Assembly (NCBI GenBank): GCA_019115005.1
Contig: DXEK01000137.1
Location: forward strand, 1-62,612
DNA length: 62,612 bases
Direction: 5' to 3'
Source: Candidatus Fusicatenibacter merdavium
Lineage (GTDB): Bacteria; Bacillota; Clostridia; Lachnospirales; Lachnospiraceae
Below, one piece after another: positions 1 through 62,612 of this stretch; the first letter of the stretch is position 1; every line of letters begins with the position of its first letter. Position numbers and translations under genes: made by a program. The notes under the pieces are model-generated. The model ran no database searches. It had not been told where the DNA came from and was given only the letters and a program-made list of their open reading frames with translations.

Positions 1-130
1 TACGGTTTCATGTATAAATATGAGCCTGAGTTGTCCACAAACATTGAAATTTCAAGGCAAAATAAAAAAATAATTTTCTCTGTTTTGACGAAAAAACGAT
101 GCGTTAAAAACAGGAGTCCTGAACAGTTAC
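1..130. mobile_element. Possible terminus of an IS-like element (AT-rich, ends in TGAACAGTTAC)
   Basis: AT-rich stretch at the window edge ending in a lone arm (120-130) of the dispersed palindrome; no transposase visible. Confidence 0.3.
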
Positions 131-220
131 AAACAAGATTAAAAACACAGATTTTTTTCAAAGATCAGACTTCCGGGGATATGTTATGAAAGATAGGAGC
201 AAAATTTCGGGAGGCGCCGT

Positions 221-343
221 AAAAAAAGGAGGGCCGGGGCTTGGGCCCCGGCAGTTATGAAAAAGAAAAAATGTTATATAAAATGGTGTAATGGCTTCTG
301 AGTAACAACAGTTTGGCTGTTCTGTCGTTCCCTTTCTGTTTAC
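221..343 (-). ncRNA. Putative sRNA, copy 1
   Basis: Minus-strand TATACT at 350-355; 5' AACAGAAAGGGAACGACAGA shared with copy 2; UUUUUUCUUUUUCAUA, 8-bp GC hairpin (233-252), then CCUCC and a U7 tract. Confidence 0.55.
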
Positions 344-349
344 AGATTC

Positions 350-404
350 AGTATACTTGGAAAATATGTTCAGAGTGTGTCCGAATACTGAAGGTTTTGT
401 GAAG
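350..404 (-). promoter_or_regulatory. Promoter with four 11-bp-phased boxes (OmpR-type activator architecture), copy 1
   Basis: Plus strand TGTTC 367, TGTCC 378, TGAAG 389, TGAAG 400; -10 box at 350-355. Confidence 0.55.
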
Positions 405-428
405 ATTTTTTGCATTTTTTCCGGACAT

Positions 429-594
429 GGAGGTGCCGGAGTCCTGTCGGGCTCCGGCATTTGTGAAAAAGAAAGTGATATATGTAAACTTTAATAACAT
501 GGGTGGGGACGGCAATCCAGGAAACACAAAATTTTTTCCGGCGCTTTTCCGACTTGCGCCTGGCTGTAAAACTATCTGCCGTTCCTCTGTTGAT
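429..594 (-). ncRNA. Putative sRNA, copy 2
   Basis: Minus-strand TATACT at 601-606; 5' AACAGAGGAACGGCAGA; CUUUCUUUUUCAC, 11-bp hairpin (434-459), CCUCC; 3' end uncertain (no U tract). Confidence 0.5.
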
Positions 595-600
595 AAGAAC

Positions 601-655
601 AGTATAGAAGAAAAATGTGTTCAGAGTGTGTCGGAAGAATAAAGGATTTCTGAAG
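601..655 (-). promoter_or_regulatory. Promoter with four 11-bp-phased boxes, copy 2
   Basis: TGTTCAGAGTGTGTC at 618-632 is identical to 367-381; TAAAG 640, TGAAG 651; same spacing to -10 as copy 1. Confidence 0.55.
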
Positions 656-690
656 AGTAAATGAAATAAGATAGAAGGAGAACATGGCTT

Positions 691-2020
691 ATGATCAGAC
701 AGGATGGAAACAAAGTATATCGGCGGATGGACGAAGAACTGCTGTGTATTGAACCGTGGGGAGAAAACAGTTTTCGGGTTCGGGCGACACAGCGCCATGA
801 ATTTACCGGGGAGGACCTGTCGGCGTTGCTGCCGCCCGAATCCTGTGAGGTCCGGATCTTCCGGGAAGGAACGGATACAGTGATAGAAAACGGAAAGTTG
901 CGATGTGAGATCACACGGACAGGAAAACTCCGTTTTCTGAATCAGAGCGGAAAACTTTTGCTGGAAGAGTATGAGAGGATCCGCGGAATGCAGGAGGAAG
1001 GGAGAAAAGAGTTCAACAGCGCCCTGGAACTTGTGCCAAGGACATTTGAACCGCATGCGTGTATGGACAATTACCGCCTGACAGTTCGGTTTGAACCGGT
1101 AGACGGAGAGAAGATCTATGGAATGGGACAGTATCAGCAGCCTTATCTTGACCTGAAGGGATGCACCCTGGAACTATCGTTTCTTCCGGGGAGCGGATAT
1201 GGAGGTTGGCAACATCTATCCGAAAGAGTATGCACGGATGGTGTATGAGGGAATGGAAGCTCAGGGACAGAAACAGATTGTCAATCTGCTCCGGTGCGCG
1301 TGGGCGGGCAGCCAGAGATACGGCGCTCTTGTCTGGTCCGGAGATATTGATTCTTCCTTCCGGTCTCTGCGGAACCAGCTTGCTGCGGGACTGAACATGG
1401 GAATTGCAGGCATCGTCTGGTGGACAACGGATATCGGCGGTTTTCATGGCGGAAATATATACGATGAAAAGTTTCATGAAATTCTTGTCCGCTGGTTTGA
1501 ATTCGGGACCTTCTGTCCGGTCATGCGGCTGCACGGGTACCGGGAACCGTTTCAGGAGCCGCTGGGGACAACCGGCGGAGGAAAAACGAACAGCGGAGCG
1601 GCCAACGAAGTATGGAGTTATGGAGAGAAGGTCTATGAGATCTGCCGGAAGTATCTGCTGCTCCGGGAAAAACTCCGCCCTTATGTCCGGGAATTGATGC
1701 GGGAGGCCCATGAGAAGGGGACGCCGCCGATGCGCCCGCTGTTCTACGATTTTCCGCAGGATCCGGCGGCATGGGAGATTGAGGATCAGTATATGTTCGG
1801 ACCGGATCTGATGGTCGCGCCTGTTTTGTATGAAAATATGAGAGAGCGGGAGCTGTATCTGCCGCAGGGAGTCTGGAGCAATATCAATGACGGACAGAAG
1901 TACGACGGAGGCCGCCGGATTACTGTGGCGGCTCCGCTGGCGGAACTCCCTGTCTTTGTGAAGGCGGGAACGCATCCGGAACTTTGTCCGTCGGCTGTCG
2001 GAGGGGCAGACGAAGGATGA
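691..2020 (+). pseudogene. GH31 alpha-xylosidase/glucosidase with internal deletion and frameshift near 1171-1175
   Basis: N-terminal part (YGMGQYQQPYLDLKGCTLEL) joins in another frame to NYRF..DMEVGNIYP..WSGDI..WTTDIGGF..RWFEFG; the nucleophile region is absent. Confidence 0.8.
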
Positions 2021-3344
2021 ATTCTGTTCCGACGCCTTCCAGGCTTTGCACCTGGATCGTTCCATGGTGGGCGCGGACGATCCATTGGACCATGGGCAGC
2101 CCCAGGCCTGCGCCCTGACGGCTGTCGGAGCGGGATGGATCCGCCTGATAGAAACGTTCCCAGATATGGGGAAGATGTTCTTTCGAGATCCCGATGCCGT
2201 TGTCTTTTACTGAGACTTCGGCAGCTTCTCCGTCGGTGTTCATGGTTACCTGCACCCATCCGTGCTCCCGGCCGTAACGGATGGCATTGGTCAACAGGTT
2301 TTCAAACAGGCGGATCATCATCGTTTCGTCGGCGGTCATGGTGACGTCCGGAGCAAGGCGGGACTGCAGTTCTATCTGCTTTTCGCCGGCGTCTTCCTGC
2401 TGCTCTTCGAGAATGATTTCAAGAAGATCCGTCAGGTTTACCTGTTCGAAGTGGAGCGGCTGACGATTCTGGTCGGCGCGGGAGAGAAGGAGCAGCTGCG
2501 CGTTCATCTGTGCCATCCCTTTTGCCCTTGTCTGAATGATCTCCAGTTCCTGCCGGATCTCCGAAGGAAGTGTTTTCTGTTCCAGCAGGTACTCACAGTG
2601 GGACAGGATGACTGCTACCGGTGTGCGCAGTTCATGGGATACGTCGGAAGTAAACTGCCGCTCCCGCTGAAAGGCGCTTTCCAGGCTGGAAAGCATCTGG
2701 TTAAAACATTCTGCCAACCGGTGAAACTCATCGCCCCCTCTGGTCAGAGGGATCCGTTTTGACAGGTCAGAGCCTTCCTGGATTTCCTGAACCGTCTTGA
2801 TCATCGTATTGACCGGGCGCAGGGTTCTGCCGATGAACAGGTATCCGAAAATCGCAGCCAGAATCACCAGCGCGGGAAGAATGATCAGGGAGGTGCGGAG
2901 CAGGATACGCATACTCTGCTCCGCGTCCGAAACTGAGACGATCCCACGCACAAACAGAGAACCGTATCCGTTGATGGTTTGAACGACATCGAAGATATAC
3001 CATCGGGTACTGCCGTCGTCGATGGTCTGGAGGTTTCCATCCTGAAAAGCCGGACGGGCGGAAAAAGAGTAAGGCAGACGCCCGTAAATAAATTTTCCGT
3101 TAGAATCATAGACGGACATATAGATACCGTTATTCACATCCATGATATTGGAATCAATGTAAAGTTCCTGACCGTCGTAGCGAATATCCTCTAGGCTGTC
3201 GTAGACATGTTCTTTGATCTGCTGCTGGACAGAGGAGAGGAGTTCACTGCTGCTGAGGGACAGAAGGATTGCCAGAAGAAGGCAGACAAGCAGTGTCATG
3301 AAAAATGTGTAAAGCAGGGTTAATTTCCATTTGACTGAATGCAA
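1920..3344 (-). CDS. Sensor histidine kinase (HAMP, HisKA, HATPase)
   Basis: Two TM segments; FTSDVSHELRTP; NLLTNAIRY; DNGIGI; GAGLGL. Confidence 0.92.
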   Translation of the reverse strand: MHSVKWKLTLLYTFFMTLLVCLLLAILLSLSSSELLSSVQQQIKEHVYDSLEDIRYDGQELYIDSNIMDVNNGIYMSVYDSNGKFIYGRLPYSFSARPAFQDGNLQTIDDGSTRWYIFDVVQTINGYGSLFVRGIVSVSDAEQSMRILLRTSLIILPALVILAAIFGYLFIGRTLRPVNTMIKTVQEIQEGSDLSKRIPLTRGGDEFHRLAECFNQMLSSLESAFQRERQFTSDVSHELRTPVAVILSHCEYLLEQKTLPSEIRQELEIIQTRAKGMAQMNAQLLLLSRADQNRQPLHFEQVNLTDLLEIILEEQQEDAGEKQIELQSRLAPDVTMTADETMMIRLFENLLTNAIRYGREHGWVQVTMNTDGEAAEVSVKDNGIGISKEHLPHIWERFYQADPSRSDSRQGAGLGLPMVQWIVRAHHGTIQVQSLEGVGTEFILRLPLRQPTDKVPDAFPPSQRQGVPPAEPPQ

Positions 3345-3345
3345 T

Positions 3346-4020
3346 CTACACCTCCGCTTTCAGGACATATCCCGCTCCGCGCACGGTGTGGATCAGTTTC
3401 GGTTCGAAATTCTGGTCCAGTTTTTTGCGCAGATAACGGATATAAACGTCGACGACATTGGAGCCGCCGTAATAGTCATAGTTCCAGATGTGCTGTTCGA
3501 TTTTTTCTCTGGACAGCACGATCCCCTGGTTCAGGATCAGATAGCGCAGTACGGCGAATTCCTTGCTGGACAGGAGAATCTCCGTGTCATCGCGGAAGAC
3601 TCTGTGGGAATCCAGATAGACGGTCAGATTGGCGGCCCGGCAGATATTATCGCTGGCCGCCGTGTTTTTTCTGAGCATGACACGGATCCGCGCCAGCAGT
3701 TCCTCGAAAGCAAAAGGCTTTACCAGATAGTCGTCCGCGCCGGCGTCCAGTCCCGTAACCCGGTCTTCGATGGTATCGCGGGCAGTCAGCAGCAGCACGG
3801 GCACCCGGTTTCCGCCAGCGCGAAGTTCGCGCAGGACGGCGAGTCCGTCTTTTTTCGGCATCATGATATCAAGGATCACAGCGTCATATTCCGCCATTTC
3901 CAGACAGGACAGCGCTTCTTCCCCGTCCAGACAGGCATCGACACTGTAGGAATGTTCTTCCAGCCGCTTTTTCAGCAGGCGGTTCAGATCTTTTTCATCT
4001 TCGGCAATTAAAATCCGCAC
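3346..4020 (-). CDS. OmpR-family response regulator
   Basis: ILIAEDE, LDIMMP, GADDYLVKPF, TVRGAGY. Confidence 0.95.
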   Translation of the reverse strand: MRILIAEDEKDLNRLLKKRLEEHSYSVDACLDGEEALSCLEMAEYDAVILDIMMPKKDGLAVLRELRAGGNRVPVLLLTARDTIEDRVTGLDAGADDYLVKPFAFEELLARIRVMLRKNTAASDNICRAANLTVYLDSHRVFRDDTEILLSSKEFAVLRYLILNQGIVLSREKIEQHIWNYDYYGGSNVVDVYIRYLRKKLDQNFEPKLIHTVRGAGYVLKAEV

Positions 4021-4048
4021 AGGACATATCTCCTTTCTTTTTCAGGAC

Positions 4049-4975
4049 TTACAGCAATCCACGCTCCTTTGCCCAGCTGCTGATCTTCCGGTAGGCGGGA
4101 AGTTCCAGCCCATACTCGTCCGCCAGACGGACGATCCGGTGAACTAGGCCGTCCATCTCACTGGGACCGCCGTGCTGAACATCCCGCTGCATGGAAGTCG
4201 TGGAGTCGTCATCCAGGCCGTCGAGGATCTTCAGATTCCGCTCCCCAAGATCCTCATCGAAAGTAATCCCCATGGCGTGTCCCAGTTCTTCTATTTCATG
4301 AACTAATGTAAGAAAAAGATCCTGCGCTTCACCGGAATGCTTGAATGCGCCGCCGGTTTCATTCAGATAAATGCCGGCTGCTCCGATCGGAGAGACATAG
4401 CTGAATTTTGTCAGAGCTTCCTTTTGAATCTCATCTGTGAATGCGGCGTCGATTCCTGCACCGCAGAGATCCCGTTCTACCTGAGCGGCCAGTGTTTCCA
4501 GACGGCGGGGCTGTCCTTTGCGGTAACCGAAAAATACCCGGAAAATCGGACGGGGCTGTATGACGATGCCCGGCGCCTCGATCATACTGTAGATGTAGAT
4601 GCATCCATCAAGGATGACCGGTACCGGACAGGATTTTTCCAGAATTCCTCCGGTGCCGAAGACATTCAGGATCGGGATCACCAGTGTGTTTTTCGTGGCG
4701 GCACGGCGAAGAAACGGAACGGTTTCCTCCAGCGAGTAAAATTTCACACAGACAAAAATAACGTCCGGGGAATCGGAATATTCATCCATGGTACACGCTT
4801 TTACAGAGCGGATCTGCCGCTCTCCGAGGCTGCAGCTTTTCAAGATCAGTCCGTTTTCACGGATGGCCTCCAGATGTCTGTTTCTGGCGATCAGGGTTAC
4901 ATCATGGCCCTGTTCCGCAAGAAAACCTCCCAGGCACCCGCCTGTTCCTCCGGCGCCGATCACAACATATTTCAT
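4049..4975 (-). CDS. panE: Ketopantoate reductase family protein
   Basis: GAGGTGG Rossmann motif; SMQRD...SEMDG. Confidence 0.8.
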   Translation of the reverse strand: MKYVVIGAGGTGGCLGGFLAEQGHDVTLIARNRHLEAIRENGLILKSCSLGERQIRSVKACTMDEYSDSPDVIFVCVKFYSLEETVPFLRRAATKNTLVIPILNVFGTGGILEKSCPVPVILDGCIYIYSMIEAPGIVIQPRPIFRVFFGYRKGQPRRLETLAAQVERDLCGAGIDAAFTDEIQKEALTKFSYVSPIGAAGIYLNETGGAFKHSGEAQDLFLTLVHEIEELGHAMGITFDEDLGERNLKILDGLDDDSTTSMQRDVQHGGPSEMDGLVHRIVRLADEYGLELPAYRKISSWAKERGLL

Positions 4976-5072
4976 TTCAAATAACCTCCTGCTTATTTCT
5001 CAAAAATTCATGTTTCCATTATACCTTCCCGCAAGGGGAAGCACAAGACCCGGCTGAACGGTTAAACCCCAA

Positions 5073-5099
5073 GCTACAGTTCAGCGGTTGAACTGTAAC
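5073..5099. repeat. Dispersed palindrome (11-5-11 variant)
   Basis: GCTACAGTTCA-GCGGT-TGAACTGTAAC; extra half site at 5055-5065. Confidence 0.75.
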
Positions 5100-5201
5100 T
5101 ACCCCAAACAGGTTAAAATGGAATCTCTTGACTTAAGATCAAAGGTATAGGATAATACGAGTAAAATATTCTGGCTGAAGAACAGCAGCGGGGAGACGGA
5201 A

Positions 5202-5438
5202 ATGAGATTGGAAAAAACACAGCGGTATCTGAAGGACAAAGGTTATTCTTATACTTATACGGAAGAGGATGGTATGGGAAGTATTGATTTTGACCATCGC
5301 GGTCTGAAGTACCATATCTGGGAGTTTCAGGACGGCGATATCAGCGGCGTGGAGACAAATCTGCGTACCAGCGGACGATCTGAAGATCTGACGGGCGATT
5401 ATGAAAAAGAAATGATCGAGATCCTGGAAACCTGGTAA
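5202..5438 (+). CDS. Small hypothetical protein
   Basis: 78-aa ORF with GGGAG RBS and plausible composition. Confidence 0.7.
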   Translation: MRLEKTQRYLKDKGYSYTYTEEDGMGSIDFDHRGLKYHIWEFQDGDISGVETNLRTSGRSEDLTGDYEKEMIEILETW

Positions 5439-5532
5439 TTGCCTGAAAAATGCTATTTTCAAAAAAATTCAAAAAATTAAAAAAGTACTTGCATTTTGGC
5501 TTGCGATCGTGTATTATAATACATGTCGATGC

Positions 5533-5604
5533 GGTCAATTGGTCAAGCGGTTAAGACGCCGCCCTCTCACGGCGGAAACAGGGGTTCGATTCCCCTATTG
5601 ACTG
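5533..5604 (+). tRNA. tRNA-Glu (anticodon CTC)
   Basis: Acceptor GGTCAAT/ATTGACT; anticodon arm CCGCC-CTCTCAC-GGCGG; TTCGATT T-loop; no encoded CCA; TATAAT at 5515-5520. Confidence 0.95.
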
Positions 5605-5610
5605 TTGCTG

Positions 5611-5637
5611 GACGCCTGTTTTGCAGGCGTCTTTTTT
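5611..5637 (+). terminator. Intrinsic terminator after the tRNA
   Basis: GACGCCTG/CAGGCGTC stem plus T6. Confidence 0.85.
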
Positions 5638-5665
5638 GCTTTTAAAAACAAAAACTCAAGGCACC

Positions 5666-5754
5666 TTGACATTTTTGAAAAATTGTGTTAATTTATAAAC
5701 AAGACAGCGTGTAGCGATGAGCGTAAAACCAGCCCATCTCTGCACGCTGTTTTT
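5666..5754 (+). promoter_or_regulatory. Promoter plus terminator-like leader hairpin upstream of the MATE gene
   Basis: TTGACA at 5666; ACAGCGTG...CACGCTGT stem (5704-5750) followed by Ts. Confidence 0.45.
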
Positions 5755-5846
5755 CTTTTGGAGAAAAACGCGAGTTCTCCGAAAAGAACAAACTCATTCC
5801 TGCAGTTGGGCGTGTTCCGATGATTTGGAATCAGGAGGTAAAGATT

Positions 5847-6162
5847 TTGGAAGAGAAAGCGAATAATTTTCTTGAAACCGAAAAGATCGGGAGGCTGATG
5901 CGAAAGTATTCTGTGCCATGCATCATTTCACTGGTGGTGGCGGCTCTTTATAACATCGTGGACCAGATCTTTATCGCAAATGCAGATTACCTTGGATCCT
6001 ATGGTAACGCTGCAAATACAGTCGTATTCCCGCTGACGGTTGTCGCTCTGGCGATTGCTGTTATGATCGGCGACGGCTGCTGTGCCTTTGTGAGTATCAG
6101 CCTTGGAGCAGGAATACTTTTTCTGGATCGCGCTTGGAGTTCCTTTCTATATGTTCGGGTAG
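5847..6162 (+). pseudogene. MATE efflux transporter remnant
   Basis: SLVVAALYNIVDQIFI..GDGC MATE N-terminus; frameshifted fragment EYFFWIALGVPFYMFG then TAG (6160); remainder missing. Confidence 0.8.
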
Positions 6163-6696
6163 GCGCTGGGCAAAGCGATTGCTTCCACAGTGATCTCTTA
6201 TGATGCGGAACTGCTGGAAAAAATTGCGGAAGAAAGCGGATTTGTCAAGGAATATGTAGAGGAGCATGGAGAGGAATCTGTGGGAAAAGGCTGGATCTTC
6301 CAGGTGTTTTCTGCCAGAGATTACCAGGGGCATTCCTATCGGGATGATCTCTGGGCAGTTCAGAGAAAGATCATTCTTGAACTTGCCGAAAAGGAACCTT
6401 GCGTGATTGTCGGGAGATGCGCGGATTATATCCTCAGGGACAGAGAGGACTGCCTGAGAGTATTTGTCCATGCAGATCCTGCTCTGAGGGCAAAACGGAT
6501 CGTGGAACATTACGGAGAGCGGAGCGATTCACCGGAAAAGCGGATCCGGGATAAGGATAAGCGCCGAATTACTTACTATCAGTTTTATACGAATCTGAAA
6601 TGGGGAGACGTTCATAATTATCATATTACTCTGGACAGCGGACAGCTGGGAACGGACAGATGTGTGGACATTCTCACCGGTTTGTATCATTCCTGA
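6163..6696 (+). pseudogene. Cytidylate-kinase-like protein, 5'-truncated
   Basis: YDAELLEKIAEESG, CVIVGRCADYIL, YHITLDSG; the N-terminal P-loop segment is absent. Confidence 0.65.
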
Positions 6697-6844
6697 GAAT
6701 CGATGCAATGACATAAATTCAATAAGAAGACAGAGACCCCACAGTTCGCTGCGGGGTCTTTGTGTGATCCGGCTGTTCTTTTCACAGTGTATGTGTTAAA
6801 ATAGAAAAAGCAACAGGAATTTTTACGGAGAAAGGGTGAACAGG

Positions 6845-7792
6845 ATGAATACAATGGATTTTCATTGTGACACGCTCACAATGCTGAAACCGGAACAGGA
6901 AAGTTTTGAAAAGAATACACATATGGTGGATCTGGAGCGGCTGGAGAAGGCGGAAGTCAGAGTTCAGTGCTGCGCGGCGTTTGTGCCGACCGGCAGATTC
7001 TCGCAGGAGGAGAGAGATCAGAAGAGCATGGAGGAGTTTCTGAGGATCCGGAGCGTCTGGGATTCTGTGCTGAAGCAATATCCGGACCGTGTGCTGCCGG
7101 TACAGTATGTGGAGGATATGGAACAGTGTTTCCGTGAAAAGAAGACAGGGCTTTTGCTGACCATTGAGGATGGAGGGGTCTGCGGCGCGGAACTGTCCAA
7201 TGTACAGAAAGTGTTTGATCTGGGCGTGCGGCTGATCACACTGACCTGGAACTACGAGAATGCCTTTGCCTATCCGAATGGGAGCCAAGGCGGCCTGAAA
7301 CCGTTGGGGATTGAGGCGGTGGAGGAGATGAACCGTCTGGGGATTCTTGTGGATGTTTCTCATTTGTCGGACGATGGGTTCTGGGATGTCCGGAAATACA
7401 GTAAGCGTCCGTTCCTGGCGTCTCATTCCAATGCCCGCGCAGTGACCGGGCATCAGAGAAATCTTACGGACGAGATGATCCGGGCGATCGGTGAGGCAGG
7501 AGGGATTATCGGCCTGAATTTTGCGCCGGGATTTCTCGGTGAAGATGAGCAGAGCCGTGTCAGCGATATGGTCCGTCATGTGCTGCATCTGCGCGAAAAA
7601 GGCGGATCGGAAGTACTTGCCCTGGGCAGTGACTTTGACGGGATCCGGGGAAAACTGGAGATCGACGGACCGGACAAATTTGTCCTTCTTTGGGAAGCAC
7701 TGCATAAGGCAGGGCTGTCTGAGACAGAACTGGAGGGTATGTGGCACGGAAACGGAGAGCGGATCCTGAGGGAGGTTCTTCCGCATCGCTGA
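6845..7792 (+). CDS. Membrane dipeptidase (M19)
   Basis: DFHCDT, LTIEDG, LTWN, DVSHLSD, ASHSN, GSDFDG. Confidence 0.9.
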   Translation: MNTMDFHCDTLTMLKPEQESFEKNTHMVDLERLEKAEVRVQCCAAFVPTGRFSQEERDQKSMEEFLRIRSVWDSVLKQYPDRVLPVQYVEDMEQCFREKKTGLLLTIEDGGVCGAELSNVQKVFDLGVRLITLTWNYENAFAYPNGSQGGLKPLGIEAVEEMNRLGILVDVSHLSDDGFWDVRKYSKRPFLASHSNARAVTGHQRNLTDEMIRAIGEAGGIIGLNFAPGFLGEDEQSRVSDMVRHVLHLREKGGSEVLALGSDFDGIRGKLEIDGPDKFVLLWEALHKAGLSETELEGMWHGNGERILREVLPHR

Positions 7793-7917
7793 GAACGGCC
7801 GGACAGGGATCTCTACGGCATGACGGCGGATCTCGCAGTGCAGTTTTGTCGTTGGCAGATACATGTTTTTGCATCTTCCGGTAAAAATATGGCAGAGGGG
7901 AAAAGGAGGGAAAACGG

Positions 7918-9411
7918 ATGCTGGAGAAGATCGATTTGACGAAGAAACTCGAGAAAGAGGAATATGAAAAACGGATGAAAGAACTGGAGCCCAGACTTGG
8001 AAGACTTCAAAGAGAATGCCGGGAGCGGAAACTTCCGGTGATGATCGTTTTTGAAGGCTACGGGGCTTCCGGAAAAGGCGCGCAGATCGGGGCATTGATC
8101 CATGCCTTGGATCCGAGAGGATTTACGGTCTATCCGGTGAAGAATGAGACGGAGGAGGAAAAGCTGCATCCCTATCTGTGGCGCTTCTGGACCAAGCTTC
8201 CGGAACAGGGAAGGATCGCGCTGTATGACAGCAGCTGGTATCGCCGTGTGTTGAACGACCGTTTCGACCAGAAAATCGGTGAATCGAAGGTTACGGAGGC
8301 GTTTGATTCGATCCTGGCCTTTGAGCGGCAGCTGACGGACGGCGGAATCGTCCTGCTGAAATTTTTCCTGGATATCGATAAAAAAGAGCAGAAAAAACGT
8401 TTTAAAAAACTTCTGGAATCGGAAGACACTGCATGGAGGGTTACCCGGCAGGATCTGAAGCGCAACGAGGAATTCGACCGTTATCAGCAGATGAACGAGG
8501 AGATGATCCTCCGGACGGATACCGATTATGCGCCCTGGAATATTATTGAGGCGGTCGACCGTAGATTTGCGACGGTGAAGATTTATACACTGGTGACGGA
8601 GGCTCTGGAACTGGCGATTCAAAGATCCGATGCGCCTGTGAAACAGCCGGAACCGGTACCGCTCCATACGCCGTCCGATGCGGGACTGCAGGAATCTACG
8701 CTGTCTAAAGTAGATCTCACGCTTTCCATGGACAAAGAGACTTATAAAAAGAAGCTGAAAAAGCTTCAGGATCGCATAGAGGAACTTCACGGACAGCTGT
8801 ATCGGAAACGGATTCCCGTTGTTCTCGGATTTGAAGGCTGGGATGCGGGAGGAAAAGGCGGTGCCATCAAGCGTCTGACCGAAAAAATGGATCCGAGAGG
8901 CTATATGGTAAATCCCACCGCTTCTCCCAATGACATCGAGCGTGCACATCATTATCTCTGGCGGTTCTGGCGGGCGATGCCAAAGGCCGGTCATATTGCA
9001 GTCTTTGACAGGACCTGGTACGGACGGGTGATGGTCGAGCGGATCGAAGGGTTCTGTACCACCAGGGAATGGCAGCGGGCTTACCGCGAGATCAATGAGA
9101 TGGAGAGAGATCTGGCGAGAGAGGGAGCCGTGGTCCTGAAATTCTGGATGCAGATCGATAAGGAGGAGCAGGCCCGCCGCTTTAAAGCCCGCCAGGAAGA
9201 CCCGGACAAACAGTGGAAGATCACAGAGGAAGACTGGCGCAACAGGGCCAAGTGGGACCAGTACGAGGAGGCAGTCAATGAAATGCTGATCCGGACATCC
9301 ACTTCCTATGCTCCCTGGATCATCGTTGAGGGAAACTGCAAATACTATGCCAGGATCAAAGTTCTGCAGACCGTTGTGGATGCGCTGGAGAAACGGCTGA
9401 AAGAAAAGTAA
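7918..9411 (+). CDS. pap: Polyphosphate:AMP phosphotransferase (two-domain PPK2)
   Basis: Two PPK2 domains: EGYGASGKG and EGWDAGGKGG, FDRTWY. Confidence 0.9.
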   Translation: MLEKIDLTKKLEKEEYEKRMKELEPRLGRLQRECRERKLPVMIVFEGYGASGKGAQIGALIHALDPRGFTVYPVKNETEEEKLHPYLWRFWTKLPEQGRIALYDSSWYRRVLNDRFDQKIGESKVTEAFDSILAFERQLTDGGIVLLKFFLDIDKKEQKKRFKKLLESEDTAWRVTRQDLKRNEEFDRYQQMNEEMILRTDTDYAPWNIIEAVDRRFATVKIYTLVTEALELAIQRSDAPVKQPEPVPLHTPSDAGLQESTLSKVDLTLSMDKETYKKKLKKLQDRIEELHGQLYRKRIPVVLGFEGWDAGGKGGAIKRLTEKMDPRGYMVNPTASPNDIERAHHYLWRFWRAMPKAGHIAVFDRTWYGRVMVERIEGFCTTREWQRAYREINEMERDLAREGAVVLKFWMQIDKEEQARRFKARQEDPDKQWKITEEDWRNRAKWDQYEEAVNEMLIRTSTSYAPWIIVEGNCKYYARIKVLQTVVDALEKRLKEK

Positions 9412-9439
9412 AAATAAAAAAGTACGAAAGAGGAATCCT

Positions 9440-10585
9440 ATGGAACTGACGATCCCACATTATTACCAGCGGTTTCAGTGTACTGCGTCGGCATGCCCGG
9501 ATACCTGCTGTGCCGGCTGGGAGATTGTGATTGACGATAAAACATTGAAAAAATACCGGAAAACCAGAGGAGCGTTCGGAAAACGCCTGCGGTCCGGCGT
9601 CGACTGGAAAAAGAAAACTTTCCGGCAGAAAAAACGGAGATGTGTATTCCTTAATAAAGAGCATCTCTGTGATCTCTGCCTGGAAGGAGGCAGCGGTTAT
9701 TTCTGCAGGACCTGCCGCCTCTATCCGAGACATATCGAAGAGTTTGAGGACTGCCGCGAGATTTCCCTGTCTCTGTCCTGTATGGCGGCTGCGGAGATCA
9801 TACTCGGAACCGATGAAAAGGTACGCTTTCTGCATCGGGAGATTCCCGTAAAACACGAAGAAGATTACAGAGAGTTTGACTATTTTCTGTTTACCAATCT
9901 CCTGGACGTGCGGGAGGTCCTGTTTGAAATCCTCCAGAACAGGTCTTTGGACGCGGGGACGAGAAGCTGTATGGCGCTGTCTCTGGCCCATGATTTTCAG
10001 GGGAGGATCCGTGGACGACGGCTCGGGGAGACACAGGATCTGCTGACCCGTTACCGGACCCGGGGCGCCGACCGGCGCTTCCGGAAAAATATGGAACAGT
10101 ACCGGGAAGGAGAAAAAATGGAGACAGCTGTCAAAATCTTCCGGATGTTGGAAAAAATGGAAATCCTTCAGGAAGACTGGCCGGAAGAGGTACGGATGGC
10201 CAGGCACATCTTGTATGGAAAGGGTGAATCGGCTTACCGCAGCATAAAAAGGGAATGGAAGCAGAATTGCCTGGAAAATCATGTGAATCCGGAAATTCTG
10301 CGGGAACAGATGATGGTCTATTACACGTATACTTACTTTGCGGGCGCCGTCTACGATACCCGTGCCTATGACAAGATGAAACTTGCCGCAGCACTTACAT
10401 TCCTGACCGATGAACTCACCGCCGCCCGATGGGAAAACAGCGGCCGGCCCATGGCTCTGGAAACTTACATCTGGACGGCTCACCGTCTGTCAAAAGAAAT
10501 TGAACATTCTGACCCTAATCTGATTTATCTGGAAAAACTTCTTGCTCCGGTCGGTTTGACGGAATTCTTCAATCTTCTGCTTTAA
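9440..10585 (+). CDS. FliB-family flagellin lysine-N-methylase-like protein
   Basis: FQCTASACPDTCCAGWEI, CVFL, CRTCRLYPR, SLSC, EIEHSD. Confidence 0.8.
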   Translation: MELTIPHYYQRFQCTASACPDTCCAGWEIVIDDKTLKKYRKTRGAFGKRLRSGVDWKKKTFRQKKRRCVFLNKEHLCDLCLEGGSGYFCRTCRLYPRHIEEFEDCREISLSLSCMAAAEIILGTDEKVRFLHREIPVKHEEDYREFDYFLFTNLLDVREVLFEILQNRSLDAGTRSCMALSLAHDFQGRIRGRRLGETQDLLTRYRTRGADRRFRKNMEQYREGEKMETAVKIFRMLEKMEILQEDWPEEVRMARHILYGKGESAYRSIKREWKQNCLENHVNPEILREQMMVYYTYTYFAGAVYDTRAYDKMKLAAALTFLTDELTAARWENSGRPMALETYIWTAHRLSKEIEHSDPNLIYLEKLLAPVGLTEFFNLLL

Positions 10586-10671
10586 ATATTGCTTTTGAAA
10601 TTGAGGAAAAAGTGGTATGATATAGTTAGTACAAACTGATGAGAAAACACCCCAAATCGAAAGGAGGTATC

Positions 10672-11475
10672 ATGATGAAGTTTGATATGCACTGCCATAC
10701 CAAAGAGGGTTCTATGGATGGCAAGGTTATGATCGAAGAATATATCTGTGCACTCAAGAAAAAAGGATTTGGCGGAATGCTGGTTTCGGATCACAATTCC
10801 TACGACGGATATCGGGAGTGGAAAAAATCAATCAAAGGCAAGGCGCATCAGGATTTTATTGTTCTGAAAGGCGTGGAATATGATACCTGCGACTGCGGAC
10901 ACATTCTTGTGATCATGCCGTTCGGGGTAAAACTGAAAATTCTGGAACTGCGGGGACTTCCGGCTTCTCTGCTGATCAAGATCGTACATGCTTACGGAGG
11001 GATCCTCGGTCCGGCGCATCCATACGGTGAGAAGTTTATGAGTATGATCACGACTACCATGCGTAAGGAGAAATACAAAGAAAAGATCACGGCTTTGATG
11101 CCGCAGTTTGACTTCGTGGAGATATACAATGCCTGCGAGAGCGAGGAGACCAATGCGAAGGCGAGAAAGCTGGCGGAAGAATACAGAAAACCGGGATTTG
11201 GTGGAAGCGACGCGCACCGGCTGGACTGTATCGGTATGGCCTACAGTGAATTTCCGGACTATGTCCGCAGCGAGGATGACCTGATCGCGTTTGTGAAGAC
11301 CTGTCCGGAGATCGCGTGCGGCGGTACACACTATGAGAGAACGACGAAAGGAAAGATCGGCAGACTGAACGAAGTGGTCGTGGATTCCTTTTATGTTTAT
11401 AATAAGATGGCGAACGGCTGGAGGGGGAGAAAACGCCGCCGGGAGCTGGAACAGATCATTGAAAATAAATTGTAA
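10672..11475 (+). CDS. PHP-domain phosphoesterase
   Basis: DMHCHT, SDHN, AHPY, GGSDAH. Confidence 0.85.
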   Translation: MMKFDMHCHTKEGSMDGKVMIEEYICALKKKGFGGMLVSDHNSYDGYREWKKSIKGKAHQDFIVLKGVEYDTCDCGHILVIMPFGVKLKILELRGLPASLLIKIVHAYGGILGPAHPYGEKFMSMITTTMRKEKYKEKITALMPQFDFVEIYNACESEETNAKARKLAEEYRKPGFGGSDAHRLDCIGMAYSEFPDYVRSEDDLIAFVKTCPEIACGGTHYERTTKGKIGRLNEVVVDSFYVYNKMANGWRGRKRRRELEQIIENKL

Positions 11476-11499
11476 CGGTCAATGGGAGGATCATAATTT

Positions 11500-12699
11500 A
11501 TGGCTGCAGTTTTTCTGGCCCCGCTTTATCTGCTCTGTAACGCGTATATTGTTTATTGGATGATCCGCTGGCTTCGGGCAGCGGTTCCCGCACTTGGAGC
11601 AGGAGCGGGGCTGGCCGTGGTTCTGGCGGTTTATTTTTTTCTGATGCTCTCTCTGCTGACCAGCTTCCTGATTCAGAGTTATCCGGCAAAACGGTACATG
11701 AAAAAGATCAGCGATCAGTGGCTGGGAAGCTTCGCTTATATTCTCGGAATAACATTTCTTCTGGATCTGATACATAGACTTTTGCGCCTGACCTGGCTGG
11801 CGGATACCCGGCTGTATTCCAGGAGCGGGATGGCGCTGGCAGGAACGGCGGCTGCCGTCGGGATGGCTGGCGTCGTCTTTTATGGAATTCACCATGCAAA
11901 ACAGATTTCTCTGACCAGATACAGGATAAACCTGTCGAAACCGTCTGGCGGCGGAGACCGAATATGGAAGATCGCTCTTCTGGCGGATCTTCACCTGGGA
12001 AGCAGTGTTGGAAAAAAGCAGGTGAAACAGATGGTGGATCTGGTCAACCGATGTGAACCGGATCTGGTGGTCATTGCCGGGGATCTTTTTGACAATGATT
12101 TCTCGTCTATCGATGATCCCGAAGGGACCGCCCGTCTTTTGGCCGGGATGAAGAGCCGCTTTGGCACGTGGGCCTGCTGGGGAAATCACGACATCAACGA
12201 GAGGATCCTTGCGGGATTTACCTTTCCGGTGCCGGGCGGGGTGGAGATGGATCCGCGGTTTGACGTCTTTCTCCAGCAGGCGAAGATCCATATGATGAAC
12301 GATGAAGTTCGCCTGATTGACAACAGTTTTTATCTTGCCGGGCGGAAAGATCCGCAAAGGATCGAGAAAACGGGTGAAACCCGATTGGAGCCGGCGGAAC
12401 TGCTGGAGGGCCTGAACCATACGCTGCCGGTCATCGTTATCGATCATCAGCCCAGACAGTTGAGGGAGCTGGCGGCTGCGGGAGCTGATCTGGATCTGTC
12501 AGGGCATACGCACAACGGACAGGTCTTCCCGGGAAATCTCTTTTTGAGACTGATGTGGAAAAATCCCTGCGGACTGAAAAAGGTCGGGCCGATGTACAGC
12601 GTCGTAACGTCCGGGGCCGGTTTCTGGGGGCCGGGACTGCGGATTGGCACAGACAATGAAGTAGTGCTTTTGGAAGTATGCGGCAGTTCAGATGATTGA
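11500..12699 (+). CDS. Membrane-anchored metallophosphoesterase
   Basis: N-terminal TMs; DLHLG, GDLFD, GNHD, SGHTHNGQ. Confidence 0.9.
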   Translation: MAAVFLAPLYLLCNAYIVYWMIRWLRAAVPALGAGAGLAVVLAVYFFLMLSLLTSFLIQSYPAKRYMKKISDQWLGSFAYILGITFLLDLIHRLLRLTWLADTRLYSRSGMALAGTAAAVGMAGVVFYGIHHAKQISLTRYRINLSKPSGGGDRIWKIALLADLHLGSSVGKKQVKQMVDLVNRCEPDLVVIAGDLFDNDFSSIDDPEGTARLLAGMKSRFGTWACWGNHDINERILAGFTFPVPGGVEMDPRFDVFLQQAKIHMMNDEVRLIDNSFYLAGRKDPQRIEKTGETRLEPAELLEGLNHTLPVIVIDHQPRQLRELAAAGADLDLSGHTHNGQVFPGNLFLRLMWKNPCGLKKVGPMYSVVTSGAGFWGPGLRIGTDNEVVLLEVCGSSDD

Positions 12700-12744
12700 A
12701 CTGCCTCTTTAAAATCGTAACAGTTCAGCCATCTGAACTGTTAC
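12680..12744. repeat. Two adjacent 11-6-11 palindromes
   Basis: GCGGCAGTTCA-GATGAT-TGAACTGCCTC and the perfect GTAACAGTTCA-GCCATC-TGAACTGTTAC (12717-12744). Confidence 0.8.
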
Positions 12745-12774
12745 CTAAAATCTACAAAATACATGCAAAAGTTC

Positions 12775-12893
12775 TTGACAAGATCACAGATTATGTGGTA
12801 TAGTCGTCAGCTGTGAGACAAATTCACAGATCCTTGTTCCCTGTCGGTGGAAAACAAGAACAGGGAGCCAAAAGACCATAAGGAGGAAACAGC
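12775..12893 (+). promoter_or_regulatory. rpsF promoter and probable S6:S18 autoregulatory leader
   Basis: TTGACA 12775, TATAGT 12799; TCCCTGT/ACAGGGA hairpin before AAGGAGG; position typical of the S6:S18 leader. Confidence 0.55.
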
Positions 12894-13181
12894 ATGAACA
12901 AGTATGAATTAGCGCTGGTCGTAAACGCTAAGCTGGAAGACGAGGAAAGAGCAGCAGTTGTTGAAAAAGCAAAAGGCTACATTACCCGTTACAATGGCGT
13001 GATCACCGAAGTGGAAGAATGGGGTAAGAAGAGATTAGCTTACGAAATTCAGCACATGCGCGAAGGCTTCTACTATTTTATTCAGTTTGAAGCAGACAGC
13101 ACCTGTCCGGCAGAAGTCGAGAGACATATGCGTATCATGGACAACGTACTGAGATATCTGGTTGTCCGCAAGGATGCCTGA
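12894..13181 (+). CDS. rpsF: 30S ribosomal protein S6
   Basis: MNKYEL..WGKKRLAYEI..EGFY..VLRYL. Confidence 0.97.
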   Translation: MNKYELALVVNAKLEDEERAAVVEKAKGYITRYNGVITEVEEWGKKRLAYEIQHMREGFYYFIQFEADSTCPAEVERHMRIMDNVLRYLVVRKDA

Positions 13182-13229
13182 GTCTGAAAAGAATGTGCAG
13201 ATTGAGTAAAATAGAAGGAGGAAAAGCAA

Positions 13230-13487
13230 ATGGCTTTTAATAAGAGCGAAAGACCCGAAGGCGCACCGAGAAGACGTCCGGGCAGAAGAAGAAAAGTATG
13301 TGTTTTCTGTGGAAAAGACAATGTCATCGACTACAAAGATGCGAACAAACTGAAAAAATATGTTTCTGAGCGTGGAAAGATCCTGCCGAGAAGAGTGACA
13401 GGAACCTGCGCGAAGCACCAGAGAGCCATCACTGTAGCAGTGAAGAGAGCACGTCATATGGCGATCATGCCGTACGTGGACGACTGA
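13230..13487 (+). CDS. rpsR: 30S ribosomal protein S18
   Basis: [33 protein letters not shown]. Confidence 0.97.
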
Positions 13488-13678
13488 TCCGACGGCGGGT
13501 ACGTGATCTGAGAGAGGAACCGGAAGAGAAAAGAGAATCTTTCGGTTCTTTTTCTGTTCTGCCGGAAAGTCTTTTGCGGAGAATATAAGCACCGCAGCAT
13601 CCGGCAAAAAGTACTTGTATCGCAAAGGGAAAAGCGGTATACTCATAAAAGCAAATTTATTCTTAACGAGGTAGGATC

Positions 13679-14329
13679 ATGAAACTGTATGACATTACCA
13701 GAGAGTTGTTTTCCACAGCAGTGTATCCGGGCGACCCCGAGCCGACGGCGGAGCCCGTGAGCGAGATACAAAAGGGAGATGCATTTAATCTCACAAGGAT
13801 TACTCTGGGAACACACAGTGGGACGCATATGGATGCGCCATGGCATTACATTCCGGAAGGAAAGACGATCGAGGCGGTGACGCTGGAACAGACGATCGGC
13901 CCCTGCCATGTCGTGTCGATGGAGGGAAAAGTGACCAGAGAAATGCTGGAAACCGCAGTTCCGGAGGGCTGTGAGCGGCTCCTGATCCACGGGGAGATCG
14001 AACTTACCTGCGAAGGAGCCGGCTATCTGGCCGGGAGGAAGCTCCAGCTGCTGGGAGTGGAGGGGATGACCGTGGGCAGCGAAGAGACCACGGATCAGAT
14101 ACACAGAACCCTGCTGGAGACAGGAATGGTCATTCTGGAAAATCTGGATATGTCCAGGCCCGCGCCGGGACAATATGTTCTCGTCGCAGCTCCTCTGCGT
14201 ATGAAAGGGATGGATGGCAGTCCTGTCCGGGCTGTTCTGATGGAAGGGGAAAATCTCCAGGTAACTCCCAAATGTGAATCCGCTTCTGAATGCGGGAGCG
14301 GCCGAAAGCTTGTCTTATTTGATCTGTAA
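13679..14329 (+). CDS. Cyclase / kynurenine formamidase family protein
   Basis: YPGDP, HSGTHMDAPWH, ILENL, DGSPVRA. Confidence 0.85.
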   Translation: MKLYDITRELFSTAVYPGDPEPTAEPVSEIQKGDAFNLTRITLGTHSGTHMDAPWHYIPEGKTIEAVTLEQTIGPCHVVSMEGKVTREMLETAVPEGCERLLIHGEIELTCEGAGYLAGRKLQLLGVEGMTVGSEETTDQIHRTLLETGMVILENLDMSRPAPGQYVLVAAPLRMKGMDGSPVRAVLMEGENLQVTPKCESASECGSGRKLVLFDL

Positions 14330-14444
14330 TAATTAAAATCTGTTGCCGGCGCCGTGCAGTGGTTATCTGTACGGCGCCGTTTTTGTCCATATCTCCAGGA
14401 ATAATCAAAAAATGAAAAGAATATAAAAATTTTTGAAAAAGTAG

Positions 14445-14496
14445 TTGACAAAGAAGTTAGCAGCTGCTAACATATATTCAGTTAGAAAATGCTAAC
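14445..14496 (+). promoter_or_regulatory. feo promoter with two GTTAG-N6-CTAAC operators (DtxR/MntR-type, putative)
   Basis: TTGACA 14445; palindromes at 14456-14471 and 14481-14496. Confidence 0.7.
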
Positions 14497-14553
14497 TAAC
14501 GATTTTGGGAACAGACACAGAGAGAAAAGGGTGCCGGAAAGGAGTGAGAGATA

Positions 14554-14763
14554 ATGCCTTTGACAATGGCAAAAGCCGGAGAAACGAATTACATAAAAAA
14601 AGTTGGAGGTAACGAAGAGACCAAGCGCCATCTGGAAACCCTTGGTTTTGTGGTCGGAGGACAGGTGACGGTGATCTCCAGTCTGAATGGAAATCTGATC
14701 GTCAACGTCAAAGATTCCCGTGTGGCTATCAGTAAGGAAATGGCTAACAAGATTATGGTTTAA
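14554..14763 (+). CDS. feoA: Ferrous iron transport protein A
   Basis: RHLETLGFVVG..VKDSRVAI. Confidence 0.9.
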   Translation: MPLTMAKAGETNYIKKVGGNEETKRHLETLGFVVGGQVTVISSLNGNLIVNVKDSRVAISKEMANKIMV

Positions 14764-14777
14764 GGAGGGGACAGAAA

Positions 14778-14999
14778 TTGAAGACCTTACGAGACATTCC
14801 TGTCGGCAGCACGGCACGCGTGAAGAAGCTTCACGGCGAGGGCGCGCTGAAACGCCGGATTATGGATATGGGCATCACAAAAGGCAGTGAGATTTATGTC
14901 CGCAAAGTTGCTCCGCTCGGCGATCCGGTGGAAGTGACGATCCGCGGATATGAACTTTCGCTCAGGAAAAATGATGCAGATTGTATTGAAATGGAATAA
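14778..14999 (+). CDS. feoA: Ferrous iron transport protein A (second copy)
   Basis: RRIMDMGITKG..APLGDP..RGYELSLR. Confidence 0.93.
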   Translation: MKTLRDIPVGSTARVKKLHGEGALKRRIMDMGITKGSEIYVRKVAPLGDPVEVTIRGYELSLRKNDADCIEME

Positions 15000-15019
15000 G
15001 AAAAAAGAGGTAAATGGTT

Positions 15020-17203
15020 ATGGCAACTAAAATTGCGTTGGCAGGAAACCCGAACTGCGGAAAAACTACCATGTTTAATGCTCTGACAGGCGCAAATCAG
15101 TATGTCGGAAACTGGCCGGGCGTTACCGTGGAAAAGAAAGAAGGAAGATGGAAAGGGCAGAAGGATGTCGTTATCACAGACCTTCCGGGTATTTATTCCC
15201 TCTCCCCATATACATTGGAAGAAGTCGTCAGCCGTGATTATCTGATGAAGGATCATCCGGATGCGGTCCTGAATCTGGTGGATGCGACGAACATCGAGAG
15301 AAATCTGTATCTTACCACGCAGGTGCTGGAACTCGGCGTCCCGGTAGTGGTCGCCCTGAATATGGCGGATCTCCTGGATAAGAGCGGGATTAAGATCGAT
15401 GTGAAGGGGCTGGAGAAAGCTCTGGGATGCACGATCGTAAAGACCTCCGCGCTGAAAGGTACGGGTGTACAGGAAGCGGTAAAAACAGCGGTTGCAGAAG
15501 CCGCGAAAAAGAAAGCGACGCAGCCGAAAACATGCTTTTCTCCGAAAGTAGAGACGGCGATCAGCGCTGTGGAAGATCTGCTTCCCGCCGGCATTCCCCA
15601 GGAGCAGAGACGGTGGTATGCGATCAAGGTGCTGGAACGCGACAGCAAGGTTCTGGAGGAACTGAAACTTCCGGTTTCCACAAAGAACAAAGCGGATGCG
15701 GTGATCGCGGATCTGGAAAAACAGATGGACGACGATACGGAATCCATCATCACCAATGAGCGATATGAGTATATCACCACTCTGATCGCTAAATATGTAA
15801 AGAAACCGAAGGAGAAGATGAGTACCTCCGATAAGATCGACCGGATCGTTACGAACCGTGTTCTCGGTATTCCGATCTTCCTTGTGGTTATGTACGTTGT
15901 CTATGCGATTGCCGTGACAACTCTCGGCACCTACGTGACAGACTGGACCAATGATGTGTTCGTTGTGGCGATCCAGGATGCCGTGACCGGCGGCCTGGAA
16001 GCGATCGGTGCGGCGGCGTTCCTGACAGACCTGATCGTAAACGGTATCATCGGCGGTCTCGGCGCGGTCCTGGGATTTGTTCCCCAAATGGCGATCCTGT
16101 TCCTGCTGCTTTCCATCCTGGAAGACTGCGGTTACATGGTTCGTATCGCGTTTGTCATGGACCGTGTGTTCCGCAAATTCGGTCTTTCCGGAAAGAGCTT
16201 TATTCCGCTGCTGATCTCCTCCGGATGCGGAATCCCGGGGATTATGGCATCCAAGACCATTGAGAATGACAATGACAGACGTCTTACGATTATGACGGCT
16301 ACCTTTATTCCCTGCGGAGCGAAGCTTCCGGTCATCGCGCTGATGGGCGGTGTGATCGGAGCGAAGATCACCGGTTTTCCGGCAGGGGCTCTTACCTTTA
16401 TTATGTATGTGATCGGAATTGCCGCAGTTCTTGTCTCTGCGATCATCCTGAAAAAGACGAAACCGTTCCACGGCGAGGCTGCTCCGTTCGTCATGGAGCT
16501 TCCGGCTTACCATATCCCGCAGGTAAAGACCGTTCTGCTCCACGTATGGGAGAGACTGAAAGGTTTTATCATCAAGGCAGGTACGATCCTGCTTCTTGCC
16601 TGCATCGTTATGTGGTTCCTGGCAGGTTACGGATTTACTGACGGCGGATTTGGCGCAGTAGAAAATGCGAGCGACAGCCTTCTGGCTGCAATCGGCGGTG
16701 CGATCGCAGTGATCTTTGCACCTCTCGGATTCGGCATGGGTGAGCATGCATGGGCATCTGTTGCTGCTTCAATTTCCGGATTCTCCGCAAAAGAGGCGAT
16801 CGTAAGTACGATGGGTACGCTGGCGAACGTAGCCGGTGATGTAGAGGATGCAGGTACCGTGGCAGACGCAGTGGGAGCATGGTTCCCGTCAGCGATCGCT
16901 GCATTCAGCTTCCTGCTGTTCAACCTTTTGGACTCTCCGTGTCTGGCGGCGATCTCTACGATGGCAAAAGAGATGAACGACAGGAAATGGTTCTGGTTCG
17001 CGATCCTCTTCCAGAATCTCTTTGCTTACATTGTAACCTTTACGGTATATCAGATCGGCGTCGTTGCAACCGGTGCAGTAAGTTTCGGCGCAGGTACTGT
17101 GATTGCGATCGTCTTTGTGATTGCGTTCTTGTTCCTGTTGTTCCGGCCGGATCCGTATAAAGGTCAGCAGTTTAAGGCAAAACGTTCTGTAGCGAAGGCG
17201 TAA
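15020..17203 (+). CDS. feoB: Ferrous iron transporter B
   Basis: GNPNCGKT, GNWPGVT, DLPGIYSL, multi-TM C-terminus. Confidence 0.96.
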   Translation: MATKIALAGNPNCGKTTMFNALTGANQYVGNWPGVTVEKKEGRWKGQKDVVITDLPGIYSLSPYTLEEVVSRDYLMKDHPDAVLNLVDATNIERNLYLTTQVLELGVPVVVALNMADLLDKSGIKIDVKGLEKALGCTIVKTSALKGTGVQEAVKTAVAEAAKKKATQPKTCFSPKVETAISAVEDLLPAGIPQEQRRWYAIKVLERDSKVLEELKLPVSTKNKADAVIADLEKQMDDDTESIITNERYEYITTLIAKYVKKPKEKMSTSDKIDRIVTNRVLGIPIFLVVMYVVYAIAVTTLGTYVTDWTNDVFVVAIQDAVTGGLEAIGAAAFLTDLIVNGIIGGLGAVLGFVPQMAILFLLLSILEDCGYMVRIAFVMDRVFRKFGLSGKSFIPLLISSGCGIPGIMASKTIENDNDRRLTIMTATFIPCGAKLPVIALMGGVIGAKITGFPAGALTFIMYVIGIAAVLVSAIILKKTKPFHGEAAPFVMELPAYHIPQVKTVLLHVWERLKGFIIKAGTILLLACIVMWFLAGYGFTDGGFGAVENASDSLLAAIGGAIAVIFAPLGFGMGEHAWASVAASISGFSAKEAIVSTMGTLANVAGDVEDAGTVADAVGAWFPSAIAAFSFLLFNLLDSPCLAAISTMAKEMNDRKWFWFAILFQNLFAYIVTFTVYQIGVVATGAVSFGAGTVIAIVFVIAFLFLLFRPDPYKGQQFKAKRSVAKA

Positions 17204-17207
17204 GCTT

Positions 17208-17339
17208 ATGGGCGGAACGGAATCTGTGACATCTATGGGCTTCATGATTCTGTTTCTGATCGTCCTGTATCTTGCAGGAGTGGGCATTTCCTCTCTGGTG
17301 CGGCTTTTAAAGAAAAAGTGGCAGGAACGGAAGAAATGA
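17208..17339 (+). CDS. Putative 43-aa single-TM protein after feoB
   Basis: MGGTESVTSMGFMILFLIVLYLAGVGISSLVRLLKKKWQERKK; starts 4 nt after the feoB stop; not in the ORF track. Confidence 0.55.
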   Translation: MGGTESVTSMGFMILFLIVLYLAGVGISSLVRLLKKKWQERKK

Positions 17340-17438
17340 TGTATGATATAATTATGATTTTTGGTTTTCCGGCGTCTGTGCGGCAACAGCATGGACGCCG
17401 GAGGATCAGAGCCCGGACTTTGAAAGTGAGGTGTGGTT

Positions 17439-17624
17439 ATGACTGTGGGAACAGTGATTGTTTTATTGATACTGATCGGTGTGGTGGCGCTTGCTATACG
17501 CTCGATCGTTCGACAGAAAAAATCCGCGAAGGCCTGCGGCGGCTGCTGTGGCAGCTGTGTGGGATGTACTGGCTGTCATCCGATAACCAGCGGCCAAGCG
17601 AAGCAATCAAAGTCGGAAAAATAG
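17439..17624 (+). CDS. FeoB-associated Cys-rich membrane protein
   Basis: TM plus CGGCCGSCVGCTGCH. Confidence 0.85.
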   Translation: MTVGTVIVLLILIGVVALAIRSIVRQKKSAKACGGCCGSCVGCTGCHPITSGQAKQSKSEK

Positions 17625-17660
17625 GATACCTGATCAGGTATCCTGATTTTTCACCCGTTG

Positions 17661-17676
17661 GTTAGCGAAAACTAAC
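17661..17676 (+). promoter_or_regulatory. GTTAG-N6-CTAAC operator
   Basis: GTTAGCGAAAACTAAC upstream of the DUF3793-like gene. Confidence 0.6.
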
Positions 17677-17694
17677 TATCGCAAGGAGGAACGT

Positions 17695-18228
17695 ATGTCG
17701 GAAGAAAGAAGGAAAAAAGTGTCCCTGCAGATGGCCTTCCAGTGTGCGCCGACTTTTCAGCGGCTGAAACCTGCCAGTCTGGTGATGATCTGTCCGGAAG
17801 ATATCGAGGTTCTGGAGCGGCAGATCACGAAGTCAGGTGTCTCGGGACGGCGGCTCTGCCGGGGAAACCAGAGAGATATGTGGCTGCTGTACCGGGAGGA
17901 GGAACTGGAAAAAATCCTGAAAAAAGAGGAGAACCGTCTGTTTTTCCGGACAATGGGTTACGATTCATTTTCGCTTCCGGCAGTTCTCAATAAAGTCCGG
18001 ATGCGGCTGACGGCCCATCGGGACGGAAAAGGTGAGTATCCCCATGAGTTGGGAATTCTTCTGGGATATCCGCTGGAGGATGTGCAGGGGTTCATACGCA
18101 ATAAGGGGAAAAATTACCTTTATTCCGGATACTGGAAAGTATACGGGGATGTGGAAAAAGCGAGACAGCTTTTCCGGAGCTATGACAGAGCAAGAGAACA
18201 GATGCTTGCGGACTGTCTGGCAGGCTGA
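17695..18228 (+). CDS. DUF3793-like protein
   Basis: CAPT..LKPASL, YPHELGILLGYPLEDV, GYWKVY; feo/flavodoxin context. Confidence 0.8.
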   Translation: MSEERRKKVSLQMAFQCAPTFQRLKPASLVMICPEDIEVLERQITKSGVSGRRLCRGNQRDMWLLYREEELEKILKKEENRLFFRTMGYDSFSLPAVLNKVRMRLTAHRDGKGEYPHELGILLGYPLEDVQGFIRNKGKNYLYSGYWKVYGDVEKARQLFRSYDRAREQMLADCLAG

Positions 18229-18264
18229 ACGATTACAAAATAAAATGCAAGGAGGATTTCAGCA

Positions 18265-18696
18265 ATGAGCAAGATCAAAGTAGTATATTGGAGCAGCACG
18301 GGAAATACAGAGGCTATGGCGCAGGCAATCGCCAAAGGAATTGAGTCCGCAGGGAGTGAAGCGGAACTGCTGGAGGCAGACAATGTTTCGGCGGAGGATC
18401 TGAAAGATGATGCGGTATTTGCGCTGGGATGCCCGGCGATGGGCGCCGAGGAACTGGAGGATTCCGTTGTGGAGCCGCTGGTGGCGGACCTGGAAGGCTC
18501 TGTGTCCGGCAAGAAGATCGCTCTGTTTGGCTCCTATGACTGGGGCGACGGCGAGTGGATGCGCACCTGGACGGAGCGGATGGAAAAGGCAGGCGCCGAG
18601 ATTGTGGGAGGCGAAGGACTGATCTGCAACAATACACCGGATGAGGAAGGGATCGCCGCGTGTGAGAAACTCGGCGTGAAATTGGCAGAAGCATAA
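18265..18696 (+). CDS. Flavodoxin
   Basis: YWSSTGNTEAMA, LGCPAMG, FGSYDWG. Confidence 0.95.
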   Translation: MSKIKVVYWSSTGNTEAMAQAIAKGIESAGSEAELLEADNVSAEDLKDDAVFALGCPAMGAEELEDSVVEPLVADLEGSVSGKKIALFGSYDWGDGEWMRTWTERMEKAGAEIVGGEGLICNNTPDEEGIAACEKLGVKLAEA

Positions 18697-18714
18697 AGAG
18701 AAAGGAGATCGTGT

Positions 18715-19005
18715 ATGAGTGTTGTGATTGTTGGCGGCCATGACAGAATGGTGACAAAGTATAAGCAAATCTGTAAAAAATATAACTGCAAGGCTAAAGT
18801 ATTTACCCAGATGTCTGCGGATCTGAACAAACAGATCGGTTCTCCTGATTTACTGGTGCTGTTTACCAATACAGTATCCCATAAAATGATCAAGACGGCA
18901 GTCGACGAGGCGAAGAAATGCGATACCGAGATTGTCAGATGTCATACCAGCAGCGCGAACGCTCTGAACGAAATCCTGGAGAGACAGTGTGCAGCAGTGT
19001 GTTGA
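18715..19005 (+). CDS. DUF2325-like protein
   Basis: MSVVIVGGHDRM..DLLVLFTNTVSH. Confidence 0.8.
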   Translation: MSVVIVGGHDRMVTKYKQICKKYNCKAKVFTQMSADLNKQIGSPDLLVLFTNTVSHKMIKTAVDEAKKCDTEIVRCHTSSANALNEILERQCAAVC

Positions 19006-19064
19006 TTGAGAGGAGTTCCGCGGGCAGCGGGTCAAGCGGACACGTTTACTGTGAACTTTAGTCT

Positions 19065-19092
19065 GTAACAATTCAACCAGCGGAACTGTAAC
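19065..19092. repeat. 11-6-11 palindrome
   Basis: GTAACAATTCA-ACCAGC-GGAACTGTAAC. Confidence 0.7.
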
Positions 19093-19116
19093 TTTAGGCT
19101 TTATGGATCAAGGGAG

Positions 19117-19183
19117 AAAAACAGCCTGGAGCGGCCGGTGTACCTGTATATCATGTACGCCAGGCCGCTTTCGGGCTGTTTTT
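19117..19183. terminator. Long bidirectional terminator-like hairpin
   Basis: AAAAACAGCC..GCGGCC/GGCCGC..GGCTGTTTTT between convergent genes. Confidence 0.65.
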
Positions 19184-19259
19184 ATGTGTTTTTTCTCAGG
19201 AAGCGGCGTTCAAATATATCATTACAGCTTATGTAGTAAACGGAAAATGCGGAAAAGTG

Positions 19260-20132
19260 TCATGCGTTTTTATTTGTGACAAGGTCTTCCAGTGAACCAA
19301 AAGAATACCCCATCTCTTCCCACCGTGTCAGAAGTTCCTCCAGGATCTCTGCGTTTGTGCGGGAAGTGTTGTGGAGCAGCACGATCGCCCCTGGATGGAT
19401 TCTGCCAAGGAGTTTTTCAAAAGCTTCCTCATGGGTCGGCTGCTCATCCTGAAGCCAGTCGACATACGCGAGGCTCCAGAAGAACGTCTGATAGCCCAGT
19501 TCCTTGGCCATGCTCAGGTTTTCCGTGCTGTAAATACCTCTGGGAGGGCGGTAGTAGCGGGTCATTTCCTCGCCGGTGATCTCCTGGTAGAGGTCTTCCA
19601 CTTTGGACAATTCTTCGCGGAAGGCGTCGATCGAAGAAATCTGAGACATATCCGGATGACTGTAGGTGTGATTCCCGACGATGTGGCCCTGGGAGACCAT
19701 CTGACGGATCAGATCTGGATTGTCCCGGACAAAGTTTCCGACGACAAAGAAGGTTGCGGGTGCGTTATGCGTTTCCAGAGCGTCGAGGATTTCGGGAGTG
19801 TTTCCGTTTTCGTACCCGCAGTCAAAGGTAAGATACAGAATTTTCTCGTCCGTATCCTGGGCAAAATATGCATTGTATTCTTTCAATTCCTCGATCGTTG
19901 CATTTCCCGTAGGCCGTTTTCCCTCCCCGGAAAATCCGAGTCCCCAGTTTTCCCCGGCGGAAGCCGGAGACACGGCGGTTTCAAGCGCGGCGACTCCCCT
20001 TGCCAGCAAGTGACCTGTCAGAAAAGCTGCGGCAAACAGGAGGAGCAGCTTCAGACATACCCGTGGCTGCAGCGCTGAGAGAGCAGAGGGGATCTGTTTG
20101 CTCAGCGGTTGGATTTTCTTTTTCAGAAACAT
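19260..20132 (-). CDS. pdaA: PdaA-like spore-cortex muramic delta-lactam deacetylase (CE4)
   Basis: LYLTFDCGYENG, GNHTYSHPDM, RPPRG, FWSLAYVDW, LLH. Confidence 0.85.
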   Translation of the reverse strand: MFLKKKIQPLSKQIPSALSALQPRVCLKLLLLFAAAFLTGHLLARGVAALETAVSPASAGENWGLGFSGEGKRPTGNATIEELKEYNAYFAQDTDEKILYLTFDCGYENGNTPEILDALETHNAPATFFVVGNFVRDNPDLIRQMVSQGHIVGNHTYSHPDMSQISSIDAFREELSKVEDLYQEITGEEMTRYYRPPRGIYSTENLSMAKELGYQTFFWSLAYVDWLQDEQPTHEEAFEKLLGRIHPGAIVLLHNTSRTNAEILEELLTRWEEMGYSFGSLEDLVTNKNA

Positions 20133-20338
20133 GGGCGTACCTGTCGGTTCTCTTTGCCATCAGTTTATGTAAGACTGTGAAAATTTATGTGCGGGAGCAT
20201 AAAATGCGTAGCTGAACAACAGTACAAATTTCCGGTTGCAGTTTTTGCGCAGAGAGAATGGAAGATCGTTGATATGGTTTTTGACAGGGTTTTCTGTTAC
20301 AATGATAGGAATGAGACAACTGATAAGAAAGAAGGAAG

Positions 20339-20396
20339 TTTGGAAGTAAATTTCCAAATCTACCATTATTGACGCAGTAAATGCGTCAGGAGGAGG
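20339..20396 (+). repeat. Two-hairpin RBS-proximal module, copy A
   Basis: TTTGGAAG-TAAA-TTTCCAAA, 11 nt, TGACGCA-GTAAA-TGCGTCA, GGAGGAGG. Confidence 0.75.
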
Positions 20397-20401
20397 TAAA
20401 C

Positions 20402-21322
20402 ATGGCTGTGGAGCGTTTGAATTTTTTGAGAAGACAGGGAGTCAGTGAGGGACTGCTGAGAGGAGTGGAGGATTTTTGCCGTGCCTATGAGGGGCAGAAG
20501 ACGGAGACGGACCGGGTACAGAAACCGGAGGTATTGTTTTACGGCAGAGAGATCCTGGAGATGGCGGTCGCCGCGCTGCTGGAAGGAGAGAATCTGCTGC
20601 TGACGGGCGAGAAAGCGACCGGGAAGAATGTGCTGGCGGAAACCCTGGCGTGGATTTTTGAGCGGCCGGCGTATACAGTTTCTTTTCATGTGGATATGGG
20701 AAGCGCGGAACTGATCGGGACAGACACATTTCGGAACAATGAGGTGACGCTCCGGGAAGGCAGTATCTCAAGGTGCGCCCGGGCAGGAGGATTCGGGATT
20801 CTGGACGAGATCAATATGGCGAAAAATGATGCGGTCAGTGTTCTCCATGCGGTCCTGGATGACCGGAGAATGATCGATGTGCCGGGCTATGATAGGATCG
20901 CGATTCACCCGGCTTCCCGCTTTATCGGCACGATGAATTACGGATACGCGGGAACGAGAGAACTGAACGAGGCGCTGGTTTCCCGTTTTCTTGTGATCGA
21001 TATGCCGATGCAGAATGAGGAAACGCTGAATTACTTGATGGATACCATGTTCCCGGGGATGAACGGGGAGGCGAAAAAGGCGTTTGTCGGCCTGTATCTC
21101 GATCTGCAGAAAAAAGCAGCCCAGGCGGAGATCTCGACGAAGGCTCTGGATCTGAGGGGGCTGATTGGCGCCCTTCGGACGGTGCGGGCGGGTCTGTCTC
21201 CGTGGCAGGCGGTAAAGATGGGGATCGTCAACAAATGTTTTGATCTTTATGAGAAGGAGATTGTCCAGGATGTGGCGATGACGCGAATCCCTGTGGACTG
21301 GTCGAAAGGAGACGTGTTCTGA
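20402..21322 (+). CDS. MoxR/CbbQ-like AAA+ ATPase
   Basis: GEKATGKN Walker A, ILDEIN Walker B, TMNYGYAG, ALVSRF. Confidence 0.85.
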   Translation: MAVERLNFLRRQGVSEGLLRGVEDFCRAYEGQKTETDRVQKPEVLFYGREILEMAVAALLEGENLLLTGEKATGKNVLAETLAWIFERPAYTVSFHVDMGSAELIGTDTFRNNEVTLREGSISRCARAGGFGILDEINMAKNDAVSVLHAVLDDRRMIDVPGYDRIAIHPASRFIGTMNYGYAGTRELNEALVSRFLVIDMPMQNEETLNYLMDTMFPGMNGEAKKAFVGLYLDLQKKAAQAEISTKALDLRGLIGALRTVRAGLSPWQAVKMGIVNKCFDLYEKEIVQDVAMTRIPVDWSKGDVF

Positions 21323-23226
21323 TGGAAAGAAAGTTGCCGGAACATGCGGTTGGAGCAGAACAGGATCCGGAAGAAGAGGAGATGCTCCCGACTTTTGGGA
21401 AGAACTGCTGGACGGATATGGCAGAGGGATTTGCAGCGGAAGACTTTCATCCGGCAGCGGATGAAAACCGTCTGCAGACGGAGAACCGGATCCGGAACCT
21501 GGTCTGGACGGTGAGCGGGGATTATACGATGAATGTGCGCCCGGATGTGGAACGTTTCGAGAGAGAAAAATATTGTGTGCTGTACGACTGCATCCGGCAG
21601 GGTGCGTTTGCAAAGTGGTTCGACCAGGAAGCGTATCAGCTTTATCTTGTCAAAAAGATTTACTGCCACGCGATGGAGGCGCCTCTGAAGATGACCGCGT
21701 CGCTGGTGACGGAGGCGGCGGTCGGCCGGAGACTGCTGGAGGAACGCAAAGGCGTCGCCGCGATCCGGCGGATGGCCTGTGAGGAATTGCTGGATCATGA
21801 GTTTTCCATGCTGTGTGCCAGTGCGCCGGGACAGCTTCAGCTTGCCTGGATCCGCAGGCTGATGGATCCGGATTACCGTGCGGGCGGCAACACGGGAAAA
21901 TGGCTGAAGCTTCTGGTAACTGCGGAGGCGGCGGAGGATACCGGCGCGCTGATCCGCCTGACGGACACGCTGTATAATCAGATGATGGAGCCGGACTTTG
22001 AGCGGAAAAACGGAACACTGGAACAGATCCTGGCGGTGACCGTAGAGGAACTGAAAGAATTTTCCTGGCAGGATTTTCTGTCGGAGGAGATGTATGAGGA
22101 CGCGCTGGAAACATATCTGGAGAAGCTTTCTCTCGATATGAATTCTCTGCCGGAAGCGCCGGAGCAGGGCGAAGATCAGGACACAGAGGGAGAGGAAAAA
22201 CGTCCGAAAAAGAAGAAGATCGTCGTCGTCGACGAGGACGCGCTTTCCAAAATGCACAGTTATGTGGAACTGAACTACGGAAAAACCTGGCTGAGTCCCG
22301 CCCAGGAAAAGCAGAGGAACCGAAAACTCTGCCGCGGAATGCACGGGGACTGCAGTCTGTACTATACGGAAGGGATCCTGAAGCATCCGGTGAAGAAGAA
22401 TTACCAGCTTGTCTACGCGCAAAAGCAGAAGGACAAGAATCTCCATGCCTACTATGACGCCCACAGGGAGGTAAAACAGAACATCCGTCAGCTGACCGGA
22501 ATGCTGCGCAAGGCGCTGATCCTCCGGGAAGAAGTGCAGTATACGCCGGCGGATTCCGGGAAGATCGTACCTTCCTGGCTGTGGAAAGCAGGGAGATGTC
22601 CCCATGGAATGCTGTTCCTGAGAGAACAGAAAAATGATGCGATGGATTTTGTCGTGGATGTTCTGATCGATGCCAGCGGTTCTCAGCGGACGCGGCAGGC
22701 GCAGGTGGCGATGCAGGGTTTTATCCTCAGCGAGACTCTGAGTAATCTCAGGATTCCGTTCCGGGTGATAAGTTTCTGTACGTTCTGGGATTATACGATC
22801 CTCCACAGATTCCGGGATTATGACGATGACAGGAAGAACAACGGGAATCTTTTCGAGTATATGACCTCCTCCAACAACCGGGACGGTCTGGCGATCCGGG
22901 CGGCGGGAACGGATCTGATGGCCAGGGAGGAAGCCAGAAAACTGATGATCGTGTTAAGCGACGGAAAACCTTACGATGTACTGATGAACCGTCCCGGGAG
23001 CAGGAATCCGGAGCCTTACCGCGGTGAGTATGCGGTGAAAGACACTGCGCGGGAGGTGCTGCGGCTGAGGCAGCAGGGAGTGTCAGTTCTCGGCGTGTTC
23101 GCCGGGGAAGAGCGGGAGCTTCCGGCGGAGCGGAAGATCTTCGGGAAGGATTTCGCGTATATCCGGGATATCCGGAATTTTGCCGGGACGGTCGGCAGAT
23201 ACCTGCTGCGGCAGATCGACGGTTAA
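21322..23226 (+). CDS. VWA-domain protein (NorD/CobT-like)
   Basis: LIDASGS MIDAS, NRDG, LSDGKP; coupled to the AAA gene. Confidence 0.8.
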   Translation: MERKLPEHAVGAEQDPEEEEMLPTFGKNCWTDMAEGFAAEDFHPAADENRLQTENRIRNLVWTVSGDYTMNVRPDVERFEREKYCVLYDCIRQGAFAKWFDQEAYQLYLVKKIYCHAMEAPLKMTASLVTEAAVGRRLLEERKGVAAIRRMACEELLDHEFSMLCASAPGQLQLAWIRRLMDPDYRAGGNTGKWLKLLVTAEAAEDTGALIRLTDTLYNQMMEPDFERKNGTLEQILAVTVEELKEFSWQDFLSEEMYEDALETYLEKLSLDMNSLPEAPEQGEDQDTEGEEKRPKKKKIVVVDEDALSKMHSYVELNYGKTWLSPAQEKQRNRKLCRGMHGDCSLYYTEGILKHPVKKNYQLVYAQKQKDKNLHAYYDAHREVKQNIRQLTGMLRKALILREEVQYTPADSGKIVPSWLWKAGRCPHGMLFLREQKNDAMDFVVDVLIDASGSQRTRQAQVAMQGFILSETLSNLRIPFRVISFCTFWDYTILHRFRDYDDDRKNNGNLFEYMTSSNNRDGLAIRAAGTDLMAREEARKLMIVLSDGKPYDVLMNRPGSRNPEPYRGEYAVKDTAREVLRLRQQGVSVLGVFAGEERELPAERKIFGKDFAYIRDIRNFAGTVGRYLLRQIDG

Positions 23227-23238
23227 GAATTTTTTAAG
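23223..23238 (+). promoter_or_regulatory. TTAAG-N6-TTAAG direct repeat (putative autoregulatory response-regulator box)
   Basis: 11-bp-phased repeat upstream of the two-component operon. Confidence 0.5.
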
Positions 23239-23307
23239 AGATTCCGCGGATTTTTTTAAACGGTATTGTGTATGGTGTAAATGGAAGGAAAGGAGGGGAG
23301 AAGAAAT

Positions 23308-23799
23308 ATGAAGCAGGAAACGATCCTGGTGGTGGATGATAACCGGGAGATCGTGTTTTCCATCAGTGAGCTGCTCCGGTATGAAGGATACCGGGTGGTC
23401 AATGCCTATGATGGCCTGGAGGCGCTGGAGGTGTTGGAGCGGGAGGAAGTGGATCTGATCCTTCTGGATGTGATGATGCCGAGCCTGAACGGACTGTCCG
23501 CGCTGATGAAACTGCGGGAGCGGTGGAAAATCCCGGTGATCATTCTGTCGGCGAAGACAGAGGAGAGCGATAAAGTGTCCGGCCTGACGCTGGGAGCGGA
23601 CGATTATATCGGCAAGCCTTACAATGCGGCGGAACAGATTTATGAATGTGTCTGGGAACAGGACGCAGATTACACCGTGGAAAATACCGTCATGGTTCAT
23701 ATCCGTCATATCCGGGAACAGATTGAGATTGATGCAAAGAATCCAAGATATATAAAGGTGGTGTGGGGGATTGGATACAAAATGGAACGATATTTATGA
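23308..23799 (+). pseudogene. OmpR-family response regulator with in-frame internal deletion
   Basis: 163 aa; receiver KPYNAAE fuses directly to QIYECVW of the winged helix. Confidence 0.7.
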
Positions 23800-25060
23800 A
23801 AAAATCCGGGAGAAGATCAAAGAAAACTGCGGAGAGAAAGAGATCATAATGGGCATCTCTGTGATCGTTATGGTATGCTCCGCGGTCTTGATCCATCTGC
23901 TGAAAGCATCTTACACGACGGGAACCGTATGGGTCATCGGTTTTTTTGTGAACCTTATCCTGACGGCAGGAAGTACGATGGGAATGCAGCTGTTTCTGGA
24001 ACGGTATTTTCAGAAACACGGAGAAGACGGGGAGACAGGTTTTGAAGCCTGGGTGGAGCAGTGGAACAAAGTGCAGCGGATGACCCGTGTGGTCCTGGCT
24101 GCATTCCTGCTGCTGGCATTCTGTCTCTTTCTTGTGCGAGATCCGGATGCAGGTGTCGTATCTCTTCAAAATTACGCGCCCAATTACCTGCTCTTTGCGA
24201 CAGTTTTTCTGCAGTACCGCGTCTGCCGGTGGGTGCAGGACCGCTGGCGGAAAGAACGTGTGAGACGTTATGTGGAGCAGATCCGGGAAAACAGCCGGAC
24301 AGAAAAGGAGGAAGCGCTGGCGCAGGCGCTGAAGATTGAGAGGGAGAGCATGGAAAAAGTTTCCAGAAGCGACAAGCTGCGGATGGATCTGATCACCAAT
24401 GTATCTCACGATCTGAAGACGCCGCTGACGTCTGTGGTAGGCTATCTGGAGCTCCTGAAGAAGGAGGAACTTGGCGACACGGCGAAGGATTATCTGGACG
24501 TGATCTCCCGGCGGGTGGATAAACTGAAGGAGATGATCGAAAGCCTTTTTTCCCTGGCGAAGGTCAGCAGCGGGAATGTAGAACTGGAACAGGAGAAACT
24601 GTCCATGAACCGCCTGATCGGGCAGATCTTCGCTGACATGGATGATCAGATCAGGAAGTCCGGGCTGAAATACATTCAGTGGCTCTGCGAGGAGGACACA
24701 CAGATCGTCACAGATCACAGGTATCTGTACCGGATCTGTCAGAACCTGATGGAAAATACGCTGAAATACTCCGCGAAAGGCACACATGTGTTTGTAAAGA
24801 CGTGCGTGACTGCGGAGGATCAGGTGAAACTGGAGATCACCAACACGGCGAATTACCTGATGAATTTTCGAAAAGAGGACATTGTGGAGCGGTTTGCGAG
24901 AGGCGATGCAGCCAGGACGACGGAGGGGAACGGTCTCGGGCTGGCTATCGTCAGTACGTACGCGGAGGCGCTGGGCGGAACGTTTGATCTCCGGATCGAC
25001 TGCGATCAGTTCAAAGCCATCCTTCTGCTTCCCCGCGGGAAATTGCCGGCGGAACTGTAA
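23771..25060 (+). CDS. Sensor histidine kinase
   Basis: TMs; ITNVSHDLKTPLT; NLMENTLKYS; RF.RGD..RTTEGNGLGL. Confidence 0.9.
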   Translation: MDTKWNDIYEKIREKIKENCGEKEIIMGISVIVMVCSAVLIHLLKASYTTGTVWVIGFFVNLILTAGSTMGMQLFLERYFQKHGEDGETGFEAWVEQWNKVQRMTRVVLAAFLLLAFCLFLVRDPDAGVVSLQNYAPNYLLFATVFLQYRVCRWVQDRWRKERVRRYVEQIRENSRTEKEEALAQALKIERESMEKVSRSDKLRMDLITNVSHDLKTPLTSVVGYLELLKKEELGDTAKDYLDVISRRVDKLKEMIESLFSLAKVSSGNVELEQEKLSMNRLIGQIFADMDDQIRKSGLKYIQWLCEEDTQIVTDHRYLYRICQNLMENTLKYSAKGTHVFVKTCVTAEDQVKLEITNTANYLMNFRKEDIVERFARGDAARTTEGNGLGLAIVSTYAEALGGTFDLRIDCDQFKAILLLPRGKLPAEL

Positions 25061-25519
25061 CCAAAATGGTATTGCAATTTTTATTTTTCTGTAGTAGACT
25101 GGATACATCAAACAGAAAAAGGAGTATCAAAGAGAGCATGACGACAAAATAATCATTTTTCAGAAGACAACAGAGAACAGAAGTATTTTCGCTGATACAG
25201 CGTTGTTTTCGGAAGGCTGTATCAGACGGGCGGAACTGTTTTCGTATGCTTTTGAAAAATGGATTTTCTGTCGCCGCAGCAGAGACGAAAGAGTCTCTGC
25301 TCACCGGTCTGTGTCCGGAAGCTGCGAAAACAGGCAGCCGGATGCCGGCCGGACTCTTTGCGAACGGAGATCCGCTTTTCCCGGCATACGGAAAAGCGGA
25401 TCTTTTTGCCGGGCAACGGACAGAGAATGTTGTGAACTGTTCTGCCGGGTGACGGACAGGGAAGGAATCTTCCCTGTCTGCCCGCTGCGGTCCCGCCGAT
25501 GACAGGAGGGATGAAACTT

Positions 25520-27064
25520 ATGCTTCAGATTCAGAATCTGACCATTACACACAAAAAGGACCTGCGGAATCTGATCGAGGATTTCTCGTTCGTTCTGCGG
25601 CCCGGGGATAAGACTGCGCTGATCGGGGAGGAAGGCAATGGAAAGTCCACGCTTCTGAAACTGCTGCACGATGAGCGGTTGGTAGAGGGATATGTCAGCT
25701 GTAGCGGCCACGTGATTAAGAATGGGATGCGCAGCGGTTATCTGGCGCAGGAGCCGGGAGAGGACGTGACGGGGTGCCGGGTGTACGAATATTTTGCGGA
25801 AAATCCGCTGTTTTATGACTGGACGCCGAAGGAGCTGGCGCAGATGGGCAGAAATTTTGGCTTTTCCACAGAGTTTTTTTACTCGGATCAGAAAATCTCT
25901 ACATTGTCCGGCGGAGAGAAAGTAAAACTGCAGCTTGCCCGCGTGCTGCTGGAGCGGCCGGATTTCCTGCTGCTGGATGAACCTTCCAACGACGTGGATC
26001 TGGAAACGCTGGAGTGGATGGAGACGTTTATCCGCGGAACGGAGCTTCCGGTGCTGTTTATCTCCCACGATGAATATCTGCTGGAGCGGACGGCGAATTC
26101 CGTGATTCATCTGGAACAGACGATGCGAAAGACAAAACCGCGGTGGACGGTGGCAAGAGTACCGTACCGGCAGTATATGGAGGAACGTTTCCGCAGTCTT
26201 CGGAGACAGGAAGAGCAGGCACGCAGTGAGAAGAGGGAATATGAGAAACAGCAGGAAAAATTCCGTCGGATCCAACAGTCTGTGGAATATCAGCAGGCGG
26301 CGATCAGCCGCCAGAACCCTTCCGGCGGCAGACTTCTGAAAAAGAAAATGCATGCGGTAAAAGCGCAGGAGCGGCGTTTCGAGAAACAATGGGAAAACCG
26401 GACGGAGGTGCCGGACACGGAGGACGCTATTTATCTGCGTCTCGGACGGCAGATCCCGATGCCCAGGGGGAAAGAAGTTCTCGATTATAAACTGGACTGT
26501 CTGACAGTGGGAGACCGTGTGCTGGCGCGGAACATTCATCTGCGGATCCGCGGCCCGGAAAAAATCTGTATCATCGGGAAAAACGGAGCCGGAAAGACGA
26601 CATTGCTGAAAAAGATCGCGAAGGGATTGCTGGAACGAAAGGATCTTCACGCCGCTTATATGCCGCAGAATTACAGCGAACTCCTTCCGGCAGAGGAGAC
26701 GCCGCTCGCGTTCCTGCAGACTGCGGGAGATAAAGAGGAGCTTACCAGGATCCGTACCTGGCTGGGCAGTATGAAATTTACCGCGGATGAGATGGAACAT
26801 CCGATCCGGGAGCTTTCCGGGGGACAGAAAGCCAAGCTGTTTTTCATGAAGATGAGCCTGGAGGAGAATGATGTGTTGATCCTGGACGAGCCGACGCGGA
26901 ACTTTTCGCCTATGTCCAACCCGGTGATCCGTCAGCTTCTCGCCGATTATCAGGGCGCCATTCTCAGCATTTCCCATGACCGGAAATACATCGGGGAAGT
27001 ATGTACAAAAGTGTACCGCCTGACAGAAGACGGACTGCAGGAAGTGAGTGACCTTCCGTATTGA
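25520..27064 (+). CDS. ABC-F family ATPase
   Basis: Two NBDs (GEEGNGKST, GKNGAGKTT; LSGGE/LSGGQ; LLDEP), coiled linker, no TM. Confidence 0.88.
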   Translation: MLQIQNLTITHKKDLRNLIEDFSFVLRPGDKTALIGEEGNGKSTLLKLLHDERLVEGYVSCSGHVIKNGMRSGYLAQEPGEDVTGCRVYEYFAENPLFYDWTPKELAQMGRNFGFSTEFFYSDQKISTLSGGEKVKLQLARVLLERPDFLLLDEPSNDVDLETLEWMETFIRGTELPVLFISHDEYLLERTANSVIHLEQTMRKTKPRWTVARVPYRQYMEERFRSLRRQEEQARSEKREYEKQQEKFRRIQQSVEYQQAAISRQNPSGGRLLKKKMHAVKAQERRFEKQWENRTEVPDTEDAIYLRLGRQIPMPRGKEVLDYKLDCLTVGDRVLARNIHLRIRGPEKICIIGKNGAGKTTLLKKIAKGLLERKDLHAAYMPQNYSELLPAEETPLAFLQTAGDKEELTRIRTWLGSMKFTADEMEHPIRELSGGQKAKLFFMKMSLEENDVLILDEPTRNFSPMSNPVIRQLLADYQGAILSISHDRKYIGEVCTKVYRLTEDGLQEVSDLPY

Positions 27065-27124
27065 CATCTTTTGTTTTTTTTACTATATTAATGTCAGAAA
27101 AATTTAAGGAGGTACTGCAATACC

Positions 27125-28426
27125 ATGACAGCAAAGGAGAGAACACAGGCATTACTGTCGTTCATAGAAAAGAGTCCCAGCCCGTTCCATGCAGTCCGCG
27201 AGATTTCCGGCCGGCTGGAGCAGGAGGGATTTGAGTATCTGCCGGAGACGAAGCCGTTTCAGGTGGTCCGCGGCGGAAAATATTATACACAGCGCAACGG
27301 ATCTTCCATCATCGCCTTCCGTATTCCGGAGAACCCGAAAGGCGGCTTCCAGATGATGGCGAGCCACAGCGATTCCCCCTGTTTTAAGATCAAGGGAGAG
27401 AACCCATTTGTGACGGATGCAAACTATACCCGTCTGAATGTGGAACGCTACGGCGGAATGATTATGGCTCCGTGGCTGGACCGTCCGCTGGGAATCGCGG
27501 GCCGTGTGATCGTCCGGACAGAGAACGGTGTGCGTGCGGAGCTGGTGGATTCCGGGAAAAATCTGGCCGTGATCCCGAATATGCCGATCCATCTGAGCCG
27601 TCAGATGAACGAGAGTCTCAGCTATGACACTCAGAAAGAGATGCTGCCGGTCATCGGCGGTCCGGATGCGAAGGAACACTTTTTTGAGGCGATCGGGTGC
27701 AGCGCATCCGCGGATCAGATCCTCGGAATGGATCTGTACCTGTACAACCGTGTTCCGGGTACGCTTTACGGAACGGATGAGGAATATGTGGGAAGTGCGA
27801 AACTGGACGACCTTCAGTGCGCATACGGCACGCTGGAAGGATTTCTGGCGGCGCAGGGCGGAGAGAAGATCTCTGTTTACTGTGTGTTTGACAACGAGGA
27901 AGTCGGAAGCAGTACAAAACAGGGGGCAGCGTCCACGTTCCTGGCGGACACGCTGGAACGGATCTGGAACGGACTTGGCGGCGATGCACTTTCCCTGAAA
28001 TGCGCGGTGGCGGACAGCTTTCTCGTGTCTGCGGACAATGCGCACGCCCAGCATCCGGCACATCCGGATAAATACGACCCGAACAGCCGTGTCTATATGA
28101 ACAAGGGAATTGTCATTAAGCAGAGTGCCAATCAGAAATATACCACAGATGCAATGTCCGAGGCGGTGACCAAAAAGATCTGCCAGGATGCCGGCGTACC
28201 CTGCCAGATCTTTGCCAACCATTCCAACATACCGGGCGGATCGACGCTGGGCGGAATTTCCTCTTCCCAGGTGTCTGCTGCCAGCGTGGATATCGGCCTG
28301 GCGCAGCTGGCCATGCATTCGCCGTATGAGACGGCCGGAACGCTCGACACAGAGTATCTGGTACAGTTTTCCAGAAAATTTTATGAGACGCCGCTGCACG
28401 CGGAAGACGGAGGATTTACCTTCTGA
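27125..28426 (+). CDS. M18 aminopeptidase
   Basis: SHSDSP, KLDDL, FDNEEVGS, SADNAH, LAMHS. Confidence 0.92.
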   Translation: MTAKERTQALLSFIEKSPSPFHAVREISGRLEQEGFEYLPETKPFQVVRGGKYYTQRNGSSIIAFRIPENPKGGFQMMASHSDSPCFKIKGENPFVTDANYTRLNVERYGGMIMAPWLDRPLGIAGRVIVRTENGVRAELVDSGKNLAVIPNMPIHLSRQMNESLSYDTQKEMLPVIGGPDAKEHFFEAIGCSASADQILGMDLYLYNRVPGTLYGTDEEYVGSAKLDDLQCAYGTLEGFLAAQGGEKISVYCVFDNEEVGSSTKQGAASTFLADTLERIWNGLGGDALSLKCAVADSFLVSADNAHAQHPAHPDKYDPNSRVYMNKGIVIKQSANQKYTTDAMSEAVTKKICQDAGVPCQIFANHSNIPGGSTLGGISSSQVSAASVDIGLAQLAMHSPYETAGTLDTEYLVQFSRKFYETPLHAEDGGFTF

Positions 28427-28450
28427 TCCATGCGGCAGACGATAAAAAAA

Positions 28451-28478
28451 GTGCCGCCCGAATTGGCTCGGGCGGCGC
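28451..28478. terminator. Bidirectional terminator
   Basis: GCCGCCCG/CGGGCGGC stem with A tract, between convergent genes. Confidence 0.75.
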
Positions 28479-28802
28479 TTATAGTTCCATCAGCAGTCCT
28501 TTCATATAGGCTTTCAGGACAGTCTTTTTTTCGTGGTCCAGGCGGTTATAGAGATCGATGACTTCCTGCTGTCCGTCTGTCAGCTGCGGGTGTTCCATCT
28601 GGTCCTGGAAAAAATCGGACAGCGTGATACCGAAACCATCACAGAGCTTCTGCAGAGTCGGGATCGTGGGAATGTTGGTGCGGTTCATCATATTGTTCAG
28701 TGTGGAATAGGGAATGTCCGATTCCTTTGCCAGACGATAATAACTCCAGTTGCGTTCTTTACACAGATCCTGGATGTGCTGAATAACATCTGTATCTCGC
28801 AT
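28479..28802 (-). CDS. XRE-family HTH regulator
   Basis: WSYYRLAKESDIPYSTL..PTIPTLQKLC. Confidence 0.88.
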   Translation of the reverse strand: MRDTDVIQHIQDLCKERNWSYYRLAKESDIPYSTLNNMMNRTNIPTIPTLQKLCDGFGITLSDFFQDQMEHPQLTDGQQEVIDLYNRLDHEKKTVLKAYMKGLLMEL

Positions 28803-28986
28803 AATTCACCTCGGTTTTTACTGTTACTTATTTTCATTATACTTGTATAAGATTTGCGAAACAGATGTTAAAAAGAGTGATAAAAAACAGTCGCAATTAA
28901 GAAATAAAAAAGAGTGTCCCTGTTTTCATGTCGGACACTCTTTTGTTATCAGGAGCAGTGCTCATAAGCGAACACAGACCTGATGG

Positions 28987-29030
28987 GTGCCTGTTCGGCC
29001 AGCGAACGGGCACTTTGATTGAACTGTTAC
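28987..29030. repeat. Palindrome variant plus half site
   Basis: GTGCCTGTTCG-GCCAG-CGAACGGGCAC; TGAACTGTTAC at 29020. Confidence 0.6.
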
Positions 29031-29058
29031 ATGGCTGCTGACAGCCCGGGCTGCCGTA

Positions 29059-29424
29059 TCAGCCCTCCTGCTCTGCCTCATCCGCCTGTAGGCTGTCCAG
29101 CAGTCTGTTGAAAGCGTCAGCTGCAGCCGTGTATTCTTCGTCTTCTTCGATATTGGCGAGCATCGGCTGGCCGCCGTCTGTCTCGGAATAGCGGTAGAGA
29201 TAAACCTCTCCGTCCTGATTCTGTCCGTTCTCGTCCAGCGGGAGGAGCGCAATGTATTCCCTGTTGTTCGACGCAGGAAAAATGTTGAGCACCGCACAGA
29301 CAACCTCTGTATCATCGTCCAGCGTAAGGGTGACAGTCGGCTGGCTTACATCGATACTGCAGTCGCTTCCGCAGGAGGAGCAGTCGCCGGCACAGGCAGC
29401 GGATTGTGTGAATTTCTCTTCCAT
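29059..29424 (-). CDS. DUF1292-like protein with Cys-rich N-terminus
   Basis: VTLTLDDD..EYIALLP..EVYLYRY..IEEDEEY; CAGDCSSCGSDC. Confidence 0.8.
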   Translation of the reverse strand: MEEKFTQSAACAGDCSSCGSDCSIDVSQPTVTLTLDDDTEVVCAVLNIFPASNNREYIALLPLDENGQNQDGEVYLYRYSETDGGQPMLANIEEDEEYTAAADAFNRLLDSLQADEAEQEG

Positions 29425-29617
29425 AACAAAATCCTTCTTTCTTTTGATTATATTAGATGAATACTTGTCCTGAAATTTTAACAGATTATCGGAAAAAAAA
29501 CAATAAATCTTTTGCTGTTTGGGTGTATTTTCTATTGACGCGGAAGAATTGCGGTTTTATACTGATTACAATAAAAATTTTAAAGAAAAAGGCAGAATCT
29601 GCCGGGGAGGAAAGATT

Positions 29618-30682
29618 ATGGAAATCAGATTCGAAAAAAGAGAACAGCCGCTGGAGAAACCGGATCAGAAACATCTCGGCTTCGGTAAGTATTTCACCGA
29701 CTATATGTTTGTGATGGACTGGGACCAGGGACAGGAGTGGCATGATGCGCGTATCGTACCGTATGCGCCGATCGCCATGGACCCTGCGACGATGGTGCTT
29801 CACTATGCGCAGGAGACTTTTGAGGGACTGAAAGCGTACCGGACCGCAGAAGGAAAGGTTCAGCTGTTCCGCCCGGAGATGAATGCACGCCGTATGATCA
29901 AGTCCAATGAGCGTCTGTGTATGCCGGCGCTTCCGGAGGAGATGTTTGTGGAAGCGGTAAAAGAACTGGTGCGTGTTCAGGAAGACTGGGTACCGTCTGA
30001 GCCGGATACCTCTCTTTACATCCGTCCGTTCATGTTCGCGACAGAGTACAGCCTGGGCGTACATATGGCGAAATCCTATAAATTTGTGATTATCACAAGT
30101 CCGGTAGGTGCTTACTATCCGGAAGGCATCGATCCGGTAAAGATCCTTGTGGAAGATGAATATGTCCGTGCGGTACAGGGCGGCACCGGCTTTACAAAAT
30201 GCGGCGGAAACTATGCAAGTTCCATCGCCGGCCAGGTAAAAGCGGAGAAGATGGGATGTACCCAGGTTCTGTGGCTGGACGGTGTTCACCGCAAATATGT
30301 GGAGGAAGTCGGAACTATGAACATCATGTTCAAGATCGCCGGCGAGATCTACACTGCACCGCTGGAAGGAACGGTTCTTCCGGGTGTGACCCGTGATTCC
30401 CTGATCCACATTCTGAGAGACTGGGGATATAAAGTAAACGAGACGCATCTTTCGATCGACGACCTGATGAAAGCAGGCCATGACGGCACGCTGGAAGAGG
30501 CGTTCGGAACAGGAACTGCGGCCGTAGTATCACCGGTCGGAGAGCTGGTATACAAAGATGACAAAGTGACGGTCAACGACTTTAAGATCGGCGAACTGAC
30601 CCAGAAACTTTACGACACACTGACCGGTATTCAGTGGGGCCGTATCGAGGACAAGTATGGCTGGATCGTACCGGTAGATTGA
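29618..30682 (+). CDS. ilvE: Branched-chain amino acid aminotransferase
   Basis: LHYAQETFEGLKAY, LYIRP, KCGGNY, EEVGTMN, GTGTAA. Confidence 0.95.
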   Translation: MEIRFEKREQPLEKPDQKHLGFGKYFTDYMFVMDWDQGQEWHDARIVPYAPIAMDPATMVLHYAQETFEGLKAYRTAEGKVQLFRPEMNARRMIKSNERLCMPALPEEMFVEAVKELVRVQEDWVPSEPDTSLYIRPFMFATEYSLGVHMAKSYKFVIITSPVGAYYPEGIDPVKILVEDEYVRAVQGGTGFTKCGGNYASSIAGQVKAEKMGCTQVLWLDGVHRKYVEEVGTMNIMFKIAGEIYTAPLEGTVLPGVTRDSLIHILRDWGYKVNETHLSIDDLMKAGHDGTLEEAFGTGTAAVVSPVGELVYKDDKVTVNDFKIGELTQKLYDTLTGIQWGRIEDKYGWIVPVD

Positions 30683-30894
30683 TCCGGGCGGCAGCGCTGA
30701 ACAGAAAAGAGACGGAATGTTCTGTACAGACACCGGAAATGGTCTGTACAGAGCAGTCTGAACTGTCATAAATTTCCGATTTCACAGTTCTGTATCCGGA
30801 TACTCCGGGAAGGGAATTGTGGGATCGGAAATTTTTATGACTGCAGCCACAAGCCGTTGATAGGATAAGAAATCAGAATCAGAGAGGAAACTAC

Positions 30895-32421
30895 ATGAAT
30901 AATCAGGAACGTATGCCTCTGCTCGAGGCACTGGAAGCTTTCAGAGACGGATCTCCAGCCTATTTTCGCATTCCGGCACACCGCTTTCTGAGAGGACTGA
31001 ACCCGGCGCTGTGCGGGAAAGATCTGGCGGCTCTGGATCTGTCCGAGGCGGAGGGGCTGGATGATCTCCACCAGGCTTCCGGGCCGATCCGGGAAGCCCA
31101 GGATCTGGCCGCCGGACTGTTTCACGCCAGACAGACTTTTTTTCTCGTCAACGGAACTACCTGCGGCAATGAGGCGATGGTACTGTCCGCTGTCTGCGAG
31201 GGAGAAAAAATTATTGTCCCGAGAAATGTTCACAAATCGGTATTGATGGGACTGATCATGAGTGGAGCGACACCGGTCTATATTATGCCGGAATATCTGG
31301 AAGAATGGGATTTGTGGGGGAGCGTCACACCGGAGGCTGTCGAGGAAGCCTTTTGCCGGGAGCCGGAAAGCCGGGCGGTGCTTCTGGTCAGTCCGACCTA
31401 TTACGGGATCACCAGCGACCTGGAACGGATCGCCGGGATTTGCCGCCGGCACGGCGCGCTTCTTCTGGTGGATGAAGCGCACGGCTCTCATCTGTATTTC
31501 TCCGACCGTCTTCCCAAAGGTGCACTCGCCTGCGGCGCCGACGCAGTGGCGCAGAGCTTCCATAAGACTGCCGGCTCCTTTACTCAGAGTTCCCTGCTGC
31601 ATCTGGGAACGGACCGGATCGACAGTCAGAGAGTGGCAGAGAATCTCCATCTGGTACAAAGTACTTCTCCGTCGTATCTGCTGATGGCATCCCTGGACGC
31701 CGCGAGAAGAGAACTGGCGGTGAACGGAACGGCGATGATGGAAAAAGCGCTCCGGCTTGCACGGCAGGCGCAGGAGGGACTGGAAAAGATTCCGGGAGTC
31801 CGTGTACTGGACGACCAGGCAGCGGGCGTTCCGGCCATGTTTGACAAAGACGCCACCCGGCTGGTCTTTTCCGCATCCGATGCAGGGATCTCCGGTTACC
31901 GTCTGGGAGAACTTCTCTATGAACGCTTTCGCGTCAGTCCCGAACTGACTGACGAAGAGAACGTAGTGGCCGTCATCACTTTTGCCAATGAACCGGAGGA
32001 CGTCAGCCGTCTGGTGAAAGGAGTGGAGACGCTGGCCGGCGAAAGTCTCGCGGCGGGGACCGCCAGCGGCAGTGTACCTCAAAAGGAAAGAGTGGAAGAT
32101 CCGGATCGGAAAGCGGGACGGGAGTTCCAGATCTTTTCGATGCCGCGGCAGGCGATGACGCCGCGGGAGGCATATTTTTCACAGACATGGGAGACACTCC
32201 CTCTGGAAGAAACCGCAGGGAGAGTTACAAAAGAGATGGTGGTTCCTTATCCGCCCGGAATTCCACTTCTCTGTCCGGGAGAGATCGTCACCGGCGAACA
32301 CATCCGTGCGATCCAAAAATATCGGGAAGCGCGCTGTGAATTCCACGGAACTGCCGACAGGACCGTAAAGACCCTGCGGGTCATGGCGGTTACAGGCACG
32401 GCGAAGCGTTCGGCCGGCTGA
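30895..32421 (+). CDS. Orn/Lys/Arg decarboxylase family (PLP)
   Basis: LVNGTT, DEAHG, QSFHK, STSPSY, PYPPGIP. Confidence 0.9.
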   Translation: MNNQERMPLLEALEAFRDGSPAYFRIPAHRFLRGLNPALCGKDLAALDLSEAEGLDDLHQASGPIREAQDLAAGLFHARQTFFLVNGTTCGNEAMVLSAVCEGEKIIVPRNVHKSVLMGLIMSGATPVYIMPEYLEEWDLWGSVTPEAVEEAFCREPESRAVLLVSPTYYGITSDLERIAGICRRHGALLLVDEAHGSHLYFSDRLPKGALACGADAVAQSFHKTAGSFTQSSLLHLGTDRIDSQRVAENLHLVQSTSPSYLLMASLDAARRELAVNGTAMMEKALRLARQAQEGLEKIPGVRVLDDQAAGVPAMFDKDATRLVFSASDAGISGYRLGELLYERFRVSPELTDEENVVAVITFANEPEDVSRLVKGVETLAGESLAAGTASGSVPQKERVEDPDRKAGREFQIFSMPRQAMTPREAYFSQTWETLPLEETAGRVTKEMVVPYPPGIPLLCPGEIVTGEHIRAIQKYREARCEFHGTADRTVKTLRVMAVTGTAKRSAG

Positions 32422-32429
32422 ACGCTTCG
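32402..32429. repeat. 11-6-11 palindrome variant containing the stop codon
   Basis: CGAAGCGTTCG-GCCGGC-TGAACGCTTCG. Confidence 0.6.
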
Positions 32430-32567
32430 CCGACAGGTTTCTTTTTGTAAAAAAGGTTTTATTCCATAGATTTCTATGCTATAATTAAAAATGTATTATT
32501 GTCTGAAAACTCAGACGAGTGTGTACAGTTCACAGCATAAGATAGATCAAAATAACAGGAGGAACAG

Positions 32568-33326
32568 ATGAAACTTATTTCGTGGAATGTGAATGGCCTG
32601 CGCGCTTGTGTGACCAAAGGATTTCTTGAATATTTTAAAGAAGCCGATGCGGATATCTTTTGTATTCAGGAGACAAAACTGCAGGAAGGCCAGATCGAAC
32701 TGGATCTTCCCGGATATTACCAGTACTGGAATTACGCAGAGAGAAAAGGATATTCCGGAACCGCAGTTTTCACCAAAAAGGAGCCGCTGAGCGTCGCTTA
32801 CGGGATCGGAATTCCGGAACATGATAAGGAAGGACGTGTCATCACCCTGGAATTCCCCGAGTTTTATCTGGTTACTGTCTATACGCCCAATTCTCAGAAT
32901 GAACTGGCCCGGCTGGATTACAGGATGGAGTGGGAGGACGCGTTCCTCTCCTACCTGAAAAAACTGGAAGAAAAACGGCCGGTGATTTTTTGCGGAGACC
33001 TGAACGTCGCCCACAAAGAAATAGATCTGAAAAATCCAAAGACAAATCATAAAAATGCAGGATTTACCGATGAGGAGCGCGGTAAATTCACAGTGCTTCT
33101 GGAAAACGGATTTATCGATACCTTTCGGTATTTTTATCCGGATCAGGAACAGATTTATTCCTGGTGGTCCTACCGTTTTTCTGCCCGGGCGAAGAATGCC
33201 GGATGGCGGATTGACTATTTTTGCGTGTCAGAAGATCTGGAGGCACGTCTGGAGGACGCAAAGATCCATACGGAGGTGTTAGGTTCGGATCACTGTCCTG
33301 TGGAACTGGATCTGAAGGAAGCGTAG
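32568..33326 (+). CDS. xth: Exodeoxyribonuclease III
   Basis: [31 protein letters not shown]. Confidence 0.95.
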
Positions 33327-33471
33327 ATCCGGCAGGCCGGATCCGGGCAAGTATGGAGATCACCGGCAGGCCAAAGACTTTTAAGGAATGACGTAAAACA
33401 GAAATGGCTGAAAAATACAACAGAACACCCCTGGATTATCCGGGGTCGAAGGGAAAGGCAGGTAGAGAAGG

Positions 33472-35340
33472 ATGAGTACAGGAATGAGAAACCTCCATGT
33501 GGAACCGGGAAATCCGGCGCTCTGGGGCGCGGTGCAGACGATGGAAGGATGTAATTTTACTGTGGCGGTACCGGAGGGAAAGGAAGCAAGCCTGCTGTTA
33601 TATAAAAAAAGGCGGAAGGACGTCTGGCAGGAGATCCCGCTGCGGGAAGAAGACCGGATCGGAAATGTCAGCAGCGTACTGGTAAAGGGCCTTACTGCCG
33701 AGACATTCGCGTATAATTACAGGATCGACGGGAAAGTTCAGCAGGATATCAATACGAGAGAACTGTACGGACGGGAAAAATTCGGCCAGAAGATGCCGGA
33801 AAACCCCGACAGTATCGCATCTGTGATACCTGAGACTCCTGTGATGAAGACACGGCCTTTGAAGCTGCCTTATGAACAGATGGTGCTGTATAAGACGCAT
33901 GTGCGCGGATTTACCAGGGACTCCGGTTCGAAAGTCCGGGCGAAGGGAACCTTCCGGGGCGTCATCGAGAAAATCCCGTATCTGAAAGAACTGGGGATCA
34001 ATGCTCTGGAGCTGATGCCGGTCTATGAGTTCTTTGAGACTCCGGAGACGGAAGTGCTCAGGATTCCGGATGAGAATGGAGTTCTGTGTGATGTGGAACA
34101 TCAGGAAAGAGTCAATTATTGGGGATACGCTTCCAGGGCGCTGTATTTTGCCCCCAAGGAATCGTACTCCGCGACGGATCGCCCAGTGCAGGAATTTGCG
34201 GAACTTGTGGATGCACTCCATGAAGCGGGCATTGAATGTATCCTGGAGTTTTATTTCGGACCGGAGCTGTCGACCTATTTTATCCTGAATGTCCTTCATT
34301 ACTGGCAGCTTACGTTTGGCGTGGACGGTTTCCATCTGATCGGTGAAGGGGCAAAGGTGGAGGAGATCGTGAAAGACGATCTTCTGAAAAAGACGAAGCT
34401 GATCTTTGTAGGATTTGACGCTGCCGGCATATATGGCGGAAGTGTACCGCGCTGCCGGAGCCTCGGGGAACATAATCAGGGATATGAGGAGATGATGCGG
34501 CGCTACCTGAAAGGGGATGAGGGCTGTATCAGCGGTTTCACCTATTATCTCAGGAAGAATCCGGCGACCCACGGAGTGATTAATTTTTTTGCCGATCACG
34601 ATGGATTTACGATGGCGGATATGGTTTCCTACGACAGAAAGCATAATATGGAAAACGGTGATGACAATACGGACGGAAGCAGCAGGAATTACAGCTGGAA
34701 TTGTGGCGCCGAGGGCGCTACGAGGAGAAAAGCTGTGCTGCATCTCAGGATGCAGCAGCTGAAAAACGCGTATCTGATGCTGATGACCAGCCAGGGAACC
34801 CCGATGATCTACGGCGGCGATGAGTTTCTGAACAGCCAGAAGGGAAATAACAATGCCTGGTGTCAGGACAACCGGATCGGATGGATCAACTGGAAGAACG
34901 GAAAAGACGGACAGGAACTTCTGGAATTTGTAAAGCATGCGATACAGTTCCGCAAAGAGCATCCCGTTCTTCACGGTTCCAGGGAACCGAGGCTGATGGA
35001 TTATAAAGGGGTCGGATGTCCGGATCTCTCTTACCACAGCCAGAGAGCGTGGTTTTCCCAGATGGAAAATACCTGCCGGTTTATCGGCGTTATGTACTGC
35101 GGCGATTATGCTGAGAAGGAAAATGGGGAAACGGATGATTATCTCTATGTGGGATTCAATATGCACTGGAATTCCCATGAGCTGGCGCTTCCGTCTCTTC
35201 CCGAAAAATGTATCTGGCGGAAAGTGGCCGATACCAGCCTGGAGAAAAGCTTTCTCGGGGATGAGGCAGAAGTGGTGGAGGGAAAGAGCATCGTTGTCTC
35301 GCCGCGCTCGGCGGTGATCTTAGTTGGAAGGCAGGAGTAA
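33472..35340 (+). CDS. GlgX/isoamylase-like GH13 protein with degenerate catalytic motifs
   Basis: HVRGFT, ELMPV, NYWGY, HDGFT, QGTPM..GDE, GNNNAWCQDN. Confidence 0.85.
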   Translation: MSTGMRNLHVEPGNPALWGAVQTMEGCNFTVAVPEGKEASLLLYKKRRKDVWQEIPLREEDRIGNVSSVLVKGLTAETFAYNYRIDGKVQQDINTRELYGREKFGQKMPENPDSIASVIPETPVMKTRPLKLPYEQMVLYKTHVRGFTRDSGSKVRAKGTFRGVIEKIPYLKELGINALELMPVYEFFETPETEVLRIPDENGVLCDVEHQERVNYWGYASRALYFAPKESYSATDRPVQEFAELVDALHEAGIECILEFYFGPELSTYFILNVLHYWQLTFGVDGFHLIGEGAKVEEIVKDDLLKKTKLIFVGFDAAGIYGGSVPRCRSLGEHNQGYEEMMRRYLKGDEGCISGFTYYLRKNPATHGVINFFADHDGFTMADMVSYDRKHNMENGDDNTDGSSRNYSWNCGAEGATRRKAVLHLRMQQLKNAYLMLMTSQGTPMIYGGDEFLNSQKGNNNAWCQDNRIGWINWKNGKDGQELLEFVKHAIQFRKEHPVLHGSREPRLMDYKGVGCPDLSYHSQRAWFSQMENTCRFIGVMYCGDYAEKENGETDDYLYVGFNMHWNSHELALPSLPEKCIWRKVADTSLEKSFLGDEAEVVEGKSIVVSPRSAVILVGRQE

Positions 35341-35344
35341 AAAG

Positions 35345-35893
35345 ATGCATCCATGGAAACACTTTGAGACGATTACGAAACATAAACTTCTGGTGTTGCG
35401 TTATTGTTTCCGCATCGGTCTTTATAAACAGGGACTGCTGCACGATCTGTCCAAGTATTCACCGACAGAATTTCTTGTGGGGGCGAAATATTATCAGGGT
35501 AGCCGCAGTCCCAACAATGCGGAGCGGGAGGCGACGGGCTTGTCGACCTCCTGGCTGCATCACAAAGGGAGAAATAAACATCATTTTGAGTACTGGATCG
35601 ATTACGGGATCAACTGCAACACTGTGATCGAGGGCGTTCCGATGCCCAGAAAGTATGTGGCGGAAATGATCATGGACCGTATCAGTGCGTCCAGAGTCTA
35701 TCTGGGCGACCGTTATACGGACCGGGCGCCTTATGAGTACTATAGAAAGAGCAAAGAACATCTGTGGTTTGTACATCCGCGTACCAGACGACAGCTGGAA
35801 TTTTTGCTTCACATGCTGGCGGTGAAAGGTGAAAAAAAGACGCTGGCTTATATCCGTTATAAATTCTTGAAAGAAGAGCGGGGGACATCATAA
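35345..35893 (+). CDS. DUF5662-like HD-type protein
   Basis: GLLHDLSKY, WLHHKGRNKHH, EMIMDR. Confidence 0.7.
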   Translation: MHPWKHFETITKHKLLVLRYCFRIGLYKQGLLHDLSKYSPTEFLVGAKYYQGSRSPNNAEREATGLSTSWLHHKGRNKHHFEYWIDYGINCNTVIEGVPMPRKYVAEMIMDRISASRVYLGDRYTDRAPYEYYRKSKEHLWFVHPRTRRQLEFLLHMLAVKGEKKTLAYIRYKFLKEERGTS

Positions 35894-35911
35894 AAGGAGT
35901 ACGACAGAACG

Positions 35912-37984
35912 ATGGTGCGACTGTATGAAAAACTGAAATCCGGGGGGAAGGCCAGGGCTGCCTGTGCGGGATGGATCCTGTACTGGGGCGTAGCCCTGGG
36001 CCTTCTTCTTTTTGAAAAGGAAACGATCATCGGGACTGCGCAGGCGGACCGGAAGATTTATATTCCGGTTTTCGCGGCGGCGGTCATTTTATGTTTTGCG
36101 GGATGGATCCTGACAATGGTGCGTTTTGCGCGCGCGACAGAAAAGAAAAAAAATCCGAAATTGTTGAATATAAAGCTGATCGTTCCGATGCTGCTGAATG
36201 CGGTGTATCTTTTTTTTGAGATCGAATATATCGGAAATACGGAATTTTTCGAGATGGAATGGTATTACATGCTGCTGAATGTAGGTGTGATCTTTCTTTT
36301 TTGTGTTTTCCTGACAGGGATTTTTAATTCCCTGAAACGGGCGATGATCTTTCTGAACATTTTTTACTATCTCATGAGCCTTGTTTTTTATTACGTCTAT
36401 CATTTTCGCGGCGAGGCTTTTCAGCTGATCGACCTGTACAGCATCGGGACTGCCGCAGAGGTTGTCGGAGGGTATGAGTTCAACATCACCCGCCAGATGG
36501 TCCTGATGCTTGTGGGGACGATGGTGATCCTGAGCCTCTGGAAGCAGAGCAGAAACCGGGTGCTGATCCGGAAAGGGGTCCTGCCAAAGATTCTCCTCCG
36601 GGTGATCACAGCGCTGGCGGTCGGGATCTTTTATCTTCTTTATATGTATCTGAACTGGAATGCGCAGTTTGGAGTGATCAGTGATCTCTGGAATCCCGCG
36701 AAGACTTACCGGCAATACGGAACCACAGTAGGGTTTATGGCAGTGGCGAAATATATGAGACTGACGCCGCCGGACGGTTACTCTGCTTCTGAGGTGGAAC
36801 GGATCATAGATGAGTTTGAAAACGGGGAAGAAGTGGAGGATAGTGATGCCGGTGCGGAGCAGGAAAGCGACAGTCAGACCGTGACTCCGGTGAACATCAT
36901 TGCGATCATGAATGAATCCTGGTTTGATTACCGGACGATCGGGGATCCGCAGACCAGCGAAGATTATATGCCGTTCCTGGATTCCCTGATGGACAATATC
37001 ATCAAGGGGCATACGCTGACCTGTACCAAGGGAGGAGGTACGGCAAAAACAGAGTACGAGTTCCTGACGGGAAATTCCTGCAAGCGTTTTCCCGGTATGG
37101 TGCCTTATGTTAGTTATTTTACCCACAGCCAGTATTCTATCGTCTCGACACTGAAAGACCAGGGATACCGCGCTGTTGCCATGCACCCGAACAAAGCTAC
37201 AAACTGGAAAAGGACAACTGCTTACCGCTTCCTGGATTTTGACGAATTCATAGCGATCGACCAGTTCCCCGCAGACGCCGAGAGGTACCGGAATATGATC
37301 AGCGACCGGGCCAATTATGAAGAGATCATCCGGGTTTTTGAGGAAAAGGAGAAGGGGGAACCGTTGTTCCTGTTCGACGTCACCATGCAGAACCACAGCG
37401 GATACACCAACAAATATTTTCAGGCGGACGTCACCTGCGAGGGATACGACTGTGATGAGGCTGATCAGTATTTCTCCCTGCTGAAGCTGTCTGATGAAGC
37501 CATTGAATACTTGATCACATATTTTGAGCAGGTGGAGGAGCCGACAATGATCGTGATGTTCGGAGACCATTCGCCCAAGCTTCCGGACGATTTTGAGACC
37601 TGGATCGCCGGATATCCGTATGATAATCTTTCCATCGGAACCCAGGAGAAATTTTATGGGACGCCGTTCTTTATCTGGACGAACTATGAGATGGAGAGCA
37701 AAGAAAACGTGTGGACGAGCACCAATTTTCTTTCCTCGTATCTGCTGAGTCTGACAGGCCTTGAACTGACGCCTTATAATGAATATTTGCTGAAACTTCA
37801 GGAGGAAATCCTGGCGTTGAACCATCTGGGATATATGGATTCCAGCGGAAGATGGCACCGCTGGGAAGATGCAGATAGCGAAACTCTGGAACTGGAAAGA
37901 GAATATGAATGCCTCCAGTACAATGAACTGATGGATAGCCAGAACAGAGTGGATGAATTTTTTCAGATAAAACAGACAGAATAA
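35912..37984 (+). CDS. LTA synthase family (sulfatase-like) membrane protein
   Basis: N-terminal TMs; IMNES, GGTAKTEYEFLTG, TMQNH, FGDH. Confidence 0.9.
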   Translation: MVRLYEKLKSGGKARAACAGWILYWGVALGLLLFEKETIIGTAQADRKIYIPVFAAAVILCFAGWILTMVRFARATEKKKNPKLLNIKLIVPMLLNAVYLFFEIEYIGNTEFFEMEWYYMLLNVGVIFLFCVFLTGIFNSLKRAMIFLNIFYYLMSLVFYYVYHFRGEAFQLIDLYSIGTAAEVVGGYEFNITRQMVLMLVGTMVILSLWKQSRNRVLIRKGVLPKILLRVITALAVGIFYLLYMYLNWNAQFGVISDLWNPAKTYRQYGTTVGFMAVAKYMRLTPPDGYSASEVERIIDEFENGEEVEDSDAGAEQESDSQTVTPVNIIAIMNESWFDYRTIGDPQTSEDYMPFLDSLMDNIIKGHTLTCTKGGGTAKTEYEFLTGNSCKRFPGMVPYVSYFTHSQYSIVSTLKDQGYRAVAMHPNKATNWKRTTAYRFLDFDEFIAIDQFPADAERYRNMISDRANYEEIIRVFEEKEKGEPLFLFDVTMQNHSGYTNKYFQADVTCEGYDCDEADQYFSLLKLSDEAIEYLITYFEQVEEPTMIVMFGDHSPKLPDDFETWIAGYPYDNLSIGTQEKFYGTPFFIWTNYEMESKENVWTSTNFLSSYLLSLTGLELTPYNEYLLKLQEEILALNHLGYMDSSGRWHRWEDADSETLELEREYECLQYNELMDSQNRVDEFFQIKQTE

Positions 37985-38064
37985 AGAAAAAGAGACAAGG
38001 ATCAATACCTCGCAGCCTGCTGCGGGGTATTTCATTTGCGTGAAACACCCGGCAAGCGTCTGAA

Positions 38065-38102
38065 TGTTAAATGTATGTAAAATTATGTTAAGAATATGTA
38101 TA
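38065..38102. promoter_or_regulatory. Putative Pho boxes
   Basis: TGTTAA 38065, TGTAAA 38076, TGTTAA 38086, TGTATA 38097 upstream of a phosphate transporter. Confidence 0.55.
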
Positions 38103-38181
38103 AGAACTTGAAAAATATTAAAAAATTCGCTATAAAAATAAAGAACATGTAAAATTTAGGAAAAATATGGAGGGTGAAAAT

Positions 38182-39831
38182 TTGAAGATCACAGATTTCT
38201 TCAGTCTTCTCGGAGGTCTGGCTTTGTTTCTGTATGGAATGCAGATGATGAGCAACGGGCTGGAAGCGGCGGCTGGAAACAAGATGAAGCAGATTTTGGA
38301 AAAACTGACGGCCAACCGCTTTCTTGGGGTATTGGTCGGCGCGGTGATCACCGCAGTCATCCAGTCCTCATCCGCGACCACGGTCATGGTCGTAGGATTT
38401 GTCAATTCCGGAATGATGACGCTGCGCCAGGCAGTCTGGATCATTATGGGTGCCAACATCGGAACGACGATCACAGGACAGCTGATCGCTCTGGATGTAG
38501 GAGCGATCGCTCCGCTGTTTGCTTTTCTCGGCGTAGCGCTGATCGTCTTTATTAAGAAGCAGCGCGTTCATTATTACGGTCTGATCGTGGCCGGGCTCGG
38601 TATCCTTTTTATCGGAATGGATATGATGAGTTCTTCGATGATGCCTCTTCGGGAATCGGAAGCTTTTGCGTCGCTTATGACGAATTTTTCCAACCCGCTG
38701 CTGGGTATTCTTGCCGGAATGATCTTTACGGCGATCATCCAGTCGTCCTCAGCGTCCGTCGGAATTTTGCAGGCGCTGGCGACAAGCGGTCTGATCGGAC
38801 TGCCGAGTGCGGTATACGTATTATTTGGCCAAAATATCGGTACCTGCATCACAGCGGTCCTGGCGGCGATCGGAACCAACCGGAATGCGAAGCGGACAAC
38901 GATCATTCATCTGATGTTCAATATCATCGGAACCGTGTTGTTTACTATCATCTGTATGACGACACCGCTGACGTCGCTGATCGAGAGTCTGACGCCGGGC
39001 AGAGTGGCGGCGCAGATCGCCAATATGCATACGCTGTTTAACATTGTGACGACGCTGCTTCTCCTGCCGTTTGGAAATTATCTCGCTCTGCTTGCGACAA
39101 AGATCCTGCCGGAGAAGAAAGAAGAGCAGATCGACGTCATGCATCTGGAGTACATCCGTCCGGTCGAAAAGAAGAGAGAACATCAGATCGGAAGTTCAGC
39201 AATCATGACCAACGAGATCCGCGGCGAACTTTCCCGTATGATGCAGATGGCGAAGGAGAATGTCAATGCCAGCTTTGACGCCGTGCGCGCCGGGAATGCG
39301 GCGCTGCTCCCCCAGGTGGAGGAACGGGAAGAATATATTGACTACTTAAATAAGGAAATCTCCAAATACATTTCCAAAGTACTGGTCAACGAAAAGAACC
39401 CGAAGGATTCTCAGTATATCAGCGCACTGTTCAAAGTATGCGGAAATCTGGAACGGATCGGAGATCACGCGGTAAACATCTGTGAATATACGCAGAAAAT
39501 GGAAGAAAAGAAAATTTCATTTTCACCGGCGGTTTCCGATGAGATCACAGAGATGCAGAAAATCAGCAACCAGGCGCTGGAGACGCTGCAGACGATACAG
39601 AGTGACGGAAATGATCCGGAACTGGCGCTGAAAAAGATCGAGGATCTGGAACAGAAGTTTGACGATATGACCGAAGATTACCGGAAAGCGCAGATCGACC
39701 GGATGCAGACCGGAAAATGTTCCGATGAGGCATGTATCCTGTACTCGGAGATGCTGACAGATTTTGAACGGATCGGAGATCACATTCTGAACATCGGCCA
39801 GGAAATGGGCCTTGGGAAGGTGAGCGAGTAG
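38182..39831 (+). CDS. Na+/Pi cotransporter with PhoU domains
   Basis: Two QSSSA repeats, GANIGTT, ERIGDH twice. Confidence 0.93.
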   Translation: MKITDFFSLLGGLALFLYGMQMMSNGLEAAAGNKMKQILEKLTANRFLGVLVGAVITAVIQSSSATTVMVVGFVNSGMMTLRQAVWIIMGANIGTTITGQLIALDVGAIAPLFAFLGVALIVFIKKQRVHYYGLIVAGLGILFIGMDMMSSSMMPLRESEAFASLMTNFSNPLLGILAGMIFTAIIQSSSASVGILQALATSGLIGLPSAVYVLFGQNIGTCITAVLAAIGTNRNAKRTTIIHLMFNIIGTVLFTIICMTTPLTSLIESLTPGRVAAQIANMHTLFNIVTTLLLLPFGNYLALLATKILPEKKEEQIDVMHLEYIRPVEKKREHQIGSSAIMTNEIRGELSRMMQMAKENVNASFDAVRAGNAALLPQVEEREEYIDYLNKEISKYISKVLVNEKNPKDSQYISALFKVCGNLERIGDHAVNICEYTQKMEEKKISFSPAVSDEITEMQKISNQALETLQTIQSDGNDPELALKKIEDLEQKFDDMTEDYRKAQIDRMQTGKCSDEACILYSEMLTDFERIGDHILNIGQEMGLGKVSE

Positions 39832-39936
39832 GAAGCTAAGTGTATGGCTGCACCTGTACGGCAGCAGACCGTGTGAAAACATAGTGCCTGCGGGCATCCG
39901 GCCCATCGCGAAGCGATTCTCAATGGCTGGATGCCG

Positions 39937-39964
39937 GTTACCGTTCCGCTGGCGGAACGGTAAC
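39937..39964. repeat. Perfect 11-6-11 palindrome with compensatory changes
   Basis: GTTACCGTTCC-GCTGGC-GGAACGGTAAC. Confidence 0.75.
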
Positions 39965-40074
39965 CCTGTGCAGGAAATGATTTGGAAAATTATATTGAAA
40001 GGCTTATTTTTCTATGGTAGAATGGGAACTTGTAAGCATTAACCGAGCTGATAAGAAATGAAAGAGGTATAAAC

Positions 40075-40131
40075 TTTGGAAGTAAGCTTCCAAATCTACT
40101 TTGATGGCGCAGCAAGTGCGTCAGGAGGAGG
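40075..40131 (+). repeat. Two-hairpin RBS-proximal module, copy B
   Basis: TTTGGAAG-TAAG-CTTCCAAA, 10 nt, TGGCGCA-GCAAG-TGCGTCA, GGAGGAGG. Confidence 0.75.
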
Positions 40132-40136
40132 AAAAA

Positions 40137-41768
40137 ATGATTGCAGCCAATAACGTAACACTGAGAGTCGGAAAGAAAGCTCTTTTCGAGGACGTAAATA
40201 TTAAATTTACGGAAGGAAACTGCTACGGCCTGATCGGTGCCAACGGCGCGGGAAAGTCCACCTTCCTGAAGATTCTGTCAGGACAGCTTGAGCCGACGAA
40301 GGGCGATGTAACCATTACTCCGGGTCAGCGCCTTTCTTTCCTGGAGCAGGACCACTTCAAATACGACGCTTATCCGGTACTGGATACGGTGATCATGGGC
40401 AATGCCCGTCTCTATGAGATCATGAAGGAGAAAGAAGCACTCTACGCAAAAGAGGACTTCACGGATGAGGACGGAATCCGTGCCAGCGAGCTGGAGGGAG
40501 AGTTCGCCGAGATGAACGGCTGGGAGGCGGAGTCCGATGCGGAGCAGCTTCTCAACGGACTCGGGATCGAGAGCGAACTTCACTATTCCCTGATGAGTGA
40601 ACTGTCGGGAAGCCAGAAGGTCAAGGTGCTTCTCGCACGCGCGCTGTTCGGAAATCCGGACATCCTGCTGCTGGACGAGCCGACCAACCATCTGGACCTT
40701 GACGCGATCGACTGGCTGGAGGAATTCCTGATCAATTTCGACAATACGGTTATCGTTGTGTCCCACGACCGTTATTTCCTGAATAAGGTGTGTACACAGA
40801 TCGCAGACATCGATTACGGCAAGATCCAGTTGTATGCCGGAAACTATGATTTCTGGTTTGAATCCAGCCAGCTGCTGATCAAGCAGATGAAGGAAGCAAA
40901 CAAGAAAAAAGAAGAAAAAATCAAGGAACTGCAGGAGTTTATTTCCCGGTTCAGCGCCAACGCTTCCAAGAGCAAGCAGGCGACGTCCAGAAAACGTGCG
41001 CTGGAAAAGATCCAGTTGGATGAGATCAAACCGTCCAGCAGAAAGTATCCGTATATCGATTTCCGCCCGAACCGCGAGATCGGAAACGAGGTACTTCAGG
41101 TGGAGGGACTTTCCAAGACGGTGGATGGCGTGAAGATCCTGGATAATCTGACTTTCACCCTTGGCCGCGAGGACAAGGTGGCATTCGTCGGGAGCAACGA
41201 GCAGGCTGTGACGATGCTGTTCCGGATTCTGATGGGCGAGGAGGAGCCGGACGAGGGAACTTACAAGTGGGGCGTTACCACGAGCCAGGCATACTTCCCG
41301 AAGGACAACACAAAAGAGTTCGACAGCGACCTGACCATTGCCGACTGGCTGACCCAGTATTCTGAGAACAAGGATGTGACTTATGTGCGCGGATTCCTGG
41401 GACGGATGCTGTTTGCCGGCGAGGATGGTGTAAAACGCGTGCGTGTTCTGTCCGGAGGAGAGAAGGTGCGCTGCCTGCTGTCCAAAATGATGATTTCCGG
41501 AGCGAACATCCTTGTACTGGATGAGCCGACGAACCATCTCGACATGGAGTCGATCACAGCGCTGAACAACGGTCTGATCAAGTTCCCGGGTGTCCTGCTG
41601 TTTACCTGCCATGACCATCAGTTTGTACAGACAACAGCGAACCGGATCATGGAGATCCTTCCGAACGGACAGCTGATCGACAAGATCACGACTTATGACG
41701 AATATCTGGCCAGCGACGAGATGGCGAGAAAGAGACACGTTTACAATATGACGGAGGAGGACAACTGA
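40137..41768 (+). CDS. ABC-F ATPase (YbiT/YkpA-like)
   Basis: GANGAGKST, LLDEPTNHL twice, FSANASKSKQATSR. Confidence 0.92.
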   Translation: MIAANNVTLRVGKKALFEDVNIKFTEGNCYGLIGANGAGKSTFLKILSGQLEPTKGDVTITPGQRLSFLEQDHFKYDAYPVLDTVIMGNARLYEIMKEKEALYAKEDFTDEDGIRASELEGEFAEMNGWEAESDAEQLLNGLGIESELHYSLMSELSGSQKVKVLLARALFGNPDILLLDEPTNHLDLDAIDWLEEFLINFDNTVIVVSHDRYFLNKVCTQIADIDYGKIQLYAGNYDFWFESSQLLIKQMKEANKKKEEKIKELQEFISRFSANASKSKQATSRKRALEKIQLDEIKPSSRKYPYIDFRPNREIGNEVLQVEGLSKTVDGVKILDNLTFTLGREDKVAFVGSNEQAVTMLFRILMGEEEPDEGTYKWGVTTSQAYFPKDNTKEFDSDLTIADWLTQYSENKDVTYVRGFLGRMLFAGEDGVKRVRVLSGGEKVRCLLSKMMISGANILVLDEPTNHLDMESITALNNGLIKFPGVLLFTCHDHQFVQTTANRIMEILPNGQLIDKITTYDEYLASDEMARKRHVYNMTEEDN

Positions 41769-41770
41769 TA

Positions 41771-42694
41771 ATGAGAAGGCCGGCCCTGGTGATCATGGCT
41801 GCTGGGATGGGAAGCCGTTACGGCGGACTCAAGCAGCTGGATCCGGTGGACCCTGAGGGGCATATCATCATGGATTTTTCCATCTACGATGCGGTGCAGG
41901 CAGGGTTTGAAGAGGTAATTTTTATTATCAAGAGAGAAACTGAAAAAGAATTCCGCGAGAAGATCGGCGACCGGATCGCGCGTCATGTGAAGGTGCATTA
42001 CGTTTTCCAGGGGATCAGCGACCTGCCGGAGGGATTTTCCGTTCCGGAAGGCCGGGTGAAACCCTGGGGCACCGGCCACGCGGTGCTGAGTTGTATTTAT
42101 CAGACAGAAGCGCCGATCGCGGTGATCAACGCGGATGATTATTACGGAAAACAGGCGTTTTCGATGATCTATCAGTATCTGACGACCCATCAGGATGACG
42201 ACGGGACTTACCGCTACATGATGGTGGGATATGAACTGGAAAAGACACTGACCGAGAATGGTTCTGTGTCCAGAGGGATCTGCTCAATGGATGAGAACGG
42301 GTTCCTGACAGGGATCCGTGAGCGGGCCCATATTGAAAAAAGAGGGAACGGTGCGGCATATCTGGAGGAGGACGGAAAAACCTATACGGAACTGCCCCCG
42401 GAGACGACGGTCTCCATGAATATGTGGGGATTTTCCAACAGTATTCTGGATGAACTGCAGGCGCGTTTTCCGGTATTCCTGAAAAAAGGGCTCGCTTCGG
42501 ATCCTCTGACATGCGAGTATTTTCTGCCCTCTGTGATCGAAGAACTTCTGGAGGAGAGAAAGGCCACGGTACAGGTGTGTAAATCGCCGGATCAGTGGTA
42601 CGGAGTTACATACCGGGAGGATAAGCCGGTCGTCGTGGAGGCTGTGCGCAGAATGAAACAGGAGGGACTTTATCCGGAGAGATTTCTGGATTAG
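41771..42694 (+). CDS. Sugar-phosphate nucleotidyltransferase family
   Basis: MAAGMGSRYGGLKQ, KPWGTGHA, NADDYY. Confidence 0.88.
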   Translation: MRRPALVIMAAGMGSRYGGLKQLDPVDPEGHIIMDFSIYDAVQAGFEEVIFIIKRETEKEFREKIGDRIARHVKVHYVFQGISDLPEGFSVPEGRVKPWGTGHAVLSCIYQTEAPIAVINADDYYGKQAFSMIYQYLTTHQDDDGTYRYMMVGYELEKTLTENGSVSRGICSMDENGFLTGIRERAHIEKRGNGAAYLEEDGKTYTELPPETTVSMNMWGFSNSILDELQARFPVFLKKGLASDPLTCEYFLPSVIEELLEERKATVQVCKSPDQWYGVTYREDKPVVVEAVRRMKQEGLYPERFLD

Positions 42695-42769
42695 CAGGGC
42701 GTCTGTGCAGATGGGCAAGTGCCGTCTGCAGGGCGCCTGAAATTGATTTAAAAAGGACGAGGAGAAGAC

Positions 42770-45091
42770 ATGAGCAGAAAATCAACCGTTGCCGGCATCG
42801 CGATGATCCTGATGGTGCTGGCGACCATTCCGTTTTTGGGGAGCGATAACGTTCCCTTTTTAAAATGGTGGATCATGATTCTGATTATCGGAATCGGCTT
42901 CTATCCGGTGACAGCGTCTCTGTTTGCGGCCTATACCGACCGCGGATGGCTGTTTTCCAAGGTGTTCGGCGTCGCAGTCAGCGGCTTTGCAGTCTTTGCC
43001 CTGACAGTTTGCGGGGTGACGGAATTTGTCGGCTGGGTGTGTATTGCCGCGACGCTGATCTGTTTTCTGGTCTGCTGGATCTACGGATTTAAGAGAGTGA
43101 AGGTGGAAATGCCGGATATGGATCTGATCTTTGAGGAAGAGGCGCTGTTTCTGTTTTTCTTCCTGCTTTGGACCTATCTGGCAGGGTTCCATCCGGAAGC
43201 CCATGGAACGGAAAAGTTTATGGACTTCGGTTTCATGGAAGCGATGATGCGCAGCACCACTCTTCCCGCAAAAGATATCTGGTACGGCACGGACGGGATC
43301 AATTACTATTACGGCGGACAGTACTATGCGGTTTTCCTGACCAAGCTTTCTTTCACGGATGTGAAACAGACGTATAATCTGATGAGAACGCTGGTGGCTG
43401 CCTTCGCGTTTGTCCTGCCGTTCTCGATCTGCTATCAGATGATCAGTTCAAGGATCCTGCAGCGGCGCAGGAAAAAGAAACTGTCTCCGGTGATCGGCGG
43501 ACTTTTGTCCGGCGCGGCGGTTTCCCTGGCCGGAAATATGCATTATGTAGTTTATGGCTGCATCGGGAAATGGCTGGGCTGGGAGAGCGCGGCGGACTAC
43601 TGGTTCCCGGATTCTACCCGTTATATCGGATATAATCCGGTGGTGGAAAATGACAAAACAATCCATGAATTCCCGGCCTATTCTTTTGTGTTGGGGGATC
43701 TCCATGCGCATGTGGTCAATGTGATGTTTGTACTTTTCGTGATTGGCGGCGTCTACGCCTATGTCCGGAGAGTGCAGGAAGAGAACGCAGGCGAAGGAAA
43801 GTGGAACGCGAAAGAGATCCTGCTGCAGCCGCATCTGATCCTGCTGGCATTTTTCATCGGAATCTTCCACTGGACCAATTACTGGGATTTTGTGATCTAC
43901 TTTGTCGTCGTGTGCTGTGGAGCACTCTACGGGGCTCTGTACCGGTACAGATGCAAGGCAAAGCAGGTGGTGTCCGCCGTGCTTGTCCAGGCGGTGGAAG
44001 TCTTTGTGATCGGAACAGTGGCTGCGCTGCCGTTTACGATCTCTTTTGAGACGATGGTGTCCGGCGTCGCGCTGGCGCAGCGCCATTCTATGCTGTACCA
44101 GCTTGCGATCCTCTGGGGTCTGCCGGTCTGCCTGGTGGTTTTGTTCGTGGCAGCGGTGCTTCTCACCTGGAAACGGGTTGAGGCGCCGGCGGGCGCGGAG
44201 ACCGACAGTCTGGAGAAGGGCAGGCACGATGCGTTTTTCAGAGAGATGGAGGAGAATGCTGTCAGTGAAGAAAAGAGAGAGGCGCTTGAGCAGGAGCGGA
44301 GAGCCCTGCCGTTTCGCGAATTCTGGGCGAGGGCGCCGCTCAGCGATATCTTTGCGGGAATCCTCGGAATCTGTGCCATCGGGCTTGTCGTGATCCCGGA
44401 AATTGTCTACGTCCGGGATATCTACGAGGAATACTATGCGCGGTCCAACACGATGTTCAAGCTGACGTATCAGGCGTTTATTATGTTCGGGATCGTCATG
44501 GGCTATATTATTGTGCGTTTCCTGACTTGGAAGAAAGAGCACATCATTAAGGTGTTCGGCGCTGCGGGACTCGTATGTCTTCTCTGGACCTGCGGATATT
44601 TCGGCACGGCGGTGTACTCCTGGTTTGGAAATGTTCTGGATCCGTCGGAATACCGGGGACTGGATGCGACTGCTTATCTGGAAAATGTCTTTCCGGAGGA
44701 CGCGTCTGCGATCCGATGGCTGGACGAGAACATCGAGGGACAGCCCATTGTTTTGGAGGCCAATGGCGACAGCTACAGTGATTATGAGCGGGTGTCTGCG
44801 ATGACAGGGCTGCCGACAGTTCTGGGCTGGTATGTCCATGAGTGGCTATGGAGAGGCGATACGTTGGATCTGAATACCCGCGCGGCGGATGTGGAGCAGA
44901 TTTATACTTCCGCGGACGTCAGCCTGGTGGAAAAACTCCTGAAGGAATACGATGTATCTTATATTTTTGTGGGAGCCAAGGAACGGGAAAAGTATGATGC
45001 GTTGAACGAGACGACGCTGCTGCAGGTAGGAAAGATCGTGTATCAGGACGAACAGACCGGGACCTATATTCTGAAAGTGAACCAGTCATAA
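42770..45091 (+). CDS. DUF2298-like (YYY) multi-TM membrane protein
   Basis: EKFMD, INYYYGG, TIHEFP, DLHAH, NYWD, FKL.YQ, GW.VHE.LWR. Confidence 0.8.
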   Translation: MSRKSTVAGIAMILMVLATIPFLGSDNVPFLKWWIMILIIGIGFYPVTASLFAAYTDRGWLFSKVFGVAVSGFAVFALTVCGVTEFVGWVCIAATLICFLVCWIYGFKRVKVEMPDMDLIFEEEALFLFFFLLWTYLAGFHPEAHGTEKFMDFGFMEAMMRSTTLPAKDIWYGTDGINYYYGGQYYAVFLTKLSFTDVKQTYNLMRTLVAAFAFVLPFSICYQMISSRILQRRRKKKLSPVIGGLLSGAAVSLAGNMHYVVYGCIGKWLGWESAADYWFPDSTRYIGYNPVVENDKTIHEFPAYSFVLGDLHAHVVNVMFVLFVIGGVYAYVRRVQEENAGEGKWNAKEILLQPHLILLAFFIGIFHWTNYWDFVIYFVVVCCGALYGALYRYRCKAKQVVSAVLVQAVEVFVIGTVAALPFTISFETMVSGVALAQRHSMLYQLAILWGLPVCLVVLFVAAVLLTWKRVEAPAGAETDSLEKGRHDAFFREMEENAVSEEKREALEQERRALPFREFWARAPLSDIFAGILGICAIGLVVIPEIVYVRDIYEEYYARSNTMFKLTYQAFIMFGIVMGYIIVRFLTWKKEHIIKVFGAAGLVCLLWTCGYFGTAVYSWFGNVLDPSEYRGLDATAYLENVFPEDASAIRWLDENIEGQPIVLEANGDSYSDYERVSAMTGLPTVLGWYVHEWLWRGDTLDLNTRAADVEQIYTSADVSLVEKLLKEYDVSYIFVGAKEREKYDALNETTLLQVGKIVYQDEQTGTYILKVNQS

Positions 45092-45118
45092 AAAATAATT
45101 TGCGCTGTCTGTGCGGCG

Positions 45119-45184
45119 AAAACGGCCGTGTGACCCGGTGAGAAAGCGAAAAGCTTTGGATTCCGGATCACACGGCCGTTTTTG
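45119..45184. terminator. Long hairpin / bidirectional terminator
   Basis: AAAACGGCCGTGTGA...TCACACGGCCGTTTT. Confidence 0.6.
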
Positions 45185-45360
45185 GTTCTGCTGGGAGGTC
45201 CTTTGGATTTGCCGCGCGGGAGAAATGCCTTCGTATAGTTTTCGGGTTCCGTTCATATAATAGGAAAAAGCAAAAGGCAGAAAGCCGTCCGTGCCTGCTC
45301 CGGTCAGAAAATGAGGATCTTCGGGGGCCGGCTGTCGGACGGTTCTGGAGGCAGGTGCCG

Positions 45361-46119
45361 ATGTCTGGGCCATTGAAACGGTTCGTGTTTTTGTTTTGCA
45401 GTCTCGGTATTATGTTTCTGGCCGGATGGGAGGCCGCGACGGTAAAAAGTTCCCTGCGGGAAACGACACAGGAAAATCCAGGGGCAGATGTGGAGATCAT
45501 CCGTGAGGACGCCGGCGGGAGCAGTGATACCGCACAGGAGGGGGCCGGACAGAACGACGGGGAACAGCCGAGAGTGGCGCTTACCTTTGACGACGGGCCC
45601 AACAGCGCGTTCACAGAGCTTCTTCTGGACGGACTGAAGGAGCGCGGTGTGAAGGCGACTTTTTTCCTTCTGGGACAGAATCTCGAGGGAAATGAAGCGA
45701 TCGTCCGAAGAATGCAGGAGGAAGGGCACCTGATCGGAAATCATACATATCACCACGTCAGGATCTCTAGGATCAGTGAGGCGGAAGCACTGGAAGAGAT
45801 CGAGAGCACCAGCAATGCGATCTATCAACTGACGGGGGTGTACACTTCCTTTGTCCGCCCGCCGTATGGAGAGTGGAAGAAGGGGCTGGATTTCCATGTG
45901 ACGATGATCCCGGTGCTTTGGACGATCGATTCCCGGGACTGGGTGACACAGGATGTCGGCCAGATCCTGAACGCGGTGCTTCCGTCGGTAGAGGATGGGA
46001 GCATTATACTCATGCATGACGAGTTTGCAGAGTCGGTGGAGGCGGCTCTTCAGATCGTGGATACACTGCTGGAAGAAGGGTATTGCTTTGTGACGGCCGA
46101 CGATTTGCTTTTGGAATGA
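45361..46119 (+). CDS. Polysaccharide deacetylase (CE4), exported
   Basis: TFDDGP, GNHTYHH, RPPYG, ILMHD. Confidence 0.92.
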   Translation: MSGPLKRFVFLFCSLGIMFLAGWEAATVKSSLRETTQENPGADVEIIREDAGGSSDTAQEGAGQNDGEQPRVALTFDDGPNSAFTELLLDGLKERGVKATFFLLGQNLEGNEAIVRRMQEEGHLIGNHTYHHVRISRISEAEALEEIESTSNAIYQLTGVYTSFVRPPYGEWKKGLDFHVTMIPVLWTIDSRDWVTQDVGQILNAVLPSVEDGSIILMHDEFAESVEAALQIVDTLLEEGYCFVTADDLLLE

Positions 46120-46144
46120 AAGTGTGATAAAGTGATGACGGTAT

Positions 46145-46206
46145 GCAACAGTTTCGTTGGCCGAACAGTTACGGTCGTATCGGACGGAAACATACGGAAC
46201 TGTTAC
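46145..46206. repeat. 11-6-11 palindrome plus half site
   Basis: GCAACAGTTTC-GTTGGC-CGAACAGTTAC; GGAACTGTTAC at 46196. Confidence 0.6.
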
Positions 46207-46275
46207 GAGATGCGGATCATTGCAGGAGGAAAGCCGGAACATAGGGGAAACCGACGGTTTCGGGAAGACAGAGAG

Positions 46276-47607
46276 ATGAATTTATTTGATTATATGAAAG
46301 AGACGACAATGGAAAAAGAGTCCCCGCTGGCTTCACGGATGCGTCCGAGAACGCTGGAGGAGGTAGTGGGGCAGGAGCATATCATTGGGAAAGGCTGTCT
46401 GTTGTATCGGGCAATCAAGGCAGATAAGCTGAGTTCCATTATTTTTTATGGCCCTCCGGGTACCGGAAAGACAACGCTGGCGAAGGTGATTGCCAACACG
46501 ACAAGCGCTGATTTTCGTCAGTTGAACGCGACCACAGCGGGGAAGAAGGATATGGAGGAGGCAGTGAGGCAGGCGCAGGATCAGCTGGGAATGTACGGAA
46601 AGAAGACGATTCTGTTTATCGACGAGATCCATCGTTTCAACAAAGGCCAGCAGGATTATCTCCTTCCTTTTGTGGAGGACGGAACGGTGATCCTGATCGG
46701 CGCAACCACAGAAAATCCATATTTTGAAGTGAACGGGGCATTGCTTTCCCGTTCGGTGATCTTTGAACTGAAGCCGCTTGGAAAAAAGGACATTGAGACT
46801 CTGCTGACCCGTGCAGTCACAGACAGAGCGCGCGGTCTCGGGGCATATGACGTAGTTCTGGACGACGATGCCAGGGAATTTCTGGCGGATATCGCAGGCG
46901 GCGACGCCAGAGCAGCGCTGAATGCTGTGGAGCTGGGGGTATTGTCCACAGAGAGAAGCGCTGATGGGAAAATACACATCGATCTGGAAACGGCTTCTGA
47001 GTGTATCCAGAAGCGGGTGGTGCGCTATGACAAAGGAGGAGATCAGCATTACGATACGATCTCCGCATTTATTAAGAGTATGCGCGGATCCGATCCGGAC
47101 GCGGCGGTATTTTATCTTGCGAAAATGCTGTATGCCGGGGAGGACATCAAGTTTATCGCCCGGAGGATCATGATCTGTGCGGCGGAAGATGTGGGACTGG
47201 CCGATCCCCAGGCGCTGAATGTTGCGGTGTCCGCCTCCCTGGCGGTCGAGCGGCTCGGACTTCCCGAGGCGAGGATTGTGCTCTCAGAGGCGGCGATGTA
47301 CGTGGCCTGCGCGCCGAAGAGTAATTCTGCGATCCGGGCCATTGACGAGGCGTCCCGGTGCGTAGCGGAAGTGAAGACGACAGTGCCGTCACATCTGCAG
47401 GATGCGCATTATAAGGGCGCGGCGAAGCTGGGGCATGGAAAAGGTTATCTGTATGCCCACGATTACCCGATGCATTATGTGAGCCAACAGTATCTTCCGG
47501 ATGAGGTGGCGGACCGTAAATTTTATCACCCCTCAGAAAACGGCTATGAGCAGAAGATCAGAGAGCACATTAAGGAGTTGAACGAAAGTTTCAGGTCAGG
47601 CAGCTGA
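46276..47607 (+). CDS. rarA: Replication-associated recombination protein A
   Basis: PLASRMRP, GPPGTGKTT, FIDEIHRFNK, ATTENP, SAFIKSMRGSD. Confidence 0.95.
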   Translation: MNLFDYMKETTMEKESPLASRMRPRTLEEVVGQEHIIGKGCLLYRAIKADKLSSIIFYGPPGTGKTTLAKVIANTTSADFRQLNATTAGKKDMEEAVRQAQDQLGMYGKKTILFIDEIHRFNKGQQDYLLPFVEDGTVILIGATTENPYFEVNGALLSRSVIFELKPLGKKDIETLLTRAVTDRARGLGAYDVVLDDDAREFLADIAGGDARAALNAVELGVLSTERSADGKIHIDLETASECIQKRVVRYDKGGDQHYDTISAFIKSMRGSDPDAAVFYLAKMLYAGEDIKFIARRIMICAAEDVGLADPQALNVAVSASLAVERLGLPEARIVLSEAAMYVACAPKSNSAIRAIDEASRCVAEVKTTVPSHLQDAHYKGAAKLGHGKGYLYAHDYPMHYVSQQYLPDEVADRKFYHPSENGYEQKIREHIKELNESFRSGS

Positions 47608-47615
47608 ACTGTAAC
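47588..47615. repeat. 11-6-11 palindrome containing the rarA stop
   Basis: GTTTCAGGTCA-GGCAGC-TGAACTGTAAC. Confidence 0.65.
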
Positions 47616-47644
47616 CTGCAGAATGTAGTTTCTGTGCGAGAATA

Positions 47645-47696
47645 TTGACAAAGATTTTCCCTGGTGTTAGAATGAAAGAAGTTAGAAAAAGCTAAC
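47645..47696 (+). promoter_or_regulatory. Promoter with GTTAG-N6-CTAAC operator
   Basis: TTGACA-17-TAGAAT, then GTTAGAAAAAGCTAAC at 47681. Confidence 0.7.
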
Positions 47697-47730
47697 TGAA
47701 TGTAAGGCGAGAACAAGGGAGGGATCGATT

Positions 47731-48102
47731 ATGGGAACAGCGATCGTATTGCTGATATTGGTGGTGGTCGTTATTTTCAGTATTCGTGGTTATTTAAAGA
47801 AGACAAGATATGGCTGCTGCGGTTCCGGAGGCGGTGAGCAGAAGGTAAAACCGGATGACAGAAATCCGGCGCATTATCCCTATGAATATGAAGTCGGTGT
47901 GGACAACATGAAGTGTCAGAACTGTGCGATCCGGGTAGAAAACGCGTTTCATGAAAGAGATGGGTTCCTTGCGAAGGTCAATCTCAAGGAAAAACGTGCG
48001 GTGGTCCACTCCAAACGTCCGGTGACGGAGGACGAGATCCGAGAGATTATCCGAAAGAGCGGATATTCCGTGCGCTCTGTGGAAGAACGGAAAGCTGGCT
48101 GA
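47731..48102 (+). CDS. TM/CCG N-terminus fused to an HMA metal-binding domain
   Basis: N-terminal TM, GCCG, MKCQNC HMA motif. Confidence 0.85.
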   Translation: MGTAIVLLILVVVVIFSIRGYLKKTRYGCCGSGGGEQKVKPDDRNPAHYPYEYEVGVDNMKCQNCAIRVENAFHERDGFLAKVNLKEKRAVVHSKRPVTEDEIREIIRKSGYSVRSVEERKAG

Positions 48103-48350
48103 ACTTGTATACACGGTGCGGGTAATGCATTCGAGGAAAACAGAAGATTTTAACAGAACAGGCGTCATACATTTTTGTACAGGCGCCTGCCTTTTGCATC
48201 TTTTTTTTATTTAAAAAAGAAAAAATTTTCACTAAAAAATATATTGAAAAAAATTTCCGCAAATGGTATAGTATCTTCGGTGCCGCAGTTCGGACGGATC
48301 TGCACATTTACTGCGCAGACCATAAGAGAAATAGGAAAGGAAGCGGAAGA

Positions 48351-49208
48351 GTGGAACAGAATCACTTCATTCAGAGTATAGAGGAAACGTATCATACCCT
48401 GACAAAGGCGGAAAAGAAAGTGGCGGATTATGTTCTTCAGAATTCCCGGCAGGTCCTGTTCTTGTCGATCACAGATCTGGCAGATGCATGCCAGGTGGGG
48501 GAGACGAGCGTTTACCGTTTTTGCCGGAGCATGAATATGCAGGGATATCAGGAATTTAAAATGCAGCTCTCTCTGGGGATGACGGAAACTCCGGAGCAGG
48601 AAAAACTGTCCGAGAGCAATGAACTCCTGGGAGATACGCTGAAAGAGACGGCGGAAAAGATTATGCAGTCTCATCTGAGCGCACTTCGCGAGACATACTG
48701 TCTCCTGAAACAGGAGGAACTGGAACTTTTTCTGGAAAAGATCGATAAGGCAAAGAGAGTATTCTTTTTCGGAATCGGAGACAGTCTTCTGATCGCCCAG
48801 GAGGCATGCCATAAATTCGCCAGCATTACAGGGAAAGCCTACTGTATTAGCGATCCCCACATGCAGGTGATCGCGGCGTCTTCCATGACTGCGGATGATT
48901 TCGCCGTCATGATCTCCTATTCCGGAGCCACAAAGGACAATATCTGTACAGCCAAGACCGCGAAGCAGGAAGGCGCTTCGGTCGGATGTATCACCCGCTT
49001 TCGGAAATCTCCGCTGACTGCTTACAGTGATGTGACGCTGCTCTGCGGCGCAGCGGAAGGGCCGATGGACGGCGGTTCCGTCTCGGCAAAAGTCAGTCAA
49101 CTTTACCTGATCGATCTGCTGTATCAGGAATATTATACGAGACATTATGAATCCTGCAGAAAAACGAGGGAAAAAGTTTCCCGTGCGATCGTGGAAAAAA
49201 TTTTTTAA
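48351..49208 (+). CDS. RpiR/MurR family regulator
   Basis: LTKAEKKVADY HTH; SIS domain FFGIGDS, ISYSG. Confidence 0.92.
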   Translation: MEQNHFIQSIEETYHTLTKAEKKVADYVLQNSRQVLFLSITDLADACQVGETSVYRFCRSMNMQGYQEFKMQLSLGMTETPEQEKLSESNELLGDTLKETAEKIMQSHLSALRETYCLLKQEELELFLEKIDKAKRVFFFGIGDSLLIAQEACHKFASITGKAYCISDPHMQVIAASSMTADDFAVMISYSGATKDNICTAKTAKQEGASVGCITRFRKSPLTAYSDVTLLCGAAEGPMDGGSVSAKVSQLYLIDLLYQEYYTRHYESCRKTREKVSRAIVEKIF

Positions 49209-49222
49209 TGAGGAGAAGGGTT

Positions 49223-49948
49223 ATGAGGATTATCAGAACAAAAGATTATGAAGATATGAGCAGAAAAGCAGCAAATCTTATTTCTGCGGTGATGACGATG
49301 AAACCGGACTGTGTCCTGGGACTGGCGACCGGCTCTTCGCCGGTGGGAACATATCGCCATCTGATCCGGAGGTATGAAAACGGGGATCTGGACTTTTCCC
49401 GGGTCACGACAGTGAACCTGGATGAATATAAAGGATTGGACAGAGAGAACCCGCAGAGTTATTACTATTTCATGAGGGAAAATCTGTTTTCGCATGTGAA
49501 CATTGACCCGGAACGTACCTTCCTTCCCGACGGCACAGAGCAGGACAGCGAGAAGGCGTGCAGCGCATACAACGAGATCCTGCACAGAGCCGGCCGGGCG
49601 GACCTCCAGCTTCTGGGGATCGGGCATGACGGCCATATCGGCTTTAACGAACCGTCCGATACGTTTGCGAAAGAGACACACTGCGTCGATCTGACGGATA
49701 TGACCATCGAGGCCAACGCGCGGTTTTTCTCCAGCCGCGAAGAAGTACCGACCCAGGCGTATACCATGGGAATCCGGACGATCATGTCTGCAAAAAGGGT
49801 TCTGATGGTTGCCAGCGGCGCAGACAAAGCAAAGATTCTCCGGGAAGCTTTCTGCGGCCCGGTAACTCCCCGGGTACCTGCCTCGATCCTCCAGTTCCAT
49901 CCGGATTTTGTCCTGGTGGCGGACGAGTCTGCTCTCTCGGAAATGTAA
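49223..49948 (+). CDS. nagB: Glucosamine-6-phosphate deaminase
   Basis: LGLATGSSP, NLDEY, LGIGHDGHIGFNEP. Confidence 0.95.
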   Translation: MRIIRTKDYEDMSRKAANLISAVMTMKPDCVLGLATGSSPVGTYRHLIRRYENGDLDFSRVTTVNLDEYKGLDRENPQSYYYFMRENLFSHVNIDPERTFLPDGTEQDSEKACSAYNEILHRAGRADLQLLGIGHDGHIGFNEPSDTFAKETHCVDLTDMTIEANARFFSSREEVPTQAYTMGIRTIMSAKRVLMVASGADKAKILREAFCGPVTPRVPASILQFHPDFVLVADESALSEM

Positions 49949-49951
49949 ATG

Positions 49952-49984
49952 GAAGCCCCGCGGTTTACGGACCTGCGGGGCTTC
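49952..49984. terminator. Terminator-like hairpin between convergent genes
   Basis: GAAGCCCCGCGG/CCTGCGGGGCTTC. Confidence 0.6.
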
Positions 49985-50037
49985 TGGCTTTTCCGAAAAT
50001 AACGGTCTGCGGGTGATCCTCTGTGAGCTCTTTCCGG

Positions 50038-50565
50038 TCATTCCGCAAGAGTTTTCATCAGAAATGAATATACCGCCTGGCTCTTTGTTTTCCAGTTATT
50101 GCAGATCGTTTTTGCCGCTTTCTCGGAGGGTACAGTCAGAGTCAGATCGATCAGACTGCTGTTCTGCTCCCGGACCTGACAGCGGACCTCATATTCCTGA
50201 CGGGTATTTTTGTAATAGTCGGCGATCGTAGACACTTCATTTCTCATTTCATAAGAATTATCCTTCAGATACTGGTCGATGTCATCCCGGATCTCACTGG
50301 AAATTTCCTTGACAAAGAATTCCAGGGTATGGCGTCCTTCCTCCGTCATCTGATAGTAAGAAGTATTCCGGATCGTTTCCACCTCCACCAAATGGGTGTC
50401 CAGCATTTCAGAGATCGCCTGCTGGAGATGGAAATAGTTTGTGTATCCCCGGTCGAGGATATAATCGGAAATCTGAGCGTTGGTGAGCGGAAAATTCACT
50501 TTCTGAAGCATATAGAGAATGATCAGCTTGTACAGGGTAAATGTAGATTCAATCAAATGTCTCAC
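50038..50565 (-). CDS. DUF4364-like protein
   Basis: LYKLIILYML..FPLTN.QIS..YTNYF.LQ. Confidence 0.75.
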   Translation of the reverse strand: MRHLIESTFTLYKLIILYMLQKVNFPLTNAQISDYILDRGYTNYFHLQQAISEMLDTHLVEVETIRNTSYYQMTEEGRHTLEFFVKEISSEIRDDIDQYLKDNSYEMRNEVSTIADYYKNTRQEYEVRCQVREQNSSLIDLTLTVPSEKAAKTICNNWKTKSQAVYSFLMKTLAE

Positions 50566-50594
50566 CTTTCCTTTCTTTATAAAAACAGAATGAT

Positions 50595-51599
50595 TCAGAA
50601 ATTTTTGTCTGAGGTATTTTTTGTGTAGTTTGGCCGGGGCTGCCCATTTGCTGTATCGGTCATACGAAATCCCAGATCTTTTCCCTGCCAGATCTGCGCT
50701 TCCTTCAGTCTGCGGTGCAGATCATTCAGAACAGAGCGTTTGGCCTGGCTCCAGAGCGGTGCGATCAGCAGATCCTTCGGTCCGTCTCCTGTGAGGCGGT
50801 GGATCACCAGATCCGGTCTCAAAGCGGCGAGACAGTGCATGACCAGCGTCAGATAAGCGTCCCGGTCCAGAACCTGGAATTTCCCGTCGAGATAATCTTT
50901 GGCGAGATCCGTATGTTTCAAGACGTGGAGCAGCTGAAGCTTGATCCCGCTGACCGGCTGCCGATTCAGATAATGCATCGTATCCAGCACCATCTCTTCC
51001 GTCTCGAAAGGCAGTCCCAGGATTGTATGGACGATCACCGGAATCTCTCGCCGATGCAGCTCTTCCAGGGCAGTCTCAAAACAGGAAAGCGGATATCCCC
51101 GCCGGATATAAGCGGCAGTGGACGCGTGGATTGTCTGGAGTCCGAGTTCCACCCAGACCGGTTTCCAACGGTTCAGCCGTTCCAGAAGATCCAGAATCTC
51201 CGCGCCGAGACAGTCCGGCCGTGTCGCGACAGACAAAATTACCACTTCCGGGTCAGACAAAGCCTCCGTGAACAATTTTTCCAGAACATTCACAGGGGCA
51301 TACGTATTCGTATAAGCCTGAAAGTAAGCGATATACTTTCGGACAGGCCGCTTTTTCTGCAGCATCGCCTTCTGCGCCCGTATCTGCTCCGAAATCGAGA
51401 GCCGCCGGTCACCGGCAAAATCCCCGGAGCCGCCCTCACTGCAGAAAATACAGCCGCGCGTCCCGCAGGTTCCATCCCGGTTCGGACAGGTCATCCCGCC
51501 GTCCAGAGAAAGCTTGTAAACCTTCTCGCCAAATTCCTTTTTCAAATATGCGTCCAGGGAATAATAAGGCTTTCCCAGCCATTCCGAAGGCAGATACAT
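50595..51599 (-). CDS. Radical SAM protein (TIGR01212/YhcC-like)
   Basis: CPNRDGTCGTRGCIFC, YFQAYTNTY, TRPDC, ELGLQT. Confidence 0.9.
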   Translation of the reverse strand: MYLPSEWLGKPYYSLDAYLKKEFGEKVYKLSLDGGMTCPNRDGTCGTRGCIFCSEGGSGDFAGDRRLSISEQIRAQKAMLQKKRPVRKYIAYFQAYTNTYAPVNVLEKLFTEALSDPEVVILSVATRPDCLGAEILDLLERLNRWKPVWVELGLQTIHASTAAYIRRGYPLSCFETALEELHRREIPVIVHTILGLPFETEEMVLDTMHYLNRQPVSGIKLQLLHVLKHTDLAKDYLDGKFQVLDRDAYLTLVMHCLAALRPDLVIHRLTGDGPKDLLIAPLWSQAKRSVLNDLHRRLKEAQIWQGKDLGFRMTDTANGQPRPNYTKNTSDKNF

Positions 51600-51669
51600 A
51601 AACCGATTCCTTTCAGAGTTCATTCGTTCATTTTTCGCAACAATCCGCTGAACAGAATTGTTATCATTT

Positions 51670-51697
51670 GTTACAGTTCAGCTGGCTGAACAGCAAC
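51670..51697. repeat. 11-6-11 palindrome
   Basis: GTTACAGTTCA-GCTGGC-TGAACAGCAAC. Confidence 0.7.
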
Positions 51698-51882
51698 TAT
51701 CATTTTCGGACCGGTCCGGAATATCATAAAACCGCGAAAATTTTCACGGCCGTTTCCTCATGCGGATTTTAATGAATCCGGATCAATCTTCTTCAGTATA
51801 AATCATCCGCTGTTTTTTTACAAGCGGGGATAACGTGACGGATTCTGGAGAAGATAAAGAAAAGAACGAAAGAAATCATGAC

Positions 51883-51969
51883 GGCGCGGCAGGCGCGCCA
51901 GGAGAAGGAAAGTCTGGAAGTAATCTTCCAAATCTGTCTTAATGACGCGGCAAGTGCGCCGGAAGGAGG
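51883..51969 (+). repeat. Two-hairpin RBS-proximal module, copy C, with an extra upstream hairpin 2
   Basis: GGCGCG-GCAGG-CGCGCC AGGAG; TCTGGAAG-TAAT-CTTCCAAA; TGACGCG-GCAAG-TGCGCCG; GAAGGAGG. Confidence 0.7.
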
Positions 51970-51973
51970 AAAA

Positions 51974-52228
51974 ATGCAAAGATCAAAACGAACAGACCAT
52001 ACGAAAACAGAACAGACCTCAGTTCACAAAACCACAGACAATTCCAAAACATCCGAAGATCCATACAAAATCGGAGAGGACACCGGCTTCGCCTGCTCCG
52101 CCCAGGACTGCACCGGCCTGATCCCCTCCCTGCCGGAATCCGAAGCCCAGATCGAAATGTACCAGGAACTGTTCCCCTATATGGCAAAAGCCGAGACTCC
52201 TGAGAGAGAAAAAGCTGAGAAAGAATAA
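51974..52228 (+). CDS. Small hypothetical protein
   Basis: Strong RBS; ACSAQDCTGLIP motif. Confidence 0.7.
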   Translation: MQRSKRTDHTKTEQTSVHKTTDNSKTSEDPYKIGEDTGFACSAQDCTGLIPSLPESEAQIEMYQELFPYMAKAETPEREKAEKE

Positions 52229-52510
52229 GGATTTTCCCTATCCGATCACGCGGCGGGAGTTAAAATCACGTATCGCAGTTTCCCTTCCGCTCCTCACCAC
52301 CAGAAAACCGGCGGCCGCGGGCCTGCCCCGCCCGCGGCCGCCGGTTTTCGTCCCTCCGACCCTTGACAGTAGCGCATGAGATATACTAAAATGTACCAGA
52401 AACAGAGCACATCGCCCAAAGAAAAGCCGCCGCCCGGCCAGACCGCCGGCCGTCAGCTTTTTCTGCGTGTGCCAAAGAAAAAATCGGAAATAATAAGGAG
52501 AGTAACACCT

Positions 52511-54103
52511 GTGGCTGATTACACAAAAGAAATAGAAAGACGCCGGACCTTCGCGATCATCTCGCACCCTGACGCCGGCAAAACGACGCTGACCGAAAAA
52601 TTCCTCCTGTACGGCGGAGCCATCAACCTGGCCGGATCCGTAAAAGGAAAAGCGACCGCCCGCCATGCAGTCTCCGACTGGATGGAAATCGAGAAAGAAC
52701 GAGGAATCTCCGTCACCTCGTCCGTCCTCCAGTTTAACTATGACGGATACTGCATCAACATTCTGGATACCCCCGGACACCAGGATTTCTCCGAGGACAC
52801 CTACCGTACCCTGATGGCAGCGGACTCTGCCGTCATGGTCATCGACGGTTCGAAAGGTGTGGAGGCACAGACAAGAAAACTGTTCAAAGTCTGCGTGATG
52901 CGTCATATCCCTATCTTTACGTTCATTAATAAGATGGACCGCGACGCCAACGATACGTTCGATCTGCTGGACGAGATCGAAAAGGAACTCGGCATCGCCA
53001 CCTGCCCGATCAACTGGCCCATCGGCTCCGGAAAAAAATTCCGTGGAGTTTACGACCGGAACACAAAAAAGGTCCTGACTTTTTCCGATACGATGAAAGG
53101 AACGAAGGAAGGAGTCGAGGAGGAGATCGATCTGGACGATCCCCATCTGTTGGATGTGGTGGACGAGGACCAGAAGGAACAGCTGATGGAGGAGATCGAG
53201 CTTCTGGACGGCGCCAGCGCAGAGTTCGATCAGGAACTGGTCAGCAAGGGAGAACTCTCGCCGGTGTTCTTCGGGTCTGCTCTGACGAACTTTGGCGTGG
53301 AAACCTTCCTGCGCCATTTCCTGACCATGACGACCTCCCCGCTGCCGAGAAAAGCGGACTGCGGGATCATCGATCCGATGAAAGAGGATTTTTCCGCGTT
53401 TGTCTTTAAGATTCAGGCGAATATGAACAAAGCACACAGAGACCGTATCGCGTTTATGCGCATCTGTTCCGGAAGATTCGACGCCGGAATGGAAGTTTAC
53501 CATGTGCAGGGAGACAAAAAAATGCGTCTCTCTCAGCCGCAGCAGATGATGGCCAGCGACCGCCATGTGGTGGACGAAGCCTTTGCGGGAGATATTATCG
53601 GAGTCTTTGATCCCGGTATTTTTTCCATCGGTGATACCGTCTGTACGCCGGGAAAAAAATTCGCCTATGAGGGGATCCCGACCTTCGCGCCGGAGCACTT
53701 TGCGAGAGTCCGCCTGCTGGATTCCATGAAGAGAAAGCAGTTTGTCAAGGGGATCAACCAGATCGCCCAGGAGGGCGCGATCCAGATCTTCCAGGAGTAC
53801 AAAGGCGGCATGGAAGAGATCATAGTCGGAGTTGTCGGCGTCCTGCAGTTTGACGTGTTGAAATACCGTCTGGAAAACGAATACAATGTGGATATCCGTC
53901 TGGAAAGTCTTCCTTATGAACACATCCGCTGGATTGCAAATAAGGAAGAAGTGGATGTGGACCGTATCGCAGGTACTTCTGATATGAAGAAAGTCATGGA
54001 CCTGAAAGGAAATCCGCTGCTGCTGTTCGTAAACCCGTGGAGTGTCGGCATGGTGGAAGAGCGCAATGAAAATCTGAAGCTAGAAGAGTTCAGCAGAAAT
54101 TAA
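52511..54103 (+). CDS. prfC: Peptide chain release factor 3
   Basis: RRTFAIISHPDAGKTTLTEK, DTPGHQDFSEDT, NKMD. Confidence 0.97.
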   Translation: MADYTKEIERRRTFAIISHPDAGKTTLTEKFLLYGGAINLAGSVKGKATARHAVSDWMEIEKERGISVTSSVLQFNYDGYCINILDTPGHQDFSEDTYRTLMAADSAVMVIDGSKGVEAQTRKLFKVCVMRHIPIFTFINKMDRDANDTFDLLDEIEKELGIATCPINWPIGSGKKFRGVYDRNTKKVLTFSDTMKGTKEGVEEEIDLDDPHLLDVVDEDQKEQLMEEIELLDGASAEFDQELVSKGELSPVFFGSALTNFGVETFLRHFLTMTTSPLPRKADCGIIDPMKEDFSAFVFKIQANMNKAHRDRIAFMRICSGRFDAGMEVYHVQGDKKMRLSQPQQMMASDRHVVDEAFAGDIIGVFDPGIFSIGDTVCTPGKKFAYEGIPTFAPEHFARVRLLDSMKRKQFVKGINQIAQEGAIQIFQEYKGGMEEIIVGVVGVLQFDVLKYRLENEYNVDIRLESLPYEHIRWIANKEEVDVDRIAGTSDMKKVMDLKGNPLLLFVNPWSVGMVEERNENLKLEEFSRN

Positions 54104-54175
54104 AATACAGGCAACCGTTCACCGGGCCGGTGTATGGTAAGTACGCCGGAGGGTTACAGGAAAGGAAAAACACGG

Positions 54176-54859
54176 ATGAATATTTTTGATATACTCGGGC
54201 CTGTCATGGTAGGGCCGTCCAGTTCCCACACGGCAGGCGCCGTGCGGATCGGTCTGGTGACAAGAAGACTTCTCGGGGAAAAAGTAAAGAATGCCAGGAT
54301 CGGAATGTACGGATCTTTTGCGGCTACGGGAAAAGGCCATGGAACGGACCGGGCGCTGGTTGCCGGACTGCTCGGCATGGAGCCGGACGATACCCGGATC
54401 CCCGACAGCTTTTCCCAGGCGCAGCGGGAAGACATGAAATTTGAGATCGGGGAAGTGAGCCTTTCCGGCGCTCATCCGAATACAGCAGTGCTGAAGGTGG
54501 AGGGCGTTTCCGGCAGGACCCTGGAGGTACAGGCGAGTTCTCTCGGCGGCGGGAGGATCATGATCAACCGGCTGGACGGCATTGACGTCAACTGTACCTG
54601 TGAGATGCCGACGCTGATCGTCCACAACATCGATCAGCCGGGGCATGTGGCGAAGGTCACTTCCATGCTGTTTGAGAGTAACATCAACATTGCCAATATG
54701 TCTCTGTACCGCGACCGCAGAGGAGGGATCGCGGTCATGGTCATCGAGGCGGATAAGGAAATTCCCGAAAAGATGCTGGAATGGCTGAAACAGCAGGAAG
54801 GGATCAAGAAAGTGACCTATATCAACGCTGCGGAAGGAGAAGAAAACAATGGCATATAA
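54176..54859 (+). CDS. sdaAB: L-serine dehydratase beta subunit
   Basis: GPVMVGPSSSHTAGA, GHGTD, ACT domain. Confidence 0.95.
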   Translation: MNIFDILGPVMVGPSSSHTAGAVRIGLVTRRLLGEKVKNARIGMYGSFAATGKGHGTDRALVAGLLGMEPDDTRIPDSFSQAQREDMKFEIGEVSLSGAHPNTAVLKVEGVSGRTLEVQASSLGGGRIMINRLDGIDVNCTCEMPTLIVHNIDQPGHVAKVTSMLFESNINIANMSLYRDRRGGIAVMVIEADKEIPEKMLEWLKQQEGIKKVTYINAAEGEENNGI

Positions 54860-55724
54860 ATCACTGGAAGAAATAGAAAACCGCTGCCGGGACGAGCAGA
54901 TTTCCTTTCAGGAGGCGGTGCTGTTGGACGACCTGAATGAAAGAGGCGTCGGGCGTGAGAATTCCCGTGCCGCCATGGAAAAACTCTGGAAAGCGATGAA
55001 GGAGGCGGCTGCCGGATACGATCCGAAACTCCGCTCCCACAGCGGACTGGTGGGCGGCGCCGGCAGTAAAATGAGGGAATACCTGAAGCAGGAGGAACCG
55101 CTGAGCGGGGCGTTTACCGGGAAGGTGATTGCCTCCGCGCTGGAGATGGGAGAGTCTAACGCCTGCATGAAGCGGATCGTCGCAGCTCCGACTGCGGGGG
55201 CCTGCGGAGTCCTTCCCGCGGTCCTGGTCAATTACCAGAAAGAATATAGGACCTCAGATCAGAAAATCGTAGACGCACTCTATGTGGCAGCGGGTATCGG
55301 ACAGGTGATCGCAAGCCGTGCGTTTATCGCCGGGGCTCTGGGCGGCTGCCAGGCAGAGATCGGCTCCGCCAGCGCAATGGCCGCGGGAGCGCTGGTATCC
55401 CTCCGCGGCGGGAATGAGAGACAGATCTCCCACGCGGCTGCCATGGCGCTGAAAAATCTTCTCGGCCTGGTCTGTGACCCGGTCGGGGGGCTGGTGGAGG
55501 TTCCCTGTGTAAAGCGCAACGTGATCGGCGCAGTCAATGCGCTTGCCGCGGCGGATATGTCTCTGGCCGGTATTGAGAGCCGGATCTCCCCGGATCAGGT
55601 GATCGACGCAATGCGGCAGGTCGGTGAACAGATGCATCCGTCTCTGAAAGAAACCGGAGAGGGCGGACTGGCGGCCACGCCGGACGCAAAAAACGCTTTT
55701 ATTTTTGTGGAAGGTTTGGTATAA
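54849..55724 (+). CDS. sdaAA: L-serine dehydratase alpha subunit
   Basis: AAPTAG, GCQAE, LGLVCDPV..VPC..RN. Confidence 0.95.
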   Translation: MAYKSLEEIENRCRDEQISFQEAVLLDDLNERGVGRENSRAAMEKLWKAMKEAAAGYDPKLRSHSGLVGGAGSKMREYLKQEEPLSGAFTGKVIASALEMGESNACMKRIVAAPTAGACGVLPAVLVNYQKEYRTSDQKIVDALYVAAGIGQVIASRAFIAGALGGCQAEIGSASAMAAGALVSLRGGNERQISHAAAMALKNLLGLVCDPVGGLVEVPCVKRNVIGAVNALAAADMSLAGIESRISPDQVIDAMRQVGEQMHPSLKETGEGGLAATPDAKNAFIFVEGLV

Positions 55725-55756
55725 TAATAGAAAGTTTAGCCAAAGGAGGTTTCGAA

Positions 55757-56149
55757 ATGGCAGATACAAAGAACCAAAAGAGAGACGCTTATACGATCTA
55801 TGATGATGAAGGAATCGGAACCGTTCAGATTGCCGACGAAGTGGTAGCGATCATCGCCGGCCTTGCCGCTACGGAAGTGGAAGGTGTGGCCTCCATGGCG
55901 GGAAATATTACCAATGAACTGGTAGGTAAACTGGGTATGAAGAACCTTTCCAAGGGCGTGAAAGTTGATGTGCTGGAAGGTGTTGTCTGCGTAGATCTGG
56001 CTTTGAATATCAAATATGGCTATGGAATTCCGGAAACCAGCAAGACCGTACAGGAAAAGGTCAAAGCTGCGATCGAGAATATGACAGGACTGGAAGTATC
56101 CGATGTGAATGTGGCAATCGCAGGCGTGGATATGGAGCAGACGAAATAA
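55757..56149 (+). CDS. Asp23/Gls24 family protein
   Basis: IADEVVAIIAGLAA, VQEKVK..IENMTGL.V..VNV. Confidence 0.92.
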   Translation: MADTKNQKRDAYTIYDDEGIGTVQIADEVVAIIAGLAATEVEGVASMAGNITNELVGKLGMKNLSKGVKVDVLEGVVCVDLALNIKYGYGIPETSKTVQEKVKAAIENMTGLEVSDVNVAIAGVDMEQTK

Positions 56150-56226
56150 GAGAAGCTGAAACCGCGGGGGATGGTTGAGAAATTTGGCTGACCTTTCGCG
56201 GTTTTCTTTATGAGAGAGGAAAACGA

Positions 56227-56844
56227 ATGAAGATTATTGAACCGTATTTTGAGATCATGGACGAACTGGACGGCCGTAAGATGCTGCAGAAGATTGAAAA
56301 GATCGGAAGAGTCTGCTATAAGAGCGAGGATCTGATCACAGAGGACTCTGCGGAGAAATTTGTCGGAAATATTCTGAAGAGAGGCCATGAGTCGGTGATC
56401 GAACATGAGAAGATCTCCGTGAAGATGGTATGCGACAGAGGTGTGACTCATGAGATCGTTCGCCACCGGGTGGCCAGCTACAGTCAGGAGAGTACCAGGT
56501 ATTGTAATTACCAGAAAGACAAGTTTGGAAATGAGCTGACCTTTATCAAGCCGGTGTTCTGGAGCGAGGACTCGGAGGAGTATGCAGTCTGGAAAAATAT
56601 GATGCAGCAGTGTGAGGATCAGTATATGAAGCTGATCGATCTGGGAGCGTCTCCCCAGGAAGCGAGAAGTATTCTGCCGAACAGCCTGAAGACAGAGATT
56701 GTCGTGACGATGAATCTGAGGGAGTGGAGACATTTCTTCCGCCTGCGCACAGCCGGCGCGGCGCATCCGCAGATGCGTGAGATCGCCTGCATGGTGCTGG
56801 AGGAATTCCGCAGGCAGATCCCGGTTGTGTTTGATGAACTGTAA
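56227..56844 (+). CDS. thyX: FAD-dependent thymidylate synthase
   Basis: GHESVIEH, EIVRHRVASYSQESTRY, AHPQMR. Confidence 0.92.
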   Translation: MKIIEPYFEIMDELDGRKMLQKIEKIGRVCYKSEDLITEDSAEKFVGNILKRGHESVIEHEKISVKMVCDRGVTHEIVRHRVASYSQESTRYCNYQKDKFGNELTFIKPVFWSEDSEEYAVWKNMMQQCEDQYMKLIDLGASPQEARSILPNSLKTEIVVTMNLREWRHFFRLRTAGAAHPQMREIACMVLEEFRRQIPVVFDEL

Positions 56845-56925
56845 AGGGCGGAGAAGCGCGCAGTCTGCTGATATATGGGAAAATCCGCCGGATAAGGCGG
56901 TGAAAAGAAAAGTAAGAGGGAGAGG

Positions 56926-57351
56926 ATGACAGGAAGAATGAACAGAAGTCAACTGAGGGAAAACATTTTTAAGTTGCTTTATCTTTCCGGATTTAACAGC
57001 GAGGATGAGATGGGGAGCCAGATGGCTCTTTATTTTGAGGGACAGGATGTCGTTCCCAGCGGGAAAGATCAGGCATATATTGAGAAAAAATATTCAAAGG
57101 TGAAGGAGCATCTGGAAGAGATCGACCGGCTGCTCAATGAGACCTCTGAAGGATGGAAGACCAGCCGTATGGGAAAGGTAGACCTGGCGATCCTGCGGCT
57201 GGCGGTTTATGAGATGCTTTTTGATGAGGATGTGCCGGTCGGCGTTGCGATCAATGAGGCGGTAGAACTCGGAAAGAAATTCGGCACCGACGATTCCTCT
57301 TCGTTCATCAACGGAATTCTGGGAAAACTGGCAAAGAAAGCCGATGCGTAG
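56926..57351 (+). CDS. nusB: Transcription antitermination factor NusB
   Basis: VDLAILRLA, VAINEAVEL, FINGIL. Confidence 0.95.
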   Translation: MTGRMNRSQLRENIFKLLYLSGFNSEDEMGSQMALYFEGQDVVPSGKDQAYIEKKYSKVKEHLEEIDRLLNETSEGWKTSRMGKVDLAILRLAVYEMLFDEDVPVGVAINEAVELGKKFGTDDSSSFINGILGKLAKKADA

Positions 57352-58567
57352 TCCCAGCCAGAGCGTATATTCCGTAAGCCAGGTCAACAGTTATATCAAG
57401 AATATGTTTACTCAGGATTTCATGCTGAGCAGGATCTATGTCCGGGGTGAGGTGAGCAACTGTAAGTATCACACCTCCGGTCATCTTTACTTTTCTCTGA
57501 AGGACGCCTCCGGTACGATCGCCTGCGTGATGTTTGCAGGACAGCGCAGGGGTCTGGCTTTCCGGATGAAGGACGGTGACAAGGTCATCGTCGGAGGCAG
57601 TGTCAATGTCTATGAGCGGGACGGAAAATACCAGCTTTATGCAAAGGAAATCAGCCTGGAGGGAGCGGGACTTCTCTACGAGCGTTTTCTGGCTCTGAAA
57701 AAAGAGCTGGAGGAGATGGGAATGTTCGCACAGGAATACAAACAGCCCATCCCATTCTATGTGAAGCGGCTGGGGGTTGTCACTGCGCCTACGGGAGCGG
57801 TGATCCAGGATATCCGGAATGTGGCTTACCGACGGAATCCGTACGTGCAGATTGTGCTCTACCCGGCGCAGGTGCAGGGAGAAGGCGGGGTGCAGAGTAT
57901 TGTCCGCGGGATTGAGACGCTGGACCGTCTGCACCTGGATGTGCTGATTGTGGGAAGAGGCGGCGGTTCCATCGAGGATCTCTGGGCGTTTAACGAGGAA
58001 GCGGTGGCGCGGGCGATCTTTAACTGTGAGACGCCGGTGATCTCGGCGGTGGGACATGAGACGGATACGACGATCGCCGATTATGTGGCGGATCTCCGGG
58101 CGCCGACGCCTTCCGCGGCGGCGGAACTCGCGGTGACGGACATCCGCGGGATCCTGGAACGGATGGGGCAGTATCGCAGGAGAATGAATTACTCTCTGCA
58201 GACACAGGTTCAGCAGGCCAGAACCCGTCTGCAGAGTTATCAGACCCGCTGGAATTATCTGAATCCGGTGCAGAAGCTGGAGAAACAGAAAGAACGGATG
58301 GCACAGGCGGAGCGCAGGCTGCAGGAAAGTATGGAAGCGGTTCTGCAGGGCAAACGTCATCTCCTGGATTTGTATATCCGGCAGCTGCAGGGGCTTTCCC
58401 CGCTGGACAAGCTGAATCAGGGCTTTTCCTATGTGGAAAACCGGGAGCACCGCCCGGTGACGCGGATCGGACAGGTACAGGAGGGAGATCTCCTGAATAT
58501 TCAGGTGACAGATGGAACCATTGAGGCGCAGGTAAAAGCGAAGCGTTCCGTTTCTTCCCGCAGCTGA
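57344..58567 (+). CDS. xseA: Exodeoxyribonuclease VII large subunit
   Basis: SGHLYFSLKD, GRGGGSIEDLWAFN, GHETD, APTPS. Confidence 0.96.
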   Translation: MRSPSQSVYSVSQVNSYIKNMFTQDFMLSRIYVRGEVSNCKYHTSGHLYFSLKDASGTIACVMFAGQRRGLAFRMKDGDKVIVGGSVNVYERDGKYQLYAKEISLEGAGLLYERFLALKKELEEMGMFAQEYKQPIPFYVKRLGVVTAPTGAVIQDIRNVAYRRNPYVQIVLYPAQVQGEGGVQSIVRGIETLDRLHLDVLIVGRGGGSIEDLWAFNEEAVARAIFNCETPVISAVGHETDTTIADYVADLRAPTPSAAAELAVTDIRGILERMGQYRRRMNYSLQTQVQQARTRLQSYQTRWNYLNPVQKLEKQKERMAQAERRLQESMEAVLQGKRHLLDLYIRQLQGLSPLDKLNQGFSYVENREHRPVTRIGQVQEGDLLNIQVTDGTIEAQVKAKRSVSSRS

Positions 58568-58575
58568 TAGATGCA

Positions 58576-58860
58576 GTGCAGGAAGAAACGGAAGAGAGGA
58601 AGGAAACTGGCGTGAACATAGAAGAAAAAGACAAAACGGCGGAGAATGCTGCGCAGGAGCGCACACTGGAGGAAAACTTTGCGCTTCTTGATCAGAAGAT
58701 CGCGCAGCTGGAAGACAGTGAAATCAGCCTGGAGGATTCGTTCCGGGTCTACAAGGAAGGAATGGAGCTTTTAAAGGAATGCAGTGCCAAAATCGACACG
58801 GTGGAGAAAAAGATGCTCCAGATAAATCAGGATGGAACAATTACAGAATTTGGAATTTGA
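58576..58860 (+). CDS. xseB: Exodeoxyribonuclease VII small subunit (start uncertain)
   Basis: LEE....L...I..LE...ISLEDS...YKEG; context. Confidence 0.9.
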   Translation: MQEETEERKETGVNIEEKDKTAENAAQERTLEENFALLDQKIAQLEDSEISLEDSFRVYKEGMELLKECSAKIDTVEKKMLQINQDGTITEFGI

Positions 58861-59743
58861 GAAACAATTAAAGAAAAAAACAGAGCAGGTCAATGAGATA
58901 GTGATGCGTTATCTTCCGGAGGAGGAAGGTTTTCCGAAGCTTCTTCTGGAGGCAATGAATTACAGCATGCGTGCCGGCGGAAAGCGGATCCGCCCGCTGC
59001 TGATGCAGGAGACGTATCGCATGTTCGGGGGAAAATCTGATGTGGTGGAGCCTTTTATGGCGGCGATCGAAATGATCCATACCCACTCCCTGATCCATGA
59101 CGACCTCCCGGCGATCGACAATGACGAGTACCGCAGAGGAAGGAAGACAAACCATGCAGTCTACGGAGAAGCCATGGGCGTCCTGAGCGGAGACGCCCTT
59201 CTGAATTATGCTTATGAGACGGCATTGAAGGCGTTTGACTGCATAGGATCGAAGCGGGTGCCGGCGGCGCTGAAGATCCTTGCACACAAGACAGGTGCGT
59301 ACGGGATGCTGGGCGGCCAGAGCGTGGATGTGATGAATGAAAAACATTGCCGTACGCAGATCGACAGGACCATGCTTGATTATATTTATGAGAATAAGAC
59401 CTCTGCGCTGATCGAGTCGGCGATGATGGTTGGAGCGGTACTGGCGGGAGCTGAGGAACAGCAGGTCAGGAAGGTGGAACAGGCGGCGAAGCTGACCGGC
59501 CTTGCGTTCCAGATTCAGGATGATATCCTGGACGCGACGGGAACGACGGAGGAACTGGGAAAGCCGGCAGGCAGTGACGCGAAAAATGAGAAGACAACTT
59601 ATGTGACGCTGTTCGGAACGGAAGGTGCAAAATGCGAGGTGGATGCCTATACCCGGAAAGCCATGAAGCTGATGGATGAGTTGCCTGGAGAGCATGCGTT
59701 CCTCGATCGGCTTCTGCTTTGGCTTGCGTCCAGAAAAAAATAA
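58832..59743 (+). CDS. ispA: Farnesyl diphosphate synthase
   Basis: GGKRIRP, LIHDDLPAIDND, FQIQDDILD. Confidence 0.93.
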   Translation: MEQLQNLEFEKQLKKKTEQVNEIVMRYLPEEEGFPKLLLEAMNYSMRAGGKRIRPLLMQETYRMFGGKSDVVEPFMAAIEMIHTHSLIHDDLPAIDNDEYRRGRKTNHAVYGEAMGVLSGDALLNYAYETALKAFDCIGSKRVPAALKILAHKTGAYGMLGGQSVDVMNEKHCRTQIDRTMLDYIYENKTSALIESAMMVGAVLAGAEEQQVRKVEQAAKLTGLAFQIQDDILDATGTTEELGKPAGSDAKNEKTTYVTLFGTEGAKCEVDAYTRKAMKLMDELPGEHAFLDRLLLWLASRKK

Positions 59744-59802
59744 AATACACAGACCTGTCTGGACTGTTACGGAATAAGAGCATTTCGAAGGGAAATGATT
59801 TT

Positions 59803-61686
59803 ATGTTGGAAAAGATAAAAAAACCTAACGATATCAAAAAGATACCTGTGGAGCAGCTTCCGGAACTGGCGCAGGAAATCCGGGATTTCCTTGTGCAGAC
59901 TATGAGCAGAACTGGAGGCCATCTGGCCTCCAATCTTGGCGTTGTGGAGCTTACCATTGCGCTGCACTGTGTGTTTGATCTGCCCGGCGATAAGATGATC
60001 TGGGATGTAGGTCATCAGTCCTATACGCACAAGATCCTCACCGGGCGAAAGGATGCGTTTGAGAGTCTGCGTCAGGAAGGCGGCCTGAGCGGTTTCCCGA
60101 AACGGTCGGAGAGCGCCTGCGACGTGTTTGACACGGGACACAGTTCCACATCCATCTCGGCAGGAGTCGGTTTTGTGAGAGCGAGGGAGCTGAAAAAAGA
60201 AGATTATTCGGTGATCTCCATCATCGGTGATGGCGCTCTGACCGGCGGGATGGCGTATGAGGCGCTGAATAATGCGGCGGAGCTGAAGACCAATTTTATC
60301 ATCGTGCTCAACGACAATGAGATGTCTATCTCAAAAAATGTGGGAGGAATTTCTACTTACCTCAGCGGGATCCGCACAGCGGCGTCCTATACGGAGCTGA
60401 AGATGGGAGTCGCCCGGGCGCTGGAAAAAATCCCGAAAATCGGTCAGGGAATGGTGGATGCGGTCCGGAAGACAAAGAGTAGTATCAAACAGATTGTGAT
60501 CCCGGGCATGTTCTTTGAAGATATGGGGATCACTTATCTGGGACCGGTGGACGGCCATGACATTCCGCAGATGATCCGCACGTTTCAGGAAGCCAGGAGA
60601 TTTGAAGGACCGATCCTGGTGCATGTGCTGACCAGGAAAGGACAGGGCTACGAGCCGGCGCTGCGTCACCCGGCCAGGTTCCACGGGGCGGGGCCGTTTG
60701 AGATCGAGACGGGACTTCCCGCAACGAAAAGCAATGCGACCTACACAGACATTTTTTCCACGGTCATGCGGAAAATGGGCGACCGGGAACCGGATGTGGT
60801 GGCGGTGACAGCGGCGATGCCTACCGGCGTCGGGCTGAAGCGGTTTTCCAATATGTTTCCTTCCAGGTGCTTTGATGTGGGGATCGCAGAGGAACACGCG
60901 GTGACTTTTGCGGCGGGTCTGGCGCTTGGCGGCCTGATCCCGGTGGTTGCCATCTATTCGTCATTTCTCCAGAGAGCCTACGATCAGATCATGCACGACG
61001 TCTGTATGCAGGAACTGCATGTCGTGTTCGCCATCGACCGCGCCGGTCTGGTGGGATCGGACGGGGAGACGCATCATGGAATTTTTGACCTGTCTTATCT
61101 GAATTCCATGCCGAACATGACGGTGATGGCGCCGAAAAATCTCTGGGAGCTCTCGGATATGATGAAGTTTGCCGTGCATTTTGACGGGCCGATCGCGCTC
61201 CGCTATCCCCGGGGAGAGGCGTACACCGGGCTGGAAGAGCACCGGGAGCCGCTCTGTTGCGGAAAGGCGGAGGTTCTGGAGCGGGGAGAAAAGATCGCGC
61301 TTCTGGCCGTCGGCAATATGGTAAAAACAGCAGTCCGTGTGCGGGAACTGCTGATGGAACAGGGATATGATGTGACTCTGGTGAATATGCGTTTTGTCAA
61401 GCCTTTCGATACGGAACTGGTGACGGAACTGTCGCACAGCCATGAGCTTCTGGTGACGATGGAAGAAAATGTGCAAAGCGGCGGATTTGGCGAGCAGATC
61501 GCATCCTTTGTGCTGGAAGAAGAGCTTCCGGCCCGGGTACAGATCATCGCTCTGCCAGACCGGTTTGTGCGTCAGGGAAGCGTGGTGTCCCAGATGAAGG
61601 CGACGGGAATCGACGCGGACACGGTGGCCGCGAGGATTCTGGAGAAATATCAGAAAATGAAGGAAAGATTGGAGCAGAGCAGATGA
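59803..61686 (+). CDS. dxs: 1-deoxy-D-xylulose-5-phosphate synthase
   Basis: GGHLASNLG, WDVGHQ, GDGALTGG, DVGIAEEH, DRAGLVG. Confidence 0.97.
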   Translation: MLEKIKKPNDIKKIPVEQLPELAQEIRDFLVQTMSRTGGHLASNLGVVELTIALHCVFDLPGDKMIWDVGHQSYTHKILTGRKDAFESLRQEGGLSGFPKRSESACDVFDTGHSSTSISAGVGFVRARELKKEDYSVISIIGDGALTGGMAYEALNNAAELKTNFIIVLNDNEMSISKNVGGISTYLSGIRTAASYTELKMGVARALEKIPKIGQGMVDAVRKTKSSIKQIVIPGMFFEDMGITYLGPVDGHDIPQMIRTFQEARRFEGPILVHVLTRKGQGYEPALRHPARFHGAGPFEIETGLPATKSNATYTDIFSTVMRKMGDREPDVVAVTAAMPTGVGLKRFSNMFPSRCFDVGIAEEHAVTFAAGLALGGLIPVVAIYSSFLQRAYDQIMHDVCMQELHVVFAIDRAGLVGSDGETHHGIFDLSYLNSMPNMTVMAPKNLWELSDMMKFAVHFDGPIALRYPRGEAYTGLEEHREPLCCGKAEVLERGEKIALLAVGNMVKTAVRVRELLMEQGYDVTLVNMRFVKPFDTELVTELSHSHELLVTMEENVQSGGFGEQIASFVLEEELPARVQIIALPDRFVRQGSVVSQMKATGIDADTVAARILEKYQKMKERLEQSR

Positions 61687-62495
61687 AAGAGCGTTTGGAT
61701 GTGCTGCTGGTACAGAGAGGAATGGCCGCTTCCAGAGAGAAGGCAAAGGCCATGATCATGGCCGGCGAAATACTTGTGGACGGAGAGCGGGAGGATAAGG
61801 CCGGCTCCATGTTTCCGGATACGGTTACGATCACGCAGAAAGGCCGGCCGCTCCCTTATGTGAGCCGCGGCGGGCTGAAACTCGAAAAAGCGATGACTCA
61901 TTTCGGTCTCGATCTGAACGGGAAAATATGTATGGATGTGGGAGCCTCCACCGGAGGCTTTACCGACTGTATGCTGCAAAATGGCGCGGCGAAGGTGTAC
62001 GCGGTGGACGTAGGTCATGGTCAGCTGGACTGGAAACTGCGCAATGATGAGCGGGTGGTCTGTATGGAACGGACGAATATCCGCTACGTGACTCCGGAGG
62101 ATATCGGGGAGCCGGTACAGTTTGTGTCCATCGATGTCTCCTTTATTTCCCTGACCAAGGTGCTTCTGCCGGTGCGGAATCTGATGGCGGAGGATGCGCA
62201 GATGACGGCGCTGATCAAACCGCAGTTCGAGGCAGGCAGAGAAAAAGTAGGAAAAAAAGGTGTGGTGCGGGATCCTGCCGTCCACCTGGAAGTGATCTGG
62301 CAGGTGATCCGGTATGCCCAGAGTATTTCCTTTGGCGTGCGCCACCTGGAATTTTCTCCGATCAAGGGACCGGAGGGAAATATTGAATATCTGGTGCATC
62401 TGGTGAAACTTCCGGAAGGAACGATCGACGAAGAGGTGCCGGTGCAGCCGGAAGAGGTTGTCCGTCAGGCCCATGAAACATTAGGGAAACGCTGA
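61683..62495 (+). CDS. tlyA: TlyA family RNA methyltransferase
   Basis: S4 domain, YVSRGGLKL, GASTGGFTD, LIKPQFE; stop lies inside the IS end. Confidence 0.95.
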   Translation: MKERLDVLLVQRGMAASREKAKAMIMAGEILVDGEREDKAGSMFPDTVTITQKGRPLPYVSRGGLKLEKAMTHFGLDLNGKICMDVGASTGGFTDCMLQNGAAKVYAVDVGHGQLDWKLRNDERVVCMERTNIRYVTPEDIGEPVQFVSIDVSFISLTKVLLPVRNLMAEDAQMTALIKPQFEAGREKVGKKGVVRDPAVHLEVIWQVIRYAQSISFGVRHLEFSPIKGPEGNIEYLVHLVKLPEGTIDEEVPVQPEEVVRQAHETLGKR

Positions 62496-62612
62496 TTTAA
62501 TCAACACTTAACCTACCCATTTACCACAGCATACGGTATAATGTATGTATAAAAAATACTAAGGATGGTATATGGGTATGAAACAACAAACTTTTAGTGA
62601 CATTGAATATTC
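62485..62612 (+). mobile_element. IS5-family element, left end (truncated by the window)
   Basis: TTAG target at 62481-62484, terminal GGAAACGCTGATTTAA, drop in GC, ORF start MKQQTFSDIEY. Confidence 0.8.
62572..62612 (+). CDS. IS5-family transposase N-terminus (partial)
   Basis: MGMKQQTFSDIEY resembles the IS5-subgroup N-terminus (recognised from memory). Confidence 0.75.
   Translation, partial: MGMKQQTFSDIEY

Follow-up and report, generated by a model that had tools for sequence, protein, structure and literature searches.

Near its beginning, the stretch of DNA analysed here (62,612 nt, hereafter the window, to which all position numbers refer; its own 2.7-Mb genome is G000) carries two similar units in tandem on the minus strand, and the question is what they encode, what switches them on and what they act upon. 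The original prediction held that they are paralogous small RNAs (sRNAs) behind phased activator boxes, and direct reading confirmed its account of the promoters: four boxes with a period of 11 bp stand at 367/378/389/400 and at 618/629/640/651, the minus-strand -10 hexamers TATACT at 350-355 and 601-606 are 251 bp apart, and the 15-mer TGTTCAGAGTGTGTC is identical at 367-381 and 618-632, with no third site in the 2.7-Mb genome when one mismatch was allowed. Copy 1, the downstream unit, has its promoter at 350..407 (-) (matrix score 36.9, the best in the genome) and a predicted sRNA of ~123 nt at 221..343 (-), its start placed 7 nt past the -10. A predicted 5' stem-loop at 300..332, whose loop varies while the arms are kept in 5 orthologues, is followed by the anti-start arm UUUCUUUUUCAU (257..268), a GC hairpin (233..252) and, at 221..232, the anti-Shine-Dalgarno (anti-SD) sequence CCUCC (232-228) with a U7 tract (227-221). 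Copy 2, the upstream unit, has its promoter at 601..658 (-) (matrix score 35.9, the second best in the genome); its predicted sRNA of ~170 nt would run from 594, again 7 nt past the -10, to ~421-425, the 3' end being uncertain. Its predicted 5' stem-loop (501..590, loop length variable among 4 orthologues) precedes an anti-start arm at 463..481 ending in UUUCUUUUUCAC (474-463), a GC hairpin (435..458) and CCUCC (429..433). As originally stated, copy 2 has no U tract; it may read through into copy 1.

The two copies align with an E value of 3e-9 and do have the claimed 3' core in common, that is, UUUCUUUUUCA(U/C), the GC hairpin and CCUCC. The shared 5' stretch is also real, but it is the 5' arm of the first stem-loop, and the supposed unrelated middles are the variable loop of that stem. 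For both RNAs the predicted fold consists of a 5' stem-loop and a 3' hairpin joined by a U-rich single strand, with a fold z of -3.2 for copy 1 and of -0.5 and -0.1 for two partial copy-2 stretches. The tandem pair is conserved in G003, G005, G006 and G008; in G005 the 5' loop of copy 2 has a repeat-like insertion of ~130 bp (L005, G005:C115:7867-8002), with both stem arms intact. A GH31 glycosidase gene occupies window 691-2020; it lies in two frames and, compared with another strain, has an internal deletion near 1171-1175. The gene separates the neighbouring kinase gene from the sRNA pair here, but not in those four genomes. On the other side, window 4-130 is identical to the end of contig C109 and breaks a TTTAAT-box promoter at 130/131, where other strains go on into the -10 of that promoter, as before the PepSY lipoprotein gene of G003 and G005.

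Both units belong to a conserved, multi-copy family of non-coding RNA genes, which so far has at least 149 members and at least 131 distinct cores, mostly of 77-142 nt (median 87 nt). A DNA search gave matches in 13 of 41 genomes and in 9 of 11 within the genus; matches outside the bacterial family, in G034 and G037, were of 22-27 nt only and were taken as chance, and G000:C65 was rejected as a member (E 0.45). A first covariance model, built on the 3' core alone of 15 sequences and not including the promoter, matched 32 of 150 other genomes of the same bacterial family and, run on 63 loci, gave 69 matches. The claim that the 3' hairpin differs in sequence while its pairing is kept was upheld, since each of the 8 pairs varies on both sides and pairing is kept in 98.9% of cells. 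Hairpin covariation reached 0.657, against 0.162 when shuffled and at most 0.123 when slid, figures that amount to no p-value because the alignment was fitted to the model and the members are related. At the hairpin base, GCCGG/CCGGC, the sequence itself is conserved too (65/69 at the first pairs). With a second covariance model a class-wide sample gave matches in 3 of 4 genomes of the bacterial family and in 2 of 146 others; the out-of-family matches (L205, L208) have no promoter of the kind described below and were taken as chance, and the promoter is likewise absent from two family-level model matches (L206, L207) and one convincing core (L095).

GTDB genomes scanned with a pattern yielded at least 121 loci (~830 stretches by estimate). 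Among the matches listed, the named carriers are Hungatella, Lacrimispora, Enterocloster, Robinsoniella, Diplocloster, Eisenbergiella, Faecalimonas and unclassified Lachnospiraceae, and the family is found essentially only in Lachnospiraceae-type genomes. G000 itself carries five members, namely the two of the window, C83:16071+, C83:14525- and C93:43589+. Those on C83 diverge and lie 1.5 kb apart; 14525- sits upstream of a gene that looks Fur/PerR-like by eye, and the same position is seen in G001 (L347). Five loci (L300, L303, L319, L349 and L357) have two anti-TIR modules within one predicted RNA. By crude ORF calls the gene downstream of a member is convergent in 33 of 69 cases, on the same strand in 30 and lacking in 6, and these genes are unrelated to one another. 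A scan of window 1-2000 and 58 further loci against Rfam 15 returned no family at threshold, in agreement with the novelty originally supposed; the best match on a member was CyaR, with 30 bits where 47 are needed, and the scans otherwise gave only tRNA, T-box and sub-threshold matches. We found no description of the family in the literature, where an unnamed candidate among the models or alignments of PMC8040213 or in bioRxiv supplements is possible; the family motif has no match in the supplementary files of PMC8040213 that were examined.

The promoter is independent evidence for the family, since its motif is absent from the covariance model. All 69 members carry it upstream in the same orientation (54 of them had been found by the 3' core alone), and its family-wide consensus is TTCACA-N5-TT(T/C)A-N7-CACA-N7-CACA-N9-TATACT, with boxes that are TTCACA-like on the RNA strand and end 9 nt before the -10. 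The mean leave-one-out score was 36.8 bits, compared with -17.6 on the reverse strand and -18.3 for shuffled sequences, and the real promoter exceeded its controls in 69 of 69 cases. When 121 scorable pattern matches were grouped by record title (2 at contig ends left out), the promoter was present in 80 of the 89 listed from records titled Lachnospiraceae, Clostridiales, Clostridium or Bacillota, and among the matches listed in 0 of 4 from Oscillospiraceae/Ruminococcaceae and 0 of 28 from non-clostridial records. The predicted lack of a canonical -35 holds throughout: TTGACA occurs within one mismatch at the -35 position in 0 of the 149 family promoters listed, and a sigma-70 scan gave no minus-strand site at the two units. 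An ECF-sigma promoter was dropped as a candidate, the spacing fitting a sigma-A -10 with phased boxes. Boxes of the PhoP/ResD type follow TT(A/T/C)ACA and are phased TTCACA-like repeats that replace the -35. The repeats of the four-box promoter resemble them, but the region upstream of pstS in G000 scores -8.5 on the four-box matrix and is absent from the 17 matches given below, so PhoB/PhoP control and membership of the Pho regulon were rejected.

Scanned with a matrix trained without the window's genus, G000 gave 17 matches above 13 bits, against 0.8 with column-shuffled matrices. The top 11 comprise the five family members, one shifted duplicate, two genes of a second sRNA type, both htrA genes and one other; a four-box promoter of 21 bits at G000:C138:930-987 (+) stands before a region without a clear gene. 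Upstream of htrA-like genes the score exceeds 10 in 21 of 30 loci (24 genomes) and does so on the reverse strand in 1 of 30; judged by sequence, the RNA family and htrA share a promoter motif. Moreover, a promoter-only pattern gave 80 matches in 11 genomes compared with 1 in the control, of which 78 were fetched and 76 are distinct, a few of them looking like chance. Thirty-nine of the 76 lead into the RNA family (17 of these outside the training set), 9 into the second sRNA type and several into other short C-rich units (both by eye), 4 into htrA, and one each into genes for FtsH, an Hsp18-like protein, an ABC ATPase and an S-layer-domain protein. The second sRNA type is ~70 nt long, with a short 5' hairpin, a CUCCCCCCUCAU stretch and a terminator, and has the four-box promoter in common with the family; it occurs in G000 at C80:8793- (L017) and C107:5124- (L202) and elsewhere at L310, L323, L332-L334, L336, L341, L359 and L368, with no Rfam match in the 4 loci scanned. 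sRNA genes outnumber protein genes in the four-box regulon.

As for the regulator, the pair next to the sRNA genes, an OmpR-type regulator (3346-4020) and a HAMP/HisKA kinase (1920-3344; together 1920..4020, minus strand), had been put forward as a candidate. It is probably not the activator, because an orthologue of the regulator is present in only 15 of 40 carrier genomes and these orthologues are accompanied by a different box, TTTAAT-N5-TTTAAT plus a -10, in 11 of 15 loci. The element precedes a lipoprotein-like gene in 9 of the 11 loci (with PepSY domains in the one tested), the regulator itself in one and no called gene in one. These orthologues define a small regulon of their own (L369-L383), and their box resembles that of CiaR in form. 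Two further OmpR-type pairs are the best candidates. The regulator at C152:8154-8861 is present in 35 of 40 carriers, and at its orthologues in other families of the order htrA comes right after the kinase in 10 of 20 loci and within ~6 kb in 13 of 20. That at C41:16823-17503, present in 37 of 40 carriers, has the two proximal boxes of the four-box promoter and a -10 upstream in 20 of the 29 loci scored, against 1 of 29 on the reverse strand (one contig-end locus left out); sister families mostly lack it, with any match in 7 of 30 and about 2 close ones. Five genomes, 97-100% complete, lack the C152 pair and have the C41 regulator, two lack the C41 pair and have C152, and G011 (64% complete) shows neither. 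Since the gaps in the two distributions are complementary, both regulators may use the box, which would be the simplest reading. The best NCBIfam scores of the candidates all lie below cut-off, and orthology to CssR, ResD or PhoP is putative.

What the RNAs would act upon is suggested by their two arms. Across the family a conserved anti-start arm (UUUUUCAU) and the anti-SD arm CCUCC flank the hairpin, as the original prediction had it, a conservation that is partly built into the search patterns; among the matches listed, CCUCC is exact in 86 of 131 cores and has one mismatch in 43. The predicted mean unpaired probability is 0.77 for the anti-start and 0.88 for the anti-SD arm. In three variants found by their promoter (L319, L348 and L343) the anti-AUG and a C-rich anti-SD are contiguous, with no hairpin between them. 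The spacer between the arms has a mode of 5 nt (131 cores, among the matches listed), less than the SD-AUG spacing with its mode of 7-8, and a three-way junction may absorb the difference. Cofolding of the five G000 RNAs with the 2,246 called genes that have full upstream sequence yielded predicted junctions of this kind, with the hairpin extruded, and in the cofold optimum 34-67 of the 77 genes that have NTG-AAAAA and an SD are paired with both arms.

The proposal that exported proteins are targeted stood in part. Of 512 post-start 5-mers, AAAAA shows the strongest enrichment among exported proteins (24 of 163 secreted against 49 of 1591, labels that are heuristic and misplace some lipoproteins), and the bias to exported starts is 2-3 fold; but AAAAA is also the commonest post-start 5-mer overall (94 of 2246), and 49 of the 94 NTG-AAAAA genes are called cytoplasmic. 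The top 100 partners of each RNA include 12-21 exported proteins where 7.3 are expected, and for all 5 RNAs the real arms outdo 12 of 12 shuffles; when lipoproteins are taken alone, 0-2 shuffles reach the real count. The bias is modest (AUC 0.60-0.65), and the top-ranked cofold partners are mostly cytoplasmic. All 5 genes that start with ATGAAAAAGAAA look like envelope genes, coding for two lipoproteins, one protein with a signal peptide, one permease and one further lipoprotein recognised by eye, with a solute-binding domain. The arm of copy 2 forms an 18-nt Watson-Crick run (-29.6 kcal/mol) with the start of an ABC-transporter lipoprotein gene, G000:C33:10927. That start is kept in G005, G006 and G008 and was not found in G003 or G001; no sRNA-target covariation was seen at it (5 genomes searched, orthologue in 3), the RNA of G006 being changed at one position of the run and the target unchanged. 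None of the 5 genomes searched yielded Hfq.

Expression data were limited to unstranded metatranscriptome contigs. The contigs of three runs in study P2 stop at 572 (where adapter follows), 580 and 580, falling short of the predicted start of copy 2 by 14-22 nt, and RNA contigs from 245 to 572/580 span both units. The contig of run X9 (245-580) has a depth of 46 with no cover over 594-1097, while two DNA-like runs continue; run X10 of study P3 covers 267-536, and runs X5 and X7 leave the RNA bodies uncovered, a hole in a contig proving nothing. The contigs also run across the promoter of copy 1 and past its U tract, which is consistent with read-through or with DNA. The contig ends, coming from one study, are a weak hint that the units are transcribed. 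Among the matches listed, 92 of 131 members have a U run beginning 5-10 nt past the hairpin, which makes the 3' end and the retention of CCUCC predictions, and a second small downstream hairpin with a U run is present in 44 of 131.

Copies of the family are also borne by phages. In IMG/VR the core pattern matches 55 stretches, 47 of them with an intact promoter. In 41 of 45 wider loci most of the coding is on the opposite strand; these wider loci form 22 clusters by a 40% rule and some are probably host flanks. Seven phage loci that were checked contain terminase, helicase, primase, methylase, HNH or holin genes (31 of 129 ORFs scanned), and intact promoter-plus-sRNA cassettes (among L447-L490) lie within phage replication or early modules, facing against the phage genes. 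In several of these loci a short CTCCT stretch, noted by eye, flanks the cassette on both sides, which suggests cassette insertion at SD sequences.

Starting from what was directly observed, that is, the family, the covariation of its structure, its promoter, the box in common with htrA and the free-standing position of its members, we consider it probable that the units are paralogous sRNAs under an htrA-type promoter, likely activated by a two-component stress system, which would repress in trans at ribosome-binding regions with a preference for mRNAs of exported proteins. An envelope- or secretion-stress two-component system would switch the sRNAs on, its phosphorylated OmpR-type regulator (C41:16823-17503 or C152:8154-8861) binding the boxes in place of a -35. 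The U-rich arm would then pair with AUG-AAA-AA(G/A) of the mRNA and CCUCC with its SD, the extruded GC hairpin making up the third helix of a three-way junction; such pairing would block 30S loading with no need for Hfq, and the load on the export machinery would fall while HtrA removes misfolded protein.

The same sRNAs and regulon could instead serve as a broad damper of translation on any mRNA with a strong SD and an A-rich start, the exported bias being incidental. The frequency of AAAAA among all starts, the many cytoplasmic genes both among the NTG-AAAAA set and among the top cofold partners, and the generic nature of CCUCC speak for it; we nonetheless hold it unlikely, as the real arms outdo their own shuffles for exported proteins, all five ATGAAAAAGAAA-starting genes look like envelope genes and the RNAs would be co-regulated with htrA. 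Slightly less probable again is that the RNAs bind a protein, the U-rich arm and GC hairpin acting as a decoy, or that one arm alone pairs, CCUCC-U being a terminator tail. The hairpin base is indeed conserved beyond what pairing needs, and a hairpin with a pyrimidine tail resembles a terminator, but a terminator would not conserve a C-rich CCUCC between stem and U tract, a separate downstream hairpin and U tract exist in the 44 of 131 members mentioned above (among the matches listed), and so do the variants with contiguous anti-AUG and anti-SD.

Two other readings seem to us very improbable, and equally so. One keeps the mechanism and makes the 1920-4020 pair the activator: in G003, G005, G006 and G008 the pair stands immediately upstream of the tandem, and its orthologue is adjoined by a family member in G165 and by a four-box site in G099, yet its restricted distribution among carriers and its own TTTAAT-N5-TTTAAT box, both detailed above, point elsewhere. 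The other looks to the plus strand, where GGAGG, the hairpin and ATG can be read as an initiation region with a hairpin-bridged SD for small-peptide genes (MKKKKCYIKWCNGF, 257-301), or takes the units for a cis-acting leader or attenuator of the downstream gene. Five close orthologues retain the 14-codon frame; however, across 68 members the opposite-strand frames vary between 5 and 65 codons and share no conserved sequence, it is the minus strand that carries both promoter and U tract, and G-U pairs (66 against 38) favour that strand too. A type I antitoxin or sORF gene was discarded on the same lack of a conserved opposite-strand ORF in the 68 members, and a cis-regulatory leader is disfavoured by downstream genes that are unrelated and often convergent.

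Returning to repression of exported-protein mRNAs in trans, a wider version is conceivable, though we are doubtful of it as a whole: a class-wide export brake in which the RNAs would read the lysine codons of signal peptides and clamp them together with the SD in a three-way junction, letting a stress regulator throttle many exported proteins through an sRNA-dominated regulon, and in which temperate gut phages would repeatedly have captured the cassette, thinning host surface proteins (receptors) or restraining their own early genes in lysogeny. The family would make testable the idea that an RNA recognises exported proteins as a class through signal-peptide codons, and phage copies under a host stress promoter would be a possible route for lysogenic conversion. 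The Lachnospiraceae are among the dominant gut anaerobes, and our literature search turned up neither a trans-acting sRNA nor an envelope-stress regulon characterised in them; the present analysis offers a promoter motif that predicts an sRNA-dominated regulon, named candidate regulators and predicted sRNA-target pairs. The family, its four-box sRNA-dominated regulon, the hairpin-split seed reaching codons 2-4 and the phage copies are new with respect to the literature covered.

The overall design has counterparts in several systems. In enterobacteria, envelope stress acting through Sigma-E or Cpx induces a protease together with sRNAs such as MicA, RybB, MicL, CpxQ and OmrA/B, which cut envelope-protein synthesis; these Gram-negative sRNAs are Hfq-dependent and have target-specific seeds. 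Their protease-plus-sRNA design is similar to that proposed here and their sequence unrelated. In Bacillus subtilis, CssRS exerts two-component control over two htrA genes, and its kinase pair adjoins htrA (PMC12826053); likewise, two htrA genes appear here under shared control, with a kinase pair beside htrA in sister families. The parts of that source drawn on here describe no sRNA family in the CssRS regulon, whereas sRNA genes dominate the four-box one. LhrC1-5 of Listeria monocytogenes are multi-copy, strictly dependent on LisRK and repress a cell-surface protein at its ribosome-binding region (PMC4132741), and LisRK, an envelope-stress system, also controls htrA (PMC12826053). As far as these excerpts go, the present family is alike in being multi-copy, in belonging to an htrA-linked regulon and in its predicted targeting of ribosome-binding regions. 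LhrC has three redundant UCCC sites, in two loops and a linker; in this family such redundancy was not found in the alignment, where the loops are variable and one conserved C-rich site, CCUCC, lies 3' of the hairpin and is joined by an anti-start arm.

The likeness to the streptococcal csRNAs, on which the original prediction had drawn, holds for the logic (multiple copies, an activator-type promoter, anti-SD and anti-start sequences) and fails for the box and the nonamer. The csRNAs of CiaRH are multi-copy, 51-202 nt long, with two stem-loops and some copies in tandem; their promoters have a response-regulator repeat ~10 bp before the -10, htrA is in the regulon and the hosts have no Hfq (PMC3091779, PMC4507080). 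In the features that these accounts set out, the family agrees with them: it is multi-copy and partly tandem, has two stem-loops and a phased regulator repeat, carries anti-SD and anti-start sequences predicted to be unpaired, would share the regulon of htrA by its promoter motif, and occurs where Hfq was not found. The csRNA box, however, is NTTAAG-N5-TTTAAG and that of the family four TTCACA-like repeats; among the 149 promoters listed the former was matched within one mismatch by none and within two by 3, and the csRNA nonamer [A/C]UCCUAAA[A/C] by none of the 131 cores listed exactly and by 6 with one mismatch in its first 8 letters. In csRNAs, as described in the same sources, anti-SD and anti-AUG stand together in an unpaired linker, whereas in the typical member here a second hairpin splits them and the arm reaches codons 2-4; no sequence matches, and the hosts belong to a different class of Bacillota. 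By analogy, then, the design would be of a kind already known from csRNA/CiaRH/HtrA and LhrC/LisRK, at least in the portions of those reports used here (PMC3091779, PMC4507080, PMC4132741, PMC12826053); if the proposed reading is true, the combination of HtrA with sibling sRNAs seen in streptococci and Listeria would have arisen a further time, now with another box and a split seed.
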